From: an uncultured delta proteobacterium
GTDB lineage: Bacteria; Desulfobacterota; Syntrophia; Syntrophales; UBA2185
Length of the DNA stretch: 64,000 nucleotides
Assembly (NCBI GenBank): GCA_963729715.1
Contig: CAVSPA010000003.1
Location: 224,001 to 288,000, forward strand
Direction of reading: 5' to 3'
The notes under the pieces were generated by a model. That model was not told the origin of the DNA and did not search any database. It was given only the letters and a program-made list of their open reading frames with translations. Numbering within the stretch: position 1 is the first letter of the stretch; each line of letters opens with the position of its first letter. A program made the position numbers and the translations under genes. Of this stretch, positions 1 through 64,000 are shown piece by piece.

Positions 1-245
1 AGAGAAAGACAGATTATTGCAGGGCGTTCTTTTCTTAGAACTTCCGTAAAGGTGAGGGCAACCTCCTGCTTTTCCTCTTCCTGGCCGGTCACAGTGGATG
101 GCGTAATAAATGCCATCCCGTACTTAGGAAGGTCTTCAGCTTTTAGTGAAATTGAGCGGTTCTGGGATGTATCATGGACCTGAGGCACAACACAGGCACA
201 GAGCAAGACCATGACCATTGCTAACAGCAACCATCTATAGTTCAT
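1..245 (-). CDS. Putative lipoprotein, partial (runs off the window start)
   Basis: Manual translation from ATG at 245 gives MNYRWLLLAMVMVLLCACVVPQVHDTSQ..., open to position 1. It has a lipobox-like LCAC and a G-rich RBS upstream. Confidence 0.7.
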   Translation of the reverse strand, partial: MNYRWLLLAMVMVLLCACVVPQVHDTSQNRSISLKAEDLPKYGMAFITPSTVTGQEEEKQEVALTFTEVLRKERPAIICLS

Positions 246-601
246 AACGTACCCCCTAAAGCCACAACAAACATGCGGAACTTTCGCATATGGGAATTTG
301 CAGTAATTCACAAAGGAAACACTTTTTTTTAATATAGCATTTTAACATATGGTTCCGCAATTATTATTTCTTAAATCGCAACCGGCCTGCCGCTCTTAGA
401 ACAGCCATTTCATGGATCTTCCGCTATTAAACATCTTCTTACATCATCACTCGAAAGAAAATCAGGTTTTCGGACAGTCAATATAGGGGAACGGTGTATA
501 GAAAAACGGCTTATATGCGATATACTGAGATTGGTAAACTTTGATAAGAATCCAGTATACGGGGAATCCTTCCTGCGGCGGCGTTTGTAAGAGAGATAAG
601 A

Positions 602-1774
602 ATGAAAAAAGCGGCGACCATGTTCTTCTTGATCTTGCTTGTGGCATCGACTTTCGGATCGGTGTGTGCAGGGGATACAATAACGGGTTCAGAGTTGAGC
701 GCTGATACTCAGGCTGCCGGCCGCGCTGGCTTCTGGATGAGTCAGAAGATCGACGCTCAATTTATAGGGATGAGCATAGGTGATGTTGACAATGACGGTA
801 AAAATGAAATCGTGATTATCGATATGAGCAATATCATGATCTACCGGAAAGAAGGCAATTCTCTTAAGCTCCTTCAAAAAATTCCAGGCGAATCCCACGA
901 CCAGTACCTTTCCGTGGATGTAGCGGATATCAAGGGTGACGGCGTCAAACAGATCATAGTCACCAGCCTGTTCCGGAATTTCCCGGACTCCTTTATACTC
1001 GAATACAAAGATGGGAAATATGTGAAGATCGCTTCGCATCTGAGATGGTTCTTGAGGGTCATAGAGATGGATGGCAAATCCTTGCTGTTGGGGCAGGAGA
1101 TGGGGATCGATAATCCTTTCGATAATCCCATTTACGAAATTGTTTGTAAGGATGGAAGCTGCCGGCAGGGCCGGCGCATGAAGATTCCCCAGGGGCTTTC
1201 CGTCTATGGCCTTGCCATCGCGCCCCTGGAAAAAAGCGGTCCCAATCGGATCATTGCCCTCGATAGCTACGACTATCTTCGCGTCTATGAAGAGACGGAT
1301 AAGTCGATTGACAGGATCGACGTCCTGGGTGAAAGCAGGGCGACGGTCTGGAAGAGCGGCGAAGTTTTTGGCGGTAGCAATAATTACTTCGACCGCACAA
1401 TGTCGCAGTTGTCCCCTGCAAATCCCGAAGACAAGAACAAAATGCCGTACGTGAGTCTCAGAATTATTAACTGCGGCATCGGCAAAGAGGGAAGCGCGGA
1501 ACTGATCGTAGCGAGGAACTTTTCTCAGGAGAGGCGGTGGTTTGAGAATCTCAGAATCTTCACTTCCGGCGAGGTCTATAACCTGGAGTGGGACGGTCTC
1601 GGCTTTACGGAAAAGTGGAGGACGAAGAAGCTCCATGGTTATGTGGCGGATTATCAGATTAACGCGATTGACAACGATGGAAAGCCAGCAGTAGTCATAG
1701 CCCTTGTGACGTCTGGCAACTTAGCGTGGAAACCGATGAGCGTCGTTGCTGTCTTCACCATCGGTGACAAGTAG
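602..1774 (+). CDS. Secreted FG-GAP/VCBS-repeat (beta-propeller-like) protein
   Basis: Signal peptide and repeated GDVDNDGKNEIV, ADIKGDGVKQII and IDNDGKPAVV motifs. Confidence 0.8.
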   Translation: MKKAATMFFLILLVASTFGSVCAGDTITGSELSADTQAAGRAGFWMSQKIDAQFIGMSIGDVDNDGKNEIVIIDMSNIMIYRKEGNSLKLLQKIPGESHDQYLSVDVADIKGDGVKQIIVTSLFRNFPDSFILEYKDGKYVKIASHLRWFLRVIEMDGKSLLLGQEMGIDNPFDNPIYEIVCKDGSCRQGRRMKIPQGLSVYGLAIAPLEKSGPNRIIALDSYDYLRVYEETDKSIDRIDVLGESRATVWKSGEVFGGSNNYFDRTMSQLSPANPEDKNKMPYVSLRIINCGIGKEGSAELIVARNFSQERRWFENLRIFTSGEVYNLEWDGLGFTEKWRTKKLHGYVADYQINAIDNDGKPAVVIALVTSGNLAWKPMSVVAVFTIGDK

Positions 1775-2007
1775 AAGTGTTGTCGGTAATTAGGTCATTT
1801 CCTGCAGGTGGGTATTTCGTTTGGCTTGAGCGACGCGTCCCTGTTAAACAATATGGACTCATGAGCGTCCCCCGCCCGTATTGGCGCAGGTTCTGAGGAG
1901 ATAATTGATGCTAGTGTGAATACCGCTTTTCCGTGGATTCTCACACGAAGAATTATCTGAAAGCATGTTCTAAAGCTCATTGAAGAAGAAAAGGCGCCAT
2001 CTCACCA

Positions 2008-2958
2008 ATGCGCGAGATCATCCAAAATCTGATTCGCCATGGTTACATCCTTCTCTTCCTCTGGATGTTTTCGGAAAGGCTCGGCATCCCCATCCCCGCA
2101 ACCCTCCCCCTGATTGCTGCTGGCATCCTTGCCGAGATGGAGTACATGCAGTTTGCCTATGCTTTGACTATAGCTTTTGCTGCCGTCATGCTTGCTGATT
2201 TCGCGTGGTTTTTTCTCAGCCGGATTCGCGGGCTCAAAGTGCTGTCTTTCCTCTGCCGCATCAGCCTTGAACCGGATGCCTGCGTGAGGAAAACACAGAA
2301 TTTGTTCGCAAAGCACGGGCCTGCCTCTCTTTTGTTTACGAAGTTCATTCCGGGACTCAGTAATCTGGCGGTTCCCCTTGTCGGCATTGTGAGATTAGAG
2401 CTCCGAACATTCATCCTCTATAACAGCATCGGATCGCTGCTCTGGGTGGGATTCTTCATGGGCGTAGGTTATCTTTTCAGCCGGGAGATACAGCTTGAAA
2501 GGATTGTTCTCCCCGGCTGGGGACAAGGAAGTGTTCTCATAGCCGTCCTTCTGCTCGTTGCCCTTTGTATTGCGTGGAAATATTTACGCAGGAGGCATCT
2601 TCTTAGGGAACTGTCTTCCAACCGCATGACACCTGAAGAACTTAAAGGGAAGATCGATGCCGGTGATGAGGTCGCCATTTTAGATGTAAGGCATCCCCTG
2701 GAGTTTGAGGCCGATCCGTATGTAATACCCGGCGCCCTTTACTTTACCCTCGAGAATCTGGAGCGGTTTTCTACGGTTCCTGTGGAAAGGGAAGTCGTGA
2801 CTTACTGCTCCTGACCGAACGACGTGTCGGGTGCTCGGGCGGCATTAATACTGAGGCAGAAGGGATATATGCGTGTGCGACCGTTGGACGGTGGATTCAG
2901 CGGTTGGCGGGAACAAAATTATCCTGTCAAAGCTTACCATGAAAGCGGAAGCTCGTGA
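2008..2958 (+). CDS. DedA/VTT membrane protein with C-terminal rhodanese domain, probable selenoprotein (UGA at 2812-2814 read as Sec)
   Basis: DedA motifs ERLGIPIP and KFIPGL, and a rhodanese start ILDVR. After YCS-TGA the frame continues PNDVSGARAALILRQKGYMRVRPLDGGFSGW to TGA 2956-2958, completing the rhodanese domain. Confidence 0.85.
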
Positions 2959-3125
2959 CAACCGGCAACAACAAATGGAGGAATAATCAGCGGTGTTGCC
3001 TGCGTACGGATTCTTTCAAAAAAATGGCGGCTGAAGAAAAATCTGCGGCCGCCGGTATTGCGAATTACCCGCAATGTTCAGTTTTAGGAAAGAAGACTCT
3101 TACGAATCTCCCGCCTGTAACGAAG

Positions 3126-3704
3126 TCACTGCCTGCACTCCCCGACAGATCCTTCCTTACACGTCGTGCCGTCAATCCAGGAAGCATTATCCATTCTGGC
3201 GCCAGTCAGTCTTGTATTAGTAAGATTTGCACCCCTTAGAGACGCACCGTTCATCCTTGCACCGGTCAAGTTTGCGTTCGTCAGATTTGCGTCGGTCAAT
3301 CTTGCGTCAATCAGCTTTGCATTGGTAAGGTTTGCATCAGTCAAATCTGCAGAGGTGAGGCTTGCCTTTATCAGGCTCGCACCGCTCAAGTTGGCATTGT
3401 TCAGGTTCGCGCCGCTCAAGTTTGCATTTGAAAGTTTTGCGCCCGCTAATTCCACATTCCTCAGGTTTGCACCGGAAAGATTTGTTGTAGAGAGATTTGC
3501 ACCGGTCATGTTTGCACCCTGCAAATTCGCTCCATTGAGATCCTGGCCGCTCAGGTCCGCGCTGATTAAATCGCAATTCTGGCATTTTTTCAAATTGCTG
3601 ACTTGTAACAAACTGCCCGGTCTGAATGCAAATGCACCTGCGGTTGCGAGAATAAATGCGATAAGGCTGACGCCAAGAATGATAAGAGTCTTTTTCCCAG
3701 TCAT
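3126..3704 (-). CDS. Secreted pentapeptide-repeat protein
   Basis: Signal peptide, CQNC motif and a long run of A(N/D)LxX pentapeptides. Confidence 0.92.
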   Translation of the reverse strand: MTGKKTLIILGVSLIAFILATAGAFAFRPGSLLQVSNLKKCQNCDLISADLSGQDLNGANLQGANMTGANLSTTNLSGANLRNVELAGAKLSNANLSGANLNNANLSGASLIKASLTSADLTDANLTNAKLIDARLTDANLTNANLTGARMNGASLRGANLTNTRLTGARMDNASWIDGTTCKEGSVGECRQ

Positions 3705-3929
3705 GGAGATATCTCCTTTTTATCTTTTTATAGTATCGAAAGCTCTTGCTGAAAATGTGACGGATTTATATCCGGAAAAGCAATTACGTGCAATGGCATA
3801 TCCGGTTCCTTAATTTGCGGCACCCCGGCCATGACCAAAGAACATAAAACAGGGTCAACGGGGCTTTCGCGCCTGTCCAGCCGGCCATATAGAATCGCTG
3901 CCCTTCCACCGAAGAGACTAAAGAATCAA

Positions 3930-3961
3930 TTGACTTGTCGGTTCATATATTACATATATGA
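3930..3961 (+). promoter_or_regulatory. Putative -35 box and palindromic operator in a divergent intergenic region
   Basis: TTGACT at 3930-3935 followed by the inverted repeat TCATATAT-TAC-ATATATGA (3943-3961). Confidence 0.35.
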
Positions 3962-4136
3962 CAAAAACTGTCAACTTGATACTTCGGTACTCGGAGTCAG
4001 CAGCCGCAAAAGCGAGGATCCCAATCCGGACGCGCGAATATTGCCAAGGTGAATATTTCTTTCCGTAGATTGTCACGCCCCGGATGGGTGCAATGGAAAA
4101 GCGTAACCCATTAAAAAACAGGCGTCGGTCAAAAAA

Positions 4137-5000
4137 ATGAAGAAGAAAAGCTTTCATAATAATGGCGGGCCCGCAAAAATACGCGAGGGCGAGCAGCTTT
4201 TCCGGACATTGACGGAGAGGTCCCTGGTAGGCATCTACGTAGTGCAGGATGGTCAGTTCCAGTCGATAAACCCCAACGCCGCTTCATATTACGGGTGCGC
4301 ACCGGAAGAGCTGATGGGGAAAAAATCTAACTCCATTGTCCATCCAGAGGATAAGGAGCGGCACAAGCAGTGCGCAATAGATATGCTCAAAGGGAAACGC
4401 TCTTCTCCTCATGAATTCAGGATCATCAGCCGGAGCGGTGATATTCACTGGATCATGGAGACAGTAACACCTATCATTTATAAGGGCAGACCGGCCATTC
4501 TCGGGAACTCCATGGATATTACAGAACGCAAGCGGGCGGAGGAGGCGCTGGAAAAGAGGGAGATGGAGCTCGAGGTCAAGACGCATGAACTTGAAGACAT
4601 GAACTCGGCACTAAGGGTCTTGATGAAACAGAGAGACGAGGATAGAAACGAACTGGAACAAAAAGTCTTAACGAACATCAAAGTACTCATCCTGCCGCAC
4701 ATGGAAAAATTAAAAAATCATGTGGACCTGCAGGGGACTTCTTATGTGAATGTCCTTGCCTCCAATCTAAGGGATATCATGTCACCCTTCGCCCAGAAAT
4801 TGTCAGTTACTTACTTGAATCTTACCAAAAGAGAAGTGCAGGTTGCCAATTTAATGAAAGAGGGAAAAACATCTGAAGAAATATCGGCATTCTTAAATAT
4901 TTCTGTCAGTGCCGTCAATGTGTACCGCTACCATATCAGACATAAACTGGGCCTGTCGAAAAAACAAAATCTGCGTTCCTATCTTTCGTCCCTAACTTAA
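4137..5000 (+). CDS. PAS-domain LuxR-family transcriptional regulator
   Basis: PAS/PAC (VHPEDKE...DITERKRAEE), a coiled coil and a C-terminal LTKREVQVA...IRHKLG HTH. Confidence 0.9.
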   Translation: MKKKSFHNNGGPAKIREGEQLFRTLTERSLVGIYVVQDGQFQSINPNAASYYGCAPEELMGKKSNSIVHPEDKERHKQCAIDMLKGKRSSPHEFRIISRSGDIHWIMETVTPIIYKGRPAILGNSMDITERKRAEEALEKREMELEVKTHELEDMNSALRVLMKQRDEDRNELEQKVLTNIKVLILPHMEKLKNHVDLQGTSYVNVLASNLRDIMSPFAQKLSVTYLNLTKREVQVANLMKEGKTSEEISAFLNISVSAVNVYRYHIRHKLGLSKKQNLRSYLSSLT

Positions 5001-5056
5001 TAAATTAATACTAAGCGGAAAGGAATATATCTTGCGAATGACGAGTTTCATGCGGG

Positions 5057-5986
5057 GTGACTTTGATGATTAGATCACTTGACGATGTTTCCAGGATTGC
5101 CGGGGAAACAGGGCCGAAAAAGCTTGCCGTTCTCGCCCCTGAAGACGAGGAATTCATGCTGGCTGTGAAAAGAAGTTGGGAAGCCGGGTACATCGAGCCG
5201 GTCCTCATCGGTAATTCGGAGAAGATGGATGAACTCGGGGCAAAGGTCGGGTTCGACATCAGCAGGTTCGAAAGGATTATTGAAAACGACAGGCAAAGGA
5301 TATCTGATCTCGGCATCGGCATGCTTTTTTCAGGGAAACTGTCTATTGTGAGCAAAGGTCAGATTCCGACCGCCTATGTCTATCGCTCGATCATCAGGGC
5401 GGAAGGGAAGGCGGCCTCCGGCATGACGGTGAGCGTCGTGTCCTTCTGGGAGATTCCGGGAGTGAGCCATTTGACTGCCTTCACAGACACCGGTGTCAGC
5501 ATAATGCCCGATTACAGGACGAAGGCGGATATTTTAAGGAACGCCGTCTTTCTTTATCATTTGCTCGGGTATAAGAAACCAAGGATCATTGTTATTTCCG
5601 GCCAGAGGAAATTCGGCGGGACCCTCGATTCTTACCGGGACTACAAATTGCTCAGGCAGGCCGCGAATGCGGGAGAGTTCGGGGAATGTGAGATTGTCGA
5701 TGCAACCTCCTTCACGGAGATATTCCTGGGACCGAGGGGACGCCTGAAAGATTACCGGGATATCGATTTAGCGAAGATTCCGCATATCATCCTCGTCCCC
5801 CGCCTCGACACGGGCAATATAATGTGCAAGCTCGATTTCTTTCTCGACGTGACTCGCTGCTCCATAGCAGTGACCTCGAGAGGAGCGGTATGTATTCCCT
5901 CGCGCGCGGACTTCAGCGATTCCATTATTACCGAGCTTGCCATGGGTGTTGTGGTGGCAGACAGATTGGAAAAGGAGGTGAGGTGA
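5057..5986 (+). CDS. Phosphate acyltransferase (PTA/PTB family), divergent
   Basis: KG, FTDTGV and PRLDTGNIMCK, SRAD motifs; located upstream of ptb and buk. Confidence 0.75.
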   Translation: MTLMIRSLDDVSRIAGETGPKKLAVLAPEDEEFMLAVKRSWEAGYIEPVLIGNSEKMDELGAKVGFDISRFERIIENDRQRISDLGIGMLFSGKLSIVSKGQIPTAYVYRSIIRAEGKAASGMTVSVVSFWEIPGVSHLTAFTDTGVSIMPDYRTKADILRNAVFLYHLLGYKKPRIIVISGQRKFGGTLDSYRDYKLLRQAANAGEFGECEIVDATSFTEIFLGPRGRLKDYRDIDLAKIPHIILVPRLDTGNIMCKLDFFLDVTRCSIAVTSRGAVCIPSRADFSDSIITELAMGVVVADRLEKEVR

Positions 5987-5987
5987 A

Positions 5988-6881
5988 ATGGCCGGCGCAT
6001 TCGCGGAAATTATGGAAGCGGCGAAGAAAAAGGCTGTGAAGAGAAGGATGGCCATCTCATCGGTGAAGAAGCCGGATATGGAAATCGTCTTTCGGGCGGC
6101 GAAAGAAGGGCTTATCGTTCCCGTGCTGGTAGGCGACGGCAAAGTTGTGGAAGCCCTGGTAAAAAAGAGCGCCCTTCAATCTCTCGAACATGAAATCGTG
6201 GATGTGAAAGATTCCGGCGGGTCTCTTCGAGCGGCGGTAGCGCTCATCCGTGAAGGGCGTGCGGATATGCTCATGCAGGGAGCCGCCGATCAGAAGATAT
6301 TCATGAAAACTGTTCTCGATGCAAAGACAGGCATTTTGAAGGACAAGCTGGCAAGCTATATATCGGTCTTCCGGTTGCCAAAAAGTGACAAACTGATTCT
6401 TGTGACGGATACGTTGGTGAATAACTATCCGGGCGTAACTGAAAAGCAGTTGATCCTTGCACAAGCAATAAGGCTGGCGGGCCTGCTCGGGATCGCGGCG
6501 CCGAAGGCGGCGGTCCTTGCTGCCATCGAGCAGGTGAATCCGAGCATCCCTTCGACGCTGGATGCCGCCATCCTCTCCAAGATGGCGGAGCGGGGACAGT
6601 TCGGAAACGCCGTAGTTGACGGTCCCCTTGATATCGATTGTGCGCTAAGCCACGTTGCAGCGGAAAGAAAAGGGGTCAAGAGCGCCGTGACCGGAAGTGT
6701 AGACATCTACCTCGTGCCGGAGATAGAAAGCGGTTATCTTCTTGCCCAGTCCCTCGTATTCTTCGGGCGGATGGAAATGGCCGGTGTCCTCATGGGGGCG
6801 ACAAAGCCCGTTATCCTGAGCCTTCCCTTCGTGTCGAGAGAAAACCGGATTGTGGAAATCGCCCTCGCATCCTTGCTCTGA
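5988..6881 (+). CDS. ptb: Phosphate butyryltransferase family protein
   Basis: LAAIEQVNP...STLDAAIL...DGPLDIDCALS...AAERKG motifs. Confidence 0.85.
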   Translation: MAGAFAEIMEAAKKKAVKRRMAISSVKKPDMEIVFRAAKEGLIVPVLVGDGKVVEALVKKSALQSLEHEIVDVKDSGGSLRAAVALIREGRADMLMQGAADQKIFMKTVLDAKTGILKDKLASYISVFRLPKSDKLILVTDTLVNNYPGVTEKQLILAQAIRLAGLLGIAAPKAAVLAAIEQVNPSIPSTLDAAILSKMAERGQFGNAVVDGPLDIDCALSHVAAERKGVKSAVTGSVDIYLVPEIESGYLLAQSLVFFGRMEMAGVLMGATKPVILSLPFVSRENRIVEIALASLL

Positions 6882-6889
6882 GGAAATAA

Positions 6890-7984
6890 ATGATGAAGAA
6901 AGAACATCACCTCCTTGTCATCAACGTAGGCTCGACATCGACTAAGGTGGGCTGGTTTTCGAGTAGAGACGATGCCGTGCTCGAAACGATTCGATACAGC
7001 AGCGAAGCGCTGTCTTCGTATAAATCGATCGGTGAACAGCTTCCACACCGTAAGGATGACGTTCTCAAATTTCTCGCAAGGAAGGGGATCAGCTTAAAAG
7101 AGATCGATATGGTCGTCAGTCGCGGCGGGCTGGGGAAACCGGCGCCCGCGGGCGCTTACACGATAGATGACGACATGTGCAGGGATCTCCTCGAAGGGAA
7201 ATACGGAATGCATCCTTCGGCCCTCGGGCCGGCCATGGCCCTCGATATTGCGAGAAAATACGGCATGCCGGCCATAGTCATCGACCCGCCGAGCACGGAT
7301 GAATTCCAGCCTCTGGCGAGAATATCCGGCCTTCCCGAAATTGAGAGGAAGAGCGCCTTCCACGCGTTGAACCAGAAGATGGCTGCAAGGCGGCTTGCTC
7401 GGGAGATGGGGAAAAAGTATGAGGAGATGAACCTCGTCGTGGCCCACTTGGGCGGGGGCGTCACCATCGGCGCCCATCAAAAAGGCCGGGTCATTGACTG
7501 CACCCATGGACTCGGGGAAGGGCCTCTCACGCCAGAGAGGGCCGGCGCACTTCCCACAATAGATCTGCTTAATCTCGCATTCTCGGGAAAGCTCGACAAA
7601 AAGGAGATGCAGGCCCGGCTTGTGGGGCAGGGAGGCCTCGCGGCGTATCTTTCCACAACGGATGGGCAGAAGATCCGCAACATGATCAATGCGGGAGACG
7701 AAAGGGCGAAACTCATTTATGAAGCCATGGCTTATCAGATTGCGAAAGACATCGGCGCCATGTGCGTTGTCTTGCAAGGCGCAGTCAACGGCATCATACT
7801 GACAGGCGGACTCGCCCATTCAGAGATGCTCACTGAATGGATCAGGGAGAGGGTCGCTTTCCTCGCACCTGTCTTCGTCTATCCCGGTGAAGACGAGATG
7901 TCGGCCCTGGCCGAAGGCGGCCTGCGGGTTCTCTCGAAGGAAGAAGACGTAAAAAGCTACCTGCAAAAACAGGCGATAAGATAA
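6890..7984 (+). CDS. buk: Butyrate kinase
   Basis: INVGSTSTK, SRGG, HALNQK, AHLGGG, PERAG and YPGEDEM motifs. Confidence 0.95.
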   Translation: MMKKEHHLLVINVGSTSTKVGWFSSRDDAVLETIRYSSEALSSYKSIGEQLPHRKDDVLKFLARKGISLKEIDMVVSRGGLGKPAPAGAYTIDDDMCRDLLEGKYGMHPSALGPAMALDIARKYGMPAIVIDPPSTDEFQPLARISGLPEIERKSAFHALNQKMAARRLAREMGKKYEEMNLVVAHLGGGVTIGAHQKGRVIDCTHGLGEGPLTPERAGALPTIDLLNLAFSGKLDKKEMQARLVGQGGLAAYLSTTDGQKIRNMINAGDERAKLIYEAMAYQIAKDIGAMCVVLQGAVNGIILTGGLAHSEMLTEWIRERVAFLAPVFVYPGEDEMSALAEGGLRVLSKEEDVKSYLQKQAIR

Positions 7985-8037
7985 AAGCGAATGCCCGATT
8001 CTACCGGGCAGGAACTTTCTATACGGTAGAGATATTA

Positions 8038-8811
8038 TTATTTCAGACCCGTGGCCAGGAAGGCGGCGCCGATAGCCCCGTTCACCTGAGCATATTCCGA
8101 GACCTCAACGGCCATTCCGATCTTTCTTTCGAGGGCCTTCACAACACCGATATTCTTTGCCACACCGCCCGTCATCACCACGAGAGGTGCAATCCGCAAA
8201 CGGTTTGCCATGGCAGCTATCCTTGCGGCAATAGACTCGTGTATGCCGGCAATAATGTTCTCCCGCTTTTCGCCCTTTGAGATGAGCGAGATGACCTCGG
8301 ATTCTGCAAAGACCGTGCAGAGGCTGCTGATTCTGGAGGGATCGCCTGCTCTCAGGGAAAGGGCTCCAAATCCGTCGAGGTCCACCTCCAACGCCCTCGC
8401 CATCACCTCCAGAAATCGTCCCGTGCCGGCGGCGCACTTGTCGTTCATCGCGAAGTTCTTTACCTTCCCCTTTTCATCGAGGACGATGGCTTTGCTGTCC
8501 TGCCCGCCGATATCAATGACGGAGCGGGCACGGGGATTCAGATAATGGGCGCCCGCGCCATGACAGATGATCTCCGTCATAGCCTTGTCCATGAACTTCA
8601 CGCTGTTCCTGCCGTATCCTGTGGAGACGATTCTCCCGACAGCGGCCTTCTCCATGCCGAGTTCCCCCAGCAACTCCTCGTACACCTTCGTACCGGCCTG
8701 TTCCGCGTTGTACCCCGTAAAGATGACCCTTGTGCCGCGTATCTTCCCTTCGGCTATGACGGCCGCCTTTGTGGTGATAGACCCGATGTCAATTCCTACT
8801 GTAATCATCAA
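8038..8811 (-). CDS. Acyl-CoA dehydratase/reductase activase (HgdC/BadF-like ASKHA ATPase)
   Basis: GIDIGSITTK, STGYGR, IDIGGQDSK, MNDKCAAGTGRFLE and CTVFAESE motifs. Confidence 0.93.
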   Translation of the reverse strand: MMITVGIDIGSITTKAAVIAEGKIRGTRVIFTGYNAEQAGTKVYEELLGELGMEKAAVGRIVSTGYGRNSVKFMDKAMTEIICHGAGAHYLNPRARSVIDIGGQDSKAIVLDEKGKVKNFAMNDKCAAGTGRFLEVMARALEVDLDGFGALSLRAGDPSRISSLCTVFAESEVISLISKGEKRENIIAGIHESIAARIAAMANRLRIAPLVVMTGGVAKNIGVVKALERKIGMAVEVSEYAQVNGAIGAAFLATGLK

Positions 8812-8832
8812 TTGCTCTCGTCCGTCTGCTGC

Positions 8833-10098
8833 CTAAGCCCCTTTCCGCTGCTTGATGATTTCCATGAAGGCATCGATGCGCGTGGAAATCTGGCTCTCCG
8901 AGAAGCTTCGCTCATCCACCATATCCGCCTCAATCATCAGGCAGGGAATCCCTCTTTCCTTCTCTACGATCTTCTGGATATCGTACTGACCCAGGGAGTA
9001 AGGTTTGCAGCTCCTGTTTGAATGCATCACAATGCCGTCGACCTTATACGTGTCCACCATCTCAAGCACTATACGGGCCATCTCATCCACGCCGATATTG
9101 AGGTAGATACGCGTGTAGGCCTCGGCCATGGAGTCAAAGAAATTATTTTCGTCGATGTACTTCGTCGTGCCGCACCAGGCGGAGGTATAGGTATCCGCGA
9201 CGAGGCAGGCGTTGTGTGCAGCCAGCTTTTCCGAGAGCCAGCGCGTCCGAGGCCAGATGGGTATATTGTCCCAGAGGAGCCTGTACTTCTCATTGGGGAT
9301 AGCCCCGATCCCTCTGGCCACGCGGTTTTTCATCTTCTCTAAAAGCTGCGTGTAATAGTCGATGACCAGCGGTGTTCCTCTCAGCGTGACGATTAGCGCC
9401 AGGTGGTAAAAGGCATCAAAGGCCGTCATGGGTGCGGGACTGTTTGCGGTCGTCGCGAGCACGGCCTGCCAGAGTCGCTGTCCTTCAAGGGAAAGCTTTC
9501 CCACAGCCTTTAGATGGTCGCTATCCATTTTCTTTCCGCAGACCTTTTCGAGGAAAAGCACATATTCATCGAGTTGCCTGCGGACATATCTTCGGGCCTC
9601 TTCGGCATAGCCTACATGGCAGAAGGGCGTATCGAAGATGAAAAGGGGGACGTTGAAGTAGCGGGCCTGAACCTCATACCATTTGATAACGGTCCCGCAG
9701 ATATTGTTGCAGCATATGAGCATGTCGGGACGGGGAAGACCACCGATAGGGCCGCCGTTCACCGTTGCGCAGGCGATATCGGAGCGCGCGTAGGAACAGA
9801 GGTCGCTCGAATATCCCATGGACTCGGACTTTTCACAAAGGTCCGTCCCCATCTTGCTCGCCCCGATCATTGCCCCGTGGTTTTCCGGATAGACGGGAAT
9901 TACATCCATCGCAATGAGGGGCTCGACGGGGCCACCGCTCGTAATCCAGGCAATCTTCCTGCCGCTGATGCGGGCGCTCTTTGCCTCCATGTAATAGACC
10001 ATCATGATCTCTTTCATCTTCTTTTTCTTCTTGAAATGAAGGGCAAGTTTCTTGATCTTCGCAAGAAAGAAGAGCACGATCTCCGGCATCTTATTCAT
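8833..10098 (-). CDS. 2-hydroxyacyl-CoA dehydratase / benzoyl-CoA reductase family subunit (HgdA/BcrB-like)
   Basis: YPENH, DLCSYAR, CCNNIC...KWYE and HSNRSCK motifs. Confidence 0.88.
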   Translation of the reverse strand: MNKMPEIVLFFLAKIKKLALHFKKKKKMKEIMMVYYMEAKSARISGRKIAWITSGGPVEPLIAMDVIPVYPENHGAMIGASKMGTDLCEKSESMGYSSDLCSYARSDIACATVNGGPIGGLPRPDMLICCNNICGTVIKWYEVQARYFNVPLFIFDTPFCHVGYAEEARRYVRRQLDEYVLFLEKVCGKKMDSDHLKAVGKLSLEGQRLWQAVLATTANSPAPMTAFDAFYHLALIVTLRGTPLVIDYYTQLLEKMKNRVARGIGAIPNEKYRLLWDNIPIWPRTRWLSEKLAAHNACLVADTYTSAWCGTTKYIDENNFFDSMAEAYTRIYLNIGVDEMARIVLEMVDTYKVDGIVMHSNRSCKPYSLGQYDIQKIVEKERGIPCLMIEADMVDERSFSESQISTRIDAFMEIIKQRKGA

Positions 10099-10137
10099 AG
10101 ACGTCTCACTTTGGGTTTTTTCATTCCAGAAAATATT

Positions 10138-11256
10138 TCATAACATATCGACGAATGTCTCAAACCGCGTGCGCAACTGGCCCTCCGAAGGGAGCTGATC
10201 CTCCACTTCGAACATCATACTCGGCATGCCTTCCCTGTCGAGAATCTCCTTCATGTAGGGATAGTCAAAGGCATGGGGGTCGCAGAACTTGAGGAAAAAG
10301 AAGACGACACCGCGGGCGTCTTTCTCTTTTACGATCTTAAGAAGATTTTCACCCCGTGTAAATATCCCGGCATGCTTTGCCGGGCATACGGGCCTCTCAA
10401 TATAACGTCCGGCAATTGCGGCGATGGGGTCTGCGTTAACTTTTGCCGATTCCTCAAAATATCTTGAGCCGGTGCAGAAATCATCCCAGACGACGACCCC
10501 GCCGGCTTCTTCTATGATACGGTAGATATCCGGGTGGTTGCAAACGCCTCCGGCCAGGACTATACGCTTGCCCGCAGATAGATTTGCATTTCCCTTCTTC
10601 TTTTCGAGTCCCTCGATAACTGCAGGAAGAACCTCGGCAAGATGGTCACGGTCCATCATCATGGAAGCCTTGACAATCGCATAGAGATCACTGCCGCTGA
10701 TAATTCCGGGATCTTCGGCTTTCAGTTCGTATAGCCTCTTGAGAGAACCCCTGATGATGTTGAAGGTCTTAATGGCGTTCTTCAACTTGTCGTCGGTGAT
10801 CTGCACGCGCAGGTGCGAGGCAAGGTCATCCCTGAATTTTCTCAGGACATCGATCATGTATGCCCTGGCGCTTTCTGCATTTAGCTTCACGGGCAGCACT
10901 ATGTCTGCGTGAAAAGGCCCTTTCACATTCATACGCCAGATATCGGAGAGCCGCTGGATAGAATCGCAGGTGTGCGGAAAAATGGCCCCGTCGAGGAAAT
11001 CAAGATTGCCTGCCAGGGCCCCTTCGAGGGCTCCCCGCACCAGAGAGCAGCAGTAGGATTGGAAATGGGCGTCAGCAAAGTGAATGCTCTCACCTTGCGC
11101 GAAAATCCTGAAAGGATGCACCCCCGCGGCGTAGATGATTTCTTCCGGTGTATAGGAACAGAAGAATCCTACGATCTTCCGGCCTTGCGCCTTCATCTTT
11201 CTGCCGTATGATACTGGGTCTTTCAATATCGCGTAGAATTCATCCAGCTCTTTCAT
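10138..11256 (-). CDS. 2-hydroxyacyl-CoA dehydratase / benzoyl-CoA reductase family subunit (HgdB/BcrC-like)
   Basis: CSYTPEE, HTCDS, DDFCTGSR and KFCDP motifs. Confidence 0.88.
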   Translation of the reverse strand: MKELDEFYAILKDPVSYGRKMKAQGRKIVGFFCSYTPEEIIYAAGVHPFRIFAQGESIHFADAHFQSYCCSLVRGALEGALAGNLDFLDGAIFPHTCDSIQRLSDIWRMNVKGPFHADIVLPVKLNAESARAYMIDVLRKFRDDLASHLRVQITDDKLKNAIKTFNIIRGSLKRLYELKAEDPGIISGSDLYAIVKASMMMDRDHLAEVLPAVIEGLEKKKGNANLSAGKRIVLAGGVCNHPDIYRIIEEAGGVVVWDDFCTGSRYFEESAKVNADPIAAIAGRYIERPVCPAKHAGIFTRGENLLKIVKEKDARGVVFFFLKFCDPHAFDYPYMKEILDREGMPSMMFEVEDQLPSEGQLRTRFETFVDML

Positions 11257-11273
11257 TTATGAAGCTCCTCGTT

Positions 11274-12992
11274 TCACTCTCCCGCATATTTCCCTGTATT
11301 CTTTAAATATGCGATCTCTTCCTCTTCCAGAACCTTATAGGCGATTTTGCCGACAATGGTCTTGGGCAGGGTCTTGCGGAATTCAATTTCACGCGGGCAG
11401 CTCCACTTGATAAGATGCTCGCGGCAGTGATCGATGAGCGCGTCCTCCATCTGCGGGCCTGCCTTTCCCGGGTCCTTCAGGACCACGAAGCCCTTTACGC
11501 GCTGCACCTGAGCTTCGTCCGGAACACCGATGATGCACGCCCCGTCTACCTCGGGATGCAGGCACAGGACGTCTTCCACCTGGGCGGGATAGACGTTCAT
11601 GCCCGAAGATTTGATCATCCGTTTCTGTCTGACCTTGAAATAAAAAAATCCGTCCTCGTCCATGGTGCCTATATCGCCGGTGTGCAGCCATATCTTTCCA
11701 TCGGGATGCGTCTTCAGTGTCTCGGCCGTTTCTTCCGGGTTATCGAGATAGCCGAGCATTACCGCCGGGCCGTGGATACATATCTCGCCTTCTTCCCCTG
11801 CAGCGGCTTCCTCCAGTGTTCCGGCTCGCACAATCTTGGCTAACATATCCGGGAAAGGCACGCCGATACTTCCTTCCCGGTAGTGGTCAAACGGAGTAAC
11901 CATGATGGCCGTCACCGCTTCCGTGAGGCCGTATCCTTCGAGGAGCTGGCATGTCCCGCCCCGTTCTTTAACGATCTTTTCGAAGCGCTCCTTGACAGCC
12001 CGCGGCAGGGTATCGGCGCCGCTGAAGGTGGCCCTGAGACAACTCAGATCAGCCTTCTGGAAACCGGGATTCCTGCCCAGGGCGTCAAAAAGGGTGGGCA
12101 CTCCGATCACGAAAGTGGGACGCCTCTTCTTGATCAGTTTGGCCACATCATCCGGCGTGAACTGAGGAACGAGGAGGCTTCTGGCGCCGCCCATGAAGCA
12201 GGCGTTTATGCAAACGCCGAGGCCGAAGCCGTGAAAGATAGGGAGGATGGCGAGAATGGTATCCTTTTCCGAGAGGCCGCCGATAACAGAGACCTGCATG
12301 CCCTCGCTGATGAAATTCATATTGGAAAGCATAATTCCCTTGGGGATGCCCGTCGTTCCTCCGCTGTAGAGGATTACCGCCACCTCATCCGTGCCCATGT
12401 CTGCTTTGGGGGCCTTCGGGTAATGGCCTTTCATAAGTTCTCCCCACCACTTCACCATGGGGTCTTTGGGAACCTTCGGGATCTTACGTCCCTTCGTAAG
12501 ATTAAAGCCGATTTTTTTTATTCCCTTGAGATAATCGGGTATGCGGGTCAAAATCAAAATTTCAAGTGGTGTCCTGTCTTTGACCTCCCTGAATTTACCG
12601 TAGAATGCGTCGAGGGTCATGGCAAAGCGACTATTGCTTGAATTCAGGTAGAACTCGATCTCCTTTGCCGTGGAGAGAGGATGAATCATGGCCGCTACGG
12701 CTCCGAGCTTGTTTGCCGCGTAAAAGCAGATGATCCCCTGAGGCGTGGTAGGCATGGAGATGGTAATCCTGTCCCCCTTCTTCATGCCGAGTGCGGCTAG
12801 CGCATCGGCGCACCGGTCGATATCGTGGCTGAACTGCCTGTAAGTTGAGGAGTACCCGGAAAAATCGTAGGCGGTGGCATCCGGGCACCGTTCCACGGTC
12901 TTCATGACCGCTTCATACATGGTCACTCGCGGATAATTGATGGATTCTGGGATGTCACCGTAAAATTTCAGCCAGGGTTTCTCTTCGTACAT
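11274..12992 (-). CDS. AMP-dependent acyl-CoA ligase (long-chain fatty acid-CoA ligase family)
   Basis: YSGGTTGIPKG, EGYGLTE, WLHTGDIG and PKTIVGK motifs. The start is placed at MYEEKPWL. Confidence 0.92.
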   Translation of the reverse strand: MYEEKPWLKFYGDIPESINYPRVTMYEAVMKTVERCPDATAYDFSGYSSTYRQFSHDIDRCADALAALGMKKGDRITISMPTTPQGIICFYAANKLGAVAAMIHPLSTAKEIEFYLNSSNSRFAMTLDAFYGKFREVKDRTPLEILILTRIPDYLKGIKKIGFNLTKGRKIPKVPKDPMVKWWGELMKGHYPKAPKADMGTDEVAVILYSGGTTGIPKGIMLSNMNFISEGMQVSVIGGLSEKDTILAILPIFHGFGLGVCINACFMGGARSLLVPQFTPDDVAKLIKKRRPTFVIGVPTLFDALGRNPGFQKADLSCLRATFSGADTLPRAVKERFEKIVKERGGTCQLLEGYGLTEAVTAIMVTPFDHYREGSIGVPFPDMLAKIVRAGTLEEAAAGEEGEICIHGPAVMLGYLDNPEETAETLKTHPDGKIWLHTGDIGTMDEDGFFYFKVRQKRMIKSSGMNVYPAQVEDVLCLHPEVDGACIIGVPDEAQVQRVKGFVVLKDPGKAGPQMEDALIDHCREHLIKWSCPREIEFRKTLPKTIVGKIAYKVLEEEEIAYLKNTGKYAGE

Positions 12993-13236
12993 GCCGCGAT
13001 ATCTTCCTTTCGAATGGATGTGTGCTGTCGCCGTGGGAGACAATAATGCAGAAGATAAAAAAATGTCAATGAAAAAGGCTCCATAAAATTCTGGCGAACC
13101 AATATTTATTTAGGCCTTTACGCGAGTTGGATATGTGAATGTAACTGAACCTGAAATCAATACAAAAGCGCCGGGAACGAAGAAATGCGCGAACATAAGA
13201 GGGAAGTTACGATGGTGTGTCAACAGCAAAATGGGG

Positions 13237-13295
13237 AAACCCGGGGATGTAGTACCAGTGCTGGGAAATTGGTATTATGCCCCCGGGGGTTTTTT
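13237..13295 (+). terminator. Long G-U-rich hairpin followed by a T-run
   Basis: CCCGGGG-A-TGTAGTACCAG pairs with TTGGTATTATG-CCCCCGGG, followed by TTTTTT. Confidence 0.45.
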
Positions 13296-13368
13296 GCGCC
13301 ATTAGCTTTCGATCAGAGGAGAACAACGGCTGCTGACCGGAGTCGGCACTGATCTCAGCTCGGAGGTC

Positions 13369-13791
13369 TTACTTAGTGCAGGGGCCTATGTACTTGCCGC
13401 TCATCGTGTTCTTCACTGTCATCGGCTTGCCGCCCTGACTCGTTATCGTAGTCTGGGTTCCGCTGAACGAGGTCTTGCTGTAGGTTATGTCACCCTTGCT
13501 GACCATGCCATTCTTGCAGGTCATGGTCCAGGAGACCTTGTTGCCGACCGTCTTCTGGTCTGTCATCTTACATTGCTGCTCACTCTTTTGCTGCGGCTGC
13601 TGCGGTACAGCATTCTCCTTGGTCATGCAGATCGTATTCGTGATGGGGCGCAGCATCTCCTTCGGCAGACCGGGCATATTCATCGTGGTTGTCATCTCCC
13701 AGAGCCCCTCCTGATAATTCGGCGCCGCAAATGCCGACACAGCAAAAATAAGGCTCACAGCAGTTGCAAGAACCAAACTTCTCTTCATCAT
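13369..13791 (-). CDS. Secreted DUF3617-like protein
   Basis: Signal peptide, GLWEMTTTM, four Cys and a C-terminal GKYIGPC. Confidence 0.8.
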   Translation of the reverse strand: MMKRSLVLATAVSLIFAVSAFAAPNYQEGLWEMTTTMNMPGLPKEMLRPITNTICMTKENAVPQQPQQKSEQQCKMTDQKTVGNKVSWTMTCKNGMVSKGDITYSKTSFSGTQTTITSQGGKPMTVKNTMSGKYIGPCTK

Positions 13792-13854
13792 AATAAAACC
13801 TCCTTTTCTATTGCACGTTCATCGTGATGTTCGGCGCAGTTTCATCCATTAAAC

Positions 13855-16080
13855 TCACTTGCAGGGCGGGAGCCCTCCGGAATTCGAGCATGTCGGATCC
13901 ATCTTAGGGTCGCACTTGTAGCACGCCGTCATGCCCGGCGGGTTGAACGAGGCCAGATACCCATTATCATCAAACGTGACGTACGACAGCGCAGGCACTG
14001 CTTGCGTTCCCTTGGTGGTAGCAAAAGTCGCGGCTGTGCCCACAAAGGCGGACTTGACATAGCCCCCGGAACGGAACGCGACGAATGAACCTGCCATGAA
14101 TGGGGCAGACTTGCCGGAGCTGTAGTCGAGAGATTGGTTACCTGCTAAGGATAAATAACCGGAGCTAACGTAGCCATTGCTGACGTTGACAAATGAACCG
14201 GCGTAGAACCGAGCAGATTTGCCAGACGCGTAATCGAGAAATTGATCAGTTCCCAATGCCAAATAACCGGAGACAACATAGCCGTTGCTCAAGGTAATCT
14301 TTCCGCCGGGCAGGAAGGAAACAGCCTTGCCGGACTTGTATTCCAGAGACTGATTACCTGTCAAGGATAACAACCCGGAAGTGACATAGCCGCCGCCGAA
14401 CGTGACATATGAACCGGCATAGAATCGGGCAGACTTGCCGGAACTGTAGTAGAGGGATTGATCCGACTGGGACAGGTAGCCGTTCACGGCATAGCCGTTT
14501 CCGTCCAGTGTGACCGTAGTTCCTGCAAAAAACGTCGCTGAATTGTTGGAATTATATTTGATGGTTGTATTCTGTTTTAACTGTTTGGTGGTTGTGCTAC
14601 CGCCAGTAGCCGTACCGGTAGTACCTGTGCCGGTAGTAACTGTACCTGTAGTGCCCGTACCGCTGCCTGTGGAGCTGTGGTCTGCAATCTGGTATTGGCG
14701 ACGGTCCCATACACTGGAGTTTTCAACCCCTGTGATCATGATATAGAATTGCTTGCCGAATGGTCTGTCGGTGGGGGTCCAGGAAAACTGGCCCTGTCCC
14801 CACTTGCCACTGGAACCTTGTACTGCCGTGCTTTGAGCCGGCGTGTTATAAACCTTCATGTTGTAGCCACCGGCATCGGATTGAAGAGTGTCTATGCGGA
14901 CATGAGGACCGGGATCACCCTGATACTGCCAGCCAATTTGATAAGTCTGGTTTAGCACCAATATCTGCTGCGGGTCAGGGGATGTAAGTTTTATTCCGGG
15001 CGCTTCGCAGGTAAAAGCGGGACTCGTGCCCTGAACGGTAGGGAAATCCAAGCTGGTAACGCGTATAGCCAGTGTATTAGTCCGGTCAAGAGTAGCGTTC
15101 ATGCTTGGCACAGTCCAGGATATGGAGTTGCTGGCCTGGGAGGGAATGCTTGACTGGATAGTTTGAACCACTGGCCCGCCGTATGCCGGAACTAGTTCAA
15201 CCTTAACCGGCCTCCCATTGAGTTGGCTGTCCCAGGTTATTGGGTACGTTCTGCCTGGAGAACATTCCGCGACATTCTGACTTAAAATGAAGGACCCTAC
15301 CTTTATTTGAGGAAGGTTAATGGTGACTAAGAAAGTGGAGTCGAAAACAGTATCGGCTTTGGCGTCGCTGGTGACGCTGGTTGGCAACATGGCGCTGATC
15401 TGGAAACGGCACTGGTTGTAAACTCCGGGAGCAGGCACAGACCATGACCAACTCCCTTTCCCGCTGCTCCCGATCGGGATGTTGCGTGCTGACTGCACGA
15501 CTGCGCCGGAAGGGTCGAGTATAGTCAGGTTCACGGACGACAGATTTCCGGTATAGGACCAGGTGATCGCGTAAGATGAGCCAGTCATTAGCCATGACGG
15601 GGGACTGTCCAGTTTGATAGAGGTTTGCACGATACTAACCGGCAATCGGGCTTCAACCCGCGTATCGCCCTCATTGGTTACACGCACCTCATAATTGGTT
15701 GCAAAAGCATTCAGGGGAACGATATAGGCGTAGTTCCCTGTTGTCTGTCCAGTGGCTATCAACGCTGTCTGAGCCTTACCGTTCTCCCACAGGGATATGG
15801 TGACCGAGTTGGAGCGAGTGCCGTTGCAGGTCCATCGTATGGGATAATACATTCCCGTATACCACGTCGCCCCGCTTTGCGGAGTGGTTATCGTGATAGT
15901 GCCCTGCGGTGGAGCGTTGGGATTCAAGATATTAGATGCCGCGCCTCCCGCAGGTTGGAACTGCTGTGTACTCTTCTGGGTAGCAGCCGGCGCTGCGTAT
16001 GCCATGCATGTCAGCATAAGCAGGCAAACCAGCAATACCGGCGTCAGCACCTGAACTAAGTATTTTCCTCTTGCTCTCAT
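13855..16080 (-). CDS. Large secreted surface protein with four Ig-like domains, a Thr/Gly linker, 36-aa repeats and a Cys-rich tail
   Basis: Signal peptide with GGAGG RBS before ATG 16080. Repeated 'I(T/K)..P...G..Y.I.W' domain starts. Confidence 0.8.
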   Translation of the reverse strand: MRARGKYLVQVLTPVLLVCLLMLTCMAYAAPAATQKSTQQFQPAGGAASNILNPNAPPQGTITITTPQSGATWYTGMYYPIRWTCNGTRSNSVTISLWENGKAQTALIATGQTTGNYAYIVPLNAFATNYEVRVTNEGDTRVEARLPVSIVQTSIKLDSPPSWLMTGSSYAITWSYTGNLSSVNLTILDPSGAVVQSARNIPIGSSGKGSWSWSVPAPGVYNQCRFQISAMLPTSVTSDAKADTVFDSTFLVTINLPQIKVGSFILSQNVAECSPGRTYPITWDSQLNGRPVKVELVPAYGGPVVQTIQSSIPSQASNSISWTVPSMNATLDRTNTLAIRVTSLDFPTVQGTSPAFTCEAPGIKLTSPDPQQILVLNQTYQIGWQYQGDPGPHVRIDTLQSDAGGYNMKVYNTPAQSTAVQGSSGKWGQGQFSWTPTDRPFGKQFYIMITGVENSSVWDRRQYQIADHSSTGSGTGTTGTVTTGTGTTGTATGGSTTTKQLKQNTTIKYNSNNSATFFAGTTVTLDGNGYAVNGYLSQSDQSLYYSSGKSARFYAGSYVTFGGGYVTSGLLSLTGNQSLEYKSGKAVSFLPGGKITLSNGYVVSGYLALGTDQFLDYASGKSARFYAGSFVNVSNGYVSSGYLSLAGNQSLDYSSGKSAPFMAGSFVAFRSGGYVKSAFVGTAATFATTKGTQAVPALSYVTFDDNGYLASFNPPGMTACYKCDPKMDPTCSNSGGLPPCK
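14022..14565 (-). repeat. Five tandem ~36-aa (108 nt) coding repeats
   Basis: Examples: SLYYSSGKSARFYAGSYVTFGGGYVTSGLLSLTGNQ and FLDYASGKSARFYAGSFVNVSNGYVSSGYLSLAGNQ. Boundaries are approximate. Confidence 0.85.
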
Positions 16081-16340
16081 CTTATACCTCCCGGTCAATT
16101 TATATCGTCAATGATTGCGCAGCACTGTTTTGCTCGGAGCTGCGGCAGTAATGGTTTATGACCCGCGTGGCATCGTCAGGCGTGGCAGAGCCTTCAAGGC
16201 GCACTACTGACGGAGATGAACATAATTTTTCTTGAGTACAATGGAAGTTCTATTCTTCAGCAGAGCTCTTGGCGTCGCCGACGGCCCTTTCAGATTTTCA
16301 GGAGACACGCGCCTCGATGAAAATCATGCGATCGTACAAA

Positions 16341-17744
16341 TTACTCACGTATGCTGAATGTGAAGAGGGGACTTTCGGCTAAAGCAGTATTCGAACTGTC
16401 GAACCCTTTCACTTTCCATGAATACGTCTTGCCCCGCGAGAAGAATGCCTTCATTACAGAATCGGGGAGCCTGTATGCCGAATTCTTTGCATAAGCGGAA
16501 AATATAGGTTTCTCTTCGCCTTTAAGAAAAAATTCGAGGAAATAAACCGATATACCTTCCGATGCATTCCACGCGAAGGTTGTCGGTTCATAGCCTATGA
16601 CACCCTGATCATTGGGGGAGAGGATGTTTAAGGACGCGAGTATTCTCGCTGCCGTCTCTTCGGGGGTGACATAGTAACTTATGAGGGGAAAGGAGATACT
16701 CTGAAAGGGAGCCGTAACGACAAAGCGTATCTGATGATCACCCGGAATAAAAGTGGAAAGAAGGGGCGGAGACGGCGACTCAATGGTGACGGTCGTCCCG
16801 GTTGTAATCATTTGCTTCACATTGGCAAGGAGGCCGCCGTCCACTTCCCAATAGCCCTGGAGCAGTCCTGATCCTACATAATTGATGTCTACGTATGCCC
16901 TCAGCTTGGGGTCATCCCGCTTGACAGTTATAACAGGCATGCGATTCTGGAAGTAAATCTGCATTCTCGTAATGAGAAGGCTCGCCCCTGCCGTGGAAGT
17001 TATGCTGATCGTTACCTGTGTATTGACAGTATTGGTTCCATTGGTAAACGTTCGGTTGTAAGTCATTCTTGAGCTTCCCATGGACAGGGCTTGCTGTATG
17101 ACTGACGGAAGGACGGTGATTGCCTCTGATATGGAGCCTCTCCCGTTAATTAAACTGGCGCTGATCTGAGAAGGGTTCGTGCCTACCTGAGTGCCGCCGA
17201 CATTGAAGGTTCCCTGCGTGGAGGTCATCGTCGTGCTTAACGCTGACGTTGCCGTAAACGTATATGTGATTCCCTGGGTAGTGGTGATATTACTCGGTAC
17301 GCTGTAAGAACTAATCGAAGCGCTTCCCGTGATGCTTACAGCAGAAACAGTCATTGCATATAGGGTTGCAAAGTTCTGGCCGCCGGGAGGCGGCGAACAA
17401 TTCTCCGTCGCTCGGACTGTGATTGACGGGGCAGATCCTGCCGTTGTCGGTGTTCCTGTTATAAGGCCTCCCGCGCTCATGGTAAGCCCGGCAGGCAGGG
17501 GGGCGCCGACGATAGTATAGGCGCCAAACGTTGCGCAACCACCGACTATGCAAAAAACTGTAACCTGCTGGGAATATGGCACCCCCACGAAAGCCGTAGG
17601 CAGCGTGACTCCTCCGGGGTTCCACACTACCGGGTGGACAACACATGCTTGACCCATTACAGGGACGGCCGATGCCAGAAAGCAGGCCATCACCAAGAGC
17701 TGGATCCATATGAATCGATATTTCTTATGTGTCAGCATGTTCAT
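16341..17744 (-). CDS. Secreted protein with a putative He_PIG-like Ig domain and further beta-sandwich domains
   Basis: Signal peptide after MNMLTHKK, with an ATGA overlap with the upstream gene. Motif LPTAFVGVPYS...LPAGLTMSAGGLITGTPT. Confidence 0.8.
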   Translation of the reverse strand: MNMLTHKKYRFIWIQLLVMACFLASAVPVMGQACVVHPVVWNPGGVTLPTAFVGVPYSQQVTVFCIVGGCATFGAYTIVGAPLPAGLTMSAGGLITGTPTTAGSAPSITVRATENCSPPPGGQNFATLYAMTVSAVSITGSASISSYSVPSNITTTQGITYTFTATSALSTTMTSTQGTFNVGGTQVGTNPSQISASLINGRGSISEAITVLPSVIQQALSMGSSRMTYNRTFTNGTNTVNTQVTISITSTAGASLLITRMQIYFQNRMPVITVKRDDPKLRAYVDINYVGSGLLQGYWEVDGGLLANVKQMITTGTTVTIESPSPPLLSTFIPGDHQIRFVVTAPFQSISFPLISYYVTPEETAARILASLNILSPNDQGVIGYEPTTFAWNASEGISVYFLEFFLKGEEKPIFSAYAKNSAYRLPDSVMKAFFSRGKTYSWKVKGFDSSNTALAESPLFTFSIRE

Positions 17745-18160
17745 TCCCCGCTTTCTTTCCATGCATCGGTGGTGACGAAGTATATTGCAGTCGGAGATGA
17801 TGTACCCAGCGAGGGGTTCGTAATGACCAATCTTATTCTGTGGGTCCCTGAAACAAAGGTCGGTATTTGTGGAATATCCGGAGACTCTATAACCAGCCTG
17901 TTTCCGGAGGAGATTGTCATATTTACATTGGCGAGGAACTCTCCATCCACCTCCCACTGACCCACCAGCAGACCATCGTCGGTGTATTCTATTTCAGCAT
18001 ACACCTTAAGGGGGTAATTTCTCTTTACCGTTATTTCCGGCCTGTCATTGTCGAAGTAGATACTCATTCTTTCTATTTTCAAGCCCGCTCCCTCCACAGC
18101 AGAAGGGATCATTATGGCAGCGAGCAGAAGAAGCAAATAAATATTTTTAGACTTCGGCAT
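17741..18160 (-). CDS. Small secreted beta-sandwich protein, paralog of an internal domain of the downstream gene
   Basis: Signal peptide; visible alignment with the 16341-17744 product. Confidence 0.8.
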   Translation of the reverse strand: MPKSKNIYLLLLLAAIMIPSAVEGAGLKIERMSIYFDNDRPEITVKRNYPLKVYAEIEYTDDGLLVGQWEVDGEFLANVNMTISSGNRLVIESPDIPQIPTFVSGTHRIRLVITNPSLGTSSPTAIYFVTTDAWKESGE

Positions 18161-18175
18161 TTTTAAGTATCCCCT

Positions 18176-20143
18176 TTAGAAAGAAACAGGCATATTTGCA
18201 GACAGGAAAATGAATACAGAAAATTTATCACTGAGCGTATCTGCCACCATATCTCTCGTCAAGTTGTAGTTGCCTCTTATTCCGACCGTCGGATTGAGCA
18301 GCCCATATTTCTGCTTGGCTATAAGCCAGCCCGTTCTGAAGTTTATATTTGTCGATTCCGTGTTGGAGGTGTCATCGGACGCCTTCACCTTATTGTAAAC
18401 GTAAGCGACTTCATAATCCAATTTCTTCAACACGTTTCCTTTGACTGCTAGGTTTGTCGTGTAGGTGTCCGTCACGACGTTGGTAAAATCATTCCTAAGT
18501 TCGTTTACGCTCAGACTCGGTACGACGGAGAATGTCGGCGTGGTATAGGTAGGGGTGAAGGTTGCCGTCATGTTCCTATTATCATTGGTACTATTGATTT
18601 GATCTTTCTGGCTGGCGTAAGCCACGTTGAAACCGAAATTCCAAGCGTCTTTAATGTAATTTATTTTTCCTGAAACGGTCTTCGTGTCAGTCCTCTTGGG
18701 CAATATCCCATCCGGCTCATTTACGCTCTCCGCACGCGTTAACTGCAGGTTCAGTCCCATGGGCAGGGTCTTGTACTTGCTGAAATTATAATCCGCCATC
18801 CCCTGATATGTGTACGTCCTCGGGATGAGGCTGGAGTTCTCCACGTTGTCATTATACCGTGAGAGGGAAACGTTTATGGCGTGTACATCAAGAAACTTGC
18901 CTCCGCCTTTCAGGGCGACACCCTCCTTATCCTTCAGAGCCCCCGGACTCGCTATGGAACCATATTTCGGACCTGCGTATTCATACAGGCCTTCATAAGT
19001 GTAATTGCTTGCCTGTCCCCCCATGAGTAATCTGTATGCCCTGTCGCTTTCCTTCGGGAGGGTATCCTGCGTGTCCTGGTCAAAGTGAGAAATGTCATAT
19101 TCCATTTCTGTTTTCAGCTTTTGCTGGAAGAAATCAGTTTTAAATAAAAAGCCCGTTGTGTCGCCCTGGGATCCGCCTCCCGCGGAAAAAGTTCCGGCGG
19201 ATGTGCCGGGTGTTTGACCGGTGACATAGATGACTTTGAAATTGGCCTTCTTGCTGAAAAGATCGACGTCAGCTGACATCCCTTCAATCTTATCTTGCGG
19301 GTCAAAGGCGAGGCCGGAGTCGTCCTTGAAAGCCCTCAGTCCTGTGACTTGTTGACCCTTCACACTGAAGGTGTTGAAGTGGAAGTTTTCGAATCCCGCA
19401 TTGAATCTGACGCCCCGACGGGACAATCCTTGGATCGTATTTTGAGATTCATTAATCGATACGTCCCCCGTTTCAGCAAGCATCTCCCCCTGCTCTCCCT
19501 TGTATTTCATGCTCAGGAGATAGTTGGGGATGGTAAAGCCCTTGTAGAGGGGGGAGTCGACCTGAGTATTTTGTTCAAGATAACGGATATTCGTGGAAAA
19601 CGAGGCTTCGAAGCCTTTTTCCCTAATCTTCGAATTGCTGGTCACGTTGCCCTCAAACTTCGAATAAGGTGTTTCGTCAGTTGTTCCTTCGGGCACGCGC
19701 CTTTGTGCCATCGCTTCATAAAGCACGGTCACATCATTTGTAGAAGACAATTCTTCAAATTGCTTGGAGTGTCTTACAGTGAAAGAAAAGTCCTTCTTGT
19801 ATTCTTTCTTTTCCGGGGTCGTGACAGTGACGCCTATTGTATGCGGGCCGGGCGACAGGACTTGAAACGGCTTGAATATGAAGCCGTCTTTCGATACCTC
19901 GACAAGTTCCGTTATATCGGTGCGGTCGAGAGTGACGAGGAGATTCTCTTTTGCAAAGGGGATGGTAATGACGCAGTTGATAACGGGTTTCTTACCGATA
20001 AACGTAGCACCTTCCTGAGGTGAGGACAATTTAATCCAATCTGTGGCCTTATCTTCCTGTTTGATCTCTGCTTTTGCTCCGGGAATGAAGATAAGAAGAA
20101 TTGCTAATATGACAGGGATACAGTGAATGAATCTGCGGAGCAT
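18176..20143 (-). CDS. Putative outer-membrane beta-barrel protein with an N-terminal Ig-like domain
   Basis: Signal peptide, alternating amphipathic beta-strand pattern and terminal Phe (ANMPVSF). Confidence 0.72.
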   Translation of the reverse strand: MLRRFIHCIPVILAILLIFIPGAKAEIKQEDKATDWIKLSSPQEGATFIGKKPVINCVITIPFAKENLLVTLDRTDITELVEVSKDGFIFKPFQVLSPGPHTIGVTVTTPEKKEYKKDFSFTVRHSKQFEELSSTNDVTVLYEAMAQRRVPEGTTDETPYSKFEGNVTSNSKIREKGFEASFSTNIRYLEQNTQVDSPLYKGFTIPNYLLSMKYKGEQGEMLAETGDVSINESQNTIQGLSRRGVRFNAGFENFHFNTFSVKGQQVTGLRAFKDDSGLAFDPQDKIEGMSADVDLFSKKANFKVIYVTGQTPGTSAGTFSAGGGSQGDTTGFLFKTDFFQQKLKTEMEYDISHFDQDTQDTLPKESDRAYRLLMGGQASNYTYEGLYEYAGPKYGSIASPGALKDKEGVALKGGGKFLDVHAINVSLSRYNDNVENSSLIPRTYTYQGMADYNFSKYKTLPMGLNLQLTRAESVNEPDGILPKRTDTKTVSGKINYIKDAWNFGFNVAYASQKDQINSTNDNRNMTATFTPTYTTPTFSVVPSLSVNELRNDFTNVVTDTYTTNLAVKGNVLKKLDYEVAYVYNKVKASDDTSNTESTNINFRTGWLIAKQKYGLLNPTVGIRGNYNLTRDMVADTLSDKFSVFIFLSANMPVSF

Positions 20144-20687
20144 GATTTCGCCTACCGGAACTATGGATAATTTGTCGAGAATTCGTTAAACGAAGAACAG
20201 ACGAAAGGTGTAAGCGACCACCATTCGCAGTAAAGAGTTTCCAAAATTAATTCACGCCGCCTTATCATGAACAAGATTACCCGTTACATGAAAAGCCGGG
20301 TTTTACAATCATCTACGGACAACAAGAGGTGGTAAAGCTGTCATGAATTTCAATCTCATGCATTGCATTTATAGTTTGCATATCACCATTTTCTTGAGAT
20401 GTCTACACCAAAAAATAGGATGCCTTAACTTTATGCACTGAGGAAGACGTCAGCAAAATATCTGTGGCAATCCATCTCTTCACATATGATTTGGGATAGG
20501 GGAAAATAGATAGAGACAAGCAGCCGTTGCGGTCATCCGATTTCTCGTTTCATTCAATAGTGTTGAATGTTTCATTAAATACTTCGCCCTTTTCAGGGCT
20601 CCGACGTTTCATCTCAATATCTCGGCATGTCGAGATACCCCTATATAATAAGCATGTTACAGATAATTACATAGCACCTTATCAAAC

Positions 20688-20703
20688 TGGCACGGATATT
20701 TCA
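20688..20703 (+). promoter_or_regulatory. Possible sigma-54 promoter
   Basis: TGGCAC-GGATA-TTTCA versus consensus TGGCAC-N5-TTGCW, with a mismatch in the conserved GC. Confidence 0.3.
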
Positions 20704-20749
20704 TTTATACAATTGCAATTAGATCAGAAACGCAAGGAGGAAACAGATT

Positions 20750-21025
20750 ATGAAAAAGGCAGTTAAGACATTAGGCCTGGCGGTATTTGTGGTGTTGATG
20801 ACGGCAACATTCGGCTTTGCCGAGTATGCAACAGCGAGTGTGAGCGAGTTCCCGTATTTTCAGCTTGGATGTCTGATTGTTGGCGGGATGATGGTCATCT
20901 CCTTGAAGCAAAAATATCCGAGGTTTTATGCCGGCGAGCTGATGGGCGTATTCACTATGTATACGCTTCTTGTTGCCCTGTTTACTGCGCCGGTCTTCAA
21001 TGCGATCAAGAACCTGGTAGGCTAA
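20750..21025 (+). CDS. Small membrane protein of unknown function
   Basis: AAGGAGG RBS and three hydrophobic segments. Confidence 0.75.
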   Translation: MKKAVKTLGLAVFVVLMTATFGFAEYATASVSEFPYFQLGCLIVGGMMVISLKQKYPRFYAGELMGVFTMYTLLVALFTAPVFNAIKNLVG

Positions 21026-21093
21026 GGAGACCAGCGAACCTCACGTTCATGAGAGTATGCTGATCAACCCCGGAGGGAAAGGAGGTTAAGGCC

Positions 21094-21330
21094 ATGTTAA
21101 TGACGGACAAGACACACCAAGACCGCAAGATGTACAGAGCGATCTTCATGCTGAGTTCATGGGGGTTTGTCATCGTGATTGCGTCATTCCTCTTCCTCTA
21201 TGTGGGACACAAACTGGACGAACTTCTCGGCACTTCTCCCAGCTTTATGCTCGGGTTGTTTTTCCTGGCCATATTTGCCTGCATCGGCAGGCTGTATCAG
21301 GATGCTTGGTTGAAGCGAAAGGATGTCTGA
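21094..21330 (+). CDS. AtpZ/AtpI (ATPase gene 1)-like two-helix membrane protein
   Basis: AAGGAGG RBS and the VGHKLDELLGTSPSFML signature. Confidence 0.75.
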   Translation: MLMTDKTHQDRKMYRAIFMLSSWGFVIVIASFLFLYVGHKLDELLGTSPSFMLGLFFLAIFACIGRLYQDAWLKRKDV

Positions 21331-21389
21331 GATCATCCTCCCCCTGCGGAAAACGTAAAAGATATTTTCACGATCTGTGATCATCGCCA

Positions 21390-21427
21390 AAGCCCCTCCG
21401 CCGACTTAGCAAAGGGGCTTATTTTAT
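21390..21427 (+). terminator. Intrinsic terminator between convergent genes
   Basis: AAGCCCCT...AGGGGCTT followed by ATTTTAT. Confidence 0.55.
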
Positions 21428-21467
21428 GGTGCACGACTATTGAGAGTAAACACGGGATATATTAGGT

Positions 21468-23987
21468 TCATGATCTGTCAAGTTCATTTCTCACGGCCAA
21501 GCCGATCTTTTCCAGTACGTAGGGTTTCTTGACATAGGCGCCGGCTCCCAACTCCTGGGCCTTCTTGACCCGATTCGTTTCAGAAAATCCGCTCACAATG
21601 ATGGCCTTCTGCTTCGGGTTGATTCTGACGACCCGTTGATATGTCTCGAGCCCGTCAATACCGGGGTCCATAATCATGTCGAGGACCATAAGATCAACGC
21701 GGTGCGTCTTGAGGTAATCAATAGCTTCTTCTCCGCTTGCCGCGGCGTTAACTTCGTAGCCGAGCCTTGTCAGCATGCTCGTGGCCAGTTCCCTTTGCTC
21801 CTTCACATCGTCCACTACCAGAATTGATTCTCCCCTGCCCGCGTATGATTCAGGCAATACCGCCTTCTGATCACTGACCATGTCCTCTCTGGTAACCGGG
21901 AAGTAGAGCATGAAGGTGCTTCCCTTTCCTTCCTCACTCTCGACGTCAATATATCCTTCATGGTCTTTCACCGTTCCCCAAACCACGGCTAATCCTAGGC
22001 CGGTTCCGCTTCTCCCCATGACCTTTTTTGTATAGAACGGCTCGAAAATACGCTTCAAATCGGCGGCCGGTATGCCTTCCCCCGTGTCCGAGACGGAAAG
22101 AACAACGTAGTCACCCTCTCTGACAGCGTCATATCCTTGGATGGGTTTATCGAGGTACTGGTTGCTCGTGGAAATAGTCAACCTGCCTCCCTTCGGCATA
22201 GCCTCGGCGGCATTGGAAACGAGGTTCATTATAGTCTTCTCGAGATGGATAGGGGAGCCTATGATGTTTAACAGGTCTTCCCCGATGCTGGTCTCTACAT
22301 GAACATCCGGGTGAAATGAGCACATCTTCTCAAACTCGGGAGACTTTTGAAAATCAATCACTATGTTGTTTAGATTAATAACCTTGCCGGTATGGACCCC
22401 TCTTCGCGCCAGGGTCAGTAGATCCTGAACAATAGCAGCGGCCCTCTGGCCGCCGCTCATGATATTCACGACATGCGGTCTTATGGTGCTTGATTCATCG
22501 ATTCTCTCGAGAAGCAATTCTGAATAACCGACTACGATGCCGAGAACATTATTGAGATCGTGTGCGACTCCGCCTGCCAACGTGCCTAATGCCTCCATTT
22601 TCTCCGCTCTCTGCAGGCGCTCCTCCAGCACCTTTCGCTCCTGTTCGGCTTGCCTGCGCTCGGTCATGTCGAATAGGGTGGAACGGCTCATGACGTAACG
22701 ACCTTTGTCATTTTTAATGGCCGTGGCATTCAAAAGCACGGGCAGCCTGGTGCCGTCCTTACGGATGAGTTCGAACTCAAGATTGTCCATCCATCCCCGT
22801 TCCTTTAAGATAGGAAAGGTCTTATGGTAAACGCTCAGATACTCCGGGGCCAACAAATAGCTCCATTTCATCTTGCCGATGACTTCCTCCCGGGTATAGC
22901 CTAGCCATCGAAGCTCTGTCTCATTCATCTGCAGGAAGGTGCTGTCCGGACCTAGAGAATGATAGCCGCACGGGGCGTTATTATAGAGATCGCTGATTTC
23001 TTCGGAATATTTTCTCAATTCATCTTCCGCCTGCCTGCGTATCACCGCCTCCTTGCGCAAGTCCGCATTGGCCTGTCCCAGCTCGGCGGTACGCTCGTCG
23101 ACGCGCTTTTCGAGTGAGGCATGAGAGGCGCGCAATTGTTCGAGCAGTTTGTTGAAGGCGGAACCGAGGACGCTGATTTCGTCGGTCCCTGTGACCGTGA
23201 CCGGCGTCATCCACGGACTCTCGGTGTGCGAAGCGATATCCTGAAAATGTCCGGAGATAGCCGCCAGACGCCTCGTAACCAAGACTCTGAAAACGACTAT
23301 GATCAATCCGAAGAGGAGGGCAAGACCTGCTACCAAAATAATCGTCTGGTGGCGCATCTCGGCGGCGAGGGCGGCATTCACCTTCTCGATGGGCACTGCG
23401 ACCATATCGAGTCCTGCCACATCTCCTACCTTCCGGTAGAAACTTGCTTTTGATCCATACCGTTTTACAAGTTCCGCCGGTGCGTCCTTCGGGTCGCCAT
23501 GGCAGCGCATGCATTCGCCCGTCAAAAACCTGGGTGTGAAATGAACGAGGTAAAGCCTGCCGTTAATCTCCACCTTGTCGGTTCGTCTTTTGAATTGTGG
23601 ATTCGCGCGGAAGTAATTGATCATCTTCAGTTCTTCCGTGTCGGCCAAATTCGCAGGGTTCCGCGGGTTTTCGGACGAGAAGCGGATGATGTAATCGGGG
23701 AATTTCTTTCTCACGTCCTCAAATATTTTTTTCGAAATATAGGAGGTGGACATTGTCTCCGGGTTGAAGCCGTCCCTGCCCATGAATTTCTCCACATTGG
23801 GTCGGATCTTCTGTCCCACATAGTTGCGAATCGCCAGATCAAATTCGAGAGCAAGGTTGGCCTGCTGATTGACAAGTTCATTGGCGTGCTTTCGGCTTGC
23901 GTCGTAGGTTTGATAAAGGATAAATACGGAAAACAGGACTGCGAGCAATCCAAAAGGTAGAAGGAAACGCGTTCCCAGACTTTTCAT
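21468..23987 (-). CDS. Hybrid sensor histidine kinase (periplasmic heme-c DUF3365-like domain, HAMP, PAS, HisKA, HATPase, REC)
   Basis: PRNPAN and CMRCH between two TM helices; AHDLNN, GTGLGL, VVDD and LDMIM motifs. Confidence 0.92.
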   Translation of the reverse strand: MKSLGTRFLLPFGLLAVLFSVFILYQTYDASRKHANELVNQQANLALEFDLAIRNYVGQKIRPNVEKFMGRDGFNPETMSTSYISKKIFEDVRKKFPDYIIRFSSENPRNPANLADTEELKMINYFRANPQFKRRTDKVEINGRLYLVHFTPRFLTGECMRCHGDPKDAPAELVKRYGSKASFYRKVGDVAGLDMVAVPIEKVNAALAAEMRHQTIILVAGLALLFGLIIVVFRVLVTRRLAAISGHFQDIASHTESPWMTPVTVTGTDEISVLGSAFNKLLEQLRASHASLEKRVDERTAELGQANADLRKEAVIRRQAEDELRKYSEEISDLYNNAPCGYHSLGPDSTFLQMNETELRWLGYTREEVIGKMKWSYLLAPEYLSVYHKTFPILKERGWMDNLEFELIRKDGTRLPVLLNATAIKNDKGRYVMSRSTLFDMTERRQAEQERKVLEERLQRAEKMEALGTLAGGVAHDLNNVLGIVVGYSELLLERIDESSTIRPHVVNIMSGGQRAAAIVQDLLTLARRGVHTGKVINLNNIVIDFQKSPEFEKMCSFHPDVHVETSIGEDLLNIIGSPIHLEKTIMNLVSNAAEAMPKGGRLTISTSNQYLDKPIQGYDAVREGDYVVLSVSDTGEGIPAADLKRIFEPFYTKKVMGRSGTGLGLAVVWGTVKDHEGYIDVESEEGKGSTFMLYFPVTREDMVSDQKAVLPESYAGRGESILVVDDVKEQRELATSMLTRLGYEVNAAASGEEAIDYLKTHRVDLMVLDMIMDPGIDGLETYQRVVRINPKQKAIIVSGFSETNRVKKAQELGAGAYVKKPYVLEKIGLAVRNELDRS

Positions 23988-24176
23988 GGCTTTTCTCCCA
24001 CGTGCTCAGACATTTCCGATGCTCCTGGAAAAAAATATTAGCAAGAGTATAAAGAGAAGCCGATTGTATGTCAAGGAATGCCGGCGAGAGTCCTTTCCTC
24101 TTGACGCACAACCGACTTTTTCCTATACTCCCTCATCAAGGGAGCAGCTTTTTCATCAACGCGTGTCGGTACCCAT

Positions 24177-25007
24177 ATGATCCCGAAACGAAAACTCGGC
24201 AAAACCAACGTGGATGTGACCATCCTGGGCCTCGGCGGCGAGGGTGTCCTTCGGACATACGGCAACGAACAGGAGGCTTATGAACTGATCAACCGGGCCA
24301 TTGATCTCGGGATTAATTACTTTGATTCAGCCAAGGCGTACGCGGGATGCGAATCATACTACGGGAAGGCGTTGAAGGAGAGGAGGAAGGATATCTTCCT
24401 TGCGGGCAAGTCTCACGCCCGCGACTGGAAGGGTGCTCATGCGCATCTACGCGATACCCTTAAGACCATGAACACCGACCATCTCGACCTCTGGCAGATG
24501 CATGACATGAGAACTCAAGAGGACATTGACGAGGTCACCTCGCCCCGAGGCGCACTGGAAGCGTTTGTAGAGGCGAAGGAAAAGGGTCTTGCCCGTTTCA
24601 TCGGTGTCACCGGTCATGAAAATCCGTCGATCCTCAGGCGCTGCATTGAGCTTGCCGACTTCGATACAGTACTTATGCCCGTCAATCCCGCAGAACCGCA
24701 ATATCTAAATTTTATCGACGGCCTCATACCGTTTGCGCTGCAAAAGAATATGGGGATCATTGCCATGAAGGTCTATATCAGAGGAATGGCATCAAGAATT
24801 CCCGGAATCGGTACGATAGAGCCCTTCTACCGTTTTGCCCTCTCTCATCCTGTGACAACGGCGATCATCGGGTGCGATACCATCGCACAGCTTGAAGAGA
24901 ATGTAAGGTGCGCCTGGTCATTTGCTCCGATGAAAGACAGGGAGATGGGCCGTATCAGCGAACTCGTCGCTCCCTATGCCCGTCAACTCATGTACTACAA
25001 GCCATAA
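24177..25007 (+). CDS. Aldo/keto reductase
   Basis: GINYFDSAKAY, DHLDLWQMH, IGVTGH and IAMKV motifs. Confidence 0.9.
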   Translation: MIPKRKLGKTNVDVTILGLGGEGVLRTYGNEQEAYELINRAIDLGINYFDSAKAYAGCESYYGKALKERRKDIFLAGKSHARDWKGAHAHLRDTLKTMNTDHLDLWQMHDMRTQEDIDEVTSPRGALEAFVEAKEKGLARFIGVTGHENPSILRRCIELADFDTVLMPVNPAEPQYLNFIDGLIPFALQKNMGIIAMKVYIRGMASRIPGIGTIEPFYRFALSHPVTTAIIGCDTIAQLEENVRCAWSFAPMKDREMGRISELVAPYARQLMYYKP

Positions 25008-25078
25008 AAACAGTCCCATTACACGATCACAAGGAAGAAGCCACGCCTGTAAAGCTTACTTAGTTTGCTGACCAGGCA

Positions 25079-26854
25079 TCACGCCGGCTGCGGCATGATG
25101 CCATGGATAGGGAAGACATTTGTCTCAAGGAAGGCCATAACGCGGCTGGCCTCGGCGCGTGCCTCGGCAATTTTGGAGGGAGAGATGAAAGGATACGGAT
25201 CACGGAGAGATGAGCCTTCGATGGCCGCGGCGCCGCGGGCGCCCATCTGGCCGAAGTAGTCTCCGTCGGGTTCTGCATTGTGCAGCACAGCCCAGGCGAG
25301 TGTCCAGTCGCGGGCTATGCTCTTCGGGTTGTAGCCGCCCGCGCCCAGCATGAGCATCTTGGGCACGAGCCGGCGAATCCCGTAAATAACTTCTGCGTAG
25401 ATATTATTCGTTAGAGAGAGATGCGACATGGAATCGGTGTACATGGCGTCAACACCGGCGGAAACAACGCAGACATCGGGTTTATACGTGCGGGCGAGCG
25501 GCGAGACGATGCGGCGGAATACTTCACCGTAGATTTCGTCTTCTGTGCCGGGTGCAAGCGGGACGTTCACATTGTAGCCGTAGCCTCCGCCTTCACCAAG
25601 TTCATTCTCAAAACCGGAGTTCCAGGGAAAGAGGGTGCGCGCGGATTCATGGAGGGATATCTTGAGGACGCGACTCTCGTCGTAGAAAGCGAACTGGACG
25701 CCGTCGCCGTGGTGCGCATCGATATCGAAGTAAAGGACACGGCGTCCCTGCTGGAGAAGATACTTGATGGCGATGACAACGTCGTTGAGGTAGCAGAATC
25801 CGGAGGCGTAATTGGGGCCGCCGTGGTGGAAGCCGCCCGTGGGACTAAAGACGAGGTCGATGTTCGGCTGCGAAATCAGCAAATCTGCGCCCATGACGGA
25901 AGCGCCGACGGCAAGCATGGAGTATTCGAGCACGCCTCGGGAGACAGGGTTGTCGCTGGTGCCGATGCCGTAAGAGAGCAGGCGGGTGTTGAATACGCCC
26001 ATGGAGGCCATGACGAGGTAGTGATAGTAATGAACGTCATGGAAGGCGAGGACCGAATTTTCATCGATGGGTGCGGGCTCCATGATCTGGACGCCGCGCA
26101 GGTGGTGGAGGTCGTGGCGCTTGCACATATCAAGGAAGAGCCGCGAGCGGGCCGTGACGAAGGGATGGTCTTGCTTGATGGTGAATTCCTCGAAGCGTGG
26201 TGAGTAGATGATGACGGAGCGCGTTTCGGGCAGCACTCTCTCGCCTTCGAGGTAGTCGGGCGATTTAATGAATCCCGTAGACGGCGCCACGGGCGTGATA
26301 ATGTCGGAGAGGTCCGGCGTTTCAGGGACGCCCGCAAGGTCGAGTTCCAGTTCCAGTTCGTTACCATCGCGACGGGCCTCGCGGAATCCGACTTTATAAT
26401 AGATGCGCAGGGCGCGCGCGTTGTTGCGGCTTTCGAAAACCCAGACTTTTCTGTACCCGAGGCGTTTGGCAGCGGCGAAAAGCGGGTAGGTGACGATGCT
26501 GCCGATGCCCCTGTTCTGAACCTCGTTGTGGACGAAGAGGGTAAACTCAACTATATCCGGGTCCGGCATGGGGAAGAGCATGCCGTGGGCGACGGCGGCG
26601 CCGCCCAGTTCGGCCTTGAGGTTCATCGCGGTACGGAGGCAACTGCGAATCCATTCGAGGCGCGTTTTCTGGTCGACAGGTGGCAGACCCTGGATGGCGG
26701 CCTTTGGTTCATAGGTGTCGTACATCCGCGCGAGTGCTTCGAGATCAGCATCGCCGCAGGGCGATACGGTCACGACATCTTTTTTCTTATCGAGGGCCGA
26801 ACAGGGCCATAGGTCGAGTTCGGCGAATTGCTTCATTATGTCAGGCCAGTTCAC
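25079..26854 (-). CDS. GNAT acetyltransferase fused to an AcuC/HDAC-family Zn-dependent deacetylase
   Basis: N-terminal FVHNEVQNRGIGS...NARALRIYYKVGF. C-terminal GGFHHG, GFCYLND, DIDAHHGDGVQ, GVDA and GAGGY. Confidence 0.88.
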   Translation of the reverse strand: MNWPDIMKQFAELDLWPCSALDKKKDVVTVSPCGDADLEALARMYDTYEPKAAIQGLPPVDQKTRLEWIRSCLRTAMNLKAELGGAAVAHGMLFPMPDPDIVEFTLFVHNEVQNRGIGSIVTYPLFAAAKRLGYRKVWVFESRNNARALRIYYKVGFREARRDGNELELELDLAGVPETPDLSDIITPVAPSTGFIKSPDYLEGERVLPETRSVIIYSPRFEEFTIKQDHPFVTARSRLFLDMCKRHDLHHLRGVQIMEPAPIDENSVLAFHDVHYYHYLVMASMGVFNTRLLSYGIGTSDNPVSRGVLEYSMLAVGASVMGADLLISQPNIDLVFSPTGGFHHGGPNYASGFCYLNDVVIAIKYLLQQGRRVLYFDIDAHHGDGVQFAFYDESRVLKISLHESARTLFPWNSGFENELGEGGGYGYNVNVPLAPGTEDEIYGEVFRRIVSPLARTYKPDVCVVSAGVDAMYTDSMSHLSLTNNIYAEVIYGIRRLVPKMLMLGAGGYNPKSIARDWTLAWAVLHNAEPDGDYFGQMGARGAAAIEGSSLRDPYPFISPSKIAEARAEASRVMAFLETNVFPIHGIMPQPA

Positions 26855-27142
26855 CGTTCCTCCTGCATTTCATCTATCATGTCCGCCCCGACAAATATGC
26901 TCGTAGACGGGATCTAATCGGGAATCCAGTCTTTGCGACGTCCTGCGTAAAAGTATAGGAGAATATGTTCCTGCCTGTCAACATTATTAAACCAGCATGA
27001 AGGTTTCTCTGCTTTTCCAAGTGCTCAGGCATGCATCTCAACGTGCCCCGGAAATTATATTGTGAATAGCAACATAATCAAGTACACTGCTTCGCATATG
27101 CAGTCATCATAATCACATAATTAAGAATAGGAATGGCTTCAC

Positions 27143-28357
27143 ATGGTCGAAGAAAAAAAGAATGAAGAAAAAAGTTTTGCGGAACTGTTCGGAGAAACCG
27201 AGGTGCGAAAGGATTTCCTGGAGCCGGGTCAGAAGATTGAAGCCACCATCGTCAAGATCACTCAGGATTGGATATTCCTCGACCTGGGAGGGAAGAGCGA
27301 AGGCTATCTCGACAGAAAAGAATTGGCCGATGAAAATGGCAATCTTTCCGTAAAGGAGGGCGATTCCATTGAAGCATATTTCCTTTCGTCGAAGCATAAC
27401 GAGAAACTTTTTACGACGAAAATAGGAGCGGGAGATTCCGCGAGAATCCATATAGAAGAAGTCTGGCGAAGCGGAATACCCATTGAGGGTGTTGTAGAGA
27501 AAGAGATCAAGGGTGGATTTGAGATCAAACTGGTAGGCGATATGCGGGGCTTCTGTCCATATTCCCAGATAGACATCAGGCGTGCTGAGAATGCGAAAGA
27601 CTATGTCGGCCGCCGTCTTCCTTTCAGAATTACGGAATACGGAGAGCGGGGGCGCAATATCGTTTTGTCTGCGAGGGTCATTCTGGAGGAGCAGAAGAAA
27701 AGAGATGAAAAGGCGCGGAAGGCCGAATTACACGAAGGGATGCTCGTAAAAGGGACCGTAGTGTCCATCCGGGATTTTGGCGCCTTTCTGGATATCGGTG
27801 GTTTGCAGGGCCTCCTCCCGATCTCGGAGATCGGCTGGGACCGCGTGGAGGACATTTACACGCGCCTGTCCGTCGGTCAAACATTCGATGTAATCATTGC
27901 CAAGATGGATCCGCAAAACAACCGTGTCAGTTTTTCTCTAAAACAGACATTATCCGATCCCTGGAATGAAGCAGAGGCAAAATACCCGGAAGGGACTTTT
28001 CATACAGGAACCGTGGTGCGTCTGATGAAGTTCGGCGCCTTCGTCAATCTGGGGCCGGGGGTTGACGGCCTTCTTCACATCTCCAAACTGGGAAAGGGAA
28101 AGAGAATCGTTCATCCCAGTGATGTCGTCAAGGAAGGGCAGGTCATGGAAGTCAGGATTGATACGATAGACAAGGAGCAAAAGAGGATATCCCTTTCCAT
28201 ACCGGAGGCAGAAGCGCGTGATGACGCAGAGCGAAAGATAGAGAAAAAGTCTGCAGATGACCATCAAGAATATGCCGGGGAGGTTCCCACGTCGCTCGGT
28301 TCATTGGGTGATATTATGATGCGGAATGTGGGGAAAAAGAAGAAGAGCAATGGATGA
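27143..28357 (+). CDS. rpsA: Ribosomal protein S1-like protein with four S1 domains
   Basis: SFAELF N-terminus; GGKSEG, FGAFLDIGGLQGLLPISE and FGAFVNLGPGVDGLLHIS. Shorter than six-domain S1, so it may be a paralog. Confidence 0.8.
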   Translation: MVEEKKNEEKSFAELFGETEVRKDFLEPGQKIEATIVKITQDWIFLDLGGKSEGYLDRKELADENGNLSVKEGDSIEAYFLSSKHNEKLFTTKIGAGDSARIHIEEVWRSGIPIEGVVEKEIKGGFEIKLVGDMRGFCPYSQIDIRRAENAKDYVGRRLPFRITEYGERGRNIVLSARVILEEQKKRDEKARKAELHEGMLVKGTVVSIRDFGAFLDIGGLQGLLPISEIGWDRVEDIYTRLSVGQTFDVIIAKMDPQNNRVSFSLKQTLSDPWNEAEAKYPEGTFHTGTVVRLMKFGAFVNLGPGVDGLLHISKLGKGKRIVHPSDVVKEGQVMEVRIDTIDKEQKRISLSIPEAEARDDAERKIEKKSADDHQEYAGEVPTSLGSLGDIMMRNVGKKKKSNG

Positions 28358-28443
28358 AGCCCTCGCGAGAAGTGAACAATACCATCATTCCCGGACCAAG
28401 ATTGTCACTGCTACGCGCAAATGGCCGTGGCGATTTTCCCCAT

Positions 28444-28557
28444 TTGTCATTTCGAACCCTTCGGTTTACTCAGGGTAAACGCCGTGAGGAATCTTAAGAT
28501 CCCTCCCTTTACTCGGGACAGGGATTTCTCAGTCTCTGCGCTCCTTCGAGATGACAA
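28444..28557. repeat. Palindromic miniature element (TGTCATT-type)
   Basis: Terminal inverted repeats TTGTCATTTCGAA / TTCGAGATGACAA. Confidence 0.7.
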
Positions 28558-28566
28558 GCGAATTAG

Positions 28567-28622
28567 GTCATGCACACGCCCGAAAAGAACATTTGCGGGC
28601 AGGCCCTGATCTGGGAATCCAG
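28567..28622. repeat. Dispersed repeat related to 50006-50060
   Basis: Shared GTCAT...CCCGAwAAGAACATT...GGGCAGGC...GGAATCCA. Confidence 0.6.
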
Positions 28623-28667
28623 ACCCGCCCGTGATGAGTCTTTCTTAATCACCCTCTCTGCATCCTC

Positions 28668-29027
28668 TCACTTTGCGCTTTCGTCATCCTCCCAGATGCC
28701 GAGGATATTATTTTCCGTATCTCTGAAGATAGCAAAATATCCCCATCCCTTGACGGGCATTTTGGAAACGAGAATCTTTCCACCGGCCTTTTCGACCTTG
28801 ATGCTGCTTTTCTCTACTGAGTCGACATCAATATAATTGACGACCGCCTTTTTGGTCTTTTCCCGTTTCGTCAAACCACCGTAAAGCGCATCCTTGCCGC
28901 CCGTCTTGATCATCCAGTAGTCCCATTTGGGAACTTTCTCGAATTCCCAGTCAAAAAGTTTTTTGCAAAATCTTTTCGCTCTTCTCAGGTCATCCGCCGG
29001 TAGTTCAAAATAGACTAGGTCTCCCAT
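28668..29027 (-). CDS. VOC/glyoxalase family protein
   Basis: MGDLVYFELPADD...FRDTENNILGIWE; GGAGGTGA RBS before ATG 29027. Confidence 0.9.
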   Translation of the reverse strand: MGDLVYFELPADDLRRAKRFCKKLFDWEFEKVPKWDYWMIKTGGKDALYGGLTKREKTKKAVVNYIDVDSVEKSSIKVEKAGGKILVSKMPVKGWGYFAIFRDTENNILGIWEDDESAK

Positions 29028-29242
29028 ACCGATCACCTCCATTTGTAGATTTCTGACAATTAGCCTACATAGTACCCTCAGCTGATGCCACCTGATTTTC
29101 CGGTGAAAAAAAATCTTATCCGGCATGGGAGAAAGGATGATCGTGCGGCGGTCTCAGGAGCGCTTGCCTGCGGGGTTCTGCCGTCTGTATGTCTTTTACC
29201 GGTGGAGAAATGGTTTCTCAACGATGGCAGTGGTTGGAGCCA

Positions 29243-30382
29243 CTATGATGCAAGCAATGCCGCGATCTCCTCTTTGCGGGCGTTGGCGTCGGCAGCGCCG
29301 ATTTCCATGAGCCTTCGTATATAGCTCGGCACGAACATCACCATGCTCAGCCAATCAAAAGTTTCCGCTTCACGGGTGCCGAGTCCCCGCATTAAGAAAC
29401 GAAACAGCCCCGGCAGATCGCGTTCATATTTTCCTGCCATCATTCCTAAATCGACGGAGGGACGCAATACGAATGCCCGCACCAACCGGAGATTAAGGTC
29501 TTCTCTTGATGATGCGCTGTCAAGGACACGGTTGACGCGCTCCAGTCCCAGCACATCCTGGTCCAGGAAATCCAAAAAAATGGCATTCATCAGGACGCCC
29601 ATGATCTGCGCGATGGACGGATAACGGCGACTCGCTTCAGAACGTGCCTCTTGTACAAAGGGCTTATAGCGGGTCGAAATTGCCAGGATTCGTCCTGCGC
29701 CGAGATGAAGAGAAGGCGAAAGCGGCGCTGATTGGCGAATAACACCATCCCCGTACCATGAACCTTCCACCTTGATGGCCGAGAAGAAAATAGGCAAAGA
29801 AGTGGAGGCCATGATCTGGTCAACGGTGATATCCGTCATGACGCTGTGTCTATCCGGCCTTTCCCACATTTCGATATTCTTTCCCTGGACCCAGGTAATG
29901 GTTTGACCTGTTGCATAGTTTGTGGCTGTGATGGCAAGGGCTTTTAGTTTTTGCTGTCGTATATTTTCGCGTATCCCTATCATTCCGCCATCCGCCGATT
30001 TGAAGCCCTTCTGCAGCATTTTTCTGAGAGGCGTAGTATCCACCAATCCTTTCGGAGCCTTTGTCCCGGACATGCCTCCTGAAAAAAGAGAGAACCCCCA
30101 ACGGAGAACATTTTTTGAGAGTGTCCATGCGTTTACATTAAAGACATGATCAGTCTGAAGTTTGAGCCAGAACTCGCTCAGTGCGTCGACAGCTTCCGCA
30201 AAGGTGCCCTGATAATTGGCAATAAACGTTGCATTGATGGCGCCCGCGGAAACACCTGTCAGTATCGGGATATTGAGGTGAGGAAATTGATCTGCGAGGG
30301 AGCGCAAAAAGCCCACCTGATAGGCGGCATGCGCCCCCCCGCCACTTAATACGAGCGCCAAATCATTATTATCGCTTTTCAA
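29243..30382 (-). CDS. Patatin-like phospholipase
   Basis: LSGGGAHAAYQVG, GVSAG and YGDG motifs. Confidence 0.9.
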   Translation of the reverse strand: MKSDNNDLALVLSGGGAHAAYQVGFLRSLADQFPHLNIPILTGVSAGAINATFIANYQGTFAEAVDALSEFWLKLQTDHVFNVNAWTLSKNVLRWGFSLFSGGMSGTKAPKGLVDTTPLRKMLQKGFKSADGGMIGIRENIRQQKLKALAITATNYATGQTITWVQGKNIEMWERPDRHSVMTDITVDQIMASTSLPIFFSAIKVEGSWYGDGVIRQSAPLSPSLHLGAGRILAISTRYKPFVQEARSEASRRYPSIAQIMGVLMNAIFLDFLDQDVLGLERVNRVLDSASSREDLNLRLVRAFVLRPSVDLGMMAGKYERDLPGLFRFLMRGLGTREAETFDWLSMVMFVPSYIRRLMEIGAADANARKEEIAALLAS

Positions 30383-30550
30383 CGACCACGCCCCTTCTTA
30401 ATGGTTTGATAAATCAACCAGTCCACTATTGAATAGTTATCATATTTGAAGCTCGACGTCTGTGATAATTTTACTGGGCCGATGACCTCCGGCGAGAATG
30501 TTACACAGCATAATTACCGGATTCAGACCAGGGCCTACCCTCGAATTCGG

Positions 30551-30625
30551 AAGCGAGCGAATGACGAACGATACTGTTCCCTAAGAATCGAAGATTCTCC
30601 GCAGCTTACTGCGGAGAGCTTCAAT
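30551..30625. repeat. Dispersed MITE-like repeat, copy 1
   Basis: AAGCGAGCGAATG...ATCGAAGATTCTCCGCAG...GAGAGCTTyAAT, shared with 57606-57680. Confidence 0.75.
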
Positions 30626-30840
30626 ATTTTTATTGGTGCGGGAATGAGGGAGGCGTTGAGGTCGAAATGACGGGCATTGACATAAGATTAAACCGTATTA
30701 ACTGCTCAATACGCTGAGAATCTATACGACGATATTTCCATTGACAGTTGGAGAGAGAAGTTTTAAATAAGCCTGTAACATCGAACCCATGAATTCATCG
30801 ACCCGCTTGCTTTTAGGGGAAGTTTTCTTGCGAGAATGAT

Positions 30841-31620
30841 ATGGATATTTCTGTAGACATTAACTGCGACATGGGGGAATCCTTCGGAGCTTACAAAATT
30901 GGGAGAGACGAAGAGATCATACGGTACATCACCTCTTCCAATATCGCCTGCGGATTTCATGCATCGGATCCTAATGTCATGGAAAGAACGGTGCGACTCT
31001 GCAAAGACCGCGGGGTCAGGGCAGGCGCGCATCCCGGCTATCCCGACTTGCCGGGTTTCGGAAGGCGGTTCATGGACATGGACCGGAAGGAATTGATAAA
31101 CGCCATCGTATATCAGGTGGGAGCCCTGCAGGGGTTTCTCTCCTTTCATCAAATGCCATTGCAGCACATAAAGATGCATGGCGCGCTCTATAACTATCTG
31201 ATCAAAGAGGAAAGCCTTTTTCTGGAGATCATGGAAATGGTGAAGAGCGCCTTCGGGGACGTGATCTTTCTGACGCTGACCACGCCGCGGACGGCGGCGC
31301 TGAAGAAGGTCCTCAAAAATAAGGGCGTGAGAATCGCGCTCGAGGCTTTTCCGGACAGGAACTACGGCGATGATGGGGAACTTCTGTCGCGAAAACACAA
31401 AGAGGCCGTGTTGAAAGATCCAGACCTAATCGCGAAGAGAGCGATACTCATGGTCAAAGAGAGGGGAATCAAGAGCGTCAGCGGCAGCTGGCTGGATATG
31501 GAGGTTGATACATTGTGCATGCACGGTGACAACCCGGAGAGCATTGATGCTGCCAGAATGCTGAAGACGCATTTTGCACAGGAAAAGATTCTCGTTAAGC
31601 CACTGGCAGAGATCTTATAG
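30841..31620 (+). CDS. pxpA: 5-oxoprolinase subunit A (LamB/YcsF)
   Basis: DINCDMGESFG, NIACGFHA, GAHPGYPDL.GFGRR, HGALYN and CMHGD motifs. Confidence 0.95.
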   Translation: MDISVDINCDMGESFGAYKIGRDEEIIRYITSSNIACGFHASDPNVMERTVRLCKDRGVRAGAHPGYPDLPGFGRRFMDMDRKELINAIVYQVGALQGFLSFHQMPLQHIKMHGALYNYLIKEESLFLEIMEMVKSAFGDVIFLTLTTPRTAALKKVLKNKGVRIALEAFPDRNYGDDGELLSRKHKEAVLKDPDLIAKRAILMVKERGIKSVSGSWLDMEVDTLCMHGDNPESIDAARMLKTHFAQEKILVKPLAEIL

Positions 31621-31623
31621 CGT

Positions 31624-32265
31624 ATGAACATTTCAAGGTACGGCGAAGAGGGGATACGGATCTTATTCGGAGAAAAAATCGATTTGGAGATCCATGAAAA
31701 GGTAAGGCGATATTATTTTTTTCTGAAGTCCCACCGATTGGAAGAAATAACCGACATCATACCCTCCTTCAGATCCTGCCTGATTCTCTTTGACAGGAAG
31801 AAAACTTCATACGAAGCGCTCACTGCCTTTTTACGGGGTAAGGAATTCCTGATTGCCCATATCGATATTCCGGAACCAAAAACCCACGATGTTCCGGTTG
31901 AATACGGAGGGAAAAGCGGCTTCGACATTGATTTTGTGGCGTCCCACACGGGATTGTCTGAAGACGAGATAATAGAGATCCATACCTCAGTCACATACAA
32001 AGTTTTTGCCGTGGGGTTCATGCCCGGGTTTCCCTATTTGGGAATCCTCGATCAGAGGCTGTATGTGCCGAGGCTGGAGACGCCTCGCTTAAGAGTTCCC
32101 GAGGGCTCCGTGGGCCTTGCTCAGCTTCAGACAGGAATATATCCCTTTGAGTCGCCGGCGGGGTGGAGAATAATAGGAAGGACGAAGCAGAAGCTCTTCG
32201 ATTACAATAAAGAGCCTTACAGCATCTTCCGGATTGGTGACAAAGTGAGATTCATACGCGCATGA
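31624..32265 (+). CDS. pxpB: 5-oxoprolinase subunit B
   Basis: GFMPGFPYLG, QTGIYP.ESPAGWRIIGRT motifs. Confidence 0.93.
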   Translation: MNISRYGEEGIRILFGEKIDLEIHEKVRRYYFFLKSHRLEEITDIIPSFRSCLILFDRKKTSYEALTAFLRGKEFLIAHIDIPEPKTHDVPVEYGGKSGFDIDFVASHTGLSEDEIIEIHTSVTYKVFAVGFMPGFPYLGILDQRLYVPRLETPRLRVPEGSVGLAQLQTGIYPFESPAGWRIIGRTKQKLFDYNKEPYSIFRIGDKVRFIRA

Positions 32266-33200
32266 TCGAGATCATTCATCCCGGAATCATGGCCATTGTC
32301 GTTGACGGAGGCAGGTTTGGATACAGGGAAGTGGGCATACCGACTTCGCCTGCCTTGGACCTGTATGCGTTCGGTGCTCTTAATAATCTCCTCGGCAACA
32401 AAGGCAATGCCCCGGCCATAGAGGTATTCGGCGAAAAATTTTCTCTGCGATTCGGCAAGGATGTCTGTTGCGCCATTACGGGAGCAAAGGTGAGAGCCAG
32501 CCTTGAGGGCAGGCCTTTGCAATCATGGATGTCTTTTACGGCAAGGGCCGGGGAGGTATTGACGGTAGACGAGGTCAGGGAGGGGTTCAGATATTATGTC
32601 GGATTTTCCGGTGCTCCCGTTCTCGAGAAAATCATTGGAAGCTATACGACCAATCTCGAGTGCCGGTTCGGCGGTTACCGGGGACGGGCTCTTCAGAAAG
32701 GCGACCGCGTTGATTTAGAGGACATCAGGATGGTAGATGTTAAGCGCATTGCCGAAGAGTTTGTGCCGTCCATGATGCCGCGGCATACGCTGAGAGTAGT
32801 GGAAGGCCCTGAAAGCAATTATTTCACTGACGAATCCCTGGCGGAATTCCTGGGCGGCAGGGGAAGGACGGCTTTCACGGTCTCCATGAAGATGAACAGG
32901 ACCGGTATCCGGCTCGACGGCAAACCCCTCGCATTCAGAGCGGATGCGGAAGAAAGCATCATATCAGAGGGATTGCTCCCCGGCAGCATCCAGGTTCCGG
33001 GAGACGGCCTGCCCATCATACAGCTCCATGAACGCACCCTCGGGGGATATGCGAGGCCGGCCCTGATAGCCAAAGTGGACCACGACCTTCTTGCCCACCT
33101 GAAGCCGGGCGACTCCGTGATCTTCGAAATGATAGGAATGGAGGAGGCGGAGCGCCTCTTCGATAGGAAAATAGAAATCGTAGCATCAATTAAGAACTGA
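32262..33200 (+). CDS. pxpC: 5-oxoprolinase subunit C
   Basis: DGGRFGY, NRTGIRL and QVPGDGLPII...GGY motifs. Confidence 0.9.
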   Translation: MIEIIHPGIMAIVVDGGRFGYREVGIPTSPALDLYAFGALNNLLGNKGNAPAIEVFGEKFSLRFGKDVCCAITGAKVRASLEGRPLQSWMSFTARAGEVLTVDEVREGFRYYVGFSGAPVLEKIIGSYTTNLECRFGGYRGRALQKGDRVDLEDIRMVDVKRIAEEFVPSMMPRHTLRVVEGPESNYFTDESLAEFLGGRGRTAFTVSMKMNRTGIRLDGKPLAFRADAEESIISEGLLPGSIQVPGDGLPIIQLHERTLGGYARPALIAKVDHDLLAHLKPGDSVIFEMIGMEEAERLFDRKIEIVASIKN

Positions 33201-33214
33201 TATAGGAGGCAGCC

Positions 33215-34474
33215 ATGTGGAAATTTCTGAGGATTTTTTTTGTGGCAATCATGGTCTTATCGTTCACCTCTCTCGCAAGCGCGCAGAATGAGATCCGGAT
33301 CGGGGTTATCTTTCCCCTGACAGGGCCTCTGGCAACCACGGGACAGGGTCTGTTAAAAGGTGCCGAGTTGGCAGCCGACATCATCAATAACAAATATAAT
33401 CTGAACATGCCGCTGGCAAAAACTGCAGGACTGCCGAATCTTAAAGGCGCCAAGATAAAGATTATCCCAGGCGACCATCAGGGCAAGCCGGAAGTCGGCA
33501 TGGCGGAGGCGGAGCGTCTCATCACGCAGGAGAAGGTCGTTGCCATCATCGGCTGCTATAACAGCGCGGTCACGGCCACTGCCGCTCAGGCCGCGGAACG
33601 TTATGGCATTCCCTTTCTAAACGACAGCTCCTCATCACCCAGTCTGACTGACAAGGGCTTCAAGTGGTTCTTCAGGACGACGCCGCACGATGATATGTTC
33701 AGCGAAAACTTCTTCATCTTTCTCAACGATCTGAAGAAGAAGAAGAAAATTACCGTGGGGCCAATTGCACTCCTTTATGAAAACACACTGTTCGGCGCGG
33801 ACTCCCGCAAATACCAGGAAATGTATGCAAAGAAGTACGGGTACCAAATCAGCGGCGCCGTGCCTTATCCCGCCAAGAGTACCCAGTTGACGTCGGAGAT
33901 TCAGAAACTCCGCAGCTATAATCCGTCCATTATCATGCAGACGTCGTACACTGCGGACGCCATCCTGTCCATGAAGACATATAAGGAACTAAATTTCGCG
34001 CCTACAGCACTGATCGCGAACAATGCGGGTTTCAATGACCCTGATTTGATCAAGTCCCTTGGAAAGGATGCAGACTACATCCTGAGCAGAGAAGTGTGGG
34101 CGAAGGATCTTTCCGCGAAAAAGCCGATGATCAAGACGGTCGCCGACATGTTTGAAAAAATAGCCGGAAAGCCCATGTCGGGCGACTACGCCCGTTCGTT
34201 TACGGGTATGATCGTTCTCGCGGATGCCATCAACCGCGCAAAATCCACGGAGCCCGCGAAAATCCAGAAGGCACTCCTGGAGACGAACATCAAGGCCGAC
34301 CAGTTGATCATGCCGTGGGACGGTGTCAAATTCAACCCGAAGACCCACCAGAACGTACTTGGCAAAGGGATCATTGTTCAGATACAGAAGGGTGAGCGCT
34401 ACACTGTATGGCCCTTCAATTTGGCCACGAAGGATGTGATCTGGCCTTTCCCGAAATGGGAGGGCAGGAAGTAA
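33215..34474 (+). CDS. HAAT-family ABC transporter substrate-binding protein
   Basis: Signal peptide; IGVIFPLTG and FFRTTPHD motifs. Confidence 0.92.
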   Translation: MWKFLRIFFVAIMVLSFTSLASAQNEIRIGVIFPLTGPLATTGQGLLKGAELAADIINNKYNLNMPLAKTAGLPNLKGAKIKIIPGDHQGKPEVGMAEAERLITQEKVVAIIGCYNSAVTATAAQAAERYGIPFLNDSSSSPSLTDKGFKWFFRTTPHDDMFSENFFIFLNDLKKKKKITVGPIALLYENTLFGADSRKYQEMYAKKYGYQISGAVPYPAKSTQLTSEIQKLRSYNPSIIMQTSYTADAILSMKTYKELNFAPTALIANNAGFNDPDLIKSLGKDADYILSREVWAKDLSAKKPMIKTVADMFEKIAGKPMSGDYARSFTGMIVLADAINRAKSTEPAKIQKALLETNIKADQLIMPWDGVKFNPKTHQNVLGKGIIVQIQKGERYTVWPFNLATKDVIWPFPKWEGRK

Positions 34475-34542
34475 CATCTCATCCACCCGGGTTTCATGCT
34501 TTAGGTGCAGGCAAAGAAGATAACGTAAAGTAGGATACATCC

Positions 34543-35406
34543 ATGGAAGGCGTCTTTACGCAAACCCTGGTGAGCGGCATCCTGATCGGTTTCGTTTATG
34601 CACTGATCGCCGTTGGTCTCACCATGATTTTTGGGATGATGGATATCGTCAATTTTGCCCATGGCGAATACCTCATGGTTGCTATGTATTTCGCTTACTG
34701 GTTTTTTGTTCTCTTCGGTATGGATCCCCTATACTCCCTTCCCTGGGTGACGGTTCTGCTGTTCCTTCTGGGAGTCGTCACCTACTACGTCTTCATCAGG
34801 CCGATCATCAACGCCCCCATGCTTTCCCAGATATTCGTAACCTTCGGCATTCTGATTCTTCTGAGAGGCGTGGCCCAGTATTTGTGGAATGGAGACTACC
34901 GCATGATCCCCCAGACGTTGACAAGCGGCAATGTCAGTATCTTCGGCGTCTATGTCGGTGTCTCGCAGCTTGTCGCAGCAGCGGGCGCAATCATCTGCAA
35001 CGGTCTTATCTTCTGGTTTCTTAAATCTACCAAGGTAGGCATGGCCCTGGAGGCGGTTTCCGAAGACAAGGAAGCGGCAAGACTCATGGGGATCAACAGT
35101 GACCGGATGTTTGCCCTTGCTTGGGGCATCGGCATCGCCACGGTCGGCGTGGCCGGCGGCTTGCTTTCGAGTTTCTATTATGTGTTTCCGGAAGTAGGCT
35201 CCAATTTTTGTCTTATAGCTTTTGTTGTTGTCGCTCTCGGCGGCTTCGGCAGTGTGCCGGGGGCGTTTATCGCGGGGATCATCGTCGGGCTGGTTGAGGT
35301 GCTCTCCGGCTATCTCATTGCGCCTTCTCTGAAGTTTATGTTCGTCCTGCTCTTGTACCTGGGCGTGGTCTTCATCAGGCCCCAGGGATTCATGGGAAGG
35401 AAATGA
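34543..35406 (+). CDS. HAAT ABC permease (LivH-like)
   Basis: YALIAVGLTMIFG...NFAHG and VALGGFGS motifs. Confidence 0.92.
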   Translation: MEGVFTQTLVSGILIGFVYALIAVGLTMIFGMMDIVNFAHGEYLMVAMYFAYWFFVLFGMDPLYSLPWVTVLLFLLGVVTYYVFIRPIINAPMLSQIFVTFGILILLRGVAQYLWNGDYRMIPQTLTSGNVSIFGVYVGVSQLVAAAGAIICNGLIFWFLKSTKVGMALEAVSEDKEAARLMGINSDRMFALAWGIGIATVGVAGGLLSSFYYVFPEVGSNFCLIAFVVVALGGFGSVPGAFIAGIIVGLVEVLSGYLIAPSLKFMFVLLLYLGVVFIRPQGFMGRK

Positions 35407-35413
35407 TGCGGTC

Positions 35414-36358
35414 ATGAAAAAGGGTCTGTTCGTATTCATATTGTTCATGTGCGCTCTCGCGGCGGTCCCGCTGTTTTTGAGCGACCCATTTATGTGCCAT
35501 ATCCTCATCATGATCATGATGTACGCCACCATGAGCATCGGCTGGAACATCATTGGCGGATATGCGGGCCAGGTCTCGTTCGGCAATGCCGCATTTTTTG
35601 GTGTAGGAGCTTATACGACGGCTATCCTCCTCGTGAACTTCAGCGTCAACCCCTGGCTGGGAATGCTGGCCGGCTGCGTCATTTCCGTAGGTCTCGCCGT
35701 GGTCGTCGGATACCCGTGTTTCCGTTTGCGGGGGCATTACTTTGCTATCGCCACCATTGCAGTGGGCGAAATCATGGTGGTGATCTTTACAAACTGGGAC
35801 TACGTCGGCGCCGCAGTGGGCATCTACATGCCCATCCTCGAGGAGTCGTTTACGAACTTTGAATTCCACTCTTCGAAGATTCCATACTACTATATAATCC
35901 TCTGCATGCTGCTGTTTGCCATCGCCGTTTCTTATGTCCTCGAGCAAAGCAGGCTGGGTTACTATCTCCGGGCAATCAAGGATGATCCTGACGGGGCGCG
36001 GAGTCTCGGGATCGATATACAGAAATGCAAAATGATCGCCTTCTCCATCTCGGCCGTATTAACCTCCATATGCGGGACGTTCTACGGCCAGTACGTGTTA
36101 TATATCGATCCGTCGAGCACGATGGACCTCATGATGTCGATCCATCTATGTATCATCGCGCTGATCGGCGGCATCGGAAAACTCTTCGGGCCCGTTATCG
36201 GGGCCTTCGTGTTCATCCCTCTCATGGAGCTAACCAGGGTGTATCTCGGAAGTGAAGGGCAGGGAATCGATATGATCATCTACTCCCTCCTAGTCATTAT
36301 GATCGCCATCTGGCGGCCGCAGGGGCTCTGGGCATTGTTTTCAAGAGGTGAGAAATGA
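35414..36358 (+). CDS. HAAT ABC permease (LivM-like)
   Basis: GYAGQVSFG, RLRGHYFAIAT motifs. Confidence 0.92.
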   Translation: MKKGLFVFILFMCALAAVPLFLSDPFMCHILIMIMMYATMSIGWNIIGGYAGQVSFGNAAFFGVGAYTTAILLVNFSVNPWLGMLAGCVISVGLAVVVGYPCFRLRGHYFAIATIAVGEIMVVIFTNWDYVGAAVGIYMPILEESFTNFEFHSSKIPYYYIILCMLLFAIAVSYVLEQSRLGYYLRAIKDDPDGARSLGIDIQKCKMIAFSISAVLTSICGTFYGQYVLYIDPSSTMDLMMSIHLCIIALIGGIGKLFGPVIGAFVFIPLMELTRVYLGSEGQGIDMIIYSLLVIMIAIWRPQGLWALFSRGEK

Positions 36359-37110
36359 GTTCCGAGATCCTCGTAGTTGACAATGTGACCAAACGCTTCG
36401 GCGGGCTTACGGCCAATGCGAATATTTCCTTCTCCATGAAGGAAGGGGAGATCATCGGTCTCATCGGACCTAACGGGGCGGGGAAATCCACGCTCTTTAA
36501 TTGTATATCCTGTTTTTACAACGCCGACGGCGGGAGAATCGTCTTCAAGGGACAGGAGATTACGCGCAAAGACCCGGAAACGATCTGCAGGATGGGTATC
36601 GGCCGGACATTTCAGATCGTCCGGATCTTCAAGGACATGAACGTGCTGGAAAATATCATGATCGGGGCATTCCTGAGATGTCCGAGACGAAAGGATGCGC
36701 AGGCCCGGTCGGAGGAAGTGGCGGGCATTTTCCGGTTCACGGACAAATTATATTTGAAAGTGACTTCTCTTACTATTTCTGAACAGAAAAGATTGGAGGT
36801 CGCCAGGGTCTTCGCAACAGAACCGAAAGTCATGCTGCTCGACGAAATGATGGCGGGCTTGAATATACATGAGATCAAAGAATCGGTTGAGCTTGTCCTG
36901 CGGCTCCGGGAGATGGGCATATCGCTTGTTCTTGTCGAACATGTGATGGAAGGCATCATGCCGATTGCAAATCGCATGGTGGTTCTGGACTACGGGGAGA
37001 AAATAGCAGAAGGAACCCCCGATGAGGTCGTTAACAACGCGAAGGTGATTGAGGCTTATTTCGGAAAAAAATATGCTGAACGTAGAGAAAATAAAACTCG
37101 GATACAATAA
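36355..37110 (+). CDS. HAAT ABC ATPase (LivG-like)
   Basis: GPNGAGKST, RTFQ, LLDE and VEH motifs. Confidence 0.92.
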   Translation: MSSEILVVDNVTKRFGGLTANANISFSMKEGEIIGLIGPNGAGKSTLFNCISCFYNADGGRIVFKGQEITRKDPETICRMGIGRTFQIVRIFKDMNVLENIMIGAFLRCPRRKDAQARSEEVAGIFRFTDKLYLKVTSLTISEQKRLEVARVFATEPKVMLLDEMMAGLNIHEIKESVELVLRLREMGISLVLVEHVMEGIMPIANRMVVLDYGEKIAEGTPDEVVNNAKVIEAYFGKKYAERRENKTRIQ

Positions 37111-37777
37111 TATCCCTGTGATTCATGACGTTTCTTTCCGCATAGAGAAAAGCGAAATAGTATCTCTCATCGGCGGCAATGGAAACGGGAAATCGACCAT
37201 ATTGAAGGGTCTCAGCGGCATCATGCACCCTTCATCAGGAAATATTATCTTCAATGGCCAGGACATCACAACGGCTGAGGCCCACAAGGTTGTAGCTTTG
37301 GGCATGTCCCACGTGCCGGAAGGGAGGCGGCTCTTCCCCAGCTTGAGCGTATACAAGAATCTGCTCTTGGGTGCCTATCTTACGGATGACAAGAAAATTA
37401 TTGAAGATCGGCTGGAATACGTCTGCAGCATCTTCCCGATCTTGAAGGACAGGGGGCAGCAGAAGGCAGGCACCCTCTCCGGCGGTGAGCAGCAGATGGT
37501 GGCCATCGGTCGGGGCCTGATGAGTAAGCCCAGGCTCCTGATGCTTGACGAGCCGTCCTGGGGCATCGCACCGAAGCTTGTCGAAAAGATATTCTCGGTG
37601 ATTCAGGATATTCGGAAGGATGGTGTAACCATTCTCCTTGTCGAACAGGACGTTCAGGAAGCCCTGGATATCTCGGATCGGGCCTACGTAATCCAGACGG
37701 GCAGGGTCGCCCTCGAAGGAACAGGCAGAGAGCTGCTTTCCTCAGAACTCATACAGAAGTCATTCCTCGGCTTGTAA
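37073..37777 (+). CDS. HAAT ABC ATPase (LivF-like)
   Basis: GGNGNGKST, VPEGRR and LSGGEQQM motifs. ATG at 37073. Confidence 0.92.
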   Translation: MLNVEKIKLGYNNIPVIHDVSFRIEKSEIVSLIGGNGNGKSTILKGLSGIMHPSSGNIIFNGQDITTAEAHKVVALGMSHVPEGRRLFPSLSVYKNLLLGAYLTDDKKIIEDRLEYVCSIFPILKDRGQQKAGTLSGGEQQMVAIGRGLMSKPRLLMLDEPSWGIAPKLVEKIFSVIQDIRKDGVTILLVEQDVQEALDISDRAYVIQTGRVALEGTGRELLSSELIQKSFLGL

Positions 37778-38287
37778 TCCCAAAGACATTGTTGATGCGG
37801 GAAACGCAAAAGTCTGCTCCAGGCGCAGTTGTATAATTTGGCCTCTCGTACTGGTCTCTATTCCCTGTTCCTTTCTTCCTTGTTGCTTTTCTTATTTTGC
37901 CAATTCACACAACATTTCCCCTGTAAATAGAAGCCTAATAAGTTGATATTATTACACTCACCATTAAGGTATCGACAAGGCTATTTTCATTCTTTTTTGT
38001 GACGGCTGGCCGTCATGAATGTTTCAATCGGAAATAATCAAAATACTGCTGAACTCTAACTTAACATGTGGTACATGTATCGGGGCAGGTCAGTGAGGAC
38101 ATCGTTGGAATAAGCACGTGATTTCCAGTTGAAATCTTCAACGGAAGTGTTTAGACTAAATGCAAGAATCTTTGCGGTGACGCTTGCCTTCCTACATCGT
38201 TTAACTGTATGTAATGGTACTGCCATTAATGATGAAAGCAGGGTATAAGAAATTACAAGTTGAGAACAGTTTAGTATTCGAGGCACC

Positions 38288-38527
38288 TTGGACGAGGGAA
38301 AATCGCACCTAAGAGACCTCTTGATTAATCGTCAATGGTGCAAGGGATGCGGCGTGTGCGTTGCTTTCTGCCCTAAGCGCGTCCTGTTGCTCGACGACAT
38401 GGGGAAAGCCGTTGTTGCGAGGGGTGAGGACTGTATTTGCTGCAGGCTCTGTGAATCTCGATGTCCCGATCTGGCCATAGAAATGCCGTTTATCCTCCAG
38501 TATGATTGGCGGGATGTTTCTCCTTGA
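38288..38527 (+). CDS. korD: 2-oxoacid:ferredoxin oxidoreductase delta subunit (2x[4Fe-4S])
   Basis: CKGCGVCVAFCP and CICCRLCESRCP. The start codon is uncertain. Confidence 0.85.
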   Translation: MDEGKSHLRDLLINRQWCKGCGVCVAFCPKRVLLLDDMGKAVVARGEDCICCRLCESRCPDLAIEMPFILQYDWRDVSP

Positions 38528-38578
38528 TTTCTGGTGTCCGGATATGGCCATAAATCACAATCGAATAGGAAAGATGAC

Positions 38579-39727
38579 ATGAAAGGCAAAGTGAAGTTTG
38601 TACAGGGAAACGAGGCGTGTGTGGAAGGTGCCTTGTATGCGGGGCTTGATTTTTTCGCGGGTTATCCCATCACTCCTTCCACGGAGATTGCCGAACTTCT
38701 TGCTTTTCGGCTTCCTATGCGATGCGGCAAGTTCATACAGATGGAAGATGAAATCGCCTCGATGTGCGCCATTATCGGAGCCTCCCTTACGGGACGCAAA
38801 GTCATGACAGCCACAAGCGGTCCCGGCTTTTCGTTAATGCAGGAAGCGGTTGGCTACGCGATCATGGCGGAAATCCCTTGCGTGATCGTTAACGTGCAGC
38901 GAGGGGGGCCATCGACGGGAATCCCGACTCATGTCAGCCAGGGCGACGTGAATCAGACTCGCTGGGGGACGCACGGCGATCATTCCATTGTGGCCTTGAC
39001 TGCTTCAAACAACCAGGACGTTTTCGCGATGACCGTGGAGGCGTTTAATATCTCCGAGACCTACCGGACGCCGGTGGTGCTTTTGTTCGATGAAGTGGTA
39101 GGCCACATGCGTGAGCGCCTGGTTCTGCCAGAGGAAGGAGATATCCCCATAGTGGAACGTCTGAAAACGTCGGTGAAACAAGGGGTGGATTATCATCCCT
39201 ATCTGCCACGTGAAGATGGTCGGCTGCCCATGTCCGATTTCGGGGGCGTTCATCGATATAACGTGACAGGTCTATACCACGACATGTGGGGATTTCCATC
39301 AGATGATCCGGGTGTTGTGCACGGGCTCATCAGGCATTTGATGGACAAAATCGACAACAGAACCAACCAGCTTGTCAGGTTTAAGGATTTTTACACCGAG
39401 GATGCCGAATTCTTGCTCATCTCTTACGGTTCCGCAGCGCGTTCCGCCCGGCATATTGTGGAAAGACACCGCAGGCGTGGAGAAAAATACGGACTGTTGG
39501 AAATGCAGACCCTCTGGCCGTTTCCATACGATCTGGTAAGGCAGAAAGCCGCCGGGGCAAGATACATTGTTGTCGTGGAGATGAACTCAGGGCAAGTCTG
39601 TCAATCCGTCAGACTGGCAGTGGACCGTCCGGAGCGGGTCTCTTTGGCCAACAGAATTGACGGTGTTTTAATCAGCCCGACGGATATTCAAAGGATGCTG
39701 CATGTGATCGAGGGGAAGGGGGTTTAG
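38579..39727 (+). CDS. korA: 2-oxoacid (probably 2-oxoglutarate):ferredoxin oxidoreductase alpha subunit
   Basis: GYPITPSTE, QMEDE, TATSGPG and QRGGPSTG motifs. Confidence 0.9.
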   Translation: MKGKVKFVQGNEACVEGALYAGLDFFAGYPITPSTEIAELLAFRLPMRCGKFIQMEDEIASMCAIIGASLTGRKVMTATSGPGFSLMQEAVGYAIMAEIPCVIVNVQRGGPSTGIPTHVSQGDVNQTRWGTHGDHSIVALTASNNQDVFAMTVEAFNISETYRTPVVLLFDEVVGHMRERLVLPEEGDIPIVERLKTSVKQGVDYHPYLPREDGRLPMSDFGGVHRYNVTGLYHDMWGFPSDDPGVVHGLIRHLMDKIDNRTNQLVRFKDFYTEDAEFLLISYGSAARSARHIVERHRRRGEKYGLLEMQTLWPFPYDLVRQKAAGARYIVVVEMNSGQVCQSVRLAVDRPERVSLANRIDGVLISPTDIQRMLHVIEGKGV

Positions 39728-39730
39728 GCA

Positions 39731-40534
39731 ATGGCGGTAAAAGATTACATTCGTGAACGATTCTTTCCTCACATCTGGTGCGCGGGTTGCGGGCATGGCA
39801 TTGTTTTGAACGGTTTGATACAAGCGATCGAGAAACTGCGGTTGAATAAAAACGACATCGTCATGGTGTCGGGCATTGGCTGTTCCTCACGAATTACTGG
39901 CTACCTTGATTTTCATACGATGCATACCCTGCACGGTCGCGCTCTGGCTTTCGCTACAGGGATTAAACTGAGCAGACCAGAATTGAAGCTAATTGTGCCC
40001 ATGGGCGACGGCGACGCCCTTGCCATTGGAGGCAATCATTTCATCCACGCCGCCCGGCGCAATATAGATATTACGGCCATTGTGATGAATAACCAGACCT
40101 ATGGGATGACCGGTGGTCAGTACTCCCCCTTATCCGGTTACGGAACCATGGCGAGCACCGCCCCTTACTCAAATATCGATCAGAGTTTTGATGTGGTCGA
40201 GTTAGCCGCCGCTGCCGGTGCGACTTTTGTGGCTCGGACCACCACATATCATGTGCAGGAGATGGTCGAAATGATCCAGGAGTCAATCGTGCATAAAGGA
40301 TTTTCTGTGGTGGAGATCATGTCCCCGTGCCCCACCTACTTTGGGCGCAGAAACCGGCAAGGCGACGCTGTGGACATGCTTAATTATATGAGTAAGACAA
40401 CAATCCCTGCCGATTCCATAGCTAAAGAGGATAATCCCAATCTAATTGAGCGTGGAATTTTTATTCGAAAAGAACTGCCCGAATATTGCTCCGCATATGA
40501 TACAATCATTCAACGTGCCAAGGAGGGGAAATGA
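39731..40534 (+). CDS. korB: 2-oxoacid:ferredoxin oxidoreductase beta subunit
   Basis: WCAGCG, SGIGCS, GDGD and YGMTGGQ motifs. Confidence 0.9.
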   Translation: MAVKDYIRERFFPHIWCAGCGHGIVLNGLIQAIEKLRLNKNDIVMVSGIGCSSRITGYLDFHTMHTLHGRALAFATGIKLSRPELKLIVPMGDGDALAIGGNHFIHAARRNIDITAIVMNNQTYGMTGGQYSPLSGYGTMASTAPYSNIDQSFDVVELAAAAGATFVARTTTYHVQEMVEMIQESIVHKGFSVVEIMSPCPTYFGRRNRQGDAVDMLNYMSKTTIPADSIAKEDNPNLIERGIFIRKELPEYCSAYDTIIQRAKEGK

Positions 40535-41082
40535 TGGTGGAGCGGACCAGATTTGTATTTTCCGGAGCAGGGGGCCAAGGGGTTGTTACAGCCGCCATCA
40601 TTTTGGCTGAGGCGGCTGTGCTCTTCGAGAATTTAAATGCGGTTCAAACCCAGGTCTACGGCGCTGCCGCGAGAGGTGGGGCGACTCGTTCCGAAGTTAT
40701 TATTTCCGACTCGGAGATATTCTTTCCAAAGGTCAACCAGCCAAACGTGCTGATTTGCCTCACCCAGGACGCGTACAACAAATTCTCTCGCGTTATCCGC
40801 CCCGGAGGGCTGCTGATCACGGATACACATTATGTTAAGACTGAGCGGACGGTCGATGCTATGCTCAAAGAGTTCCCCATGTATCAGACAGTGATTGACA
40901 AAATAGGAAATCAGATCGTGTTCAATATCTGTGTGCTTGGGGTTGTGATCGGCCTGACAGGGATTGTCCGGTCAGAATCTGTCATGAAGGTACTTGAAAA
41001 GCAGATCAGCCCAAGTTTTATCGAAATGAACCGTAAAGCCCTCGATTTGGGACTGAATCTATCGGAGGGAAAGAGAAAATAA
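40531..41082 (+). CDS. korC: 2-oxoacid:ferredoxin oxidoreductase gamma subunit
   Basis: SGAGGQG and QVYGAAARGG motifs. Confidence 0.88.
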   Translation: MMVERTRFVFSGAGGQGVVTAAIILAEAAVLFENLNAVQTQVYGAAARGGATRSEVIISDSEIFFPKVNQPNVLICLTQDAYNKFSRVIRPGGLLITDTHYVKTERTVDAMLKEFPMYQTVIDKIGNQIVFNICVLGVVIGLTGIVRSESVMKVLEKQISPSFIEMNRKALDLGLNLSEGKRK

Positions 41083-41114
41083 AGAACCACATTGAGCACT
41101 GTGATCTGATATCC

Positions 41115-41300
41115 CTACCAAACTGCAACAAAGCCATCCGTTCGCGATTCCGTTGCACCGGCCAGTACACCTTCACTGTTTCGCCAGATAATCTGCCCCG
41201 CCTGGGCTGCAAGCGGCTGCGAAGTTGCAACCATGCCTTTCCTGGCGAAAACCATGCTTCGCCGGGACGGATAAGGATGATACAAAGGGTCATATTGCAT
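41115..41300 (-). pseudogene. ggt: Gamma-glutamyltransferase remnant (N- and C-termini fused in frame)
   Basis: YPSRRSMVFARKGMVATSQPLAAQAG (GGT N-terminus) joined directly to QIIWR...GVLAGATESRTDG (GGT C-terminus). Confidence 0.8.
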
Positions 41301-41346
41301 TTTCTTCAATCCTTTATAGAAATTTTCTATACAGGCTTCCTGAGGC

Positions 41347-42819
41347 TTATACGTATCCAAGCCACTTCCAGTATGTGGCCCCTAAGAGAAGAATGACGAG
41401 ATAGGCGATGATTGTTAAAGGAATGCCTGTCCGCATGAAATCTTTAACTTCAAATGTTTCTGTGCTGTATGCCACCATATTTTGTGGCGCATTTACCGGC
41501 AAGATAAACCCGAAGCTCACCACGTACTGTAAAATCATTGTCATGCCCCATACGTTCATGCCCGCCATCTTTACCTCCTGCAATACCGAAATCACAATCG
41601 GTATCATAGCTGACGCCAAAGCGGTGGCACTGGCAAACCCAAGGTGGATGATAATGAGGAAAGCGGCAAGGACAGCCAGAATTGTCAAGGCAGGCATGGT
41701 CTGTAAGCCAAACCAGGTGACAATCATTTTAGCCAGCCAGGCAGCGGCTTTCGTGGAAAGAAGAGCCGATCCAAGGCTTATGCCTATCCCGAACAACATC
41801 AGAGTACCCCAAGGGATTTTTGCCTGTGCTTCTTTCCATGTCATTACACCTACAACAGGCATCAGCATGATGGCCACGGCAGCGAGGGTCGTAGAGGCGG
41901 TATCGAAATTGTGGAGGACCATTTCGGTAGACCAGAAGAATAGCAGTGTAAGCGATACAGCGAACAGCTTCTTCTCGTTCAGTTTCATAGGACCAAGGTC
42001 AGCCAAGGCTTTAGCGATAGTTTCCCGGCTGCCTGGGATTTCCTCGGTGTCAGGCGGCATGACCTTCATCAAGACGTAATACAAGACCACAGACATAATC
42101 ACGGCGAAGGGAGCGGCGGCAATAAACCATTCGAACCAGGTAATCTGTTTGTTAAGAAGTTTATCAATAAAGCCGATGGCAACCATATTTTGTGCGGCTG
42201 CCGTTTTGATACCGACATTCCAAATACTATCAGCCTGGGCGGTGGCGATCATCAGGACGCCGGCAAATTTGCTCTTTTTATCCACATTAAGCGCCAGGAT
42301 AATCCCCATTACAATAGGAACCAGACAAGCGACCCTTGCGGTTGTGCTGGGAATGAAGAAACTGAGAACGAAACCCACAAAAATTACTCCAATCAGAATA
42401 CGGTTAGTCTTCGTCCCTATTTTAGACAGGATGGATAAGGCGATCCGCTTGTCGAGGCCGGTCTGCATCATCGCGGCGGCGATAAACAGCGCCCCGCCCA
42501 CTAAGGCAGTCGCGGGGTTGCTGAATCCGCCCAATGCCAGGGAGAGACCCTTGGAAGTTCCCATGACGCCCTTGGGATTGGCAACATCGGGTGATGTGCC
42601 GAGCAGGAAGACCATAATCGCCAGGATTATGGCGGCGCTGATCGGGTAGGAAACAGCCTCGGTCATCCAGATTATTATCGAAAAGATAAGCATGGCGATC
42701 ATTCTCTGACCCGCTACCGTTAGTCCTTCCGGCGTCGGCATTGCAATGATCCCCAATAACACAACAACACTGATAATAAGGCCATAGCGCTTGCTGAAGG
42801 AATCCTGTTCTGCTTTCAT
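41347..42819 (-). CDS. DASS-family dicarboxylate/anion transporter
   Basis: TGLDKRIA, FFIPSTTAR, IPWGTL, FASATA and PVNAPQN motifs; many TM helices. Confidence 0.92.
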   Translation of the reverse strand: MKAEQDSFSKRYGLIISVVVLLGIIAMPTPEGLTVAGQRMIAMLIFSIIIWMTEAVSYPISAAIILAIMVFLLGTSPDVANPKGVMGTSKGLSLALGGFSNPATALVGGALFIAAAMMQTGLDKRIALSILSKIGTKTNRILIGVIFVGFVLSFFIPSTTARVACLVPIVMGIILALNVDKKSKFAGVLMIATAQADSIWNVGIKTAAAQNMVAIGFIDKLLNKQITWFEWFIAAAPFAVIMSVVLYYVLMKVMPPDTEEIPGSRETIAKALADLGPMKLNEKKLFAVSLTLLFFWSTEMVLHNFDTASTTLAAVAIMLMPVVGVMTWKEAQAKIPWGTLMLFGIGISLGSALLSTKAAAWLAKMIVTWFGLQTMPALTILAVLAAFLIIIHLGFASATALASAMIPIVISVLQEVKMAGMNVWGMTMILQYVVSFGFILPVNAPQNMVAYSTETFEVKDFMRTGIPLTIIAYLVILLLGATYWKWLGYV

Positions 42820-42959
42820 AATTAACTCCCTCTAAAAAAGTTAATTGACCCACGGCTGATATTGTTACCATATTTTTATATAGAGTTCTGTAGTTATTTT
42901 GATTATCACAAATTGTAATCTGTACTATTTCTCTATGCGATGAGGTGAGGATAAGTAGG

Positions 42960-43379
42960 GTATGCCGTGTAAAACGTATGACTAGTCGGTTAAAGTCCGA
43001 CGGTGGGAGTTCTGTAGTTCGCCCACGTAGCTGGAGGGAAGTGTTAAGGGTAACCTGAAGCATTAAGTTCCCTGACAAAGGTTCCTATAGGGAGTCGAGC
43101 AAACCTGCGGGTCGCAGCGTGAGCGAACCTAGATGTAGCCTCAAAAATCACAATGGAGTTGTCGACCCTCTCCTACACAGGGGAAGACCGGAGCATCTAT
43201 CCTGACGAAAACCACCAGAACCGATAGATGGACTTCCGTGGTAACAGGGGTGACACGCAGGGGCAGCCAGACGAGAATGAACGCGGGAGACCCTTGTCGA
43301 TGCTGCGAGAGCGGCAACTGGTGGATATAAGGAAACGAAGTTTCACTGGGTCGGCACGGGAGTCGGAGTTGCCCATAGT
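42960..43379 (+). mobile_element. Group II intron A, 5' part only (D1, D2, start of D3)
   Basis: 5' end GTATG (GUGYG variant). EBS1 hairpin GTCGACCCT-CT-CCTAC-AC-AGGGGAAGAC pairs with upstream GTAGG. Ends at GAGTCGGA...CCCATAGT. Confidence 0.7.
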
Positions 43380-44296
43380 GTGCGCTGGGCAGCGCACTGA
43401 TCAGGAAGGTTAGAGTCCCTCTGGCACCCGGATGAGGGGTGTCATATCCAAAGGCGGGGGTAACGCCTCGCTGGACGCGGAGAACAGATAAGGAGAACCC
43501 TAAATAGGGCACGAAGCCGGAAACGGTGGAAACAGACAAGGGGATGCACCTAAGTTTGATCTCTGTCGACAGACAACCGGAGGACAGGGTGTCCATCGTG
43601 AGATGGAATCCGAAGGGTTTGCGGAGAAATACCGGGCCGTAGTCGAGGGAGCCATCCCAAGGACGAACCGGTCGGCCAAGGGTGGGGCAAGGTCGAGCCT
43701 GCACTATGGAGGCGAAGGCGTTCTCATCCACCCGCCGCACCAGGGTGTTTGCGGGCGGCATGGTAGGGAAGATCAGTGAGTGACCCCAGGAGGACTCACA
43801 TGGTTTCCGGGTGGCACCGGAATAAGTGACCCTATAAGCATAAGCGAAGTGGGAAGCGATGCCATGTGAGTAGTCGGACAACCGAATAATACCTGAAGCA
43901 CGGTGAAAGCCATGTGACCGAGGAATCGGCAGAAGAGTGATCTGGGGAAGGCGGTTGACAAGGGTGGTCGGGGCGAAACGAGAAGCGAGATAAGGAAGGA
44001 TGATGACGAGGATAAGTTCCGTCAGTGAAAAACCCATAAGTGATCATTCGAGGAGACTCGTGGACTGGATCAAACCGACCGGTGGAAGGAAGGCCCACTC
44101 ATTAGTGGACAAGGTTTACAAGATGAAGAAGAGCCGATCTTCGATCCGGTATTCGAGGAAGCCAACTTCGGGTATCGGAAGGGGAGATCATCGAAAAATG
44201 GGTCTTGTGAATCTTGTATCGCTAATACCTTCTATCACATCTGCCAGAAAGGCAACTTTTGTGAAAGCCGGATGCTGGAAAACTGCATGTCCGAAT
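43380..44296 (+). mobile_element. Group II intron B, nested in A, with an internally deleted RT and an interrupted domain V
   Basis: 5' GTGCG. EBS1 ACTATGG (43703-43709) is complementary to CCATAGT (43373-43379). D5 AAGCCGGATGC-TGGAAAACT-GCATGTCCG is cut at 44296. Confidence 0.8.
44000..44296 (+). pseudogene. ltrA: Remnant of the intron B reverse transcriptase/maturase
   Basis: Fragments KAHSLVDKVY, EPIFDPVFEEANFGYRKGRSS (44131-44196, other frame) and GLVNLVSLIPS. No YADD. Confidence 0.75.
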
Positions 44297-45100
44297 GTGT
44301 GTCCAGCGAAGGCTGGTATGTTCAGCAGGAGTTAGTCCTGCCGGGGAAAAAGACAGAAGCCCCGTAGCTTGGATAGCAGGGTGGCGGGAAACCAAGACTC
44401 TGAAGCCTATCGACAAAGCCACCGAAAGGGTGGTTGCGAGTTACCAGGCCGTAACGAGAGTGAACGCAGAGGTGGCCCCGAAAGTGTGAAGCCCCGGAAG
44501 CCGAGCCTGCATCCGTAAGGCGAAGGCAAGATGAACAGACGAAAACTGGATGATACGTTTGATTCATTCCGGCGGGGTGATAGCGACAGCATGGTAGCAA
44601 GGACAAACCAAGCAACTGGAGAAGCCCTCCTCGTCCCAGGGAGAAATCTCTGGAGCAAGGTAGATTCTATAACCGTGAACAGCGGGAAGTGGATCGAAGG
44701 CGAGAGGGTGGCGGATGGGTTCGTAAGAGCGATGAACCGGAGTAATAGCCGGGGAGCAAAGGAGCCCTGCTGTTAATGATCTTCCGACAACACTGGGAGG
44801 TAAGGGCGAAATGATGAAGGCGCCCGTTAGTTTACAGGACCTGAGGAGGAAGATGTACTTAAAGGAGAAGTCTGAAAAGGCGTGGTGATTCTGCAAGGAA
44901 CCGCTGTGGTTTCGGCTGGGACAGGTGGAATAGGGACTGATTATCAGGCCTGAAAGCGCTGCCAGACTGATAGGTCACATAAACCTTTAGGAGAAGTTAA
45001 CAGGAAAGCATAGTGCGGGAAATCCGCATGCTATGATTGACGAGGCGGGGGCTGGAAACGTACTGAAAGTGCTCAGTGACGCGCCAGTCCTCGACCCTAC
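44297..45100 (+). mobile_element. Group II intron C, complete RNA (D1-D6) with a deleted RT, inserted in D5 of B
   Basis: 5' GTGTG. D5 AAGCATAGTGCGG-GAAA-TCCGCATGCTATGATT (45006-45038). D6 GGGGCTGG...CCAGTCCTCGACCCTAC ends in AC. Confidence 0.88.
44811..44940 (+). pseudogene. ltrA: Remnant of the intron C reverse transcriptase/maturase
   Basis: MMKAPVSLQDLRRKMYLKEKSEKAW* followed directly by the C-terminal-like ARNRCGFGWDRW. Confidence 0.7.
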
Positions 45101-45146
45101 GACAAAATTCTTGCACCCGACGGATCGAAAGTCCGGTACAGCACCT

Positions 45147-45719
45147 TCAGTAGAAAAGTTCTTTGATAAGGACACGACCGGAAGGGTCGAAAAGAAAGCC
45201 CTCCATCTTCAGTAAGGCCCGTTTCATTTCGATACCGCCCTGATATCCGCCCAGTGTTCCGTCAGAGCGAATGGCACGATGGCATGGTATTATGATCGGA
45301 AACGGATTGGTAGCCAAAGCTCTGCCTACGGCGCGTGCACCATAGGCATCACCGAGATGATTGGCGATCCGATGATATGTACTCACACTGCCGCGCGGAA
45401 TTCCATGTTCAGCAAGCAAGACCCTTTGCTGAAATTTCGAGCATAGATCCAAACGAACAATATCGAGAAAGAAGTGGACGTCTTCGCCCGTCAGGAATGC
45501 TGCAATCTGGTCGGCAACAAAATCAACCTCGGCGCAGGAAGAAGGTATGAGATCGGGAAAGGATGTCTGGACAAGCTGCCTGGCCGACACTTTGGGCTTG
45601 GAAAGCAAGGCACGCCAGATTTTCGGCTGACCTCGATGTACTTGCCAAAGGACGGCTACCGAACCGAAGGGTGTCCTGCGAAGGCAGTAGGATGACGGGG
45701 TGTTTTCTGTCTTCTTCAT
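45147..45719 (-). CDS. ogt: Methylated-DNA-[protein]-cysteine S-methyltransferase
   Basis: ARAVG, NPFPIIIPCHR and LGGY motifs. Confidence 0.93.
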   Translation of the reverse strand: MKKTENTPSSYCLRRTPFGSVAVLWQVHRGQPKIWRALLSKPKVSARQLVQTSFPDLIPSSCAEVDFVADQIAAFLTGEDVHFFLDIVRLDLCSKFQQRVLLAEHGIPRGSVSTYHRIANHLGDAYGARAVGRALATNPFPIIIPCHRAIRSDGTLGGYQGGIEMKRALLKMEGFLFDPSGRVLIKELFY

Positions 45720-45854
45720 GTGTTTAACAATTATTGCCGTTTGAAATACAGCAGCCTCGTCATGGTTTAAGAGCCGCTGCTTTCAGGAAGGGATGACCAG
45801 AAGATCAAATCCTGATTTTGCAAAATCGCGCAACCGGCCCGATCGCCAACTGCA

Positions 45855-47048
45855 TCAGTGCCGGGCCCTAAGGTGCTGTACTGCCTTTTCCAGGCCGTCC
45901 AGTGTCAGCTCGAACATGGGAAAGACCTGGCCGATCATGCCGACGGTAAAAGTATGGCGCCAGTCATCTTCAGGCTGGGGATTGAGCCAAACGGCATGGT
46001 GAAATATATTGGCAAGATATTTCAGACGCTCCAGGCCGGTCCCAACCTCCACCTCATCGATGTATATCGACCCGGTGGTGTGGATCAGCTCATAGGGAGC
46101 CATGCTCGCATCGCCAACGATGATGAGCCTTGTTTCCGGATCTTTGCGGATGAACTCTTCGATAGGCTCCGGCTTGTAGCGCCGCTGCGCGTCCTGCCAG
46201 ACACGGCTGTAAATGGTGTTATGGAAGAAGTAGATTTTCAAGTCCTTGAACTGGCTCCGGGCATAATGAAACAGGGTCTGGACGACCTCGACATAGGGGT
46301 CCATAGACCAGCCGCCGTTGTCGATCATGAGGATGATCTTGAGACGATCCGATAACCGGCGATCGAAGATGATCTCGATTTCTCCGGCGTTTCGCATTGT
46401 CTCATAGATGGTCTCATCCACATTTACAAGATCTTTCGGACCGGAGGGAATCATGCGGCGCAGCCGCTTCAAGGCCTCGCCCATCTGCACCTCTGTCAGA
46501 GGGCCTTCCTGTGAATAATCCTTATATCGCCGTTCCATGGCCACCTTGACGGCCGATTTGTTTCGGGACTGCCCACCCACGCGCATCCCGCCTGGATGAT
46601 AGCCAGAATGCCCGACCGGCGAGGTACCTCCCGTGCCGATCCAGCGGTTTCCCCCGTGATGGGCTTCCGTCTGATCCTTGAGCCGGTCGAGAAAATATTG
46701 GATAAGCTCTTCGGGCGTCATCTTTTTCAGTTCTGATGCGTCGAGACCAAGGGCCTCGGCGATTTGCTCCGGGTTCCTCAGCCATTCTTCGAGAAGCGCC
46801 TTCACGATTTCCGTAAGCTCAATTTCTTCCGGCGCCTTGAGGGCAACGCCGCGGAAGAAATGCGCGAAGACCTGATCGTACATATCGAAATAACGCTCGC
46901 TCTTTACGAGGATTGCACGGGCGGTCGTGTAAAAATCATCGACGGACTGGATCATGCCGAGGCTCAACGCCTTCTGCAGCCTCAAGAAAGACGTAGGCGA
47001 CACTGGAAGCCCGCGCTCACGGAGCGTATAGAAAAATTCGATAAACAA
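45855..47048 (-). CDS. VWA-domain (CoxE-like) partner of a MoxR ATPase
   Basis: HHGGNRWIGTGGTSP, DNGGWSM, FFHN, VGDASMAPYE and WLNP motifs. Confidence 0.85.
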   Translation of the reverse strand: MFIEFFYTLRERGLPVSPTSFLRLQKALSLGMIQSVDDFYTTARAILVKSERYFDMYDQVFAHFFRGVALKAPEEIELTEIVKALLEEWLRNPEQIAEALGLDASELKKMTPEELIQYFLDRLKDQTEAHHGGNRWIGTGGTSPVGHSGYHPGGMRVGGQSRNKSAVKVAMERRYKDYSQEGPLTEVQMGEALKRLRRMIPSGPKDLVNVDETIYETMRNAGEIEIIFDRRLSDRLKIILMIDNGGWSMDPYVEVVQTLFHYARSQFKDLKIYFFHNTIYSRVWQDAQRRYKPEPIEEFIRKDPETRLIIVGDASMAPYELIHTTGSIYIDEVEVGTGLERLKYLANIFHHAVWLNPQPEDDWRHTFTVGMIGQVFPMFELTLDGLEKAVQHLRARH

Positions 47049-47060
47049 ATCCGGTTCCTC

Positions 47061-47903
47061 TCAGCGCATCCTCGCCGACTGCTGGGTGGCGGCAGCGAGA
47101 TCTGCGCTCTTCTTGAAAAGGATGCCCAAATAGGGCGTGTTTCCCCGCGAAAGCGATTTTATGTGCATATCGGGGTCCGTCTTCAGGGCGCGAATCCAGT
47201 TGATCAGTTCCCGCGTGGCCGGCTTCTTTTCAATTCCCTTGAAATCGCGCAGGCGGTAGAAGGCCTCGATGCAGGCCTCGGAGAGATCCTTGCCGAGATT
47301 GGGGAAATGAACGCCTACGATGAGCCGCATCGTCCCGGTATCGGGAAAGGCGATGTGATGAAAATTGCAGCGGCCGAGGAAGGGATCGGAGAGGTCCTTC
47401 TTCGCGTTGGAGGTAATGATGATCACAGGCCGGTTGCGCGCCGTGATGGTCTTGTCAATTTCTATGATATCGAACTGCATCTGGTCGAGGACGTCGAGCA
47501 TGTCGTCCTGAAAATCGCTGTCGGCCTTGTCTATCTCGTCGATCAAGAGCACCGTCCGGACCTCCGATACAAAGGCTTGGCCGATTTTTCCCATCCGGAT
47601 GTATTCCTCGATATTGCTGACGTCCCGCTTGGAATCACCGAAGCGGCTGTCGTTTAAGCGCGTGAGGGTATCGTATTGATACAGGGCGTCCACAAGCTTC
47701 ATGCTGGACTTTACATTCAGCACAATCAGGGGCATCTTCAGGCTTTCGGCAATGGCATGGGCGAGCATCGTCTTTCCCGTGCCCGGCTCCCCTTTGAGCA
47801 GGAGCGGCATTTCCAGGGCTATGGAGACATTCACAACTTTTGCCAACTCGTCATCGAGAACGTACTTGGACCCGCCGCGAAAAGAATTGTTATCTTTGGT
47901 CAT
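47061..47903 (-). CDS. MoxR-family AAA+ ATPase
   Basis: GEPGTGKT, LIDEIDKAD and ITSN motifs. Confidence 0.92.
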   Translation of the reverse strand: MTKDNNSFRGGSKYVLDDELAKVVNVSIALEMPLLLKGEPGTGKTMLAHAIAESLKMPLIVLNVKSSMKLVDALYQYDTLTRLNDSRFGDSKRDVSNIEEYIRMGKIGQAFVSEVRTVLLIDEIDKADSDFQDDMLDVLDQMQFDIIEIDKTITARNRPVIIITSNAKKDLSDPFLGRCNFHHIAFPDTGTMRLIVGVHFPNLGKDLSEACIEAFYRLRDFKGIEKKPATRELINWIRALKTDPDMHIKSLSRGNTPYLGILFKKSADLAAATQQSARMR

Positions 47904-48046
47904 GTATAAACTCCTTTTATAACTGCGTCGTTAAACGCCGGATATTTTTTGAATCGTGTTTTCCTATTTCATCTGTGGAAAAATTACCAGCGTTTTTTTC
48001 AACGCAGCCGATAGTGCATCAATATTGCCCGGCATATTGCAGGCCG

Positions 48047-48826
48047 TCATCGAAGACAATCGAGGATGGCATCCTTTGTCTTTGTCATATCGGCAAGCTT
48101 GACCTCTAGGGTCATCGTTGACTTGTAGCCTTTCTCCGCGAGGAGACTGAATATCCGCCGGTAGTCCACGATGCCCTCTCCGAGGGGCAGATGGATGTCA
48201 TCCTTTGGCGATTTTCCGCCGCGGTTGTCATGCACATGCACATGCTCTATCCGGGGGAAACAGTTTTCGATGAAACCGAAAGATGTGTTCTCCCTGGAGA
48301 GGAGCTGGCCGTGGCCTATATCCAAGGTCATTTTCAAGTCGGGAACATTATCAAACATAGGCATGAAATGATAATATCGTTCACTCAGGTTTTCAATGCA
48401 TAAAACTATGCCCGCGTTCCTGGCAGATGCGACCATCTCCGACGCCAACTCGATCTTGCGTGCGGCCGCTTCATGCGGAACATACCTTTCGTCCATCCAG
48501 AAATGGAATGTTCCCTTCGCGATGCCAAGCGCTCCTGAAAGTTCGAAGAGTCTCTTCATGCGGGGGACGAATCGCTCCTCAAGAATCTTCGTATCAAAGG
48601 TGTTATCTTCATTGGGATAGTGGGCAAGATACGTGATACCATAAAGGCTCTTCAGTCTTAGAAGCTCGTCGAGTTCACGCTCGACATCTTCCGGGACATA
48701 AAGCGAAATCTCGGTGAAAGGATATCCGAGTTTTCCGACTTCGTGAATCTGCCCTATCGAGTGGGCTCTCCCGCCGATGATGAACATTCTGTATTCCCTG
48801 ATGCCTTCGTTTAGGGATTTAAGCAT
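48047..48826 (-). CDS. Sugar phosphate isomerase/epimerase (xylose-isomerase-like TIM barrel)
   Basis: IENL, LDIGH, HVHDN, HLPLGEG and TLEV motifs. The start may be MFIIGG. Confidence 0.85.
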   Translation of the reverse strand: MLKSLNEGIREYRMFIIGGRAHSIGQIHEVGKLGYPFTEISLYVPEDVERELDELLRLKSLYGITYLAHYPNEDNTFDTKILEERFVPRMKRLFELSGALGIAKGTFHFWMDERYVPHEAAARKIELASEMVASARNAGIVLCIENLSERYYHFMPMFDNVPDLKMTLDIGHGQLLSRENTSFGFIENCFPRIEHVHVHDNRGGKSPKDDIHLPLGEGIVDYRRIFSLLAEKGYKSTMTLEVKLADMTKTKDAILDCLR

Positions 48827-49027
48827 AGACCGGTCTTACCTGCAGGGCAAGGTGAGGTTTGCTTCCTCCGGCCGTTTCATGACCATAGATATATCAAACC
48901 TGATGAGAAAACGCATATCTATTATTATCGACTATCACAGGCGAACTACATCAGGGGCCGCTATCAATTGTTTAAGCATAGAGTATTCGGACGATTTTAG
49001 GACGTCACGCTCATAGGACGAATTAGC

Positions 49028-49055
49028 TTGACTTCCTCCAGATTGAGAGTATTCT
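49028..49055 (+). promoter_or_regulatory. Sigma-70-like promoter
   Basis: TTGACT-N16-TATTCT. Confidence 0.45.
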
Positions 49056-49134
49056 AAGATTAAAACCATGTAATAGACATCACTGAAAAAGCTGATGAGC
49101 CCTCTTCCCGAGTAGGGAAACAAAGAAACTATTG

Positions 49135-49176
49135 AAGCCCTGTCCATTACAGTGACACAGGGCTTTTTGTTTTTTT
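49135..49176 (+). terminator. Intrinsic terminator in the leader of the 49236 gene
   Basis: AAGCCCTGT...ACAGGGCTT followed by TTTGTTTTTTT. Confidence 0.75.
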
Positions 49177-49235
49177 AGGACGGAAAAGAATCCGGGGCAT
49201 TAATTAGATGATATTTAACGCAAGGAGGTTGCAAG

Positions 49236-49544
49236 GTGAATATACACCTGATCGAACATTTAAATAATTTTGCCAAGCTGTCGGATAATGTATGGGAAAG
49301 CGGCTGGTGGACACTGGATGAAAATAAAGCTCAAAAACTGGTTGGCGGTGAGATTTTTTTTCATAAGAAGAAACAAGAGCCTTCCTTTTACGGCGGAACC
49401 ATACTTGGGTATAGAGTGGAGCCGGATGGCGAGTATCAGGGGAAAATTATTTTCAAGCTCCAGCATAAAAAATCATGCAGGGATGTCAGGACAGACAAAT
49501 CCGGATGGTCTAAGGAAATGAAGATAATAGGGATGGAACAGTGA
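49236..49544 (+). CDS. Hypothetical protein
   Basis: AAGGAGG RBS before GTG; 102 aa. Confidence 0.7.
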   Translation: MNIHLIEHLNNFAKLSDNVWESGWWTLDENKAQKLVGGEIFFHKKKQEPSFYGGTILGYRVEPDGEYQGKIIFKLQHKKSCRDVRTDKSGWSKEMKIIGMEQ

Positions 49545-49563
49545 GTCGAAAAGGATAAAGACC

Positions 49564-49944
49564 ATGACCGAAGACTTGATGGACTATTGGGTGAGGCTGA
49601 TAAAGCCGATTTTCCCGACGAATGCTTGGATTGTTCCACATTTCGCCGACAACGATCACATTATACAAATTGATTGGAACCTCGACAACAATACAAAGCA
49701 GTCAAACAAGCGCTCTAAGAAAATTGAGATAATAATCAAAGAGGATGCAATTGACCTGTATCTCGACAAAAACAAGCAGGATCGTGAATTATATGGTGAC
49801 GCACTAAAGCTGTTTATCGGCGAGCGGTATAACCATTTTAATCCTGATAACGAGGCTCTCACGAACAGATCTGTACGCACAGAAAAATGGTTAGTCTCAA
49901 AGGCTATCCTTAATACATTGACCCCTTCACATAGCTTGATGTAA
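49564..49944 (+). CDS. Hypothetical protein
   Basis: AAGGA RBS; 126 aa; co-oriented with the previous gene. Confidence 0.65.
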   Translation: MTEDLMDYWVRLIKPIFPTNAWIVPHFADNDHIIQIDWNLDNNTKQSNKRSKKIEIIIKEDAIDLYLDKNKQDRELYGDALKLFIGERYNHFNPDNEALTNRSVRTEKWLVSKAILNTLTPSHSLM

Positions 49945-50005
49945 CTTTTAAAAATATAGTTCTGCGGTCAACACAACCCATCTTCCGTAATTTCCACTTT
50001 TCCAA

Positions 50006-50083
50006 TGTCATTCCCGCCCCCGATAAGAACATTCGAGGGCAGGCTCCCACTGGAATCCATCCACCTCCTGTCATTCCCGCGGA
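50006..50083. repeat. Two TGTCATTCCCGC-type palindromic repeat units, the second split by the IS
   Basis: TGTCATTCCCGC at 50006 and 50069. The remainder GCAGGCAGGAATCCAG lies at 51831. Confidence 0.65.
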
Positions 50084-51830
50084 GAGACTGTGTCGTAATA
50101 GGTTAGTGACTTTGTAGCATAAGCGCTCTTTGACAAAAGAATATTAGGAACTCGTCACGATATTCAACCTGATAATATTTAAGACACCTGTCAGCACACA
50201 TTCAAATGGATATTCTGTCGGGGCAGACGCACACGCTGATTTCTCTGCTACATTGCGCTGTGGCCGTAATCATACTCAAGGCTGCCAGCTTTTCTCTCAT
50301 TACTCCAACGCCAAAGATCGTAATCATGCGTGCAACATTGAAGCAGGTTGCCAACAGTGAGGTCTCGGCTTGCACTCCATCTCGCCCGCGCAACAGAAAG
50401 GCATCGGTTTTTAGATTCCGCTTAATGTGCCCAAAAGGATGTTCCACCCTGGTTTTCCTTCTGGCGTAAATCTTCTGAGAGGCTGCCTCCTGATATTGCA
50501 CCTCCAGTTTCTGCTTTACCTCCTCACTACGCAGCCGTACAATCCTGCGCCCTCTCTTTGACTTGGTACACTGGCCGTAATGCTTGCAGTTATAACACTG
50601 CTGCTTGTCCGCTATCAGATAATTCCGTTTGCCTTTCCTTTTATTCGTGCCTTGATAACGCAACCGCTGTCCTTCAGGACAAAGGTAGCAGTCCTGCTCC
50701 TTGTCATAGGTAAAATGGCTCTTGCTGAAAGCGCCCTCTTCCTCGTGCAGCGCCTGTCGCTGAGATGGAACAATCACCTTTATCCCTTGTCCGTCAATCT
50801 TCTCAAGTTCGTCGGTGTTGGCATATCCGGCATCGGCGCAGGCTGCATCGCAGGGATTCTTAAACAGCCCGTTTGTCCGCTCAATCTGTCTGGTGAACTG
50901 ATTCATATCGCTGTTTTCGCTGACTGCCTCGGCTTGCACGATCAGCCCATGTTCATCATCCACCACACTCTGTACATTATAGCTGGCATGACTGCCATGA
51001 ACACTCCTCATGATCGCACAGTCAGGATCGGTTTGATTGACCACCTTCCGGTCATTCGCCTGAAAGGTGTCCAGCACCTCTTTAATTCTGCCTTTTAAAT
51101 CATGAGCCTTGGCAAGCTCCTTGTCCATGGCCACATAAGAGCCTGACCCTTCCTCCTGCCGGTCTACGGACTCGCAATCCTCAAGTAACTGCTCAATCCG
51201 ACAGTCTATATCGACCAAAAGCTTTTCATAATAAGCCCGGTTATGGGTCCGGTCACGTGATGCATTAGCACGGATCTTCGTACCGTCAACAAATAAGATA
51301 TTACCCGCGATCAGTTCCAGTTTGATGCATACCTGGGCACAGTGTCGTAAAACCTTTTTCAACGCTTTCTTGTTCCGGCGCCGGAACTCCGCTATCGTCT
51401 TATGGTCAGGTTTCAAACCGCCCATGAGCCAGATAAAGGCTATGTTATGGTAACACTCCCTCTCCAGCTTACGGGAACTCTTCACGCCGTACGAATAGCC
51501 ATATACAAGCAGCTTGAGCATTGACCGGGGATCGTATTCGGCATTGCCTACCTTGTACGGATTGATATTGATTCCCGGTTCATGGAAATCAACAGCTTCG
51601 ACAAAGGCGTCATAGGCCCTGACAGGATCATCCTCAGCCACATATTCTTCAATGCTCTGGGGAAGTAAACTCATCTGCTGACGATCGCCACTTCGATATG
51701 CCATGCTGTTTCTCCTTTCGGAAAAACTCTATCATATCAATGTGGCTTGTGTTACAGCTTTTTCTCCTAAACCTAATATCTTTTTGTCAAAGAGCTTGAT
51801 TATGCATTTACCTAATTACGACACAGTCTC
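50084..51830 (-). mobile_element. IS1182-family insertion sequence (1747 bp)
   Basis: 16-bp perfect terminal IR GAGACTGTGTCGTAAT, plus a subterminal GCTCTTTGACAAAA at both ends. Confidence 0.92.
50202..51704 (-). CDS. IS1182-family DDE transposase
   Basis: SSRKLE, PDHKTIAEFR, VDGTKIRANAS, TDPD, ADAGY and VEHPFG motifs. Confidence 0.95.
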   Translation of the reverse strand: MAYRSGDRQQMSLLPQSIEEYVAEDDPVRAYDAFVEAVDFHEPGININPYKVGNAEYDPRSMLKLLVYGYSYGVKSSRKLERECYHNIAFIWLMGGLKPDHKTIAEFRRRNKKALKKVLRHCAQVCIKLELIAGNILFVDGTKIRANASRDRTHNRAYYEKLLVDIDCRIEQLLEDCESVDRQEEGSGSYVAMDKELAKAHDLKGRIKEVLDTFQANDRKVVNQTDPDCAIMRSVHGSHASYNVQSVVDDEHGLIVQAEAVSENSDMNQFTRQIERTNGLFKNPCDAACADAGYANTDELEKIDGQGIKVIVPSQRQALHEEEGAFSKSHFTYDKEQDCYLCPEGQRLRYQGTNKRKGKRNYLIADKQQCYNCKHYGQCTKSKRGRRIVRLRSEEVKQKLEVQYQEAASQKIYARRKTRVEHPFGHIKRNLKTDAFLLRGRDGVQAETSLLATCFNVARMITIFGVGVMREKLAALSMITATAQCSREISVCVCPDRISI

Positions 51831-52119
51831 GCAGGCAGGAATCCAGTATTTGTTCTTTACTGTATCAGACTTAAATAATTGCCATTGTATTTATAATAAA
51901 ACTGATCTCATCTAAAATTTATAAAATATCTCCTGCACGCATACATTTAAATCTCTATTCTTTTCTCAATTCACATATAGCATTAGTGCTACCCTTCTCA
52001 ACCTCTCCGAGCCCGACGTCTCTCATGATGTTGTTCAATCCGAAACGATAGCCTGAGGCAATCACCAGGGAGCCCTTGGAAGCTGATCCCGATGAGGCCT
52101 TTAATATTGGAGATAGGGA

Positions 52120-52736
52120 TTGACGCACATGTTTTTAAAATGGCTCTTGAAAAGAGATATAAGCAGCACAAGCGGTGTGATCTTCACGAAAATCGAGCTG
52201 CCTGGACATGACATCGCTGTTCCGTTCATTTGCCGGAAATGCGGAATATGCTGCATGACTCACATCCCGAAGTTGGCGGCGAAAGATTTAATGAACATCT
52301 CCCGCTATTTGAAATGGTCACCGGCAGATTTGATTTACCATCACACAGAGGGTTACCTGAAAAGAATACGAGGCAAGCAGAGGCCTGCATATTCCTGAAC
52401 GAGCAAAAGCTCTGCAGAATTTATGACCACCTCCTCCGTCCTGCTGATTGTCGGCTCTATCCCTTTTCCTATGGCGGTGCTGACGCTGATTGTGTAGCAT
52501 ATCTCGAGCATGCTCGAGTCGTTAAAATTCTCCTCATGAATGAAAGGTCTTTTGAGATTTATGATGCGAGTTTCTGTCCCAACCCGGATGTCCGATTAAT
52601 CCCTTACTCGAAATGGCCGGAAATCCGTCGCACACTGAGACTGTCAAATGTGCCAAGAGAGATGATCAGAGCTCTTTTGATTCTGAAGGATGCGCCTCTC
52701 ATGTCCGTGATAACGTTCTTTCTACTGAACAGATGA
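52120..52736 (+). pseudogene. YkgJ/CxxCxxCC Zn/Fe-chelating protein, frameshifted near 52385
   Basis: CRKCGICC in one frame and CIFL...CRIY...RPADCRLYPF in the -1 frame. Confidence 0.7.
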
Positions 52737-52790
52737 AGTGTTAAAAGAAAAATCCCCTTCACTCCATTTGCTAAAGGGGAAATTGGCACA

Positions 52791-53516
52791 TTATGCATCG
52801 ACACCGAGGTAGGCTTCGCGGACGCGCGAGTCGCCGAGGAGTTCCTTGCCCGGGCCGGAAAGGATGATCCTTCCCGTTTCGAGCACGTAGGCGCGCGCAG
52901 CTATGGAGAGCGCCATGCGGGCGTTCTGTTCTACAAGGAGGATCGTAGTGCCCGCCCGGTTGATATCGCAGAGCACCTGAAAGATGTCGCGCACGAGCAT
53001 AGGCGCGAGGCCCATGCTGGGTTCGTCGAGAAGCATCACGCTGCTCCTGCTCATCAGCGCCCTTGCTACGGCAAGCATCTGCTGCTCACCGCCTGAAAGC
53101 GTGCCGCCCTGCTGATCCTTTCTTTTCTGAAGCTGTGGGAAGATGCCGAAGGCCCTCTCATAATCCTTCGCAATCTCTCCCTTGTCTTTTCTCTGCCAGG
53201 TTGCAAGCTTGAGGTTTTCCATAACCGTCAGGTTTCCGAAGATGCCGCGTCCTTCCGGCACCTGCGCCATGCCCATGGCTACTATCCGGTGGGCGGCAAC
53301 GCCGCGCAAATCCTCTTGCCTGTATCTTATCAGGCCGCTGTAAGGCACTATGCCGGATATGGCGCGGAGCGTGGACGACTTGCCTGCGCCGTTTGCGCCT
53401 ATCAAGGTGACGATCTCGCCCTCATTAACCTCTAAGGAAATATTATCCACAGCCTTTATGTTGCCGTAGGCGATGGTAAGATTCTCGATTGAGAGCATGA
53501 TTCCGTTTGCGCCCAT
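52791..53516 (-). CDS. livF: Branched-chain amino acid ABC ATPase
   Basis: GANGAGKSS, VPEGR, LSGGEQQM and DEPSMGL motifs. Confidence 0.9.
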   Translation of the reverse strand: MGANGIMLSIENLTIAYGNIKAVDNISLEVNEGEIVTLIGANGAGKSSTLRAISGIVPYSGLIRYRQEDLRGVAAHRIVAMGMAQVPEGRGIFGNLTVMENLKLATWQRKDKGEIAKDYERAFGIFPQLQKRKDQQGGTLSGGEQQMLAVARALMSRSSVMLLDEPSMGLAPMLVRDIFQVLCDINRAGTTILLVEQNARMALSIAARAYVLETGRIILSGPGKELLGDSRVREAYLGVDA

Positions 53517-54283
53517 CAGCACTTCACCTCGCCAAGATATACTTCCAGAACGCGCGGGTTTTTCTGAATATCGCGCGGCAGTCCCTCTGCAATAGTCTCA
53601 CCGAAATCGAGGACAAGAAGCCTTTCGCAGATATTCATCACCAAGTGCATCTTATGCTCGATGAGGAGAATGGTCAGGTTGAACTCCTTCCTGATCCATT
53701 TGATAAATTCCATGAGCTGTGAAACCTCGTTGGGATTCATGCCGGCGGCAGGTTCATCGAGGAGAAGTAGCTTTGGTCTTGTTGCCAATGCCCTCGCAAT
53801 CTCCAGCCTTCTCTGCAAACCATAGGGGAGGTTCTTCGAGACTTCATCCGCGTACGTGTCCAATTTCAGGAAGGCAAGGAGATCCATGGAATGGCCAATG
53901 ATCTCTTCTTCTTCTTTCTGGAAGCGGCCCATATGGAGCAATGCCTCGACGGGACTGTATCTCACCCGCGCGTAATGGGCGATGCGGACGTTATCGAGCA
54001 CGGAGAGTTCCTTGAAGAGGCGGATGTTCTGGAACGTGCGTGCGATGCCGAGGGCAGTGATCGCGCTCGATGTCCTGCCGATAATTTCCGTTCCGTCGAA
54101 TGAGATGCTGCCACGGGTCGCTTTGTAGACACCGGTAATCAGGTTGAAGATGGTTGTCTTCCCGGCGCCGTTAGGGCCGATGATACCCACGAGTTCGTAC
54201 GGCTCGAGGTTCAGGTTGAATCCGGAGACCGCTGCGAGCCCGTCAAAGTAGTGCGTAACATTCTCTGCTTTCAGGACGGACAT
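53516..54283 (-). CDS. livG: Branched-chain amino acid ABC ATPase
   Basis: GPNGAGKTT, RTFQNIRLF and DEPAAG motifs. Confidence 0.9.
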   Translation of the reverse strand: MSVLKAENVTHYFDGLAAVSGFNLNLEPYELVGIIGPNGAGKTTIFNLITGVYKATRGSISFDGTEIIGRTSSAITALGIARTFQNIRLFKELSVLDNVRIAHYARVRYSPVEALLHMGRFQKEEEEIIGHSMDLLAFLKLDTYADEVSKNLPYGLQRRLEIARALATRPKLLLLDEPAAGMNPNEVSQLMEFIKWIRKEFNLTILLIEHKMHLVMNICERLLVLDFGETIAEGLPRDIQKNPRVLEVYLGEVKC

Positions 54284-55299
54284 CAGGTACCTGCCTTCTT
54301 TTCACGCCAGAGCCTGCTGGCGAGCATGTCGCGCACGGGCACGAACCAGCGAAATTCCCGGAGTCCCATAATGCCCTTCGGCCGGAAGATCATCAGCAAT
54401 ACCAGCACGAGCGGCATGAAGACCATGCGCCAGATTCCCATGGGCCGCAGGACCTCGAGCAATACCGTGTACACCGTGGCGCCGATTACCGAGCCTGCAA
54501 TCGACCCTATGCCTCCGAGGTAAACCATTATCAGAATGTCCGTCGATTTGATTATATCAAAGGCGCGGGGGTTGATGAACTGGAGGAGATGAGCAAAGAG
54601 CCCGCCTGCAACGCCCGCAAAAAAAGAGGAAACTGTGAAGGCGAGGACCTTCACATGGTTGGTATTGACGCTCATCAGGTCGCTCGCGATTTCATCCTCC
54701 CGGATCGAAAGCACGCCCCTGCCGAAATTCGAGTATATAAGATTGCGTATGACCCACACGGAAATGAGAACCCAGAAGAATACCCAAGGGAGGGTGGAGA
54801 GCTTCTCCATGCCGAGAAAGCCGCGCGGCCCGCCCAGGGCATCTATATTTTCAATGACGGACTTGACGATCATGCCGAAGGCGAGTGTGACGATGGCAAG
54901 ATAGTCGCCTCTTGTCTTGAAGGATGGAAAGGCGACGACCAGGCCGACAACGCCTGCGACCATTCCGCCCGCGATGACAGCCAGGGGAAATAACCAGGCC
55001 GCCATATGTGCAGGAAAAACCTTTACGGTAAGAAAGGAAGCGACATACGCGCCGATGGCCATGAATCCCGCATGCCCCACGGAAAACTCTCCCATGTAGC
55101 CGTTTATAAGGTTGAGGCTCAATGTGAGGATGATATTGATGCCGACGTACATGATGATAAGCTGGACGTAGGGATCGAGAAGCTCGAACTGCTGGATGAC
55201 AAGGGAAAGCGCAAAGACGAAGATCAGCAGGGCCGGTAACAGCCAGCGCTTCGTCTCCAGCTTCTCTTTGAATTGTTTTATGCGTGATGTGTTTATCAT
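54283..55299 (-). CDS. livM: Branched-chain amino acid ABC permease
   Basis: GHAGFMAIGAY, RGDYLAIVTL motifs. Confidence 0.9.
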   Translation of the reverse strand: MINTSRIKQFKEKLETKRWLLPALLIFVFALSLVIQQFELLDPYVQLIIMYVGINIILTLSLNLINGYMGEFSVGHAGFMAIGAYVASFLTVKVFPAHMAAWLFPLAVIAGGMVAGVVGLVVAFPSFKTRGDYLAIVTLAFGMIVKSVIENIDALGGPRGFLGMEKLSTLPWVFFWVLISVWVIRNLIYSNFGRGVLSIREDEIASDLMSVNTNHVKVLAFTVSSFFAGVAGGLFAHLLQFINPRAFDIIKSTDILIMVYLGGIGSIAGSVIGATVYTVLLEVLRPMGIWRMVFMPLVLVLLMIFRPKGIMGLREFRWFVPVRDMLASRLWREKKAGT

Positions 55300-55330
55300 T
55301 TATTCGTTTTTGTCATTCCGATTCTCCCCA

Positions 55331-55421
55331 TGTCATTTCGACCACAGGGAGAAATCTTACAAGTATGTAGTGCAGACCTTCAGGTCTGCCGTGCCAGCAG
55401 GAATAAAGTACTGCACTACAT
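55331..55421. repeat. Half TGTCATTTCGA element plus a GTAG-type REP-like palindrome between livH and livM
   Basis: TGTCATTTCGACC...GAGAAATCT, then ATGTAGTGCAG (55365-55375) and CTGCACTACAT (55411-55421) with an inner GCAGACCT-TC-AGGTCTGC. Confidence 0.65.
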
Positions 55422-55433
55422 GTTCTCTCTTCC

Positions 55434-56309
55434 TCACACCTTCTGCGGGTGCGGTTTACCGAGCATGCCGTAGGGTCTGAATATCAGCAGCACCAATAAG
55501 AGCACAAAGGCGATAAAATCGCGATACGTGGAAGGCAAGAAGGCGACCACCATGATTTCCACGGTGCCAAGGATGTAGCCGCCGATCATGGCGCCGCGTA
55601 TATTGCCTATGCCGCCCACGACAGCCGCGATGAATGCCTTCCATCCCACCATGATCCCCATGTACGGATCGATTACCGGATACGCAAGACCGTACATCAC
55701 GCCCGCAGCGCCGCCGAGACTCGTGCCGATGGCAAAGGTCACAGATATAATCATGTCCACCGGTACACCGAGAAGAGGAGCGACCGTCTTGTCCCAGGAT
55801 ATCGCACGCATTGCCATACCCACCATGGTCCGCCTGACTATCAGATCGAGAATCCACATCAGGACCAGCGAAAGGATTATGACAAATACCTGCAAAGATG
55901 AGATGGATAGATCAAAGAATGTCCATGTCGTATTCTCGAGGAGTTGAGGAATCTGCTTGGGATACGGGTTCAAGGCGAGGGTAAAATTTTCCAGAAACAG
56001 GCCGACGCCGAGGGCCGTGATGATAGCGGAGACGCGCGGCGCCTGGCGGAGCGGCTTATAGGCGAAGCGTTCGATCACCACGCCGAGGAATGCAACGCCG
56101 GTCATGGAAAGGAGAAGTACCGGTACAAAGGGGAGATGAAACGATACAGCGGCAACGAAGCAGAAAAATGCGCCGACCATAAAGAGATCGCCATGAGCGA
56201 AGTTTATCATGGTGAGTATGCCGTACACCATGGTGTAGCCCAGGGCAATCAATGCATAAATGCTGCCGACTTGGAGCGCATTCAGTAGCTGCTGGAGGAC
56301 GTACGTCAT
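55434..56309 (-). CDS. livH: Branched-chain amino acid ABC permease
   Basis: YALIALGYTMVYG...INFAHG and KAFIAAVVGGIG motifs. Confidence 0.9.
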   Translation of the reverse strand: MTYVLQQLLNALQVGSIYALIALGYTMVYGILTMINFAHGDLFMVGAFFCFVAAVSFHLPFVPVLLLSMTGVAFLGVVIERFAYKPLRQAPRVSAIITALGVGLFLENFTLALNPYPKQIPQLLENTTWTFFDLSISSLQVFVIILSLVLMWILDLIVRRTMVGMAMRAISWDKTVAPLLGVPVDMIISVTFAIGTSLGGAAGVMYGLAYPVIDPYMGIMVGWKAFIAAVVGGIGNIRGAMIGGYILGTVEIMVVAFLPSTYRDFIAFVLLLVLLIFRPYGMLGKPHPQKV

Positions 56310-56358
56310 TCCGTTACACCTTGCTCTCCCATCGAGGGAGAGGAAAGGTTCTTAATCA

Positions 56359-57522
56359 TCATGGGTTCGCAGTTGCGAAATACACGAATTTTCCGCCCTT
56401 GATCTGCACGATCACGGCGCTCTTTGTGGGATCGCCGGAACCTTCCTTAAACTGCATATTCCCTGTGACGCCCTCGTACTTCGGGATTTTGGCGAGAGCA
56501 TCCCGGACTGAATCTCTGTCAAGCTTGGCGGCGGATTTGAGCGCCTGGAAGAGGAGGCCGAATGAATCGTAAGTAAGTGCCGCGACGTCGTCAGGCAATG
56601 TTCCGTACTTCGCTTTGAATCCCTCGATGAACTTCGTTGCCACGGGCGTCGCCGCGTCGGCGGCATAGTGGGTGCTGAAATAATATCCCTCGCAGTCGTT
56701 CCCGCAGAGTTTGTGCAGCTCCTGGGAGCCCCATGAATCGCTGCCCACAAAGGGCACGTTGATGCCCAGCCTCTTTGCCTGCTGGATCTGGAGCGGTATC
56801 TCGCTGTAGTAGTTCGGCAGGAACATCATGTCGGGCTGCGCCTTCTTGATCTTTGTGAGCTGTCCGGAGAAATCCTTGTCGTTCGTCGTATACGTCTCAA
56901 ACGCTACGACCTTGCCTCCGGATTGCTCGAAGGTGTCCTTGAATATCTCTGCGATGCCTTTGTTGTATTCAGAGGCGACGTCATAGAGGACGGCGGCTTT
57001 CTTTGCCTTGAGAGTCTCCAGCGCGAATTTCGCTACCACACGCCCCTGAAAGGGATCGATGAAGCAGGCGCGGAACACATATTTTTTGGGGACATTCGTC
57101 TTCGCGTCGAGGGTAGTCTTCGGATTTGTCGACCATGGTGTTATCATGACGACTTTAGAACTCTCTGCGATCTCCGAGGCGGGAAGCGCATAGCGCGTGG
57201 CGTTCGGGCCGATGATGGCGTGCACCTTCTGCTGCGTGATCAGCTTCTGGGCTGCGGAAGCGGACTGGTCTGGCTTTCCGGCATTGTCTTCGAGAAAAAG
57301 CTCCACCTTGTATTTCTGTCCTGCTACGTTTATCCCACCCGCGTCATTCACCTCCTTGACGGCCATCTCCGCGGCCTTTTTACACGACTCACCCACGGCA
57401 GGCATGTCGCCGGTCATCTCTGCATTTACGCCGATGCGGACAGTATTGCCTTTCTCGCCGCAGGCGACAAAGAACGCAATTACGACAACGCATAAGATAA
57501 ACAACAGGCCGAATTTTTTCAT
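56359..57522 (-). CDS. livK: Branched-chain amino acid ABC binding lipoprotein
   Basis: Lipobox FVAC; FRACFIDPFQG motif. Confidence 0.88.
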   Translation of the reverse strand: MKKFGLLFILCVVVIAFFVACGEKGNTVRIGVNAEMTGDMPAVGESCKKAAEMAVKEVNDAGGINVAGQKYKVELFLEDNAGKPDQSASAAQKLITQQKVHAIIGPNATRYALPASEIAESSKVVMITPWSTNPKTTLDAKTNVPKKYVFRACFIDPFQGRVVAKFALETLKAKKAAVLYDVASEYNKGIAEIFKDTFEQSGGKVVAFETYTTNDKDFSGQLTKIKKAQPDMMFLPNYYSEIPLQIQQAKRLGINVPFVGSDSWGSQELHKLCGNDCEGYYFSTHYAADAATPVATKFIEGFKAKYGTLPDDVAALTYDSFGLLFQALKSAAKLDRDSVRDALAKIPKYEGVTGNMQFKEGSGDPTKSAVIVQIKGGKFVYFATANP

Positions 57523-57565
57523 ACTACCCTCTGTATAATAAAATTACTTAAAGAAGCGATGCTCA

Positions 57566-57680
57566 GAATCCGGGAGCGAGCACATCCCGTAGCTTGCTGT
57601 GGGGTAAGCGAGCGAATGGGGAACATTGTTATTCCTTAAGGATCGAAGATTCTCCGCAGTTTACCGCAGAGAGCTTTAAT
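57566..57680. repeat. Dispersed MITE-like repeat, copy 2 (longer)
   Basis: Similar to 30551-30625, with an extra hairpin CCCGTAGCTTGCTGTGGG. Confidence 0.72.
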
Positions 57681-57826
57681 TGTTTATGGATATTTAATGT
57701 AACTCCCCGTCAGGTGCGGGAAGTATAGGAGATGAGGTCATGTAAGTCAATATAATTTGGCGGCGAAAAATTACCGGCACTACCGTGTATTCCTCGAAAG
57801 CGCAGGAAGATTTTTTGTACGCTCAT

Positions 57827-58444
57827 TCATGACCGCGATTTGACGGCCTGATAGACATCGCTGATAATCTGCCCCGACAAGCGCTCCAGAGATTCGCTCA
57901 ATCCTACGGCCAAACCCTCGGCGCTATTTTCCGTGCATGGCGCCGCACGGGAGTAACTTTTCTGGAAGACGACTTGTTTCGTGCTGTCCGTCTGATTCAG
58001 ATCCAGCAGCGTGACATAGATGGTAAGCAAGGCCTTGCGGCTGCCTTTTTGTTCGACGGCGAGGAATTCGGTGATGTTTCCTTCGAGGAGGAAGCGGACT
58101 AGGTCAGTATCCTGGTATGAAAATATACCCCGGAAGAGGTTGGTCTGCCTGAAATCGCGGACCAGGTAGTCGGCGACCATGTATCCCGGGTTTGCGCTCC
58201 AGCGGTCGTACGGAAACTTGTCGAGACCGATTGAACCGGTCCTGAATATCATGGAGTTGCTGTTGTAGAACTGGGCGACAGAAAATCGTTCCACCTTGAG
58301 AGACGCTGCGAGACGTACCGTATCCTTAACGGCAGGTGAGGCATAATCCAGCATGTAGTATTGTGTCCTGCTCGGCGGCTGCGCGCCCGTGCAGCCTGCC
58401 ATAACGAGAATCAGCACAGGAATAAATAGACCTTTTCTTATCAT
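57827..58444 (-). CDS. PqiC-like ABC auxiliary lipoprotein
   Basis: Lipobox MAGC; YYMLDY...RWSANP; position in an MCE operon. Confidence 0.82.
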   Translation of the reverse strand: MIRKGLFIPVLILVMAGCTGAQPPSRTQYYMLDYASPAVKDTVRLAASLKVERFSVAQFYNSNSMIFRTGSIGLDKFPYDRWSANPGYMVADYLVRDFRQTNLFRGIFSYQDTDLVRFLLEGNITEFLAVEQKGSRKALLTIYVTLLDLNQTDSTKQVVFQKSYSRAAPCTENSAEGLAVGLSESLERLSGQIISDVYQAVKSRS

Positions 58445-58506
58445 TCCGTCCTCCCATTCAAAGTGTAATCTGCCGGTTCAACGCATTTAACTGGCTGCGC
58501 GACCAT

Positions 58507-59430
58507 TTACTGCCGTGATGGAGCGGGCTTGCTGAAAAAAAGATCAGAAGGATTGGCCTCGATCCTTTCCAGAAGCCTGTCCAGACTCTCCGATGCCCGT
58601 CTCAGGTTTTCCGTGGCGGTTTGTATATCTACCGCCGATGTCCGGGCAGTCCTGCCGAGGGCATCCATCACCTGATTTGCCTTCACTGCTGTGTCTTTGA
58701 GCCTCATGTCCTTGACATCGCTGTTCAGTTTAGTGAGGAGGGAACGCGCCTCAGCTAGCGCCTGTCTCGCTTCTGCGATGGCTCCTCCGAGGTTGCCTTC
58801 GGCCATGATTTTGTCCAGCCGCTTCATGGATTTGTCGAGGGCCGCTGTCGATGATTCGAGGTTAGACATAATCCGTTTCATTTGGGCGCTGGCGAAGAAG
58901 TTATCCGCGGACTCGGCTGTGGTCTTGATTTTTTCTGAGATGCCCTGGAAGTCGACATGGTTTATTTTCTCAATAACCTCATAGATGCCGGAAAGAATCT
59001 GCTTCGTTTCGGAAGGCCTGGACGGGATGACGGGATATTCAGCGGCAAAGCTGATCTGGGGTGAGAGTTTCATCGCTTCGGGTTGCTGCTGATCCAACTC
59101 GACAAAGACGATGCCGGTGATTCCCACTGCCTTGAGCTGCGTCACCGTATTCCTTGCCACATCGTCCTTCAGGTTGATCTTCATTACCACCTCGATGAGC
59201 TTATTGTCGGGGGCCACGCCGATCTTTGCAATCCTCCCGACTTCCACTCCCCGGTACTTCACGCTGGAGTCTTTCTGGAGACCCTGGACGGATTCGTCAA
59301 AATAGGTTACGTACATCGTCCCCTTTTCGAAATATTGCGAGGCGCCGATCCACACGACAATGCTTACCCCGACGATGATGCCTATGGTGACAAAAAGACC
59401 TATCATAAAAGTTGATGCCCGCCTGGCCAT
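58507..59430 (-). CDS. mlaD: MlaD/MCE-domain protein
   Basis: FDESVQGL...VKYRGVEVG...GITG, followed by a helical tail. Confidence 0.88.
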   Translation of the reverse strand: MARRASTFMIGLFVTIGIIVGVSIVVWIGASQYFEKGTMYVTYFDESVQGLQKDSSVKYRGVEVGRIAKIGVAPDNKLIEVVMKINLKDDVARNTVTQLKAVGITGIVFVELDQQQPEAMKLSPQISFAAEYPVIPSRPSETKQILSGIYEVIEKINHVDFQGISEKIKTTAESADNFFASAQMKRIMSNLESSTAALDKSMKRLDKIMAEGNLGGAIAEARQALAEARSLLTKLNSDVKDMRLKDTAVKANQVMDALGRTARTSAVDIQTATENLRRASESLDRLLERIEANPSDLFFSKPAPSRQ

Positions 59431-59432
59431 TG

Positions 59433-60206
59433 CTACAAACCTCCCTCTTCTACACCTGTTGCTTTCCTGTTGAAGTAATTGACGACCCTGAGGTCCTGGG
59501 AATGTTCCTTGAGTTCTGCCGGGTCTCCCTGGGCTATGATGCCCCGGACGCTCTTGTCCAGGATGATGACCCTCTGGGCGAGACCAAATATTGACGCAAG
59601 TTCCTGAGTGACAATAACCATAGTCGTTCCCATGGCAGTGTTGATGCTTCTTATGAGGATGTCCAGTTCCGCTGCGGTAACCGGGTCGAGCCCCGCCCAG
59701 GGCTCGTCGAAGAAAAGAAGCAGCGGGTCAAGCGCCATGGCCCTCGCGAGGGCAGCCCTTTTCCTCATACCACCGGAGAGTTCCGAGGGCATATGGTTCT
59801 CATGTCCGGGCAGATTGACCAAGGCGAGTTTCATTTTCACAATGCGATCAATCATGGCTGGCGAGAGATCCGTGTATTCATACAAGGGCAGAGCGATGTT
59901 TTCGAAGAGCGTCATGGAGCCGAACAGGGCGTCCGCCTGGAACAGGACGCCGATTGTTTTTTGGATCTGTCGCATGGTCTCTTCATCGGCTTCGGTTATA
60001 TCCGTCCCGTTGATAATAATCCGTCCTGAAGAGGGTGTTAGGAGACCATTGAGATGCTTCAGGAGGGTGGACTTGCCGCACCCGCTCCCCCCGAGGAGCA
60101 TGAATATCTCGCCATGGCCGACCCGGAAGCTGACGTTTTCCAGAATAATGGTATCGCCATAACGGGCGGTGAGATTTTCCACTTCGATGATGGATTCCTT
60201 ATTCAT
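59433..60206 (-). CDS. mlaF: MlaF-like ABC ATPase
   Basis: GGSGCGKST, LSGGMRKR and FFDEP motifs. Confidence 0.88.
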   Translation of the reverse strand: MNKESIIEVENLTARYGDTIILENVSFRVGHGEIFMLLGGSGCGKSTLLKHLNGLLTPSSGRIIINGTDITEADEETMRQIQKTIGVLFQADALFGSMTLFENIALPLYEYTDLSPAMIDRIVKMKLALVNLPGHENHMPSELSGGMRKRAALARAMALDPLLLFFDEPWAGLDPVTAAELDILIRSINTAMGTTMVIVTQELASIFGLAQRVIILDKSVRGIIAQGDPAELKEHSQDLRVVNYFNRKATGVEEGGL

Positions 60207-60246
60207 GCGGTCTTTCTCGCTATTCGTTATTCTGTCCTTTTGATCG

Positions 60247-61395
60247 TTATCTTACGTAATGAAGGATGATGGCAAACGCCGAGTCCGCGACAATAATGAG
60301 GAATATCGCTGATACGACCGCCGATGTAGTAAACGTGCCCACCGATTCCGCCCCTTCACGAACCTGGAATCCTCTCTGACAGCCGATTCCGGCAATAAGT
60401 CCGGCGAAGACGGCAGACTTAACCAGACTCGATACGATATCGAAGACGGCAATACCTTGCCGGGTCTGCTGGATGTAAGAGTAGGTGGTAAGATCGAGCC
60501 CCACGACACCGACCACGAGGCCGCCCAGTATGGCGAAAAGATCGGCATACAAGGTCAAAAGGGGTACGACAAGGATAGTCGCCAAAAATTTGGGCACAGC
60601 GAGGAACTGGATTGGCTCAAACCCCATGGCCTTCAGCGCATTAACCTCGTCATTCACAATCATCGTACCGATCTCAGCCGCAAATGCCGATCCTGAGCGT
60701 CCGGCCACCAGGATGGCGGTCATGATGGGCCCCAGCTCCTTCACCATGGCAATTGCCACGAGGGATGCCACGTATATGTTCGCGCCGAACTGCTTGAGCT
60801 GTAATGAAGACATGAAGGCCATGATGAGTCCCATGAGAAGGCCGATAAGCCCGACAATGGGAAGGCCGTCGACACCGGCCCTCTTCATGTAGTAGAGGAC
60901 ATCATTCCACCGCATCGAGCGCGGTTTGCGGAGACTGCTGATAAGGGCGAGTATAAGCTCGCCCACGAAACTCATAACCTCGACGAAATCATTAAGAAGG
61001 AACCGGGTGGCTTCTCCCATCTGCTCCAGGACATTCGGGGGTTTCCGCTCCGGGACAAGGGGCGGGATGTGATGCGCTTTTTTGTCAAGCAGATTCAGGA
61101 TGCCTTTGACGTTGTCGGTGATACCATGAAAAGTGACAGAAGCTGACCGGGCCTTCTGTTCCTCCTCCAGTTGGAATAAGGCGAGTGTCCCTGCACTGTC
61201 GAGGTACGTGACTCCAGCGATATCCACCATCAATTTCTTCAAAGGCTTATCTTGCAGCATTCCCCTGGCGTCAGACGTGAAGTCATTCAGATCGTCAAGG
61301 GCAATACGGCCTGAGACGAAGAGAATCACATCCCCCGGCTCGCGGTCTTCGCTACGGAGGTCATACTCTTTTTTCCCGACAAGAGGAGCTTTCAT
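60247..61395 (-). CDS. mlaE: MlaE-family permease with an N-terminal STAS domain
   Basis: LDSAG (STAS); ELGPIMTAILVAGRSGSAFAAEIG. Confidence 0.9.
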   Translation of the reverse strand: MKAPLVGKKEYDLRSEDREPGDVILFVSGRIALDDLNDFTSDARGMLQDKPLKKLMVDIAGVTYLDSAGTLALFQLEEEQKARSASVTFHGITDNVKGILNLLDKKAHHIPPLVPERKPPNVLEQMGEATRFLLNDFVEVMSFVGELILALISSLRKPRSMRWNDVLYYMKRAGVDGLPIVGLIGLLMGLIMAFMSSLQLKQFGANIYVASLVAIAMVKELGPIMTAILVAGRSGSAFAAEIGTMIVNDEVNALKAMGFEPIQFLAVPKFLATILVVPLLTLYADLFAILGGLVVGVVGLDLTTYSYIQQTRQGIAVFDIVSSLVKSAVFAGLIAGIGCQRGFQVREGAESVGTFTTSAVVSAIFLIIVADSAFAIILHYVR

Positions 61396-61594
61396 AATCT
61401 TCCCAAAGAGTGATGGTGTCTGCGCCTTAACTATATAAAATATAGATTAAGCTTAGTCCGGGTGTCAAGGAGAAGTACCTGAATTTTGTTGAATTATATT
61501 GTATCGGGAAACATAGACCGTTGAGGCTTGGCCTGATAAATAATGGGGTGATGCTTTTTTAAAAGCTATCAATTACCCAAGAGGACGCCCCAAG

Positions 61595-62029
61595 ATGCTG
61601 ATGATAACGCGTCTCAAAAAATTATATTCTTATCTGCTGATAGTACTCTTCTTCGCCCTGATTTCGGCGTGCGCCGCCCCCAAGCATCATATCCTGCAAA
61701 CTGAAAAGGATTATCAGCAGGCCTTCAACCGCGTCTATTTCCAAGGCCATGCCCAGATGGAAGTGCCTGTCAACTATGGCCGAATAGATCTGTTAACAGG
61801 AGACTATGCTATGGAAGTGGAGAGGATCGATAAATTCCACGAAGGCATAGGCCAGGCGCTGCGCTATGCCAAGGAGACGGGCAGAAAACCCGGCCTCGCC
61901 GTCTTTATCACAGATCCCACGGAACATGAGCTTGAGAAATTGAAATACGTGCGGAAGCTCTGTCAGTCCCTCGCCATCAAGGTATGGTATATCAACGAGG
62001 AATTCGAAAAGGCGCACAAAAAAAAGTGA
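61595..62029 (+). CDS. Putative lipoprotein with a PD-(D/E)xK-like motif
   Basis: Lipobox-like ISAC; EV...GRIDLL...AMEVE...GIGQALRY. Confidence 0.65.
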   Translation: MLMITRLKKLYSYLLIVLFFALISACAAPKHHILQTEKDYQQAFNRVYFQGHAQMEVPVNYGRIDLLTGDYAMEVERIDKFHEGIGQALRYAKETGRKPGLAVFITDPTEHELEKLKYVRKLCQSLAIKVWYINEEFEKAHKKK

Positions 62030-62220
62030 GCGCCACTTGTGAGGATGTCCATCCATACCGGCTCCCCAGTAAAGAGGAAGTTAGCAACAGGGGTCGTCTG
62101 TTTCGTTAACTTACGAGTCCCCGCCGGATCGTGTCTCGTAGCTTTTTCATTAATTTTAATCCCGTGACGACAATAAGACTTGACAGCATTATGGAGCGCG
62201 TGTTATTTACCAAACGGTAT

Positions 62221-62236
62221 AACTAACTGGTTAGTT
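62221..62236. promoter_or_regulatory. Putative TetR operator
   Basis: Palindrome AACTAAC-TG-GTTAGTT, downstream of TTGACA (62180) and 30 nt before the tetR start. Confidence 0.65.
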
Positions 62237-62265
62237 TATTATCGACTCTTTACGGAGGTGCAAGA

Positions 62266-62898
62266 ATGTATCTTCCAGCATCAGCCGGTAAAAAAGGCGT
62301 AAGTGTCAAGCGCATCCTCAAGGCCGCGGCGAGCGTCTTTTCGGAGTCCGGCTTTTCCGGGGCGCGCGTGGATGAGATTGCGAAGCGCGCGGGTGTCAAT
62401 AAAGCCATGATTTATTATCACATCGGCGACAAGGAAAAGCTTTATGCGGAAGTCATCAGCAACATTATCGGCAACACAGCAGAGATGATCGCGGGTAAGA
62501 TAAGAGACATACGCGACCCTGAAGAAAAGCTACGCGTCTATGTACGCACCTTTGCCCGCAATATAGACGATAATCCTCAGGTTGCTCCGGTAATGATGCG
62601 TGAAGTAGCCTCCGGAGGAAAACATCTTCCGGAAGTAGTGGCGCGGGATATTTTCCATATCGTAAATATGCTCAGAGGGATCCTTAAAGAAGGTGTGGAA
62701 AAGGGAATCTTCATAGAAACGGTTCCCTTCCTCATACACATAATGGTTATGGGCGCCATGATAACCTACAAGACCAGCGCACCTATAAGGGCCAGGTATA
62801 ACTGGCTGCCTCCCGGTATAAGGAAATTGGATGACAGGATATCCGGAAATATTGCCGGTGAAATCGAGAATCTCATCTTAAGAGCCGTGAAGACATGA
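62266..62898 (+). CDS. TetR/AcrR-family regulator
   Basis: ARVDEIAKRAGVNKAMIYYH HTH. Confidence 0.93.
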   Translation: MYLPASAGKKGVSVKRILKAAASVFSESGFSGARVDEIAKRAGVNKAMIYYHIGDKEKLYAEVISNIIGNTAEMIAGKIRDIRDPEEKLRVYVRTFARNIDDNPQVAPVMMREVASGGKHLPEVVARDIFHIVNMLRGILKEGVEKGIFIETVPFLIHIMVMGAMITYKTSAPIRARYNWLPPGIRKLDDRISGNIAGEIENLILRAVKT

Positions 62899-62911
62899 AG
62901 GGATGGGGAAT

Positions 62912-64000
62912 ATGCGGACGAAGAATGTGCATGTGATTTTTTCTGTGACGATATTGCTTTTTTGTATTACTCATGAGACAGCTCTATCTGCGGAAAGGCT
63001 GACTCTGCAGCAGAGTATCGATCTGGCCTTAAGGCAGAGTGTTCTTATCCAGTCGGCTCAGGAAGGGGTAAAAGGGGCGGAAGCCCAGAAGCGGGAGGCT
63101 TTTACGGGATTTCTGCCGAAGTTCAGCACCTATTATAGTTACTCGCGGCTAAATGTGGACCCGACGCTGACTGCCACGCTTCCAGGCGCGCCGGGTCCCG
63201 TTACACTGGTCACAGGGACAAAGGATAATTACAGCTGGGCTGTGGAAGTAAAACAACCCATCTTTGCCGGCGGAGGAATACTCGCAAATTATGAGGCGGG
63301 CCGTCTCGGCCATGAAATCGCGTCGCTGGATGAAACGGCTGTTGTTCAGGACATAGTACAGGAGGTTAGGGTAGCCTATTTCAATATTCTGAAGGCGGAG
63401 AGGGGCCTCGACGTGGCAAGACAATCGGTGGAGCAGCTCGAAGCGCACCGCAGCATGGCCCAGGATTTTTTTGATGTCGGTGTGATTCCCAAGAACGATC
63501 TCCTCCGCGCCGAAGTGGAGCTCGCGAATAGCAGGCAGAATCTCGTCCGGGCGGAAAACGCCTTGGAGACAGCAAAAGCTAAATTCAATACTGTCGTCCG
63601 TAGGGAAATAGATACTCCGACTGAAGTCGAAGACATTCTTGCCCTGAAGCCGTACACAAAGACCTTCGATGAATGCCAGAAGCTTGCCATGGAAAAAAGG
63701 CCGGAAGTGAAGTCCTACACCCGGAAAGTCGAACAGTTACAGAAACTGGTAAAACTGGCCAAGAGTGAATATCTCCCTTCTATAAATGTCGTCGGCCATT
63801 TTGAACGCTACGGCGACAACGCCAATGTTAACGGCAGCCCCTATAAGAATCAGGACAACACGTATGTCATGGGGATGGCTACCTGGAATTTCTGGGAGTG
63901 GGGCCGAACAAAAAACCGGGTAGACGCCAGCCGCTCCCGGGAGAATCAGACGGCATACGCATTGGACAATATAAAAGATCAGGTCACTCTCGAGGTAAAG
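62912..64000 (+). CDS. TolC-family outer membrane efflux protein, partial (runs off the window end)
   Basis: Manual translation MRTKNVHVIFS...LTLQQSIDLAL...FLPKFS...QPIFAGG...VRVAYFNIL, apparently open to the end. Confidence 0.88.
   Translation, partial: MRTKNVHVIFSVTILLFCITHETALSAERLTLQQSIDLALRQSVLIQSAQEGVKGAEAQKREAFTGFLPKFSTYYSYSRLNVDPTLTATLPGAPGPVTLVTGTKDNYSWAVEVKQPIFAGGGILANYEAGRLGHEIASLDETAVVQDIVQEVRVAYFNILKAERGLDVARQSVEQLEAHRSMAQDFFDVGVIPKNDLLRAEVELANSRQNLVRAENALETAKAKFNTVVRREIDTPTEVEDILALKPYTKTFDECQKLAMEKRPEVKSYTRKVEQLQKLVKLAKSEYLPSINVVGHFERYGDNANVNGSPYKNQDNTYVMGMATWNFWEWGRTKNRVDASRSRENQTAYALDNIKDQVTLEVK

What the first reader, a model, noticed from the sequence alone, without database searches (positions are those of the whole stretch)
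42960..45100. Three nested group II intron RNAs with no intact RT, each junction matched by EBS1-IBS1 pairing
Seen: three 5' ends (GTATG 42960, GTGCG 43380, GTGTG 44297), each followed by a 'GYCGA..CCT-loop-AGG.GAAG.C' hairpin. Each loop is complementary to the bases just before that intron: A CCTAC/GTAGG (5/5), B ACTATGG/CCATAGT (7/7), C ATCCGTA/TCCGAAT (5/7). B interrupts A at the start of domain III, and C interrupts B inside domain V. Known: group II introns retrohome by EBS-IBS pairing, and twintrons exist. Inference: three different intron lineages inserted successively, with B and C targeting conserved ribozyme sequence of other introns. No intact RT remains in the block.
Basis: partly seen in the sequence, partly recalled or inferred. 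Interest (0 to 1): 0.85.

Follow-up and report, generated by a model that had tools for sequence, protein, structure and literature searches.

The report
Introns that target other introns' cores
This is a broken stack of three self-splicing mobile introns, one inside the next, built by two intron families whose guide loops aim at conserved core parts of other introns; introns inside introns are known, but these two landing sites seem little described.

Summary
Confirmed. A (42960-43379), B (43380-44296) and C (44297-45100) are three unrelated group II introns (parent RTs 34-39% identical) with deleted ORFs and no cognate RT in the assembly. B belongs to a broad RT-encoding lineage that inserts at one nucleotide of domain III of other introns: 34 of 40 scanned relatives have a host domain I upstream, of four Rfam types. 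C belongs to a g2-like clade that inserts at the 3' base of domain V: 16 of 20 close relatives, 0 of 12 distant ones. EBS1 covaries with the 5' flank in both families; C also has a covarying EBS2. Correction: the nest is incomplete. B's domain VI and A's 3' 280 nt are missing, and C ends precisely on unrelated DNA, probably by recombination between two C copies. Contigs from two studies bridge the B|C and C|flank junctions. Nested introns are known (Methanosarcina, Thermosynechococcus, Euglena psbF in domain V). I found no paper on lineages homing to domain III or V, but key papers were not held. This scan noted both landing sites before on other DNA. The locus is a relic; the lineages are the interesting part.

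The parts
41347..42819 (-). DASS-family sodium:sulfate/dicarboxylate symporter gene (5' neighbour, opposite strand)
   Evidence: PF00939 E 9e-113; ORF list
42953..42959 (+). IBS1 of intron A (5/7, five contiguous pairs); start of a dispersed repeat that A targets
   Evidence: empty site in G003
42960..43379 (+). Intron A, 5' part only: domains I, II and the first strand of domain III of a 698-nt ORF-less IIB-type intron family
   Evidence: RF02003 84.1 bits; 100% identical to G000:C18:44029-44448; complete 698-699 nt copies L030, L031 and ORF-bearing parent L018
43170..43178 (+). EBS1 loop of A; inferred EBS3 (G) at 43190
43373..43379 (+). IBS1 of B, lying in the basal internal loop of A's domain III (7/7)
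   Evidence: fold of the uninterrupted A domain III in L030 (structure only, z 0.05)
43380..44296 (+). Intron B, domains I-V; lacks the last 49 nt of the parent (closing pair of domain V and domain VI)
   Evidence: 92% to full-length 2029-nt parent L127
43701..43709 (+). EBS1 loop of B; inferred EBS3 (U) at 43721
44000..44251 (+). RT ORF remnant of B in three pieces, with deletions of 256 nt (at 44130/44131) and about 805 nt (near 44190-44195) relative to L127
44266..44296 (+). Domain V of B (AGC triad at 44266); its 3' strand is the IBS1/IBS2 target of C
44297..45100 (+). Intron C, structurally complete domains I-VI, ORF deleted (g2-like)
   Evidence: RF02003 129.3 bits; 90-95% to full-length 1.94-kb parents L016 and L010
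44483..44489 (+). EBS2 of C (position from family covariation)
   Evidence: window pairing read by hand: 5 of 6, three of them G-U
44509..44517 (+). EBS1 loop of C; inferred EBS3 (A) at 44529
44811..44939 (+). RT ORF remnant of C, with deletions of 1096 nt (at 44893) and 44 nt (at 44939/44940) relative to L016
45007..45100 (+). Domains V and VI of C; its own domain V pairs only 3/7 with its own EBS1
   Evidence: fold z -3.92, 0 of 200 shuffles as stable
45101..45146 (+). Foreign 3' exon: intergenic DNA whose empty allele in G004 is preceded by a 7-mer one mismatch from the commonest domain V target of the C clade
45147..45719 (-). O6-methylguanine-DNA methyltransferase-like gene (3' neighbour, opposite strand)
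   Evidence: PF01035 E 2e-29

Best explanation
The block is the truncated relic of three successive group II intron insertions. (1) An ORF-less A copy inserted at its GTAGG target (site shown by the empty allele; mobilisation in trans inferred). (2) B inserted into A's domain III. B's lineage uses EBS1 (and EBS3 = U) to recognise the conserved YRUAGU|A motif in domain III of many kinds of group II intron (shown by comparison; retrohoming itself inferred from established mechanism). (3) C inserted at the 3' base of B's domain V. C's clade uses EBS1, EBS2 and EBS3 against the 3' strand of domain V of other introns, while its own domain V stem does not match (shown by comparison). (4) B and C lost their ORFs by internal deletion, before or after insertion (not resolved). 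(5) The rest of B and A was lost, most likely by recombination between this C and a second C copy at a near-cognate intergenic site beside the methyltransferase gene (inferred). In intact nests the inner intron cuts a core domain of its host, so splicing must run inside-out (inferred). Here A and B cannot splice and C lacks a cognate RT, so the locus is probably inert.
For: A without B, with a C-family intron at the same domain V position, lies in the same genome. Intact A-with-B (L142) and A-with-C (L060) twintrons exist elsewhere. B family: 56 of 64 distinct 5' junctions match a domain III signature against a background of 0.16%; 34 of 40 scanned loci have an Rfam host domain I upstream, of four models; 57 of 60 pair 6-7 of 7 with EBS1; own-versus-swapped pairing 343 against a mean of 316, reached by 0 of 10,000 shuffles. 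C family: 16 of 20 close loci pass a strict domain V test, 0 of 12 distant ones, background 0.87%; EBS1 pairing 160 against a mean of 103.5, 0 of 10,000; EBS2 covaries, 0 of 2,000. The EBS1 hairpin and its parent helices covary: 13 of 20 pairs with changes on both sides. No RT above 44% identity to the three parents outside the remnants. Junctions B|C and C|flank are bridged with no differences by contigs of runs X1 and X2 from two studies. L040 and L043, in one genome, carry reciprocal host flanks around C copies.
Against: No splicing or mobility was measured. Kin are not independent, so the shuffle tests overstate. The domain III pattern was written after I had seen the flanks, and the 40 loci for Rfam were picked by me, mostly for long upstream flanks. 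The A|B junction is not bridged by any contig among the rows shown (451 rows not shown). C's EBS3 (A) does not match the present 3' exon (G), the G004 site pairs only 4/7 with the window's EBS1, and no reciprocal junction or second C copy with a 3' end was found, so step 5 is the weakest. Domain V targeters are not an exclusive, well supported clade: the 14-row group has 90/85 support and holds two non-domain V rows.
Confidence: 0.88

Rival explanations
1. The whole block moved or splices as one composite intron, using A's domain I and 5' splice site with C's domains V-VI (a 'zombie'-type unit).
For: The block starts at a true 5' end with IBS1 and stops exactly at a true 3' end. Composite splicing is reported in plant mitochondria (PMC7049729, passages).
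Against: The two flanks continue into different sequences in G003 and G004. The joined flanks were found nowhere in the held loci or G000 with up to 2 mismatches. A's EBS3 (G) does not pair with the 3' exon G. A's domain III is cut.
Confidence: 0.04
2. The 3' truncation came from one-ended reverse splicing or ectopic integration of a C RNA whose cDNA recombined into the resident C, with no complete second copy ever present.
For: It also gives a precise 3' end on a near-cognate site and needs no second copy, and none is in the assembly. The mechanism is recalled from work on linear intron retrohoming; I saw only a search listing for it (PMC3280974).
Against: It cannot be told from ordinary recombination by sequence. 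Reciprocal flanks in L040/L043 show that recombination between whole C copies occurs. It changes only step 5.
Confidence: 0.2
3. The junctions are assembly chimeras across repeated intron copies.
For: A is a repeat in this assembly, contamination is 6.48%, a 1.7-kb neighbour is duplicated at 99.8%, and A|B is not bridged in the rows shown.
Against: B|C is bridged by X2 record 12 (88 and 63 nt on the two sides, 0 differences), and C|flank by X1 record 8 and X2 record 15 (0 differences), from two studies, one of which could be the source. The same A|B junction nucleotide occurs in independent contigs L139 and L142.
Confidence: 0.03
4. B and C are not specialised. They fall into other introns because intron-rich non-coding DNA tolerates insertions.
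For: Some relatives sit outside introns (L017, L048, L052) and selection removes insertions in genes.
Against: Insertions fall on one nucleotide of one domain across four host types, and EBS1 variants track target variants (L132, L203, L205, L179).
Confidence: 0.02

Closest known systems
Nested group II intron arrays of Methanosarcina acetivorans (Dai & Zimmerly 2003; paper not held, seen through section 17 of PMC4424553, and its title in a reference list)
   Same: Up to five nested introns, no flanking ORF, repeated site-specific homing into other group II introns, balanced by deletion through homologous recombination.
   Different: By its title, homing is into intron ORFs of related introns. 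Here the targets are ribozyme domains III and V of unrelated intron types.
Thermosynechococcus elongatus TeI3/TeI4 twintrons (Mohr et al. 2010, PMC2882425, passages)
   Same: ORF-less deletion derivatives mobilised in trans, and an EBS family tuned to a conserved site in another intron.
   Different: The site is in domain IV between two ATGs of a sister intron. Here the site is in the core, the hosts are unrelated, and the block is truncated.
Euglena gracilis psbF twintron (Copertino & Hallick 1991; seen through PMC8393795, passages)
   Same: Inner group II intron within domain V of the outer one.
   Different: A single plastid case. No targeting lineage was described in the passage seen, and I could not compare the exact position.
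Trichodesmium Tr.e.I7/I8 twintron (PMC4649490, passages)
   Same: Bacterial twintron that interrupts a ribozyme domain and splices sequentially.
   Different: The inner intron is in domain I, and the twintron is intact and inside a gene.
ORF variety g2 (B.th.I3, W.e.I5; PMC3552965, passages and Table S2)
   Same: C parent RT is 50% identical to B.th.I3 against 29-38% for g1 and g3 references; same 5' start motif and size.
   Different: B.th.I3 sits in a transposase gene. Only a subset of this group targets domain V.

Membership tests
Group II intron (A, B, C) | 5' GUGYG-type start | tested here: met
   B and C canonical; A starts GUAUG, shared by its family
Group II intron (A, B, C) | Domain I core with an EBS1 hairpin | tested here: met
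   A and C pass Rfam RF02003. B is sub-threshold here, but four B relatives pass RF02001 over the same region (L161, L138, L173, L180). Covariation in C.
Group II intron (A, B, C) | Domain V with catalytic triad, domain VI with bulged A, AY end | tested here: inconclusive
   Met for C and for full-length relatives L030 and L127. Not met in the window for A (absent) or B (domain VI absent). C's domain V-VI did not reach an RF00029 match.
Group II intron (A, B, C) | RT/maturase ORF in domain IV | tested here: not met
   Only remnants in the window. Parents carry RVT_1 and GIIM (for L127 and L016). These are ORF-less derivatives.
Group II intron (A, B, C) | Self-splicing and retrohoming activity | not testable with these tools
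   No assay; only DNA-type runs were laid, as contigs
Subgroup IIB exon recognition | EBS1-IBS1 | tested here: met
Subgroup IIB exon recognition | EBS2-IBS2 | tested here: inconclusive
   Met for the C family (mean 4.5 of 6, 0 of 2,000 swaps). Not found for the B family (best 3.3 of 6, no covariation). Not tested for A.
Subgroup IIB exon recognition | EBS3-IBS3 | tested here: inconclusive
   Position inferred by me. B family: U with A in 41 of 51. C family: A goes with T and G with C or T in most rows. Mismatch at the window's own 3' junction.
Twintron in the original sense | Inner intron precisely inside a complete outer intron | tested here: not met
   The window lacks the 3' parts of A and B. 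Met by relatives L142, L060, L016, L127.
Twintron in the original sense | Inner intron splices first | not testable with these tools
   Inferred from the cut core domains only
ORF variety g2 (intron C) | RT groups with g2 members | tested here: inconclusive
   50% to B.th.I3, and 100/100 support for a group with it, but only one g2 reference was held and it lies on a long branch
ORF varieties g1, g2, g3 (intron B) | RT groups with a named variety | tested here: not met
   31-33% to Sr.me.I2, B.th.I3, Ni.ha.I1 and the A. caldus g3 ORF; g4-g6 and unclassified references were not held, so B stays unassigned
Class F / g3 neighbourhood (intron A) | RT groups with class F members | tested here: inconclusive
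   46% to Ni.ha.I1; no basal class F reference was held

The most novel reading that the evidence does not exclude
B and C are dedicated intron parasites of the group II ribozyme core, and domain V stems are shaped by an arms race with them. C's clade keeps a domain V that its own EBS1 cannot pair with (2-5 of 7 against mostly 5-7 for targets). The B subclade closest to this one mostly carries C-like stems that pair only 4 of 7 (7 of 10 at 76% identity or more, against 5 of 58 below with 4 or fewer), while the one close B with a canonical stem, in this window, was hit. Against: the odd stem is also in C relatives that do not target domain V, the B pattern may be one inherited change, and domain V stems vary in the A family too.
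Probability: 0.15. Interest if true: 0.8.

Novelty: new variant of a known kind. Interest (0 to 1): 0.55.

Why it matters
Published bacterial twintrons that I could read target ORFs, domain IV or domain I of related introns. Two RT-encoding lineages that home to domain III and to the domain V/VI boundary of unrelated introns would have a target supplied wherever any group II intron lands, and would make the host's splicing depend on theirs. They give ready natural substrates for testing obligatory inside-out splicing and parasite-of-parasite dynamics. They also point to a class of introns that survey pipelines drop: nested copies were excluded or missed in PMC4028801 and PMC8919778 (passages). 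The locus in this window itself is a dead relic of no likely function.

Tried and rejected
(1) Strict self-immunity of B: rejected. The window's own domain III site pairs 4/7, but L157 and L162 show B-family copies inside B-family domain III. (2) Self-avoidance of C as an adaptation: not shown, because non-targeting relatives (L048, L053, L056, L077) have the same unusual stems. (3) B's domain V being a piece of A: rejected, since A's own domain V differs, canonical stems occur in B relatives, and run X8 shows the window-type stem continuing into a B-type domain VI (table 7). That allele ends GGAU, so C's 5/7 is probably a decayed 6/7. (4) EBS2 for B: none found. (5) Folding the isolated EBS1 hairpins gave no significant z-scores (0.46, -0.73, -1.41), so the structure claim rests on covariation. 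(6) Promoter scan: 3 sites against 1.5 expected, uninformative. (7) Remainders of A or B elsewhere in G000: none apart from the C18 copy of A. (8) Class of B from PMC4244168: the one Cupriavidus necator row is a g2 ORF that I could not tie to L133. (10) Rows left out: 2 B junctions with short flanks; C loci whose 5' end was not held or not located (L050, L054, L055, L058, L061, L066, L069, L073) and duplicate loci; L061, L064 and L077 were skipped in the tree because of stops.

Full report
1. Observation. The three 5' ends, hairpins and pairings are in the sequence as described. All three hairpins carry a 9-nt loop whose last seven bases face the seven bases before the intron: A 5/7, B 7/7, C 5/7. 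Only B's match is strong alone (chance 0.00005 per position; about 0.01 for A and C). Rfam finds domain I models in A and C above the cut-off and in B below it. Both neighbours, a DASS transporter and a methyltransferase gene, are on the opposite strand.

2. Boundaries from empty alleles. G000:C18:44029 holds a copy of A, identical over 420 nt, that runs on through domain III, an ORF remnant and its own domain V. There an 86%-identical C-family intron starts at the same structural position as in the window. Complete ORF-less A copies of 698-699 nt and an ORF-bearing parent occur in relatives. In G003 the 5' flank matches up to 42959 and continues without A. Full-length parents of B (L127, 2029 nt, 438-aa RT) and C (L016, L010, about 1.94 kb, 427-aa RT) show that both window copies have two internal deletions. 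The three parent RTs are 34-39% identical to each other, and outside the remnants the assembly holds no RT closer than 44% to any of them, although it holds ten other RT matches.

3. B is a domain III-homing lineage. I examined 89 loci: 79 from metagenomes (the best 80 of 564 relatives), 3 from 339 genomes of the class and 7 of 8 plasmid hits. Of 64 distinct 5' junctions with at least 24 nt of flank, 56 match a domain III signature, against a background of 0.16%; I wrote that pattern after seeing the flanks. Independently, 34 of 40 loci that I picked for Rfam have a host domain I upstream of B, from four models: D1D4-6 13, D1D4-4 10, D1D4-3 6, D1D4-2 5. EBS1 pairs 6-7 of 7 in 57 of 60, and variant loops go with variant targets (343 Watson-Crick pairs against a shuffled mean of 316; 0 of 10,000). 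The 3' exon starts with A in 48 of 51. No EBS2 was found. Named carriers include Burkholderiales, Hyphomicrobiales and Alicyclobacillus. L142 is an intact B inside an ORF-less A-family intron at the same nucleotide as here. Self-insertion occurs (L157, L162).

4. C is a domain V-homing clade. Among 20 close loci (76% amino-acid identity or more, or 86% nucleotide), 16 pass a strict test for a domain V ending at the junction. L010 and L040 fail it but are followed by a domain VI, and L017 and L048 are not in introns. Among 12 distant loci none passes; the background is 0.87%. Some rows share a genome or a flank, so they are not independent. The cut lies right after the base that pairs with the first triad A, whatever the loop length, so one closing pair and domain VI fall on the far side. 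EBS1 tracks the flank across both groups (160 against 103.5; 0 of 10,000), a second loop behaves as EBS2 (0 of 2,000), and the helices around EBS1 covary. The clade's own domain V pairs only 2-5 of 7 with its EBS1, but this stem type is also in non-targeting relatives. On the RT tree the targeters fall mostly in one group with moderate support (90/85) that also holds two non-targeters, and the L052/L064 element lies outside it. C's RT is closest to the g2 reference B.th.I3 (50%), A's to Ni.ha.I1 (46%), and B's to none of the four references held.

5. The nest is broken on the right. After C should come 49 nt of B and about 280 nt of A. Instead the sequence matches G004 from exactly 45101, and neither remainder is elsewhere in G000 apart from the C18 copy of A. 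The seven bases before the G004 site are one mismatch from the commonest domain V target; 0.66% of window positions are that close to any seen target. Against this, the site pairs only 4/7 with the window's EBS1, and EBS3 mismatches. The simplest reading is a second C at this site followed by recombination between the two copies. L040 and L043 in one genome show such swapped flanks, and the review PMC4424553 describes the same balance in Methanosarcina (section 17 passage). The 1.5 kb upstream of the G004 site has no match in G000, which fits a deletion but may be a species difference.

6. Reads. No run holds half of the stretch's words. Four DNA-type runs were laid as contigs. B|C is bridged by X2 record 12, C|flank by X1 record 8 and X2 record 15, and B's first deletion by X2 record 11, all without differences; X1 and X2 are from two studies and one may be the source. 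Flank|A is crossed by only 17 nt and A|B is not bridged in the rows shown. X1 also has a contig in which C's 3' end runs into a sequence equal to the domain V/VI remainder of the uninterrupted intron at G000:C4:704220-704295, and one in which C runs on into its RT ORF, so full-length C and further filled sites exist in that community.

7. Mechanism. Shown: anatomy, target positions, EBS-IBS covariation, ORF deletions, missing halves. From established knowledge: reverse splicing guided by EBS-IBS pairing, and trans-mobilisation of ORF-less copies (PMC2882425, passages). Inferred: order A, B, C; inside-out splicing in intact nests; recombination as the cause of the truncation; present inactivity. 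The identity of the two A copies suggests that B arrived recently, or that the copies were homogenised.

8. What is known. Nested introns and introns tuned to other introns are known: Methanosarcina (ORFs), Thermosynechococcus (domain IV), Porphyridium (domain IV; PMC4476101 passages), Trichodesmium (domain I) and Euglena psbF (domain V, one case). Eight searches and passages of twelve papers (with supplements in 59 and 84) gave no description of lineages homing to domain III or to the base of domain V. Simon et al. 2008 and Dai & Zimmerly 2003 are not held, and Michel et al. 2007, Leclercq et al. 2011 and the Calgary database pages were not seen, so prior description cannot be excluded. Earlier notes of this scan report a domain III invader, domain V/VI invaders, the C18 copy and another triple nest; they are unchecked AI notes, seen after I had formed my reading, and are not counted as support. 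Domain and pairing labels (d3 hairpin, EBS3 position, IIB) follow recalled conventions, except where covariation is cited.

9. Verdict. The locus is a decayed relic. The two targeting lineages are a well supported variant of a known behaviour, with landing sites I could not find in print. Novelty: new variant of a known kind. Interest 0.55.

Noticed in passing
window 41195-42912 and G000:C5:427401-429118: The DASS transporter gene is duplicated at 99.8% over 1718 nt; the copies part 47 nt before intron A. Most genus relatives match the C5-type flank and G003 the window type. Recent duplication or strain mixture.
   Followed up: partly
L011:2155-2225 and 16 BLAST matches in G000: A's empty site is the start of a dispersed repeat of about 60 nt that begins GTAGG in several copies. 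Its nature (cassette end, REP-like or other) is unexplained.
   Followed up: partly
G000:C18:16851-16961, C7:199271-199376, C18:27268-27349, C13:10393-10474: Four 5' stubs of A or a relative, 88-112 nt long; the first two stop at nearly the same point.
   Followed up: no
G000:C1:21519-22140: A roughly 620-nt ORF-less relative of the RT-bearing intron family at C3:370k and C5:28k.
   Followed up: no
G000:C4:224825-228564: Two complete introns of different families lie 19 nt apart in tandem; the second has a split RT match.
   Followed up: no
L052, L223, L241: Distant C relatives, including B.th.I3, sit in what look like IS4-type transposase genes near a W-x-x-E motif (reading frame and family recalled, not tested), a possible older target of the g2 group.
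   Followed up: no
L183:77, L160:1513-1601: A B-family copy directly follows the 3' end of another B copy, and another has a duplicated domain V-VI; odd tandem products.
   Followed up: no
L127, L138, L119 and the window: Four B elements that are 89% or more alike in RT or 91% or more in RNA carry four different, fully or nearly compensated domain V stems.
   Followed up: partly
window 50063-51830: DDE transposase element (PF13751, PF05598) with diverged copies on C5 and C6.
   Followed up: no
window 30540-30630 and 57563-57687: Two members of a dispersed 75-120 nt repeat family with about 15-20 copies in G000.
   Followed up: no
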